Source of the DNA: a virus
Taxonomy: Duplodnaviria > Heunggongvirae > Uroviricota > Caudoviricetes
DNA length: 10,389 nucleotides
Virus record (IMG/VR): IMGVR_UViG_2711768019_000005
Reading direction: 5' to 3' (one strand)
The position numbers and the translations under genes were made by a program. The notes under the pieces are model-generated. The model did not search any database, had not been told where the DNA came from, and saw nothing but the letters and a program-made list of their open reading frames with translations. This document shows positions 1 to 10,389 of this stretch, one piece after another (position 1 is the stretch's first letter; the number at the start of each line of letters is the position of its first letter).

Positions 1-65
1 CTACGGCAGCAAGCCAGTAATGGGTTAAGTGATAACAGGTGTCTGGAAATATAGGGGCAAATCCA
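1..65 (+). mobile_element. IS2 right terminus (IRR), element body extends upstream of the window; bases 2-52 encode the InsD (orfB) C-terminus
   Basis: Bases 1-65 match the IS2 right end as I remember it and end in ...GGGGCAAATCCA at 65. Frame 2 reads RQQASNGLSDNRCLEI then TAG at 50-52, which matches the InsD C-terminus. The reading frame of the next gene starts abruptly at 66. Confidence 0.75.
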
Positions 66-173
66 GCGTTCATCAGCCCCCGCATTGCCGACAGGATCAC
101 AGACGGGGGGCGCAACTGGTTGTCGTTCAACTGGCCCAGCTACCGTTCTTGTATCAGAGGTGTGGCTGCATGA
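66..173 (+). pseudogene. 3' fragment of an upstream gene (probably the replication initiator or helicase loader) truncated by the IS2 insertion
   Basis: Open frame from the IS2 junction at 66 (…AFISPRIADRITDGGRNWLSFNWPSYRSCIRGVAA) ending at TGA 171-173, which overlaps the helicase ATG at 170 (ATGA coupling). No start codon or RBS of its own. Product identity is inferred from position only. Confidence 0.35.
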
Positions 174-1561
174 CAACACCAGTCTGGCGTAATGATGACC
201 TGGAAGGCGCTGTCATTGGCGCATTCTTTCTGCGTGGGGCAGATCATGAAGTGATGGATATTCTGATCACACTACCGGCGGACATTTTTTCTGTACGAGC
301 GTATCGGGATATCTACACAGGCATCTGCAGACAGGCCCGTGTTTCAGGAGTGATTGACCCCGTGCTGTTGTGTAATGAGATGCCGGAACTTGCCCCGGTG
401 ATTACTGATACCGGGCGTAAAACCTGGGTGAAGTCTTCACTGGAGCACTATGTTGCAGCGTTGCGGCGCAATGCCGCACTGCGCGATGCAGAAAAAACAC
501 TGAATGAGGCGCTGCAGAAATTACGTGATGCGCATACCTGTGAAGCAGCTGAAGATGCCCTGAAGGATGCGCAGAACATGATGGTCACACTGTCGACAGG
601 AAAGGGCGTCATTCAGCCGGTACATATTGATGATGTGCTTCCGGAAGTGGTTGAGCGTGTTGAATGCCGGAATCAGGGGCTGGAGAAATCCAGGACGTTG
701 ATGACCGGTATTGATGAACTGGACGCAAAAACAGGCGGTATGGAGCCCGGAGACCTGGTATTCATTGCCGCCCGTCCTTCGATGGGGAAAACCGAACTTG
801 CGCTGGACATCATCGACAAGGTGACTGAGCAGGGGCATGGTGTGCTTCTGTTCACCATGGAGATGGCGAACATCCAGATTGGTGAACGTATGGTGTCTGC
901 GGCTGGAGGGATGCCAGTATCACGCCTGAAATCTGTGGCTCACTTTGAAGATGAAGACTGGGCGCGTTTCTCACAAGGGGTGGGGCGGATGACCGGGCGC
1001 AATATCTGGATGGTGGACCAGGCGAACCTGACCATTGATGAGATATGCGCAACAACGAAACACCATCTGATTAAACATCCGGAAACGGCGCTGGTGGTGG
1101 TTGATTATCTCGGGCTGATAAAAACCCGAACCACGGGGCGTCATGACCTTGCCGTGGGTGAAATCTCAAAGGGGCTTAAAGGCCTGGCAAAATCCGGTGG
1201 TTTTCCGTTGATTGCGCTGAGCCAGCTCTCCCGCGGTGTGGAGTCCAGACCCAATAAACGTCCCATGAACTCAGACCTGAAAAATTCCGGAGAAATAGAG
1301 GCGGATGCAGACATCATTCTGATGCTTTACAGGGATGAAGTGTACAACCCGGATACACAGGCTACAGGCATAGCAGAAATTAATATCACGAAACAACGTA
1401 ACGGTTCTCTGGGGACGATTTACCGGCGTTTTTATAACGGACATTTTCTGCCTGTGGACCAGGAAAGCGCACAGGTTCTTTCCACCCCAATGCGGCAGCC
1501 CCAGCCGCGCAGATACAGCAATACACGTACCGACAGCAGTAAGATGGAGCGTTTCTTTTGA
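170..1561 (+). CDS. DnaB-family replicative DNA helicase (phage P22 gene 12-like)
   Basis: Track ORF 29..1561; the first in-frame ATG outside IS2 is at 170 (MTTPVWRNDDLEGAVIGAFF, a DnaB N-terminal-like segment). Walker A AARPSMGKT, Walker B VVVDYLGL, and a C-terminal SQLSRGVE…DADIILMLYRDEVYN motif are present. The track start at 29 is a GTG inside IS2. Confidence 0.9.
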   Translation: MTTPVWRNDDLEGAVIGAFFLRGADHEVMDILITLPADIFSVRAYRDIYTGICRQARVSGVIDPVLLCNEMPELAPVITDTGRKTWVKSSLEHYVAALRRNAALRDAEKTLNEALQKLRDAHTCEAAEDALKDAQNMMVTLSTGKGVIQPVHIDDVLPEVVERVECRNQGLEKSRTLMTGIDELDAKTGGMEPGDLVFIAARPSMGKTELALDIIDKVTEQGHGVLLFTMEMANIQIGERMVSAAGGMPVSRLKSVAHFEDEDWARFSQGVGRMTGRNIWMVDQANLTIDEICATTKHHLIKHPETALVVVDYLGLIKTRTTGRHDLAVGEISKGLKGLAKSGGFPLIALSQLSRGVESRPNKRPMNSDLKNSGEIEADADIILMLYRDEVYNPDTQATGIAEINITKQRNGSLGTIYRRFYNGHFLPVDQESAQVLSTPMRQPQPRRYSNTRTDSSKMERFF

Positions 1562-1572
1562 ACAACCAGACA

Positions 1573-1815
1573 ATGACTTTTACCTCTGAACAATTGCGTA
1601 AACACGCGCAGGAAATGTTGCGACAGGCGGAACAACTGGAAAAAACAGGTGTAACAAAAGATGCCATTCGTCGGGATATGGTGCCAGCGCTCAGGGAACT
1701 GATGCAGGCGAAACATCGCGCACAAAAAGCGGTGGATGAGCTCGTTGATTGTGTGGCAGAGCTGGAAACCAAAGTTGGAAAGTTTGAAAAAATGGTGCAG
1801 GAGGTGCTGCGCTGA
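1573..1815 (+). CDS. hypothetical small protein (nin-region, predicted coiled coil)
   Basis: Track ORF 1558..1815 starts with TTG; first ATG at 1573 (MTFTSEQLRK…). 80 aa, charged and helical-looking. Its stop TGA 1813-1815 overlaps the rusA ATG at 1815. No recognisable family. Confidence 0.5.
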   Translation: MTFTSEQLRKHAQEMLRQAEQLEKTGVTKDAIRRDMVPALRELMQAKHRAQKAVDELVDCVAELETKVGKFEKMVQEVLR

Positions 1816-2186
1816 TGCGCCATGAGTTTATTTTACCTTATCCGCCGACGGTGAATACTTACTGGCGACGTCGTGGCAGCACATATTTTGTATCAAAAGT
1901 TGGTGAGCGTTATCGCCGTGATGTGACGCTAATTGTTCGCCAGCAGCGGCTGAAATTAAACCTGTCCGGAAGGCTGGCGATAAAGATTATTGCAGAGCCA
2001 CCGGATAAGCGCCGTCGTGACCTGGACAATATCCTGAAAGCACCACTGGATGCGCTGACGCATGCCGGACTACTCATAGACGACGAGCAGTTTGATGAAA
2101 TCAATATTGTGCGCGGTCAGCTCGTTCCTGGTGGGCGACTGGGCGTGAAGATTTATGAAATCACAGGTGATAACGATGGCGCGTGA
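1815..2186 (+). CDS. rusA: RusA-family Holliday junction resolvase
   Basis: 123 aa with the RusA signature: [45 protein letters not shown], and [11 protein letters not shown], which parallels E. coli RusA (PDRRRRDLDN…DDAQV). Sits in the usual nin-region position upstream of Q. Confidence 0.9.
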
Positions 2187-2562
2187 TATTCAGCAGGTTA
2201 TGGAACGGTGGGGGGCTTGGGCTGCAAACACTCATGAAGATGTATCCTGGGCGTCGATCGCTGCTGGTTTTAAAGGGTTAATTCCGTCGAAAGTGAAATC
2301 ACGCCCTCAGTGTTCTGATGATGATGCAATGATAATTTGTGGCTGTATGGCCCGGTTGAACAAGAAAAATCAGGATTTGCACGATTTGCTGGTGGATTAT
2401 TACGTAGGTGGAATGACTTTTATGAGTCTGGCACGGAAACATGGGTGTTCGGATACCTGTATTGGCAAGCGCCTGCAGAAAGCGGAAGGGGTTATTGATG
2501 GCATGTTGATGATGCTTGATATCCGGCTGGAGATGGACAGATACGTAGAACGAATTATGTAG
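2176..2562 (+). CDS. late-gene antitermination protein Q (QuuD / phage 21-type Q family)
   Basis: Track ORF 2155..2562; the likely start is ATG 2176 ([18 protein letters not shown]…), overlapping the rusA stop as ATGGCGCGTGA. Cysteine motif [16 protein letters not shown] and resemblance to DLP12 QuuD as remembered. A late promoter follows 5 bp after the stop. The alternative start at 2155 is not excluded. Confidence 0.85.
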
Positions 2563-2566
2563 GTGC

Positions 2567-2596
2567 TTGACCAGACACATTGTCCGGGGCTATATT
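2567..2596 (+). promoter_or_regulatory. candidate late promoter PR' (with overlapping Q-utilisation site)
   Basis: TTGACC at 2567-2572, a 17-18 nt spacer, then CTATAT/TATATT at 2590-2596, starting 5 bp after the Q stop. This is the same placement as lambda PR'. An inverted repeat cgccag-N6-ctggcg at 2604-2621 lies in the initial transcribed region. Confidence 0.5.
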
Positions 2597-2657
2597 CCTC
2601 ACGCGCCAGCAAAATCTGGCGTCGGGATTGGAACCCCGGATAGAGACCGCGACAGAC

Positions 2658-2682
2658 ACACGCCGCGAGCGTGTTTTTTATT
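2658..2682 (+). terminator. rho-independent terminator, candidate tR' ending a short PR' leader RNA
   Basis: Stem acacgc (2658-2663), loop cgcga, stem gcgtgt (2669-2674), followed by TTTTTTATT. About 55-80 nt downstream of the predicted PR' start. Confidence 0.55.
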
Positions 2683-2871
2683 GTCGTATGCACGCGCACA
2701 TCTGAATTATGGTGGGGCGCATGGGGGAGCTGAAAAGCTCGCCGGTCGGTTTCCCGGTAGTTCCAACCCTGTGCGTCTCACCACCCGATGATTGGAACCT
2801 GACGGTGTTGACAGTTTCAGGTTTGCAGTTTACATTTCCCCGCGGTGCTCAAAACACCTCGAAAGCGGTAT

Positions 2872-2899
2872 CCACACCCGATAGCCATGTGGTTTTTTT
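2872..2899 (+). terminator. second terminator-like hairpin with T7 run
   Basis: ccaca (2872-2876) pairs with tgtgg (2888-2892) around an 11-nt loop, followed by TTTTTTT at 2893-2899. Weaker than the first hairpin. Confidence 0.3.
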
Positions 2900-3042
2900 G
2901 TGTCCAGAATTCTTGGTTTATGACCGGGTGTGCGGCTAATACAATACCAGCAATGGAAATACGCCCGCCGACTTTCGACGGTTTTGAGCGCCCGGTCACC
3001 CTCTCAAAAGGGGTAAATCAAAATATTCGAAAGGACATGTCT

Positions 3043-3606
3043 ATGAATCGCACGTCTATTGAAAAACTCCCGTCACTTACGCATAACCATCTTCCTGTCA
3101 TGACAACAGAGCTGCTGGCTGATTTGTACGGAACAGAGCGCCAGCGTTTGACAAACAATTTCAATCGAAACAAAGAACGGTTTATAGAAGGTAAACATTT
3201 TTTCCTGATAGAAGGTGATGCGTTACGAGAGTTGAAGAACGAAAACTCTTTAAGAGTTTCTGTGAAAATTGCCCGTAACGTTCGCTCCCTCATCCTCTGG
3301 ACAGAACGTGGCGCAGCCCGTCACGCCAAAATGCTCGAAACCGATCAGGCGTGGGAAGTGTTCGAAAAACTGGAAGACTGTTATTTCAACCAGAAACAGC
3401 CACCAGCGGCACAAAACACATCTATCGAAAATGATGGATGCGCATTACTGAGCCACTTCGATAAACACGGTCAGGTTGAGTTCACGGAAAAGGTACCCGC
3501 CGATGCGATGGTATGTACTCTGGAACGGTTTAAATTTTATCTGGAGCAACACGGGTGGATCGTTGCCCGTAAAGAGCAACTGGTGGAGCGGTTGATGCGG
3601 TTTTAA
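3043..3606 (+). CDS. ORF6N-domain protein (KilA-N/Bro-N-related putative DNA-binding or antirepressor-like protein)
   Basis: Track ORF 2845..3606 starts with GTG; AAGGA at 3031-3035 precedes ATG 3037/3043 (MNRTSIEKLPSLTHNHLPVMTTELLADLYGTERQRLTNNFNRNKERFIEGKHFFL…), which resembles the ORF6N domain. Flanked by terminators at 2872-2899 and 3683-3707. Confidence 0.7.
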   Translation: MNRTSIEKLPSLTHNHLPVMTTELLADLYGTERQRLTNNFNRNKERFIEGKHFFLIEGDALRELKNENSLRVSVKIARNVRSLILWTERGAARHAKMLETDQAWEVFEKLEDCYFNQKQPPAAQNTSIENDGCALLSHFDKHGQVEFTEKVPADAMVCTLERFKFYLEQHGWIVARKEQLVERLMRF

Positions 3607-3682
3607 AAATTTTTTCCGAAAACTTTACGATCGTAAAAAGTTGAATATCCTGTTAAGAGTGGTTACTACGCCACACAGCTTA

Positions 3683-3707
3683 AACCCGCCGATGAGCGGG
3701 TTTTTTT
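3683..3707 (+). terminator. rho-independent terminator after the ORF6N gene
   Basis: cccgc (3685-3689), loop cgatga, gcggg (3696-3700), then TTTTTTT at 3701-3707. Confidence 0.7.
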
Positions 3708-3757
3708 ATACCTGAAAAACGGCACAGGACGTTAAACGTGCTGGTGGTCAGATGAGT

Positions 3758-3786
3758 TTGCAGATGTGATGACATATGGTTATTAT
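3758..3786 (+). promoter_or_regulatory. candidate sigma70 promoter for the tRNA cluster
   Basis: TTGCAG at 3758-3763, 17-nt spacer, TATTAT at 3781-3786, about 10 nt upstream of the first tRNA 5' end at 3796. Confidence 0.35.
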
Positions 3787-3795
3787 TCTGCCTCC

Positions 3796-3872
3796 GGCCC
3801 TTTAGCTCAGTTGGTCAGAGCGAGCGACTCATAATCGCCAGGTCGCTGGTTCAAGTCCAGCAAGGGCCACCA
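3796..3872 (+). tRNA. tRNA with anticodon CAU, ileX/ileZ-like (tRNA-Ile2 lysidine type; would be read as Met by anticodon alone)
   Basis: Manual cloverleaf: acceptor GGCCCTT/AAGGGCC, D-arm AGCTCAGTTGG, anticodon loop CTCATAA, T-arm GGTTCAAGTCC, encoded CCA. Close to E. coli ileX as remembered. Confidence 0.85.
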
Positions 3873-3873
3873 A

Positions 3874-3950
3874 CCACCACTAGCTCATCCGGATAGAGCA
3901 TCAACCTTCTAAGTTGACGGTGCGAGGTTCGAGTCCTCGGTGGTGGGCCA
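3874..3950 (+). tRNA. tRNA-Arg (anticodon UCU; reads AGA/AGG)
   Basis: Acceptor CCACCAC/GTGGTGG, D-arm TAGCTCATCCGGATAGAGC, anticodon loop CTTCTAA, T-arm CGAGG-TTCGAGT-CCTCG, discriminator G plus CCA. Begins 1 nt after the preceding tRNA. Confidence 0.85.
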
Positions 3951-3952
3951 GC

Positions 3953-4028
<76 letters not shown>

Positions 4029-4031
4029 TAT

Positions 4032-4106
<75 letters not shown>

Positions 4107-4723
4107 GCGAGATTTGAGACGAAGGTTGTTATTTGCACTGACACAATATTGTGTGGGAATGTCTGACTCCTTACCATCTCCTGTTCTGTGATGTTGTTTT
4201 GTTGCAGTTCCAGTGCTCTTTTTTCAGCACCAGAATGGTGCATTGTCGGTCAGGTTACGTAGTGAACCTCTGGCAGGGGACTGATGATTCATCATTCTGG
4301 TGTTGTAAATATCTCTTCGGACAACTTACAAAATATTCTAAGCAAACCCCGGGAACACACTCTTAACTGCCTTGGCTGGCGGTTTTTTGTACAGTGCTCG
4401 GTATGTGTGAGCTGGAAATCAGATTTTGCATGGACTGGAATCATGCTGTTATTTAGGGGCGAAGAACTGGCTTTTTCTTCCGCCTTCTCACCAGTAACGA
4501 TTAGAAAAATAATGAAATGCCCCCCTCCGGGGAGGAGGACCGTAGAAAAAAGGACCCGCCAGCAAAAACATTGGGGATGAACAGCTTTCGCTACTCAGAT
4601 TGCTGGCGGGTAAAGTTCCTCATGAATTAAGAATGCTACGCGATCTTTTTTAATGGAAATGAAAATTATTGTCAATTAGTCGTGCGTGTTTTTTCATACA
4701 ATATTGGTAAAGGTGATTCAGGA

Positions 4724-5250
4724 CAGTCATCGGTTCGTCTGAGAATGACGTGCAACTGCGCACGCGACACCCGGAGACAACGGCTGACTAAGCTTACTCC
4801 CCATCCCCGGGCAATAAGGGCGCGTGCGCTATCCACTTTTTTGCCCGTCCATATTCAACGGCTTCTTTGAGGAGTTCATTTTCCATCGTTTTCTTGCCGA
4901 GCAGGCGCTGGAGTTCTTTAATCTGCTTCATGGCGGCAGCAAGTTCAGAGGCAGGAACAACCTGTTCTCCGGCGGCGACAGCAGTAAGACTTCCTTCCTG
5001 GTATTGCTTACGCCAGAGAAATAACTGGCTGGCTGCTACACCATGTTGCCGGGCAACGAGGGAGACCGTCATCCCCGGTTCAAAGCTCTGCTGAACAATT
5101 GCGATCTTTTCCTGTGTGGTACGCCGTCTGCGTTTCTCCGGCCCTAAGACATCAATCATCTGTACTCCAATGACTAGTCTAAAAACTAGTATTAAGACTA
5201 TCACTTATTTAAGTGATACTGGTTGTCTGGAGATTCAGGGGGCCAGTCTA
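4724..5250 (-). mobile_element. IS2, internally truncated copy: intact left end (IRL at 5250), complete insC, first ~70 bp of insD, missing the rest of insD and IRR
   Basis: The reverse complement of 5160-5250 reads TAGACTGGCCCCCTGAATCTCCAGACAACCAGTATCACTTAAATAAGTGATAGTC…, the IS2 left terminus. IS2 homology continues through insC into insD and stops at 4724, where the sequence diverges from IS2. Confidence 0.85.
4794..5159 (-). CDS. insC: IS2 transposase OrfA (InsC)
   Basis: Track ORF 4794..5204 (-); the true start is the ATG at 5157-5159 ([56 protein letters not shown]…), which matches IS2 InsC (121 aa) as remembered. Confidence 0.9.
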
Positions 5251-5252
5251 GT

Positions 5253-5273
5253 AAGGCTGCGAGAGGTGAATAA
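5253..5273 (+). pseudogene. remnant of holin gene (phage 21 S21 pinholin-like), last 6 codons only
   Basis: Directly after the IS2 IRL, aag gct gcg aga ggt gaa taa encodes KAARGE-stop, the same as the S21 C-terminus (…REDRRKAARGE) as remembered. Its TAA overlaps the endolysin ATG (TAATG), as expected at an S-R junction. The rest of the holin gene is absent. Confidence 0.45.
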
Positions 5274-5770
5274 TGTCGCCATCATTACGCAAGGCTGTTG
5301 CAGTTGCTATTGGTGGCGGGGCTGTTGCTATAGCATCTGTGTTAATCACTGGCCCAGGTGGTAACGATGGTCTGGAAGGTGTCAGCTACATACCATACAA
5401 AGATATCATTGGTGTATGGACTGTATGTCACGGACACACCGGAAAAGACATCATGCTCGGTAAAACGTATACCGAAGCAGAATGCAAAGCCCTCCTGAAT
5501 AAAGACCTTGCCACTGTCGCCAGACAAATTAACCCGTACATCAAAGTCGATATACCGGAAACAACGCGCGGCGCTCTTTACTCGTTCGTTTACAACGTGG
5601 GCGCTGGCAATTTCAGAACATCGACGCTTCTTCGCAAAATAAACCAGGGCTATATCAAAGGCGCATGTGACCAGCTATGTCGCTGGACATATGCTGGCGG
5701 TAAGCAATGGAAAGGGCTGATGACCCGTCGTGAGATTGAGCGTGAAGTCTGTTTGTGGGGGCAGCAATGA
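5273..5770 (+). CDS. SAR endolysin (phage 21 R21 / DLP12 RrrD-like lysozyme, T4 lysozyme fold)
   Basis: 165 aa. N-terminal Gly/Ala-rich signal-anchor-release segment [20 protein letters not shown], then lysozyme motifs [10 protein letters not shown]…[11 protein letters not shown]…[17 protein letters not shown] lies 6 nt upstream of ATG 5273. Confidence 0.9.
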
Positions 5771-6231
5771 GCAGAGTCACCGCGATTATCTCCGCTCTGG
5801 TTATCTGCATCATCGTCCGCCTGTCATGGGCTGTTAATCATTACCGTGATAACGCCATTACCTACAAAGAGCAGCGCGACAAAAACGCAAGAGAACTGAA
5901 GCTGGCGAACGCAACCATTACTGACATGCAGCAGAGACAGCGTGATGTTAATGCACTCGATGCTAAATACACGAAGGAGTTAGCTGATGCGAAAGCTGAA
6001 AATGAAACTCTGCGCGCTGATGTTGCCGCTGGTCGTCGTCGGTTGCACATCAAAGCAGTCTGTCAGTCAGTGCGTGAAGCCACCACCGCCTCCGGCGTGG
6101 ATAATGCAACCAGCCCCCGACTGGCAGACACCGCTGAACGGGATTATTTCACCCTCAGAGAGCGGCTGATGACGATGCAGATGCAACTGGAAGGGGCACA
6201 GGAGTATATCCGCACTCAGTGCATTAAGTAG
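5767..6231 (+). CDS. Rz: Rz i-spanin
   Basis: Track ORF begins at GTG 5755; ATG 5767 overlaps the endolysin stop (ATGA). N-terminal transmembrane segment [14 protein letters not shown] followed by a charged coiled-coil periplasmic domain, about 154 aa. Confidence 0.85.
5987..6169 (+). CDS. Rz1: Rz1 o-spanin lipoprotein, embedded in the +1 frame of Rz
   Basis: [24 protein letters not shown]…: signal peptide with lipobox (VVGC) and a proline-rich mature region ([19 protein letters not shown]). AAGGAG at 5974-5979 lies 7 nt before ATG 5987. Fully nested within Rz. Confidence 0.75.
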
Positions 6232-6273
6232 CCTTTTTATCGTGGTAAACATTTCGCAGGGTATGAGGTATTT

Positions 6274-6624
6274 ATGCCATCACTAATCCCACGTGCCTGC
6301 CGTAAGCGTGGATGTGCAGGTACAACCACAGACAGTTCGGGTTACTGCGATAAACATCGCGGTGAAGGCTGGGTGCAGCACCAGCGCGGACTGAGCCGCC
6401 ACCAGCGTGGCTATGGCTCAAAATGGACGGTGATTCGTGCCCGTATTCTGAAGCGCGATAAAGGTCTGTGTCAGTTGTGTCTGCGTGTCGGTGTGGTGAG
6501 CGAGGCGAAAACCGTCGACCACATCATCCCGAAAGCGCATGGCGGAACAGACGCAGACAGCAACCTGCAGAGTCTGTGCTGGCCCTGCCATAAAGCGAAA
6601 ACAGCGCGCGAACGAATCCGGTGA
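6274..6624 (+). CDS. HNH endonuclease (terminase-associated)
   Basis: 116 aa with Cys-rich N-terminus and HNH motif DHIIPKAHGGTDADSNLQSLCWPCHKAKT. Located immediately upstream of the small terminase gene, as in HK97-like phages. Confidence 0.88.
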   Translation: MPSLIPRACRKRGCAGTTTDSSGYCDKHRGEGWVQHQRGLSRHQRGYGSKWTVIRARILKRDKGLCQLCLRVGVVSEAKTVDHIIPKAHGGTDADSNLQSLCWPCHKAKTARERIR

Positions 6625-6646
6625 TAATTATTCTCACTTGTAGGGA

Positions 6647-6707
6647 GGGGCGGGGCAAATCCCTGTGACCTGACGTCTTCCGGACTGCCCGCCCCATCGT
6701 TTTTTTA
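6647..6707 (+). terminator. GC-rich stem-loop with T-run; candidate terminator and/or cos-site region
   Basis: ggggcggg (6647-6654) pairs with cccgcccc (6688-6695) around a 33-nt loop, followed by atcgTTTTTTT (6700-6706). Lies in the HNH-to-small-terminase intergenic region, where the cos site sits in HK97-like phages. Confidence 0.4.
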
Positions 6708-6745
6708 TACCCGCGAAAAATGAAATTTAACCAGGAGTGCCGCAT

Positions 6746-7240
6746 ATGGCTGGAACGGCGGGGCGTTCCGGGCGTCGCCCCAAGCCAACGGCGCGCAAGG
6801 CGCTGGCCGGAAACCCCGGCAAGCGAGCCCTGAACAAAGATGAACCTGTTTTTACGCCCATCAAAGGTGTTGAGCCACCAGAGTGGTTCGCTGAAGAAGA
6901 TCTCCCTCTCGCCACGATCATGTGGCAACTGACAACCAAAGAACTCTGCGGTCAGGGCCTGCTGTGCGTGACTGACCTGGCGGTACTTGAGCGGTGGTGC
7001 GTGGCCTATGAGTTCTGGCGACGTGCCGTGAAAAATATTGCCATACAGGGCAACACCATCACCGGTGCAATGGGCGGCAGGGTCAAAAATCCGGAGCTGA
7101 CCGCCAAAAAAGAACAGGAGTCCGAGATGAGCAGCACGGGGGCAATGCTCGGACTCGACCCCAGCAGCCGCCAGCGTCTGATTGGCCTGGCGGGGCAGAA
7201 GAAAGCCACTAACCCGTTTCTGAAAATTATCGAATCATGA
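6746..7240 (+). CDS. terminase small subunit (P27 family)
   Basis: Track ORF starts at GTG 6737; ATG 6746 is preceded by AGGAG at 6733-6737. N-terminus [34 protein letters not shown] is typical of P27-family small terminases. Stop overlaps the large-subunit start. Confidence 0.85.
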
Positions 7241-8970
7241 GCCGGAAATCTTACCCCAACGTAAATGCTGCAAATCAGTATGCCCGGGATGTCGTGCGCG
7301 GAAAGATTGTTGCCTGCCAGTTTGTGATTCAGGCCTGCCAGCGCCATCTTGATGACCTGATGGCGGAAAAAAGTAAGTCGTTTCGTTACCGCTTCGACAA
7401 GGACCTGGCTGAACGGGCCGCGAAATTTATTCAGCTGTTGCCGCACACCAAGGGGGAGTGGGCATTCAAACGGATGCCCATCACGCTGGAGCCGTGGCAG
7501 CTATTTGTGATCTGCTGTGCGTTTGGCTGGGTCAATAAAGGCACCCGGTTGCGCCGCTTCCGGGAGGTGTACACCGAAATCCCCCGTAAGAACGGCAAAT
7601 CAGCAATCTCTGCCGGTGTTGCCCTGTATTGTTTTGCCTGTGATAACGAGTTTGGCGCGGAAGTGTATTCCGGTGCCACGACAGAGAAACAGGCGTGGGA
7701 AGTCTTTCGCCCGGCGCGACTGATGTGTAAACGCACACCCATGCTGACGGAAGCGTTCGGGATTGAGGTTAACGCCTCAAACATGAACCGTCCGGAGGAT
7801 GGCGCGCGGTTTGAACCGCTGATCGGCAACCCAGGTGATGGTTCATCACCCCACTGTGCCGTGGTTGATGAATATCACGAGCATGCCACCGATGCGCTTT
7901 ATACCACAATGCTTACCGGGATGGGGGCGCGACGTCAGCCACTGATGTGGGCCATCACCACCGCCGGGTACAACATTGAGGGGCCGTGCTACGACAAGCG
8001 GCGGGAAGTCATCGAGATGCTCAACGGCTCGGTGCCTAACGATGAACTGTTCGGGATCATCTATACCGTTGATGAAGGTGACGACTGGACCGGCCCGCAG
8101 GTGCTGGAAAAAGCCAATCCAAATATTGGCGTGTCGGTTTATCGCGAATTTTTGTTAAGTCAGCAGCAGCGTGCGAAAAATAACGCCCGTCTGGCAAACG
8201 TCTTTAAAACAAAACACCTCAATATCTGGGTGTCGGCGCGTTCGGCGTATTTCAACTTGGTGAGCTGGCAGAGCTGCGAGGATAAATCACTGACCCTTGA
8301 GCAGTTCGAGGGGCAGCCGTGCATTCTGGCCTTTGACCTGGCGCGTAAGCTGGATATGAACAGCATGGCGCGACTTTATACCCGCGAGATTGACGGTAAA
8401 ACGCATTACTACAGTGTGGCCCCGCGTTTCTGGGTACCGTATGACACGGTGTACAGCGTCGAGAAAAATGAAGATCGACGGACAGCCGAACGCTTTCAGA
8501 AATGGGTGGAAATGGGCGTTCTGACCGTTACCGATGGTGCGGAGGTGGATTATCGCTACATCCTCGAGGAGGCCAAAGCGGCGAACAAAATCAGCCCGGT
8601 CAGTGAGTCACCCATCGACCCCTTCGGGGCGACCGGGTTGTCACATGACCTTGCTGATGAAGACCTGAATCCCGTCACTATCGTCCAGAACTTCACCAAT
8701 ATGTCCGATCCGATGAAAGAGCTGGAAGCAGCGATTGAATCGGGACGTTTTCATCATGACGGCAATCCCATCATGACCTGGTGTATCGGCAACGTGGTCG
8801 GCAAAAACATGCCGGGTAACGATGATGTGGTGAAACCCGTCAAAGAGCAGGCGGAAAACAAAATCGATGGTGCAGTTGCGCTGATTATGGCGGTTGGCAG
8901 AGCCATGCTGTACGAGAAAGAAGACACGCTGTCTGACCACATTGAGTCCTACGGGATCCGCTCGCTTTAA
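7237..8970 (+). CDS. terminase large subunit
   Basis: 577 aa. ATPase Walker A-like GxxxxGKS (IPRKNGKS), Walker B-like AVVDEYHE, and a C-terminal nuclease region. ATG 7237 overlaps the small-terminase stop (ATGA). Confidence 0.9.
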
Positions 8971-8981
8971 CTGAGGTAATT

Positions 8982-9164
8982 ATGATCATGCTGATTCTCG
9001 CGCCTCTGGTGGGCGTGCTGGGTGCGCTTTTGCTGGCGTATGGTGCCTGGCTGATTTATCCCCCGGCGGGTTTTGTTGTTGCCGGGGCGCTGTGCCTGTT
9101 CTGGTCGTGGCTGGTGGCGCGATATCTCGACCGTACACGGCAGTCTGTCGGCGGAGGTAAATAG
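8982..9164 (+). CDS. small hydrophobic membrane protein, hypothetical
   Basis: 60 aa with two predicted transmembrane stretches ([37 protein letters not shown]). Sits between terminase and portal; GAGGT at 8974-8978 precedes ATG 8982/8988. Overlaps the portal start. Confidence 0.5.
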
Positions 9165-10320
9165 TGTTCTTTTCGGGATTATTTCAACGAAAAAGCGATG
9201 TGCCGGTGACCACGCCAGCAGAACTGCTGATGCTATCGGGCTGTCATACGACACCTATACCGGAAAGCGGATCAGTAGCCAGCGGGCCATGCGCCTGACG
9301 GCGGTCTATTCTTGCGTCAGGGTGCTGGCAGAGTCTGTTGGTATGCTGCCCTGCAGTCTCTACAAAATCAGCGGTACCCTGAAAACACGGGCGGTGGATG
9401 AACGACTGCATAAGTTGGTTTCGGCAAAACCTAATGGCTACATGACACCGCAGGAATTCTGGGAGCTGGTTATTGTCTGCCTGTGTCTACGGGGGAATTT
9501 TTACGCCTACAAGGTAAAGGCACTGGGAGAAGTGGTGGAGCTTCTTCCGATAGATCCGGGCTGTGTGGAACCGAAGCTGAACAGCCAGTGGCAGCCGGTT
9601 TATCAGGTGACGTTTCCGGATGGTTCCGTGGATGTGTTGACCCAGAATGAAATCTGGCATGTGCGCACCCTGACGCTGGATGGACTTGTCGGGCTGAATC
9701 CCATTGCGTATGCGCGTGAGGCCATTTCACTGGCAGCGGCAACCGAGGAGCACGGTGCCAGGTTGTTTAGTAATGGTGCGGTGACATCCGGTGTGTTGCG
9801 TACGGAACAAAAGCTCACGCCGGATGCTTACGAGCGTCTGAAGAAAGATTTTGAGGAGTGTCACACGGGGCTTGGCAATGCTCACCGCCCGATGATTCTG
9901 GAAATGGGGCTGGACTGGAAGTCGATGGCGCTGAACGCCGAGGACAGTCAGTTCCTGGAAACCCGCAAGTTTCAGCTGGAAGAAATCTGTCGTCTGTTCC
10001 GGGTGCCGTTGCACATGGTGCAGAACACCGATCGCGCCACCTTCAACAATATCGAAGAGCTGGGGCTGGGATTTATCAACTATTCACTGGTGCCGTATCT
10101 GACCCGCATCGAACAGCGGATCAACACCGGACTGGTACGAAAAAGTAAGCAGGGCGTTTATTACGCCAAATTTAACGCCGGGGCGTTACTGCGCGGGGAT
10201 ATGAAGTCCCGTTTTGAAGCCTACGCCACCGGGATCAACTGGGGAATTTACTCTTCCAATGACTGCCGCGACCTGGAAGATATGAATCCGCGTCCCGGTG
10301 GTGTAATGCCGATCAGTTAA
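9164..10320 (+). CDS. phage portal protein (HK97 family), apparently frameshifted near the 5' end
   Basis: Portal motifs in frame 1 (AMRLTAVYSCVRVLAESVGMLP…NPIAYAREAISLAAATEEHGARLF…). The only good start is GTG 9164 (GGAGG 6 nt upstream), in frame 2, giving [12 protein letters not shown]… which stops at 9296-9298. Frame 1 has no ATG before 9289, and the track start TTG 9073 overlaps the upstream ORF by 90 bp with no RBS. Confidence 0.8.
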
Positions 10321-10354
10321 GGATCAGTTGACCGATCCAGTGGCTGTGTAAGAA

Positions 10355-10387
10355 TCCGGAAACGCTCACTTGTTTCCGGATTTTTTT
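10355..10387 (+). terminator. rho-independent terminator immediately downstream of the portal ORF
   Basis: tccggaaac (10355-10363), 8-nt loop, gtttccgga (10372-10380), then TTTTTTT (10381-10387). Confidence 0.55.
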
Positions 10388-10389
10388 AT

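Follow-up and report, generated by a model that had tools for sequence, protein, structure and literature searches.

The closest named phage to the locus described here is the Stx2e phage phiP27 (NC_003356.1), in which the loader gene L18 and the helicase gene L19 lie in the same order and with the same overlap as at our locus. To the left of L18, phiP27 carries about 11.4 kb comprising attL, integrase, excisionase, regulators, antirepressors and the HTH protein L17. In its late region the cos site (21806-21815) lies between the HNH endonuclease gene and the small terminase gene. In phiP27 and other Stx phages stx is carried between the tRNA genes and the lysis cassette, and the tRNA genes of phiP27 at this position are those for Ile and Arg only. 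The loaders DnaC of Escherichia coli and P of lambda presumably have the same role as the L18-type protein, that of an accessory to a DnaB-type helicase, encoded beside it or acting on it; an intact homologue of the L18-type protein shares the IstB/DnaA-type AAA+ domain of DnaC. Lambda P is not an AAA+ protein. At our locus the loader is destroyed.

The insertion sequence IS2 is equally well described. IS2A of E. coli K-12 MG1655 (NC_000913.3, 381260-382590) is 1331 bp long and has the same terminal repeats and the same arrangement of orfA and orfB as the IS2 found here. Ordinary IS2 insertions show a 5-bp target duplication, whereas the copy beside our loader remnant has none. IS2 and IS4 are among the five IS that have expanded in all Shigella, disrupting genes; Shigella and enteroinvasive E. 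coli (EIEC) share IS2 variants of their own, and the route by which Shigella genomes are recognised to decay is deletion and rearrangement between homologous IS copies (Hawkey et al. 2020, PMC7373316). The decay at our locus is of this same kind, with nothing different in kind. The text and supplementary files of that study, so far as searched, contain no occurrence of 'prophage' or 'ypjA' and no mention of the joint described below, and a search of the supplementary files for 53G coordinate prefixes near the joints (30654, 30703 and 30716) returned only an unrelated reaction identifier.

All parts of the locus are therefore of kinds already known: IS2, a phiP27-type loader/helicase module and IS-driven Shigella decay. 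Their combination is a joint in which nt 1-1364 of the chromosomal gene ypjA, a single IS2 and the loader gene from codon 258 follow one another, and this joint is fixed in S. sonnei. To its right stands what is left of a dead phiP27-like prophage, a stump whose left edge is this joint and whose right edge is a cut at IS4.

A phiP27-like prophage stump bounded by IS elements

The stretch of DNA analysed (10,389 nucleotides; hereafter the window) is a whole short-read draft contig with a 65-base IS2 overhang on its left and an 86-base IS4 overhang on its right. Between these lie genes for a helicase, an 85-aa ORF, RusA, Q, an ORF6N-domain protein, four tRNAs, lysis proteins, HNH, TerS, TerL and a truncated portal. 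Synteny with phiP27 covers the replication and packaging modules: nucleotide identity is 94.4% over 66-1819, 84% over 6274-6895 and 82% over 7237-10301, so that the downstream HNH-TerS-TerL-portal block is 82-84% identical. The window differs from phiP27 in that 35 loader codons are left and everything after about portal codon 338 is missing; the 11.4-kb left arm is likewise missing beside the S. sonnei IS2. Moreover, the Q gene, the tRNA set and the lysis genes belong to other lambdoid types, unlike those of phiP27. No alignment was found between the window and phiP27 17502-18737 (stxA2e/stxB2e), and stx does not lie between the tRNA genes and the lysis cassette as it does in the Stx phages.

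Several smaller features of the stump were also noted. Downstream of Q, four tRNA genes stand in tandem (3796-4106; CAT, Arg-TCT, Thr-TGT and Gly-TCC), against the two of phiP27. The CAT tRNA is called Met by ARAGORN and tRNA-Ile in the annotation of an E. coli homologue; it is probably a lysidine tRNA of the ileZ type. Between the tRNA genes and the holin gene, bases 4107-4722 contain a 98-aa ORF without a Pfam match (4284-4580) and a terminator-like hairpin, and no stx. A 60-aa ORF at 5987-6169, nested in another frame of the Rz gene (5767-6231), corresponds to the ORF called Rz1 (PF06085) in S. sonnei L010 (15547-15729), and the two genes are the usual Rz/Rz1 nested pair. At 6274-7240 the HNH endonuclease gene stands directly upstream of a P27-family small terminase gene, as in phiP27.

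The right edge is formed by the left end of IS4 (10304-10389, plus strand), 86 bases of a contig-end repeat that truncates the portal gene after about 338-343 of about 413 codons. In long assemblies this IS4 is 1426 bp, has no target duplication and is followed by one of two alternative right neighbours, the bamE-recN side or the raiA-pheA-tyrA side (L018, 11016-13779; L023, 11016-12441), and this suggests that S. sonnei is polymorphic for an inversion mediated by IS4. Several strains carry, within this IS4, an inserted IS2 flanked by a perfect GTGTC duplication. The interval from bamE to ypjA in K-12 holds yfjF, ratA, smpB and the cryptic prophage CP4-57; the IS-bounded 10.2-kb stump takes its place in most of the S. 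sonnei assemblies. The stump can neither excise nor initiate replication, package DNA or build a particle.

The IS2 end, the loader remnant and the helicase

The first 65 bases of the window are the right terminus of IS2 (1-65, plus strand; nt 1267-1331 of the element), and the contig begins inside the repeat since a short-read assembler is unable to cross a multi-copy element. The last 17 codons of orfB (InsD) and its stop occupy bases 1-54, and the right inverted repeat (IRR) ends at base 65 with the letters …GGGGCAAATCCA. Translation of bases 1-54 gives LRQQASNGLSDNRCLEI followed by the stop, which is the orfB (InsD) C-terminus of this IS2 as found at full length in S. sonnei. Bases 1-65 align without gaps and in plus orientation to nt 1267-1331 of K-12 IS2A (59/65 identical, E 4e-21), and many IS2 copies in complete E. 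coli genomes, annotated as IS3-family transposase, are identical to them at all 65 positions (E 3e-25). Both the terminal repeat and the transposase C-terminus thus match IS2. Over its whole length, as seen in other assemblies, this left IS2 is 97.6% identical to IS2A, six of the mismatches falling within the final 65 bases; to copies from EIEC chromosomes and large plasmids its identity is 99.9%. Judged by its sequence, it is a Shigella/EIEC-type variant, which fits the account of Hawkey et al. (PMC7373316).

Immediately beyond IS2 lies the 3′ remnant of a helicase-loader gene (66-173, plus strand), comprising codons 258-292 and the stop of a gene for a 292-aa DnaC/IstB-like AAA+ protein of the phiP27 L18 type. 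The frame from base 66 reads AFISPRIADRITDGGRNWLSFNWPSYRSCIRGVAA and then stops. It shares 34 of 35 residues with positions 258-292 of the 'ATP-binding protein' that E. coli RMDEC465 encodes intact at 292 aa, and 32 of 35 with the C-terminus of phiP27 L18, annotated as 'DnaC-like helicase loader' (E 2e-21). Codon 258 begins precisely at base 66, the IS2 cut falling on a codon boundary. The intact RMDEC465 homologue matches Pfam IstB_IS21 (E 1.4e-15), its IstB_IS21/Bac_DnaA AAA+ domain spanning residues 112-269, whereas a Pfam search with the 35-aa remnant gave no match. Nearly all of the ATPase domain is encoded upstream of the break and has been lost, so that the remnant is a gene fragment and no working loader. 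The name helicase loader is itself putative, being taken only from annotation and domain content.

The loader remnant and the gene that follows it share an ATGA at 170-173, in which the loader stop TGA occupies 171-173 and the helicase ATG begins at 170; a Shine-Dalgarno-like GAGG stands before it at 157-160. The helicase gene (170-1561, plus strand) is intact and encodes a 463-aa DnaB-type replicative helicase of the phiP27 L19 type (Pfam DnaB_C, E 7.8e-73; 97% amino-acid identity to L19). The overlap of a loader gene with the start of a DnaB-type helicase gene is found in the same arrangement in RMDEC465 and phiP27.

These results agree in large part with an earlier note on this DNA, made from the window alone, which had read bases 1-65 as the IS2 right terminus with the InsD C-terminus and 66-173 as the C-terminus of an upstream replication gene overlapping the helicase at an ATGA. 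It had named two outcomes that would undo this reading, bases 1-65 failing to align to IS2 and the 66-173 frame lacking homology to replication proteins; both the alignment and the homology were found, and the two identifications are borne out. Its description of the frame as one without a start codon is correct for 66-173 itself, but a GTG at 39 within the IS2 end opens a mechanical 44-aa chimeric ORF, so that the frame is not strictly start-less.

The exact helicase protein carries the NCBI name Shigella sonnei or Shigella, the window's exact lysozyme likewise being named S. sonnei, and occurs in 3506 blocks of the assembly collection. Very many S. sonnei assemblies have the helicase reading frame unbroken and unchanged despite the loss of the loader, the origin region and the promoters. 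The gene has the same orientation as IS2, its own GAGG ribosome-binding site and no predicted terminator between it and the element; a scan of 1-600 found no sigma-70-like promoter. The orphan helicase might conceivably have been retained by the host and be transcribed by read-through from the adjacent IS2, and would then be a domesticated gene and not debris. We regard this as very improbable: all that speaks for it is that the frame has stayed open, in a clone that is young. In one S. sonnei assembly (JBEAAD010000003.1; L021, 1-1400) the helicase is split into 101 aa and 387 aa by a further IS3-family element with an rve/rve_2 transposase; decay of the prophage stump is ongoing.

The ypjA side of IS2 and the origin of the joint

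The far side of the left IS2 was read from nine multi-megabase S. sonnei chromosome assemblies, taken with 10 kb of upstream flank and 99.9% identical to window 1-4722. In all nine the element, most of which lies outside the view of the window, measures the full 1331 bp and has both orfA (121 aa) and the overlapping orfB (301 aa) open. The copy is complete and, as its reading frames suggest, apparently functional. The side of its left inverted repeat (IRL) is occupied in 9/9 by nt 1-1364 of the chromosomal autotransporter gene ypjA/EhaD, 99.6% identical to E. coli, and ypjA is preceded by pinH, ypjCB, ygaQ and glaH as in E. coli. The string across the ypjA-IRL junction is identical in all nine. 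Neither the 5′ 771 nt of the loader gene nor the prophage left arm adjoins IS2 in these assemblies.

Apart from the window, 13 distinct assemblies have the joint on the other side, between IRR and the loader; 12 of them are multi-megabase chromosome assemblies and the other is a draft contig. This joint was found only in S. sonnei assemblies. A search of one-genome-per-species representatives gave no match to the IS2-loader joint, and in E. coli complete genomes none of the matches listed crosses base 66, the best coverage being 96%.

The flanks of the element are unrelated. The five bases beside IRR are GCGTT (66-70), which would be the expected target site had IS2 inserted here and which stand once in the intact gene (…TTGTGG/GCGTTCATC…), whereas the five bases outside IRL are GTTGC. 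There is consequently no 5-bp duplication. Control copies have perfect 5-bp repeats: ATTAC/ATTAC for K-12 IS2A and GTGTC/GTGTC for a second S. sonnei copy, which sits in IS4 a few kb downstream. The missing duplication identifies a novel joint of two unrelated sequences, an IS2-bounded deletion or rearrangement, and not a simple insertion; it speaks against simple insertion and not against the identity of the element as IS2. Absence of a target duplication is a cheap and reliable sign by which an IS-marked deletion or rearrangement can be told from an insertion. The proposal that IS2 had cut into the replication gene therefore stands as far as the position is concerned, the cut lying exactly at the IS2 end, but not as a simple insertion. 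The upstream extension that the earlier note had suggested showed IS2 to be full length, but in none of the nine assemblies did it show the 5′ part of the loader gene or a 5-bp duplication on the other side. Its general conclusion of IS-mediated decay or rearrangement holds.

An insertion of IS2 into ypjA is also known from outside S. sonnei. In E. coli VG48B2 (NZ_CP128584.1; L025, 3272-4601) IS2 has independently entered the gene by simple insertion, 151 bp downstream of the point at which it is broken in S. sonnei, and both parts of the gene are still there. ypjA is a recurrent IS2 target.

We favour, with moderate confidence, homologous recombination between two IS2 copies as the source of the joint; the model and the order of its events are inferred. 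IS2 would have inserted at GCGTT between loader codons 257 and 258, and a second IS2 would have stood in the nearby ypjA in the same orientation. Homologous recombination of the two copies would then have left one IS2 with one flank from each site, removing distal ypjA together with the prophage left arm (attL, integrase, regulators, the L17-type gene and 88% of the loader). Three considerations favour this course of events. Transposition of IS2 is copy-and-paste by way of a minicircle (PMC3299598), which by itself deletes no adjacent DNA and leaves the donor intact; recombination between homologous IS copies is the recognised source of deletions and rearrangements in Shigella (PMC7373316); and ypjA is, from VG48B2, demonstrably a target of IS2.

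The two sites before recombination were sought directly, and in the collections searched no genome had IS2 between two copies of GCGTT in the loader gene or between two copies of GTTGC at this site of ypjA. The precursor joint of the loader 5′ part through GCGTT to IRL had no match in GTDB representatives or metagenomes, and the precursor joint of IRR to GTTGC and the ypjA 3′ part had none in metagenomes. A search for the ypjA-IRL joint in E. coli complete genomes gave as its sole match a different insertion site 151 bp away. All 80 IMG/VR loci examined encode the full 292-aa loader, and none has IS2 ends. Homologous protein clusters were searched for a separate N-terminal loader piece of about 257-263 aa; the partial matches (231-252 aa) end elsewhere and look like contig-end partials, and clustering at 90% identity could hide such a fragment.

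Two further points bear on which copies could have taken part. The left IS2 is not a visible hybrid of two variants, the same variant being found at 99.9% over its full length in EIEC; hence its sequence records no recombination. The downstream IS2 inside IS4 was rejected as the recombination partner, having a perfect GTGTC duplication of its own. The event may also have been an inversion or translocation in place of a deletion. The way in which the stump is oriented between ypjA and bamE does not fit a simple ssrA-integrated prophage and hints at a more complex history.

A possible but less probable origin involves a single IS2, in ypjA or in the loader gene, whose transposase would have attacked the other site within the same molecule and deleted or inverted the intervening DNA, for instance through an (IS2)2 tandem dimer or an IR-IR junction. 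(IS2)2 intermediates are known from older literature. Such an event would likewise leave a single full-length IS2 whose flanks are unrelated and lack a 5-bp repeat, and with both reading frames open the copy could be active. For circle-forming IS, dimers and IR-IR junctions are described as reacting with targets close by (PMC9333248). Against this, the standard minicircle copy-and-paste pathway leaves the donor site intact (PMC3299598); nothing in the sequence tells the one-copy event from homologous recombination.

A simple IS2 insertion, with the loader 5′ part and the 5-bp duplication lying just to the left of the window, would account for a break exactly at the IS2 end and on a codon boundary, and the window cannot show the other side; given ypjA beyond IS2 and the lack of a duplication in nine long assemblies, it is highly unlikely. 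Least credible is that bases 1-65 are a chimeric contig end never joined to the loader remnant, an artefact that might be suspected of a draft contig made from short reads, which has a repeat overhang at either end and an N within, but one that would have to account for the identical IRR-GCGTT joint in 13 other distinct assemblies.

The second IS2 and the lysis region

IS2 sequence recurs at 4724-5250 on the minus strand, running from nt 527 to nt 1 of the element, with the IRL end at 5250 and orfA (InsC) complete at 4794-5159. It is identical to K-12 IS2A at 525 of 527 positions and differs from the left IS2 at 6 of 527, the two being different variants. The IRL abuts the last 23 nt of a class II holin gene (5251-5273, plus strand), as comparison of assemblies shows. 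Its other end meets unique phage DNA at 4723, which is a scaffold join: the window equals CWWE01000144.1, from the Shigella sonnei draft assembly GCA_001248445.1 (L015), except at base 4723, which is A in the window and N in the public record. The sub-contig to the left ends a few bases into a terminator-like hairpin that precedes the holin gene. Where IS2 seems truncated there is thus a one-N scaffold gap and not contiguous sequence; the truncation is unproven, and the gap may hide the 251 bp described next. More generally, a biological truncation may be read by mistake into contig-end repeat tails and into single bases that stand for gaps, such as the N at 4723 shown as A.

The 14 distinct long S. 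sonnei assemblies that were examined all have, as does one draft contig, 251 bp (the hairpin and most of the holin gene) in place of 4723-5250 and no IS2; in all 14 the holin gene is intact. The joint of IS2 IRL to GTAAG (5250/5251) was found only in short draft contigs. Six contigs have the variant lysozyme gene, and the three that were read (L015, L016 and L017) all carry the joint; L016 and L017 begin 86 and 75 bases inside IS2. Provisionally, two IS2 lesions flanking the replication-Q-tRNA segment belong to a minor sublineage only and not to S. sonnei generally. The earlier note had described a second, truncated IS2 here and two IS2 lesions in one prophage. The oppositely oriented IS2 sequence is real, but its truncation is unproven given the N at 4723, and the pairing of lesions is weakened by the absence of the right joint from the 14 long assemblies.

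Other ways of relating the two IS2 sequences were also considered. Bases 1-65 and 4724-5250 are not halves of one inverted IS2: the flanks do not match (GCGTT as against CTTAC, the reverse complement of GTAAG), the phage genes between them are in natural order and the left copy is full length. As for a composite transposon, in which two IS2 copies would mobilise the helicase-Q-tRNA segment, the left copy is complete only in other assemblies, and the right one is either incomplete or interrupted by the gap at 4723, and is absent from the 14 long assemblies. The inverted arrangement would put IRL at both outer ends, and IRL is described as donor-inactive (PMC3299598).

To the right of the gap the window differs from the long assemblies at five single nucleotides, 5304, 5317, 5651, 5678 and 5818, all within the lysozyme and Rz genes beside IS2, and L017 has four of the five. 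Either the lysis cassette is a repeat common to two prophages or the prophages have recombined, and the right IS2 lesion may belong to this stump or to a second prophage whose lysis cassette is nearly identical. In L016, a second S. sonnei draft contig (CXGJ01000175.1, 1-7898), the sequence from the IS2 IRL through the holin 3′ end and lysozyme is 100% identical to window 5165-5934 and then passes into a different late module, with genes for a VTT-domain protein, Terminase_3, portal_3 and a Mu F-like protein.

What the first reader, a model, noticed from the sequence alone, without database searches (positions are those of the whole stretch)
3043..3606. ORF6N-domain cargo gene in the PR'-proximal slot between Q and the tRNA array
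In Stx and related lambdoid phages, the position just downstream of Q/PR' and next to the phage tRNAs is where cargo such as stxAB sits, expressed under Q antitermination on induction. Here that slot holds an ORF6N (KilA-N/Bro-related) protein bracketed by its own terminators. Its function is unknown; candidates are an antirepressor or other regulator, or an anti-defence or host-takeover factor.
Basis: partly seen in the sequence, partly recalled or inferred. Interest (0 to 1): 0.5.

Follow-up and report, generated by a model that had tools for sequence, protein, structure and literature searches.

The report
RNA-locked prophage antirepressor gene after Q

Summary
A 187-aa ORF6N protein (3043-3606) lies between a Q antiterminator gene (2155-2562) and four tRNAs (3796-4106), in a Shigella sonnei-type lambdoid prophage.

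It is not an orphan cargo gene. It is 49% identical over its full length to AnrP of Salmonella prophage Gifsy-1, which sits in the same slot: Q, isrK, orf45, anrP, tRNA, lysis genes. Published work shows that AnrP raises early-operon transcription and induces Gifsy-1.

The 480-nt leader holds four Rfam elements above gathering score: c4-a1b1/IsrK, C4 antisense RNA and, in an extra ~240 nt, an sRNA-Xcc1-type RNA behind its own promoter-like site.

In 29 distinct Xcc1-type leaders, the 7-nt loop of the RNA's second hairpin is the exact complement of one box upstream and one box overlapping the Shine-Dalgarno sequence. At least 13 different loop sequences co-vary at all three sites. This is the a/b-box logic of phage P1 C4.

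The same lock precedes ORF6N, Bro-N, Rha and KilA-N genes.

Best reading: an antirepressor-like induction regulator kept silent by a cis-encoded antisense RNA. It is a new variant of a known kind. Activity and Q dependence are untested.

The parts
2155..2562 (+). Q-type late antiterminator gene. Public gene calls start it at 2176, giving 128 aa.
   Evidence: Pfam PF06530 E=2.7e-52. PHROG 79 Q-like. Called as a 128-aa PF06530 gene in Shigella-type loci.
2567..2596 (+). Promoter-like site P1 (TTGACC-18-TATATT), equivalent to the isrK promoter and lying where PR' would be expected.
   Evidence: Consensus scan. The -35 TTGAC and the GGGGCTATATTCC stretch are conserved after three Q types and after ninE.
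2590..2679 (+). c4-a1b1 / IsrK-type small RNA with a rho-independent terminator (stem 2658-2674, T run to 2679). Box b1 is TTGGAAC at 2628-2634.
   Evidence: Rfam RF03163 50.1 bits (cut-off 46.7) and RF01394 77.5 bits (cut-off 50). Fold. Terminator.
2705..2788 (+). C4-type antisense RNA, the 'orf45'/STnc1160 region of Gifsy-1. Box b' is GTTCCAA at 2760-2766; the b2 copy TTGGAAC lies at 2792-2798.
   Evidence: Rfam RF01695 71 bits (cut-off 45). MFE -44.9 kcal/mol, z=-5.1. Complementary boxes found. Nil2 and Gifsy-1 carry the co-varied set ACGCCAA/TTGGCGT.
2709..2939 (+). orf45-like ORF with two in-frame ATGs (2709, 2721). Here it runs 76 codons and stops 103 nt before the ORF6N start, so the stop/start overlap seen in Gifsy-1 is lost.
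   Evidence: ORF list. Comparison with the published orf45 description and with VL40, Nil2 and Gifsy-1, where ATGA overlaps.
2808..2836 (+). Promoter-like site P2 (TTGACA-17-TACATT) of the Xcc1-type unit. The predicted transcription start is near 2844.
   Evidence: Consensus scan. The -35 TTGACA and the -10 lie at a fixed distance in most of 29 leaders.
2847..2865 (+). Upstream target boxes: a1 GCTCAAAAC (2847-2855) and b1 TCGAAAG (2859-2865).
   Evidence: Complement search. a1:a' gives 9 invariant pairs. b1:b' gives 7 pairs, 100% paired, 5 with changes on both sides, 71 cells. Duplex -36.3 kcal/mol, reached by 0 of 500 shuffles.
2872..2898 (+). Short hairpin (CCACA/TGTGG) followed by a T7 run. 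Probably a leaky terminator that would release a ~55-nt a1b1 RNA, the analogue of short IsrK.
   Evidence: 5-bp helix 97.9% paired across 29 leaders, 2 pairs with compensatory change. T run invariant. It fell below the threshold of the terminator scan.
2922..3005 (+). sRNA-Xcc1-type structured RNA: a closing stem, two hairpins and a CACCC tail. Loop box b' is CTTTCGA (2972-2978); single-stranded box a' is GTTTTGAGC (2981-2989).
   Evidence: Rfam RF02221 77.4 bits (cut-off 53), E=4e-14. Closing stem 100% paired with 3 compensatory pairs.
3018..3035 (+). Downstream target boxes: a2 TCAAAA (3018-3023) and b2 TCGAAAG (3027-3033), which overlaps the Shine-Dalgarno sequence AAGGA (3031-3035).
   Evidence: b':b2 is 99% paired, 5 of 7 pairs changed on both sides, 67 cells, slid controls 33-55%. 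b2 abuts AGGA in every type.
3043..3606 (+). ORF6N-family, AnrP-like antirepressor-type gene, 187 aa.
3682..3709 (+). Rho-independent terminator after the ORF. No isrJ homologue was found here.
   Evidence: Terminator scan. Fold. No RF01393 hit at E<=10.
3796..4106 (+). tRNA array: CAT (annotated tRNA-Ile in E. coli VL40), Arg-TCT, Thr-TGT and Gly-TCC.
   Evidence: ARAGORN. Rfam tRNA. The same four tRNAs follow the gene in VL40.

Best explanation
ORF 3043-3606 encodes an AnrP-type regulator of the ORF6N branch of the 'Bro network' of antirepressor-like proteins. When made, it relieves repression of the prophage's early operon and pushes the prophage towards induction.

Its synthesis is normally blocked after transcription by RNA made from its own leader.

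1. Transcripts start at P2 (about 2844) or read through from P1/IsrK just after Q.
2. These transcripts contain an ~85-nt Xcc1-type RNA.
3. The loop box b' and the single-stranded box a' of that RNA pair with boxes a2/b2, which cover the Shine-Dalgarno sequence. This occludes ribosome binding, as C4 does for icd/ant in phage P1.
4. The 5' leader carries stronger copies of the same boxes (a1/b1), followed by a weak terminator.
5. Short a1b1 transcripts, or the same boxes acting in cis, would sequester the antisense RNA and open the lock, as short IsrK does in Gifsy-1.
6. The 7-nt b box is a specificity code that differs between phages.

Here this complete unit is stacked behind a canonical IsrK/C4 unit that has lost its own ant gene.

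Shown by tools: the ORF, its domain, the homology to AnrP, the RNA family matches and the three-way covariation. Taken from the literature: AnrP and IsrK activity in Gifsy-1, and C4 repression in P1. Inferred: translational block by the Xcc1-type RNA, the decoy role of a1b1, promoter activity, and read-through by Q-modified polymerase.
For: Protein:
- ORF6N domain and PHROG 2379 anti-repressor.
- 49% identity over 184 of 187 aa to Gifsy-1 AnrP/STM2616, also 187 aa.
- Same gene order in Gifsy-1: Q, c4-a1b1/isrK, C4, anrP, then tRNA and lysis genes.
- AnrP expression raises antQ-operon mRNA and induces Gifsy-1, and IsrK switches on anrP translation (PMC4825925).

RNA:
- Four Rfam hits above gathering score in the leader.
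- Exact b'/b1/b2 complementarity in 57 of 80 scanned sites. All but one of the sites lacking it also lack the a1 box, so they are chance matches.
- At least 13 distinct loop sequences show the full three-way match. The mismatched-locus control gave 0.8% upstream and 0.25% downstream.
- Formal pair counts are 100% and 99% paired, with 5 of 7 pairs changed on both sides and none on one side only.
- b2 always abuts AGGA, 7-10 nt before the ATG.
- The layout matches the annotated P1 order of promoter, a1, b1, c4, a2, b2/RBS.
- The MFE fold of 2844-3050 pairs a1b1 with b'a' in cis. Duplex energies are -36.3 kcal/mol for a1b1 and -21.9 for the Shine-Dalgarno site.

Context: the same lock precedes ORF6N, Bro-N, Phage_pRha and KilA-N genes.
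Against: - No transcript, processing or reporter data exist for this locus or for any enterobacterial Xcc1-type element.
- The duplex with the Shine-Dalgarno site is only modestly better than shuffles (23 of 500).
- The translational coupling that drives anrP in Gifsy-1 (orf45 stop overlapping the anrP start) is absent here. The published mechanism therefore cannot be transferred unchanged.
- The C-terminal domain is modelled with low confidence (pLDDT 55-64) and matches no Pfam family.
- The prophage in this window has lost its holin to an IS fragment, so the module may no longer matter for this element.
Confidence: 0.7

Rival explanations
1. Plain late-operon cargo. The gene would be a moron with no regulation of its own, expressed only when Q-modified polymerase from PR' reads through the flanking terminators, like stxAB. 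Its function would be unrelated to the lysis-lysogeny switch, for example host takeover.
For: The position immediately after Q and before the tRNAs and lysis genes. P1 lies 5 nt after the Q stop codon, where PR' is expected, and is followed by a terminator. IsrK-type promoters directly follow three different Q families.
Against: A conserved promoter-like site and a complete RNA lock lie between the terminator and the ORF. The same lock-plus-gene units also sit after ninE upstream of Q, next to xis/int, and in a non-lambdoid context. The Gifsy-1 homologue acts on prophage derepression.
Confidence: 0.1
2. The protein is a sequence-specific DNA-binding transcription factor, either an activator or a competitor at operators, rather than a protein that binds and inactivates the repressor.
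Confidence: 0.15
3. The protein is a defence or anti-defence factor, for example an abortive-infection trigger or a counter-defence protein. The RNA lock would then act like a type I toxin-antitoxin antitoxin.
For: Weak N-domain hits to the PADLOC candidate system PDC-S05, E=1.4e-7. In Xanthomonas integron cassettes, sRNA-Xcc1 lies upstream of the toxin gene symE (bioRxiv 10.1101/2025.06.18.660453).
Against: The PADLOC hits cover only the shared ORF6N domain and concern an unvalidated candidate system. Expression of anrP alone was not toxic in Salmonella lacking the locus.
Confidence: 0.04
4. The 'Xcc1 element' is really coding sequence. The ORF would start upstream (GTG 2845 or ATG 2953), giving a longer protein, and the conserved sequence would reflect protein constraint.
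For: The frame is open from 2845. PHROG 35956, a 48-aa 'anti-repressor', matches the upstream translation. Some Shigella records call a 217-aa form, and PGAP starts the VL7S7 BRO-N gene inside the element.
Against: Most homologues are called at 184-188 aa. The element scores 77 bits against a structure-aware model. Its helices and the b boxes vary only by compensatory changes on both sides, with no one-sided changes. The same element precedes genes of four unrelated N-terminal families, each with a Shine-Dalgarno sequence and ATG immediately after b2.
Confidence: 0.02

Closest known systems
Gifsy-1 isrK-orf45-anrP-isrJ locus of Salmonella Typhimurium (Hershko-Shalev et al. 2016, PMC4825925)
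   Same: The gene order is the same: Q antiterminator, IsrK small RNA with a leaky terminator, the C4/'orf45' element with two in-frame AUGs, a 187-aa ORF6N protein (49% identical), then tRNA and lysis genes.
   Different: The Q proteins are unrelated: PF06530 here, PF06323 in Gifsy-1. About 240 extra nt carrying a second promoter-like site and an Xcc1-type RNA separate C4 from the gene, and the orf45 stop / ant start overlap is lost. No isrJ is present.
immI operon of phages P1/P7 (c4-icd-ant; Citron and Schuster 1990; annotated in NC_005856)
   Same: The order is promoter, a1, b1, structured processed antisense RNA, a2, then b2 over the ribosome-binding site of the controlled gene. Specificity is set by short complementary boxes that differ between related phages.
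   Different: There is no icd gene. The controlled protein has no similarity to P1 Ant1, which carries an ANT/KilAC domain. The RNA next to the gene belongs to a different Rfam family (RF02221, not RF01695), and the C4 model does not detect it.
sRNA-Xcc1 (Rfam RF02221; Chen et al. 2011, Xanthomonas campestris)
   Same: The covariance-model match is 77.4 bits over the full model length. As in Xanthomonas cassettes and APSE phages, the RNA lies directly upstream of a gene on the same strand.
   Different: The literature describes it as a trans-acting, virulence-linked sRNA with no known target. Here it has flanking cis targets that co-vary with its loop, and it gates antirepressor-type genes in enterobacterial prophages.
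ant genes in the nin region of Stx phages (Nil2/2851 antA-antB; 933W-type 'Ant')
   Same: The DNA is homologous across the IsrK/C4 leader and the N-terminal two-thirds of the ORF. The same two RNA unit types are present.
   Different: In Stx phages the units lie upstream of Q, after ninE, and each RNA unit has its own gene: a C4 unit with antA, then an Xcc1 unit with antB. In the window the two units are stacked in front of a single gene, downstream of Q.

Membership tests
Pfam ORF6N (PF10543) | HMM score at or above the gathering threshold | tested here: met
   74.4 bits against 27.8, residues 13-97.
AnrP-type locus (Gifsy-1 isrK-orf45-anrP-isrJ) | Full-length homology to AnrP | tested here: met
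   49% identity over 184 aa, E=6e-58, both proteins 187 aa.
AnrP-type locus (Gifsy-1 isrK-orf45-anrP-isrJ) | IsrK small RNA with a terminator directly downstream of a Q-type gene | tested here: met
   RF01394 77.5 bits at 2603-2679. The Q stop codon is at 2562.
AnrP-type locus (Gifsy-1 isrK-orf45-anrP-isrJ) | orf45/C4 element between isrK and the ant gene | tested here: met
   RF01695 71 bits at 2705-2788. In-frame ATGs at 2709 and 2721. The Gifsy-1 orf45 region gives the same Rfam hit.
AnrP-type locus (Gifsy-1 isrK-orf45-anrP-isrJ) | orf45 stop codon overlaps the ant start codon (AUGA), giving translational coupling | tested here: not met
   The orf45-like ORF ends at 2939 and ant starts at 3043. 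The ATGA overlap is present in VL40, Nil2 and Gifsy-1.
AnrP-type locus (Gifsy-1 isrK-orf45-anrP-isrJ) | isrJ small RNA downstream of the ant gene | tested here: not met
   No RF01393 hit at E<=10 in 2500-3800. It scores 100 bits in Gifsy-1.
AnrP-type locus (Gifsy-1 isrK-orf45-anrP-isrJ) | Expression derepresses the early/Q operon and induces the prophage | not testable with these tools
   Known only for Gifsy-1 (PMC4825925).
P1/P7 immI-type antisense control | Antisense RNA flanked by a1/b1 upstream and a2/b2 downstream, with b2 over the ribosome-binding site | tested here: met
   For the Xcc1-type unit: boxes at 2847-2865 and 3018-3033, with b2 overlapping the Shine-Dalgarno sequence, and covariation. 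P1 layout.
P1/P7 immI-type antisense control | icd gene and an Ant protein with the ANT/KilAC domain | tested here: not met
   There is no icd-like ORF between b2 and the gene. No similarity to P1 Ant1. P1 Ant1 has PF03374 and the window protein does not.
P1/P7 immI-type antisense control | RNA is processed from the leader and represses translation | not testable with these tools
   Needs Northern blots or RNA-seq and reporter fusions.
Rfam sRNA-Xcc1 (RF02221) | Covariance-model score at or above the gathering threshold | tested here: met
   77.4 bits against 53, model positions 1-87.
Stx-type PR' cargo (moron expressed only by Q antitermination) | Located between Q/PR' and the lysis genes | tested here: met
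   An intact relative has the holin gene about 1.2 kb downstream.
Stx-type PR' cargo (moron expressed only by Q antitermination) | No promoter of its own; expression depends on Q | tested here: inconclusive
   A conserved promoter-like site, P2, lies upstream, but neither its activity nor Q dependence can be measured here.
KilA-N / Bro-N fold class | Profile or fold similarity to KilA-N, Bro-N or APSES domains | tested here: inconclusive

The most novel reading that the evidence does not exclude
The Rfam family sRNA-Xcc1, described until now as a trans-acting virulence-linked sRNA with no known target, is a cis-encoded antisense lock of the P1 C4 kind. A 7-nt loop 'code' has at least 13 variants in the loci sampled. 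Each variant is matched by one decoy box upstream and one box on the Shine-Dalgarno sequence. The lock gates antirepressor-type genes of four N-terminal families and, according to a published observation, symE toxin genes in Xanthomonas. This would amount to an RNA-based heteroimmunity system spread across prophages. In this Shigella-type prophage, two such locks of different families are stacked between Q and one antirepressor gene.
Probability: 0.55. Interest if true: 0.7.

Novelty: new variant of a known kind. Interest (0 to 1): 0.55.

Why it matters
Antirepressors let prophages switch on without the SOS pathway and can cross-induce neighbouring prophages. That matters for toxin and virulence-gene spread in Shigella, STEC and Salmonella.

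If the reading is right, many 'ORF6N/Bro/Rha/KilA-N domain-containing protein' genes are RNA-locked induction switches rather than unknown cargo. It would also give a widespread Rfam family a testable function and explain why it occurs in tandem arrays. The short sequence code it exposes should determine which prophages can silence each other's antirepressors.

It also flags an annotation problem. Gene callers sometimes start the protein inside the RNA element, and one PHROG family appears to be that RNA translated.

Tried and rejected
- **PDB by sequence:** a phmmer search found nothing.
- **PDB by fold, Foldseek:** no hit better than E=0.65.
- **NCBIfam:** nothing for the ORF.
- **P1 Ant1:** no similarity, so 'P1-like' applies to the control logic, not to the protein.
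- **isrJ after the gene:** looked for and absent.
- **PR' test via the P1 spacer:** I asked whether the spacer of promoter P1 tracks the Q family, which would mark it as PR' with a Q-binding element. Spacers are specific to each upstream-gene cluster. However, the Gifsy-1 (PF06323) and DUF1133 contexts share almost the same spacer, and co-inheritance explains the rest. The test is not decisive.
- **a-type pairing in the C4 unit:** not resolved beyond the b boxes.
- **Longer upstream ORF as the true gene:** rejected; see the fourth rival explanation.
- **Literature:** searches found no paper that gives sRNA-Xcc1 flanking targets. The library lacks most subscription journals, so prior description cannot be excluded.

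Full report
**Observation.** The window is the replication-to-packaging part of a lambdoid prophage. In order it carries:
- a DnaB-like helicase and RusA;
- a Q antiterminator, PF06530, at 2155-2562;
- the ORF in question at 3043-3606;
- four tRNAs at 3796-4106;
- an IS fragment, then lysozyme and Rz/Rz1;
- an HNH endonuclease, the terminase subunits and the portal protein.

The ORF encodes 187 aa with an ORF6N domain (E=8.8e-21). It matches PHROG 2379 'anti-repressor' end to end. The exact protein is catalogued as 'ORF6N domain-containing protein [Shigella sonnei]' on at least 1000 contigs. No complete E. coli genome holds more than 80% of window 2500-4200.

**The same gene in the same slot elsewhere.** E. 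coli EC12 has Q followed by the 187-aa ORF6N gene. VL40 has a DUF1133 Q-like gene, then the ORF6N gene, then the same four tRNAs and the holin. Salmonella prophage Gifsy-1 has Q (PF06323), STM2616 (187 aa), tRNA-Arg and then the lysis genes. STM2616 is 49% identical to the window protein over 184 residues, E=6e-58. The two Q proteins are unrelated.

STM2616 is AnrP. Hershko-Shalev et al. (PMC4825925) showed three things:
- the isrK promoter drives an isrK-orf45-anrP transcript that is translationally silent;
- short IsrK RNA acting in trans switches on orf45, and by translational coupling anrP;
- AnrP expression raises antQ-operon mRNA and induces Gifsy-1.

**What lies between Q and the ORF.** An Rfam scan found four elements, all above their gathering scores:

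| Element | Rfam | Coordinates | Bits (cut-off) |
|---|---|---|---|
| c4-a1b1 | RF03163 | 2590-2642 | 50.1 (46.7) |
| isrK | RF01394 | 2603-2679 | 77.5 (50) |
| C4 antisense RNA | RF01695 | 2705-2788 | 71 (45) |
| sRNA-Xcc1 | RF02221 | 2922-3005 | 77.4 (53) |

Gifsy-1 gives the first three in the same order, and its 'orf45' coincides with the C4 hit. IsrK is therefore the a1b1 element of the P1 immI scheme, and orf45 is the C4 RNA region.

The promoter-like site TTGACC-18-TATATT (2567-2596) belongs to this module. Its -35 and -10 are conserved after three Q types and after ninE in Stx phages. Among 134 such sites in viral contigs, the upstream gene is NinE in 60, PF06530 Q in 35, DUF1133 Q-like in 30, PF06323 Q in 2, and something else in 7.

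The C4 unit shows the expected box logic. b' GTTCCAA (2760-2766) is complementary to TTGGAAC at 2628-2634 and at 2792-2798. Nil2 and Gifsy-1 carry the co-varied set ACGCCAA/TTGGCGT.

**The extra unit.** In VL40, Nil2 and Gifsy-1 the ant ATG follows C4 by about 35-55 nt and overlaps the orf45 stop codon (ATGA). The window and EC12 instead carry about 240 additional nt. This insert holds a second promoter-like site (TTGACA-17-TACATT, 2808-2836) and the Xcc1-type RNA.

The insert is found in 163 of 5426 complete E. coli genomes, in front of different genes:
- antB of Stx2c-type phages, where a C4 unit with its own ORF6N gene, antA, lies just upstream;
- a BRO-N gene in a phage that encodes a DNA polymerase;
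- an ORF6N gene next to xis/int.

**Evidence that the Xcc1-type RNA is an antisense lock.** In the window, the loop of the RNA's second hairpin (CTTTCGA, 2972-2978) is the reverse complement of TCGAAAG at two places. One is 2859-2865. The other is 3027-3033, which overlaps the Shine-Dalgarno sequence AAGGA. The adjacent single-stranded GTTTTGAGC (2981-2989) complements GCTCAAAAC (2847-2855) and TCAAAA (3018-3023).

Five loci first showed five different loop sequences, each with both boxes changed to match. I then scanned viral contigs for the conserved core. This gave 80 scorable sites, of which 57 have exact 7-nt matches on both sides. All but one of the sites lacking them also lack the a1 box, so they are chance hits of the 16-mer in unrelated DNA. 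Thirteen loop types show the full three-way match and a fourteenth has b1 only. Loops tested against the wrong locus matched in 0.8% of cases upstream and 0.25% downstream.

On an alignment of 29 distinct leaders:
- b1:b' is 100% paired, with 5 of 7 pairs changed on both sides (71 cells) and none changed on one side only; slid controls give 23-46%;
- b':b2 is 99% paired, with 5 of 7 pairs compensatory (67 cells);
- the closing stem, hairpin 1 and a short hairpin before the invariant T run (2872-2898) are 98.8% paired, with six compensatory pairs.

b2 always abuts AGGA, with the ATG 7-10 nt later.

This is the layout annotated in phage P1: promoter, a1, b1, c4, a2, then b2 on the ribosome-binding site. 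The differences are that there is no icd gene and that the RNA is one the C4 model does not recognise.

The full leader folds with a1b1 paired to b'a' in cis. This is the analogue of the silent 'structure A' described for isrK. The duplex with a1b1 (-36.3 kcal/mol, reached by 0 of 500 shuffles) is much stronger than the duplex with the Shine-Dalgarno site (-21.9 kcal/mol, 23 of 500). That fits a decoy or anti-antisense role for the 5' boxes, like short IsrK.

**What the lock controls.** The genes behind Xcc1-type locks carry ORF6N, Bro-N, Phage_pRha or KilA-N N-terminal domains, some with P22_AR_C. This is the domain-swapping 'Bro network' of antirepressor-like proteins (PMC10111431).

**Mechanism proposed.** The Xcc1-type RNA, made from the gene's own leader, occludes the Shine-Dalgarno sequence and keeps the antirepressor-type protein off. 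Short a1b1 transcripts released at the weak terminator, or a burst of read-through transcription, titrate the RNA and open the lock. Read-through could come from the IsrK promoter and possibly from Q-modified polymerase. The protein then promotes derepression of the early operon, as AnrP does.

The upstream IsrK/C4 unit has lost its coupled gene here. Its orf45-like ORF ends at 2939. It may now serve only as a transcriptional input, or as a source of RNAs that act on other prophages. These steps are inference.

**Literature position.** IsrK/AnrP and C4 are known. The papers I could search treat sRNA-Xcc1 as a trans-acting sRNA of unknown target. Two note in passing that it lies upstream of a gene: an ORF6N gene in APSE phages and symE in Xanthomonas cassettes. 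A 2025 review of phage sRNAs lists IsrK and c4 separately and does not mention Xcc1. I found no description of the flanking boxes, but the library is incomplete.

**Verdict.** The gene is a new member of the AnrP/ORF6N antirepressor group in a known locus type. The stacked second lock and the co-varying code of the Xcc1-type RNA make it a new variant of a known kind. That part is the one worth an experiment.

Noticed in passing
window 4724-5254: A 531-bp fragment of an IS3-family (IS2-like) element replaces 251 bp present in otherwise 99.9%-identical Shigella-type loci. The lost DNA includes almost all of the 71-aa holin gene (PF04971) that normally precedes the lysozyme gene. This copy of the prophage is probably lysis-defective.
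   Followed up: yes
window 2845-3042; L006 3084-3986: The reading frame upstream of the ORF6N start is open through the Xcc1-type RNA. PHROG 35956, a 48-aa 'anti-repressor', matches its translation. Some Shigella records call a 217-aa protein starting at 2953. PGAP starts a BRO-N gene inside the RNA in E. coli VL7S7. These look like gene calls made on an RNA element.
   Followed up: partly
L001 (Nil2, AJ413274) 5001-6951; L005 (EC4115) 1953-3885: The Nil2 record describes antA/antB as one ant gene split by a retrotransposon. The layout instead looks like two complete units: IsrK/C4 with antA (ORF6N), then promoter plus Xcc1-type RNA with antB (ORF6N + P22_AR_C).
   Followed up: partly
window 2567-2679; L004 34240-34355: The IsrK promoter sits exactly where PR' is expected. 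In Gifsy-1 its -35 TTGACA overlaps the Q stop codon TGA. Short IsrK may therefore be the counterpart of the lambda 6S / StxS short late transcript. The initially transcribed CAAAAT could be a sigma-70 pause element. Neither idea was tested.
   Followed up: partly
window 3796-3872: ARAGORN calls the first tRNA Met (CAT), whereas PGAP annotates the first tRNA of the matching four-tRNA array (same order) in E. coli VL40 as tRNA-Ile. It is probably the lysidine-modified Ile2 type common in Stx-phage tRNA arrays. A promoter-like site (TTTGCA-18-TATTAT) lies at 3757-3786.
   Followed up: no
window 3043-3360 (protein residues 19-106): The ORF6N domain gives weak hits (E=1.4e-7) to three models of the PADLOC candidate defence system PDC-S05.
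   Followed up: no
window 5273-6231: The lysozyme has a Gly/Ala-rich hydrophobic N-terminus that looks like a signal-arrest-release endolysin, which would normally pair with the lost pinholin-type holin. An Rz1-like ORF (5987-6169) is embedded out of frame in Rz (5755-6231).
   Followed up: no
window 4284-4580: A 98-aa ORF with no Pfam or PADLOC match lies between the tRNAs and the lysis genes. It is also called as a gene in the Shigella-type loci. A terminator-like hairpin (4365-4384) lies inside it, so it may not be coding.
   Followed up: no
L002 2480-2650; L003 2664-2838: Related prophages in E. coli EC12 and VL40 carry a hok/sok type I toxin-antitoxin (Rfam sok, 100-118 bits) a few kb upstream of Q, in the nin region.
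   Followed up: no
literature (PMC12189769): Xylella fastidiosa genomes are reported with five Xcc1 homologues in tandem at about 380-nt spacing, and with Xcc1, isrK and C4 hits adjacent to one another. Stacking of such RNA units, as in this window, may be widespread.
   Followed up: no

Follow-up and report, generated by a model that had tools for sequence, protein, structure and literature searches.

In this study, we characterized a locus at which an immobile scar of the insertion sequence IS2 has probably inactivated a pinholin gene. The lysis cassette concerned is of the phage-21/DLP12 type and belongs to a Shigella sonnei-type prophage remnant. The window, by which we mean the whole stretch of DNA that was analyzed (10,389 nt), is the entire contig CWWE01000144.1 of draft assembly GCA_001248445.1, as established by an exact-protein look-up with the endolysin. 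We propose that IS2 inserted between codons 64 and 65 of the holin gene, with its left inverted repeat (IRL) towards the endolysin gene and GTAAG as the presumed target. A 1,066-bp illegitimate deletion would then have removed the rest of IS2 (nt 528-1331) with the other copy of the target and, on the phage side, 193 nt from the start of the holin gene, its ribosome-binding site (RBS) and an intrinsic terminator 45 nt upstream; it would have stopped at the foot of the terminator hairpin. Lastly, homologous recombination would have brought the scarred allele into the remnant from a slightly divergent copy of the cassette. We infer this order of events, and the recombinational import, from sequence comparison.

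The window as a whole reads as a Shigella sonnei-type remnant of a lambdoid prophage, decayed to ~10 kb and lying between IS2 and IS4, because the same IS-bounded block, with a truncated portal gene and no immunity region called, is found in closed relatives. The ~10-kb block with both of its IS boundaries is present in closed chromosomes (~4.7-5.0 Mb in size), including HE616528.1, the chromosome of Shigella sonnei 53G (PMC5447701). The portal gene is truncated in the closed relatives as well, S. sonnei 53G among them, and no immunity region was called or recognizable beside the block in these genomes, even in those with an intact holin. Near-identity to this type (6-7 differences in 9,711 nt) suggests that the source isolate was itself S. 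sonnei. The contig starts inside one IS2 copy, of which it has the right inverted repeat (IRR) end (1-65, plus strand; ...TTAAGTGATAACAGGTGTCTGGAAATATAGGGGCAAATCCA). In S. sonnei 53G, an insC+insD element upstream of dnaB (L019 8657-9885) ends in the identical sequence. The contig ends inside an IS4-type element, whose left end (plus strand, from approximately 10304 to 10389) truncates the portal gene and is identical to that of S. sonnei 53G, in which it is followed by the gene for a 442-aa Nterm_IS4/DDE_Tnp_1 transposase. The genes carried in the window are those for a DnaB-like helicase, RusA, the antiterminator Q, an ORF6N anti-repressor-like protein and four tRNAs, then the lysis region, an HNH endonuclease, the small and large terminase subunits, a 60-aa membrane ORF and the portal. 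The phage tRNA cluster (3796-4106, plus strand) comprises CAT, Arg-TCT, Thr-TGT and Gly-TCC according to ARAGORN and the RefSeq annotation of E. coli VL40; the CAT tRNA is assigned to Met by ARAGORN in the window but to Ile in the RefSeq relatives. The late antiterminator gene Q (2176-2562, plus strand; PF06530 Phage_antitermQ, E=2.7e-52) is a 128-aa gene in relatives. Just after it, on the same strand, a consensus scan found a terminator-like hairpin (2658-2674) preceded by a candidate late promoter (TTGACC-18-TATATT, 2567-2596), and it is in this region (2567-2674) that a late transcript extending into the lysis genes would be likely to start.

The IS2 fragment occupies 4724-5250 on the minus strand and represents nt 1-527 of the 1331 nt of IS2, including the IRL. 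The original prediction had placed the left end of IS2 at 5250 and a cut inside insD at 4724, and megablast (99.6% identity at 4724-5250/5252) and alignment with a full IS2 copy agree on both positions. The reference for this comparison was a complete 1331-bp copy flanked by a clean 5-bp target duplication (L003 2098-3428). The fragment differs from this E. coli IS2 at 2 of 527 nt, and from the neighboring IS2 of S. sonnei 53G at 6. Its IRL terminus, ...GGGGGCCAGTCTA, ends at 5250 and corresponds exactly to the IRL of IS2 (TAGACTGGCCCCC...). On the minus strand, the fragment holds an intact insC (4794-5159; IS2 OrfA, the repressor), whose 121-aa product is a helix-turn-helix (HTH) protein, as that of IS2 orfA should be; it matches NCBIfam NF006928 'IS2 repressor TnpA' over 121 of 121 residues with 276 bits (cutoff 229), and also PF01527. 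The 5' stub of insD (4724-4836, minus strand) retains 37 codons and is continued by 17 codons of antisense phage leader. The resulting chimeric 54-aa ORF (4672-4836) is spurious and not a real gene; an exact-protein look-up with the chimeric InsD' product found no record. Both the DDE (rve) catalytic domain of insD and an adjacent IRR are absent, as the only IRR in the window (1-65) belongs to the other copy, which is opposite in orientation to the fragment. Since it lacks an IRR and the DDE domain of the transposase, 4724-5250 is predicted to be an immobile fragment of IS2, and it could still encode the InsC repressor. The IS2, holin-tail and lysis matches span hundreds of bases at identities of at least 95-99%, which excludes chance.

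Next to the IRL, on the plus strand, lie the last 23 nt of a gene for an S21-type class II holin, or pinholin (5251-5273), encoding (R)KAARGE-stop. They read GT AAG GCT GCG AGA GGT GAA TAA. The stop codon TAA and the endolysin ATG (5273) share one A, the last letter of the former and the first of the latter, and GTAAG (5251-5255) is the IRL-side copy of the presumed 5-bp target duplication, the other side having been deleted. The remnant had been described as seven codons with a TAA that overlaps the endolysin start, which holds if it is counted as six codons plus the stop; this is in place of the ~68-71 aa, two transmembrane helices and charged C-terminal tail of a class II holin ORF. That KAARGE is the C-terminus of an S21-type holin, as had also been proposed, was borne out in related phages and prophages. 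In intact relatives, the identical 23 nt close a 71-aa ORF that ends in ...KRKAARGE and matches PF04971 ('Bacteriophage P21 holin S', E=1.5e-35), and the annotated pinholin of phage 434 has the same C-terminal ending. The intact holin state, with identical flanks, was found in seven closed genomes (L007, L009, L010, L012, L013, L017 and L019, the last being HE616528.1). An apparent holin frameshift in a further relative, L014, is put down to homopolymer sequencing error, as each of four runs close by also lacks one base.

On the other side of the fragment, the DNA left of 4724 had been taken to be unrelated to the phage. It is, in fact, the phage's own leader: a native non-coding stretch that runs from the tRNA cluster to the holin (4107-4722, plus strand) and is identical in closed relatives except for one private single-nucleotide change, 4395 C>T. 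This is the one difference from the closed relatives across the whole of 66-4722, and leader, holin and endolysin are contiguous in E. coli VL40 and in several closed S. sonnei-type genomes. The leader closes at 4722 with AGG, the opening 3 nt of a destroyed intrinsic terminator's stem, which places the left breakpoint at the foot of the hairpin. In the relative L007, this terminator reads AGGCCAUCAG-loop-CUGAUGGCCU and then U6CU3, with a 10-bp stem, a folding energy of -32 kcal/mol and z=-3.6. The phage DNA is 257 bp shorter than in L017 and L007 (262 if the duplicated target is counted), having lost the intrinsic terminator, the RBS of the holin gene and 193 nt from the 5' end of that 216-nt gene. 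Together with IS2 nt 528-1331 and the lost 5-bp target copy, the deletion comes to 1,066 bp.

The junction between leader and IS2 reads TTCAGG-A-CAGTCATC, and its central A (4723) is an orphan base: comparison of the window with IS2 and with L017 shows C at this position in both parents. With C in place of A, the joint would have a 3-bp CCA microhomology, which is the maximum. Because base 4723 matches neither parent, the left breakpoint is ambiguous within 4723-4725. Transposase acts at the ends of IS elements. The junction carries the signature of illegitimate recombination, and not of transposase action. We considered two specific routes to the deletion and rejected both. A 7-bp microhomology, GGCCATC, is present in the phage and in IS2, but a deletion joined there would give a product that differs from the window. 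We likewise discount recombination of the window's two IS2 copies with each other, as these are in inverted orientation and the DNA between them is colinear with that of relatives. Another reading is that the truncation and the loss of the holin arose in one step, through a single aberrant IS2 event such as abortive or one-ended transposition or an IS-promoted adjacent deletion. All that is seen is the end product, and searches of complete E. coli genomes and of species-representative genomes turned up no intermediate in which the holin gene carries a whole IS2. In the IS3 family, however, IS-promoted adjacent deletions begin at one end of the element, which itself stays intact. No IS end is involved in the present case: one breakpoint is internal to IS2, at nt 527, and the other, at the foot of a hairpin, fits illegitimate recombination; we therefore judge a single-step origin to be quite unlikely. 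The two-step history put forward in the original prediction, in which IS2 inserted into the holin gene and a deletion then removed the rest of the holin together with the right part of IS2, is the best explanation of the intact relatives and the junction taken together.

The left junction is known from one short-read draft contig, and an assembly artefact has to be weighed. Two IS2 junctions, from different copies or from one full-length IS2, could have been joined during scaffolding or gap-closing, in which case neither the truncated IS2 nor the 257-bp deletion would be real as such. Shigella carries multiple copies of IS2, both ends of the window, itself a whole draft contig, lie in IS elements, sister assemblies break inside IS2, and the junction carries the unexplained A. 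Against this, phage and IS2 share no k-mer at the joint (at most 3 bp), and collapse of an assembly graph cannot create such a junction. Had the unique 262 bp of terminator and holin been present, the contig that carries the leader would have continued into them, and they are absent. Moreover, both junctions lie at one small locus in consistent orientation and with colinear flanks, and the fragment differs from the neighboring IS2 copy at 6 positions. We regard an artefact as very unlikely, and the reading of a genuine truncated scar is kept in what follows.

The right junction is found elsewhere. The same IS2-IRL/GTAAGG joint occurs in two other draft assemblies, L005 and L006, whose contigs start inside IS2, so that they show this junction and do not replicate the truncation. 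The backbone of L006 is that of the window, whereas L005 has a different one, with another Rz C-terminus, a VTT-domain gene and a Terminase_3 gene, and the presence of the scar on two backbones fits recombinational import. Neither junction was found in 5,426 complete E. coli genomes (120-nt megablast queries, at least 80% query coverage). An exact-pattern scan of species-representative genomes for both junctions also gave zero, a result that is uninformative, since Shigella is collapsed into E. coli in that set. In addition, the window differs from L017 at six positions, all of them located in 4395-5818, a stretch that makes up 896 of the 9,711 comparable nt when IS2 is excluded (P~6e-7). The variants 5304T and 5317C are shared with VL40 and FDAARGOS_943, and 5818C with FDAARGOS_943. 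The location of the scar inside this 1.4-kb tract of clustered single-nucleotide differences suggests that the allele was imported by recombination and did not necessarily form in this remnant.

Downstream of the scar, the remaining genes of the cassette are present. A Shine-Dalgarno sequence, GAGG (5263-5266, plus strand), lies 6 nt before the endolysin ATG; phage 434 has an annotated RBS at the corresponding site. The endolysin gene (5273-5770, plus strand) encodes a 165-aa SAR endolysin of the R21/RrrD type (PF00959, E=7.6e-44; PDB entries 4ZPU, RrrD, and 3HDE, E~1e-106). It has the catalytic triad of a lysozyme, E35-D44-T50 (E-x8-D-x5-T), and hydropathy identifies residues 8-26 as a weakly hydrophobic, Gly/Ala-rich SAR helix, which carries a single substitution relative to R21 and RrrD, A11V, Ile/Val allele differences aside. 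The Rz i-spanin (5767-6231, plus strand; 154 aa; PF03245, E=3e-52) follows, and the gene for the Rz1 o-spanin lipoprotein (5987-6169, plus strand; PF06085, E=6.4e-20; phrog_3198) is embedded in Rz in the +1 frame, so that a two-component spanin is encoded, with an N-terminal membrane helix in the i-spanin and the o-spanin gene inside Rz. The i-spanin carries C18R within this helix; the change is also seen in a few E. coli prophages and is present in FDAARGOS_943 and FDAARGOS_944, so that it is an allele difference, not private to the window. A consensus scan of the plus strand of 4724-5272 found no terminator-like site. Since the Shine-Dalgarno sequence is kept and the fragment has no sense-strand terminator, R, Rz and Rz1 should in principle be expressible from any upstream transcript.

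Might the holin be replaced by another gene? The original prediction had called for a six-frame search of 4107-4723 for any holin-like transmembrane ORF. We found none there, and no ORF of a holin family in the window, by six-frame hydropathy and by PHROG, Pfam and NCBIfam scans of the small ORFs. In particular, the leader ORFs 4151-4366 and 4284-4580 showed no family and no membrane helix in these scans. The sole other holin-like topology in the window is that of the 60-aa ORF between the large terminase and portal genes (8982-9164, plus strand), which has two membrane helices predicted by hydropathy, matches phrog_502 'membrane protein' (E=2.8e-28) and has no significant Pfam or NCBIfam match, thus belonging to no holin family. 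It is conceivable that this ORF, or another resident prophage acting in trans, supplies the holin function and that lysis control is kept. The two hydrophobic helices and charged tail of the ORF resemble the topology of a class II holin; holins are very diverse, and pinholins act by depolarization, so any holin could trigger SAR release (PMC9239132). Yet the ORF is known simply as a phrog_502 membrane protein, sits among packaging genes and coexists with the S21-type holin in the intact, holin-keeping relatives, and no other holin is visible in the window. We consider such a substitute highly improbable, and the cassette is treated here as one that has lost its holin.

In the absence of a holin, SAR domains are released spontaneously at a low rate, and lysis is later, asynchronous and spread more broadly in time (PMC9239132). 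The expectation that loss of the pinholin implies unregulated or defective lysis is thus a reasonable one for this cassette. The further step, to a lysis-impaired prophage, presumes an inducible prophage, whereas the window is a remnant. Any effect on lysis is nearly moot, because the remnant could make no particles even with an intact holin. The scar would therefore represent one further step of decay rather than the disabling of a live phage.

Two private substitutions, D127Y and R136C, also affect near-invariant residues of the endolysin of the window: D127 is found in 120 of 120 homologue cluster representatives, and R136 in 116 of 120. Neither substitution was found in 5,129 copies from 3,471 complete E. 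coli genomes, where the best identity was 97.8% with both sites different, or in 80 phage records. Both are common to exactly the three contigs that carry the IS2::holin junction. Given the conservation of the two positions, the endolysin may not be fully active, and lysis may be weaker still. The substitutions fit relaxed selection after loss of the holin; selection to blunt an untimed lysin is less probable. Under the latter, loss of the terminator and of the pinholin would have exposed the cell to a leaky SAR endolysin, and D127Y and R136C would have been selected as detoxifying changes. The deletion did remove a strong terminator, both changes are non-synonymous and affect conserved residues in just the three holin-less contigs, and the published S. 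sonnei clock gives P~0.007 for two de novo changes in 498 nt within 400 years. The tract was, however, probably imported from an older, unsampled donor allele, to which the clock argument may not apply, and relaxed selection on an already useless cassette gives the same pattern. Adaptive attenuation thus seems unlikely to us, and relaxed selection is the preferred reading. Were the adaptive one true, the locus would be a natural record of a bacterium disarming a holin-independent lysin.

Altogether, all of the components at this locus are known, and it is an ordinary case of IS-driven prophage decay, with a specific allele that is absent from complete E. coli genomes. It is a further example of gene loss through an IS in a prophage remnant of the Shigella type and, beyond such bookkeeping, adds little. 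There are lessons for annotation: the 23-nt holin tail should be treated as a pseudogene, the 527-nt IS2 stub as an IS fragment and the seemingly unrelated flank as the native leader. The locus could also serve as a lineage marker within S. sonnei, and the paired private changes at conserved endolysin residues in all holin-less copies are a mildly interesting lead.

The gene loss described here is in keeping with the biology of S. sonnei, in which IS2 and IS4 have expanded and IS-driven pseudogenization is ongoing (PMC7373316). Other copies of this type of cassette are interrupted by IS elements as well; E. coli EPSSH018 has IS2 inside Rz with a clean 5-bp duplication, and FDAARGOS_943 has IS600 inside the endolysin gene. 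These are simple insertions of complete elements, whereas in the window the IS is truncated and its target is partly deleted. A SAR endolysin and spanins without an adjacent holin are likewise found in phage Mu, with gp22 and the releasin gp25 (PMC9239132). The Mu arrangement, however, is an evolved one under releasin control, while the absence of a holin from the window would be an accident of decay, with no releasin-like gene evident. The cassette of phage 21 (the S21 pinholin, the R21 SAR endolysin and Rz/Rz1) has the same gene order and the same TAATG overlap of holin stop and endolysin start. The likeness extends to the proteins, as the holin of the intact relative matches PF04971 and has a dual Met start and the KAARGE tail, and the R protein of the window matches the R21 structure 3HDE. 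The window differs from phage 21 in keeping just the last 23 nt of the holin gene and in the D127Y and R136C changes in R. Closest in circumstance is DLP12 of E. coli K-12 (essD, rrrD/ybcS, rzpD/rzoD), which is likewise a resident defective lambdoid remnant with the same type of cassette; homologues bear the names essD, rrrD and rzpD in RefSeq, and the best PDB match of the endolysin is RrrD (4ZPU). The essD holin is kept in DLP12, whereas in the window its counterpart has been replaced by a fragment of IS2.

The R21/RrrD-type SAR endolysin encoded downstream of the IS2 scar (the truncated IS2 at 4724-5250 that stands in place of most of the S21-type holin gene; endolysin at 5273..5770) carries two non-synonymous changes, D127Y (codon 127, position 5651) and R136C (codon 136, position 5678). 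Both affect highly conserved positions, D127 being kept in 120/120 homologue clusters and R136 in 116/120, and both substitutions are absent from the 5,129 endolysin copies in E. coli genomes and the 80 phage copies. Among the copies compared, D127Y and R136C are confined to the three contigs in which the holin is replaced by IS2. In one of these, draft contig CXGJ01000175.1 (L005, 1-3606), the IS2-IRL/holin-tail/endolysin junction is identical to that of the window and so is the endolysin protein, yet the prophage backbone differs, with another Rz C-terminus, a VTT-domain gene and Terminase_3. Judging from these sequence comparisons, the cassette carrying the scar has evidently passed from one prophage to another, unless it is the backbones that recombined.

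Variation around the scar was examined against the closed relative L017, in which the holin is intact. All six SNPs that separate it from the window fall within 4395-5818, 1.4 kb around the IS2 scar (P~6e-7), and half of them (3/6) are alleles of other prophages, namely VL40, an E. coli relative, and FDAARGOS_943. This SNP-dense segment looks like a recombination tract. In the i-spanin gene Rz (5767..6231), codon 18 (position 5818) reads C18R, which places an arginine inside the membrane helix. That C18R is a private change was ruled out, since E. coli FDAARGOS_943 and FDAARGOS_944 both share this 91-nt stretch with the window at 100% identity.

The deletion removed more than holin sequence. 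In intact relatives a strong intrinsic terminator, with a 10-bp stem and a U-run (z=-3.6), precedes the holin start by 45 nt; in L007, a closed relative with an intact holin, it lies at 4677-4712, the counterpart of the DNA deleted to the right of window position 4722. The deletion in the window starts at the foot of the terminator stem, and the terminator is removed. In another closed relative, L014 (4560-5000), the holin is apparently frameshifted, but a base is also missing from each of four homopolymer runs close by; the frameshift is therefore most likely a long-read sequencing error.

The junction also creates a chimeric 54-aa ORF on the minus strand (4672-4836), in which 37 insD codons are fused to antisense leader sequence. 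We rejected it as a real gene, regarding it as an artefact of the junction, and an exact-protein look-up returned no called gene on record. A 60-aa ORF between the large terminase and portal genes (8982-9164; phrog_502, 'membrane protein') is predicted to form two membrane helices, has a basic tail, and is kept in relatives. A cluster of four tRNAs (3796-4106; CAT, Arg-TCT, Thr-TGT and Gly-TCC) separates the Q/ORF6N region from the lysis genes; its first tRNA is called Met by ARAGORN but Ile in the RefSeq annotation of relatives; one related prophage has a Val tRNA in place of Gly.

The contig starts inside the IRR of a second IS2 (1-65), opposite in orientation to the scar IS2, and ends inside an IS4-type element (~10304-10389) that cuts the portal gene short near codon 338. 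Both boundaries are also present in S. sonnei 53G; the whole window is therefore a prophage remnant of ~10 kb.

Insertion sequences occupy other genes of the same cassette type elsewhere. E. coli EPSSH018 (L003, 2098-3428) carries a complete IS2 within Rz, with an ACCGT duplication, and FDAARGOS_943 (L020, 1884-3040) a complete IS600 within the endolysin.

Follow-up and report, generated by a model that had tools for sequence, protein, structure and literature searches.

An HK97-type portal pseudogene in a cryptic Shigella sonnei prophage remnant: truncation by IS4 followed by a one-base deletion

The closest described relatives of the locus studied here are temperate phages and prophages in which a portal gene follows genes for the two terminase subunits and a small membrane protein. 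In the Stx2e phage phiP27 (NC_003356), a P27-family small terminase gene, a large terminase gene and a gene for a 60-aa membrane protein lead into the portal gene (L38, P27p38), the GTG start codon of which overlaps the upstream stop codon. The Shigella phages SfII and SfIV and the Salmonella phage ST64B, whose portal protein Sb4 is annotated as similar to HK97 gp3, have the same synteny and the same start, with a portal gene of 1242 bp. An e14-type pair of adjacent genes, annotated 'protein YmfR' and 'phage portal protein', is found in more than 1000 complete E. coli genomes. S. sonnei is known for its IS expansion and its accumulation of pseudogenes; our literature search for a description of this particular S. 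sonnei remnant or locus found nothing specific.

The DNA that we analysed, referred to below as the window, is a stretch of 10,389 nucleotides catalogued as a Caudoviricetes virus (IMG/VR record IMGVR_UViG_2711768019_000005). Its ymfR-like and portal DNA is 93.7% identical to that of phiP27, with corresponding values of ~88.5% for SfII, SfIV and ST64B and 83–95% for the E. coli ymfR–portal pairs. The window resembles phiP27 in having a P27-family small terminase gene, a large terminase gene, a gene for a 60-aa membrane protein and then the portal gene. The product of the ymfR-like gene, which matches no Pfam family, is identical to a record named 'protein YmfR [Shigella sonnei]', and the gene occupies a position that is kept in E. 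coli prophages, phiP27, SfII and ST64B. Since the homologs have the same terminase–ymfR–portal order, the gene that follows the terminases can be identified as the portal gene. The 343-codon ORF of this gene matches Pfam PF04860 (Phage_portal) at 359.8 bits (cut-off 39.1) and NCBIfam TIGR01537 (portal_HK97) at 258.9 bits (cut-off 112.05; model positions 7–343 of 343), and by sequence belongs to the HK97-type portals. The synteny of such a portal is present in its upstream half (terminase small subunit, terminase large subunit, ymfR and portal), and the downstream protease and capsid genes are absent; the homologs have both halves. We conclude that the gene descends from an HK97-family portal gene but is itself a pseudogene and not a functional member of that family. 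With a probability of roughly 92%, it is a portal pseudogene in a cryptic S. sonnei prophage remnant that was first truncated by IS4, with a 1-bp deletion as later decay. The features on which this account draws are as follows (window coordinates).

1–66, plus strand: right end of IS2, the left boundary of the remnant, just 5' of the dnaB-like gene (BLAST between the IS2 copies in the S. sonnei locus L003)
4724–5252, minus strand: IS2 left-end fragment of 529 bp (BLAST of the window against the S. sonnei loci L003–L012 and L021)
6737–7240, plus strand: P27-family terminase small subunit gene, intact-looking (Pfam Terminase_4, TerL_ATPase and TerL_nuclease matched by the terminase pair)
7237–8970, plus strand: terminase large subunit gene, intact-looking (same Pfam set)
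8982–9164, plus strand: ymfR-like gene encoding a small membrane protein of 60 aa, immediately 5' of the portal gene (ORF list)
9153–9157, plus strand: Shine–Dalgarno motif GGAGG, six bases before GTG 9164 and invariant in the homologs (sequence and motif scan)
9164–9298, plus strand: frame-2 stub of 44 codons, of which codons 1–21 are authentic portal sequence and the other 23 are out of frame, closed by TGA at 9296–9298 (translation)
9225–9227, plus strand: site of the 1-bp deletion at codons 21/22, where the ancestral GAA CTG GCT GAT has lost one G of its GG pair, leaving GAACTGCTGAT in the window (DNA alignments)
9226–10303, plus strand: portal codons 22–380 in frame 1; re-insertion of one G gives a continuous portal of 380 residues
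9289–10320, plus strand: the 343-codon ORF, annotated 'portal protein' by gene callers, running from portal residue M43 to G380 and then through five IS4-encoded residues (VMPIS) to a stop codon in IS4
10304–10389, plus strand: left end of IS4, TAATGCCGATCAGTTAAGG... (matches to annotated E. coli IS4 copies, junction alignment and inverted-repeat search)

The remnant spans about 10 kb, with IS2 on its left and IS4 on its right, and carries dnaB, rusA, Q, an anti-repressor module, tRNA genes, lysis genes, HNH, terminase, ymfR and portal. IS2 transposase genes are called upstream of it in S. sonnei loci, and the 510-codon dnaB-like ORF that starts at GTG 29 (29–1561) begins inside IS2, whereas the DnaB of annotation pipelines has 463 aa. 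A further IS3-family element lies inside dnaB in two S. sonnei assemblies (L006 and L012). The interval immediately 3' of the Q antiterminator gene, which precedes or overlaps a gene with an ORF6N domain (2845–3606), matches four Rfam families above their gathering thresholds: c4-a1b1 (2590–2642), isrK (2603–2679), C4 antisense RNA (2705–2788) and sRNA-Xcc1 (2922–3005). This region, 2590–3005, looks like a P1/P7-type C4-controlled anti-repressor module. Between the ORF6N gene and the lysis region, four predicted tRNA genes are tightly packed into 3796–4106: Met(CAT), Arg(TCT), Thr(TGT) and Gly(TCC).

The lysis region sets the window apart from other S. sonnei copies. All 11 S. sonnei loci that span the region (L003–L012 and L021) have 252 bp, among them most of the holin gene, for which the window has the 529-bp IS2 fragment instead; relative to those eleven loci, the lysis cassette of the strain from which the window comes is thus damaged at one more place. 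Next to this fragment, within 515 bp of the lysozyme and Rz genes (5304–5818), lie all five differences that separate the window from most S. sonnei chromosomes over 5251–10389; the cluster may have arisen by recombination with, or gene conversion from, the lysis cassette of another prophage. The early region also varies. One S. sonnei contig with the ancestral portal allele (L020, positions 1–5400) has a wholly different set of early genes, namely NinB, NinE, Gp49/HTH, a P22-type anti-repressor, NinH and a PF03589 antiterminator. As these are joined to the same lysis–terminase–portal–IS4 block, different S. sonnei strains carry mosaic forms of the remnant.

The start region of the portal gene is split between two reading frames. 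An earlier note, made from the sequence alone, had described a strong ribosome-binding site and start codon (GGAGG-N6-GTG 9164) that open frame 2 and lead to a stop after 44 codons, with the portal body in frame 1 behind a first ATG at 9289 that has no ribosome-binding site of its own. Sequence and translation confirm this description. Frame 1, which is open from 9073 to 10320, has three implausible TTG codons at 9073–9079 and after them no start codon until ATG 9289. The first G of GTG 9164 doubles as the final base of the TAG stop codon of the ymfR-like gene (a 1-base overlap), and our motif scan found no Shine–Dalgarno-like motif in the 20 bases preceding ATG 9289. Codons 1–21 of the stub encode the same residues as intact portals except for A13V, after which the stub reads LMLSGCHTTPIPESGSVASGPCA up to the TGA. 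Frame-2 codons 1–21 and the frame-1 codons from 9226 jointly match intact portals residue for residue; since both segments together match intact portal proteins, the two-frame pattern is not due to chance. In the protein records the 343-aa product (ending RPGGVMPIS) has an exact counterpart, 'portal protein [Shigella sonnei]', and the 44-aa stub, with either M or V as its first residue, has none. Products of two alternative frame-1 starts, TTG 9073 and ATG 9343, are likewise without a record, the pipelines using ATG 9289. A minus-strand ORF at 8967–9254 (95 aa), antisense to ymfR and to the portal start, was rejected as a gene because the matching frame of the homologs is interrupted by a stop codon close to its 5' end; that the ORF is longer in the window is a side effect of the deletion.

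We aligned the window with eight intact homologous portal genes, five from E. coli prophages (A36, ECZP248, C311, STEC309 and ATCC 43886) and three from phages (phiP27, SfII and ST64B). This comparison with intact HK97-family portals, which the earlier note had proposed, locates one missing G at 9225–9227, inside the interval of about 9220–9235 in which an indel had been predicted: where the homologs read GA(G) CTG GC(G/A) GAT, the window reads GAA CTG CTG ATG. If one G is put back after 9225, the translation becomes MFFSGLFQRKSDVPVTTPAELADAIGLSYDTYTGKRISSQRAMRL..., which leads without a break into the frame-1 body and, apart from A13V, is identical to the homologs through residue 380. The '1-bp deletion or 2-bp insertion' of the earlier note is therefore right in its first member as the historical event; as a repair it has the wrong polarity, since joining the frames requires a 1-bp insertion or a 2-bp deletion. 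Measured against the eight intact homologs and the ancestral S. sonnei allele described below, the gene has the marks of a frameshift pseudogene, a non-triplet indel with a premature stop (9296–9298). A single portal ORF of ~400–415 codons from an MFF... start does not exist in the window: the frames are split and codons 381–413 are gone.

Every annotated copy that we opened is a single 1242-bp portal ORF (413 codons) starting at the GTG or ATG equivalent of 9164 and overlapping the stop codon of the ymfR-like gene, although the record of ST64B has the portal start annotated one codon further upstream. None of them begins at the position of ATG 9289, the arrangement that the earlier note had named as refuting the frameshift. 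A search with the repaired protein returned portals from many Enterobacterales genera, 397–416 residues long and 75–94% identical at 100% query coverage. The N-terminal 42 residues are conserved down to the 75%-identical portals of Morganella, Serratia, Xenorhabdus and Edwardsiella; 14 diverse matches align to the consensus MFF(S/P)G(L/M)F ... (V/M)(T/S)(T/S) ... G(L/M)(S/T)YDTYTG ... AM(R/Q)LT, and a YDTYTG-type motif lies within the first 60 residues in 99 of the 104 near-full-length matches. Over codons 2–42, the pairwise differences among the eight intact homologs comprise 146 synonymous ones versus 87 others. On these sequence comparisons, the true start of the portal gene is GTG 9164 and not ATG 9289.

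Outside S. sonnei the deleted haplotype did not appear in our searches. Nothing in 5,426 complete E. coli genomes matches a 301-bp query better than at 95.4% identity over 301 bp, so that the window does not come from that collection. Among the matches listed, each of which spans 302 bp of genome against the 301 bp of the query, the haplotype is absent; across the frameshift site the E. coli prophage copies listed are thus one base longer than the window. An exact 31-mer across the deletion has no match in a species-representative genome collection. Note that this negative result is uninformative about S. sonnei, since in such a collection Shigella is presumably folded into the species E. coli, with one representative genome, as is GTDB practice.

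The 3' end of the gene carries the second lesion. The earlier note had linked the frameshift to IS2 damage elsewhere in the window; the element that cuts the portal gene is instead IS4. Portal homology stops at 10303; what follows from 10304 onward (TAATGCCGATCAGTTAAGGATCAG...) belongs to the left end of IS4 and is identical to an IS4 copy annotated in E. coli ME8067. IS4 interrupts the gene after codon 380 of 413, which removes codons 381–413 (33 codons) and lets the ORF run on for five codons into the element. A terminal inverted repeat abuts the gene, and a 442-aa transposase follows in the two S. sonnei loci L008 and L011, where IS4 is complete (11016–12441) and is followed by raiA–pheA. 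Other S. sonnei genomes have an IS4 that is interrupted by IS2, with bamE–recN–nadK–grpE beyond it. Rearrangements beyond IS4 thus differ among S. sonnei genomes, and beyond the element we found no remaining portal codons and no protease, capsid or tail genes in the S. sonnei loci. Nor is the target site directly duplicated on the two sides of the element: the right flank in L008 and L011, CAGCCCTTGAG..., holds no repeat of CCCGGTGGTG and is not portal DNA, whereas the ME8067 copy of IS4, serving as a control, has its target duplication. The lack of a duplication on the far side points to a rearrangement or deletion after insertion (an IS4- or IS2-mediated deletion or inversion). The bases that precede the IS4 end are alike at two unrelated sites, window 10285–10303 (AATCCGCGTCCCGGTGGTG) and E. 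coli mlc (L019, 1701–1720; AACCGCGCCCGCGTTGGTC), a similarity that is consistent with a target-site preference of IS4.

The relative age of the two lesions can be read from a second S. sonnei allele. Its product, P0165, a 385-aa 'portal protein [Shigella sonnei]' that consists of the repaired N-terminus and the IS4 tail, is found on 19 contigs (31 index blocks). In all ten of the P0165 contigs that we read (L020–L029) the site reads GAACTGGCTGATGC; these contigs are otherwise 99.5–99.9% identical to the window and share its portal/IS4 junction. Every outgroup has the G, and the G-containing state is the ancestral one on outgroup parsimony, as distinct from a strain phylogeny. As G-containing S. 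sonnei contigs already share the IS4 junction, the insertion of IS4 predates the deletion. The opposite order, in which the 1-bp deletion was the primary inactivation of a then-functional prophage and the IS damage came afterwards, was implied by the earlier note and has general plausibility, frameshifts in essential morphogenesis genes being a common first step in prophage domestication. We consider it very unlikely here: contigs with an intact N-terminal frame already have both the IS4 junction and the VMPIS tail, and a deletion-first history would need a precise re-insertion of the missing G. Of the two options offered earlier, a real inactivating mutation or a sequencing error, the reality of the mutation therefore stands, the sequence being identical in ten S. 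sonnei chromosomes, and its inactivating role does not, as IS4 at 10304 came earlier.

A slightly less probable reading is that the frame-1 ORF has been retained and is expressed from ATG 9289 as a portal lacking 42 N-terminal and 33 C-terminal residues. Such a product would be encoded by 343 open codons that match the whole of PF04860 and TIGR01537 positions 7–343, and the ORF is conserved across the dominant S. sonnei population. That conservation is, however, accounted for by recent common ancestry, the window differing from most S. sonnei chromosomes at only 5 of the 5139 positions in 5251–10389 and at none in the portal gene. ATG 9289 has no Shine–Dalgarno motif, ribosomes that load at the upstream site terminate at 9296–9298, past this ATG, and the end of the ORF is an accident of the IS4 sequence. 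We see still less reason to expect that a low-level product from ATG 9289 acts as a defective portal subunit and poisons head assembly of superinfecting SfII, SfIV or phiP27-like phages, an idea suggested by the open frame; if it did, the portal fragment would be a remnant-encoded phage exclusion function for S. sonnei.

Nor do we expect the two frames to be joined by recoding. A strong ribosome-binding site and start in frame 2 with the body in frame 1 is the layout from which a programmed −1 ribosomal frameshift or transcriptional slippage could produce a full-length portal, and a −1 shift anywhere from 9164 to 9296 would fuse the frames. But a single-frame allele exists within S. sonnei, and the portal gene is also truncated by IS4 and left without partner head genes. 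We found no slippery heptamer of the form X XXY YYZ in 9164–9298, where the longest run is AAAAA at 9190, and no two-frame portal among the homologs: all those examined are single ORFs, and the 120 protein matches listed cover the N-terminus of the query in one frame. The chance of such recoding is negligible.

The portal fragment split by the missing G is thus best regarded as a decayed gene, and the mutation that split it is widespread. Window positions 9164–9300 are identical in 10/10 S. sonnei chromosomes that we fetched, all of them separate assemblies with the same IS4 junction. The 343-aa product of the frameshift allele recurs on at least 1000 contigs (1695 index blocks); note that block and contig counts are index counts and do not represent independent isolates. 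The deletion is a real, inherited mutation carried by the great majority of sequenced S. sonnei. A sequencing or assembly error masking a true GG and an unbroken N-terminus can be set aside as next to impossible: single-base indels are the commonest assembly error and some S. sonnei assemblies do have the G-containing allele, but the deleted sequence recurs in ten separate complete-genome assemblies and the 343-aa gene call across the index, the site is a GG pair without a long homopolymer, and even L006 and L012, in which other genes show additional frameshifts of the kind that noisy long reads typically produce, agree at the deletion site.

We propose the following history. A temperate phage of the phiP27/SfII/ST64B type, with HK97-type head genes, would have given rise to a cryptic remnant in S. 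sonnei. IS4 entered the portal gene after codon 380, and an IS-mediated rearrangement would then have deprived the gene of its last 33 codons and the prophage of every head and tail gene further downstream. Later, inside S. sonnei, one G of the GG pair at codons 21/22 was lost. Ribosomes that start from the strong ribosome-binding site and GTG 9164 would now leave the portal frame and meet a stop codon after 44 codons, and the remaining 359 portal codons in frame 1 would be left without a start signal of their own. In this sequence of events the deletion was probably without functional consequence, a step in the neutral decay of an already useless gene.

In this study we have described ordinary prophage decay in an IS-rich Shigella genome, a kind of feature that is already familiar. 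Its biological weight is small, in that it adds one more decayed gene to an IS-riddled cryptic S. sonnei prophage. What the analysis contributes is the exact site of the indel, the polarity of the two lesions and the order in which they arose, and evidence that both states of the indel occur among S. sonnei genomes. The locus gives a clean order of decay, IS4 first and the frameshift later. For annotation, the public label 'portal protein' on the 343-aa ORF refers to a doubly damaged pseudogene, with a frameshift at codon 21/22 and IS4 after codon 380. The polymorphism of the G deletion (derived allele in 1695 blocks versus ancestral allele in 31) means that it could serve as a lineage marker.

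Unlike the window, phiP27 has an uninterrupted portal gene of 413 codons, followed by prohead protease and capsid genes. The portal genes of SfII, SfIV and ST64B are likewise intact and stand in complete phage genomes, whereas the copy in the window is broken twice. Another close relative is the ancestral S. sonnei allele P0165, in which the locus and the IS4 junction are as in the window at ~99.9% DNA identity; in contrast to the window, it keeps the G (GAACTGGCTGATGC), and its frame is continuous from the GTG to the stop codon inside IS4.
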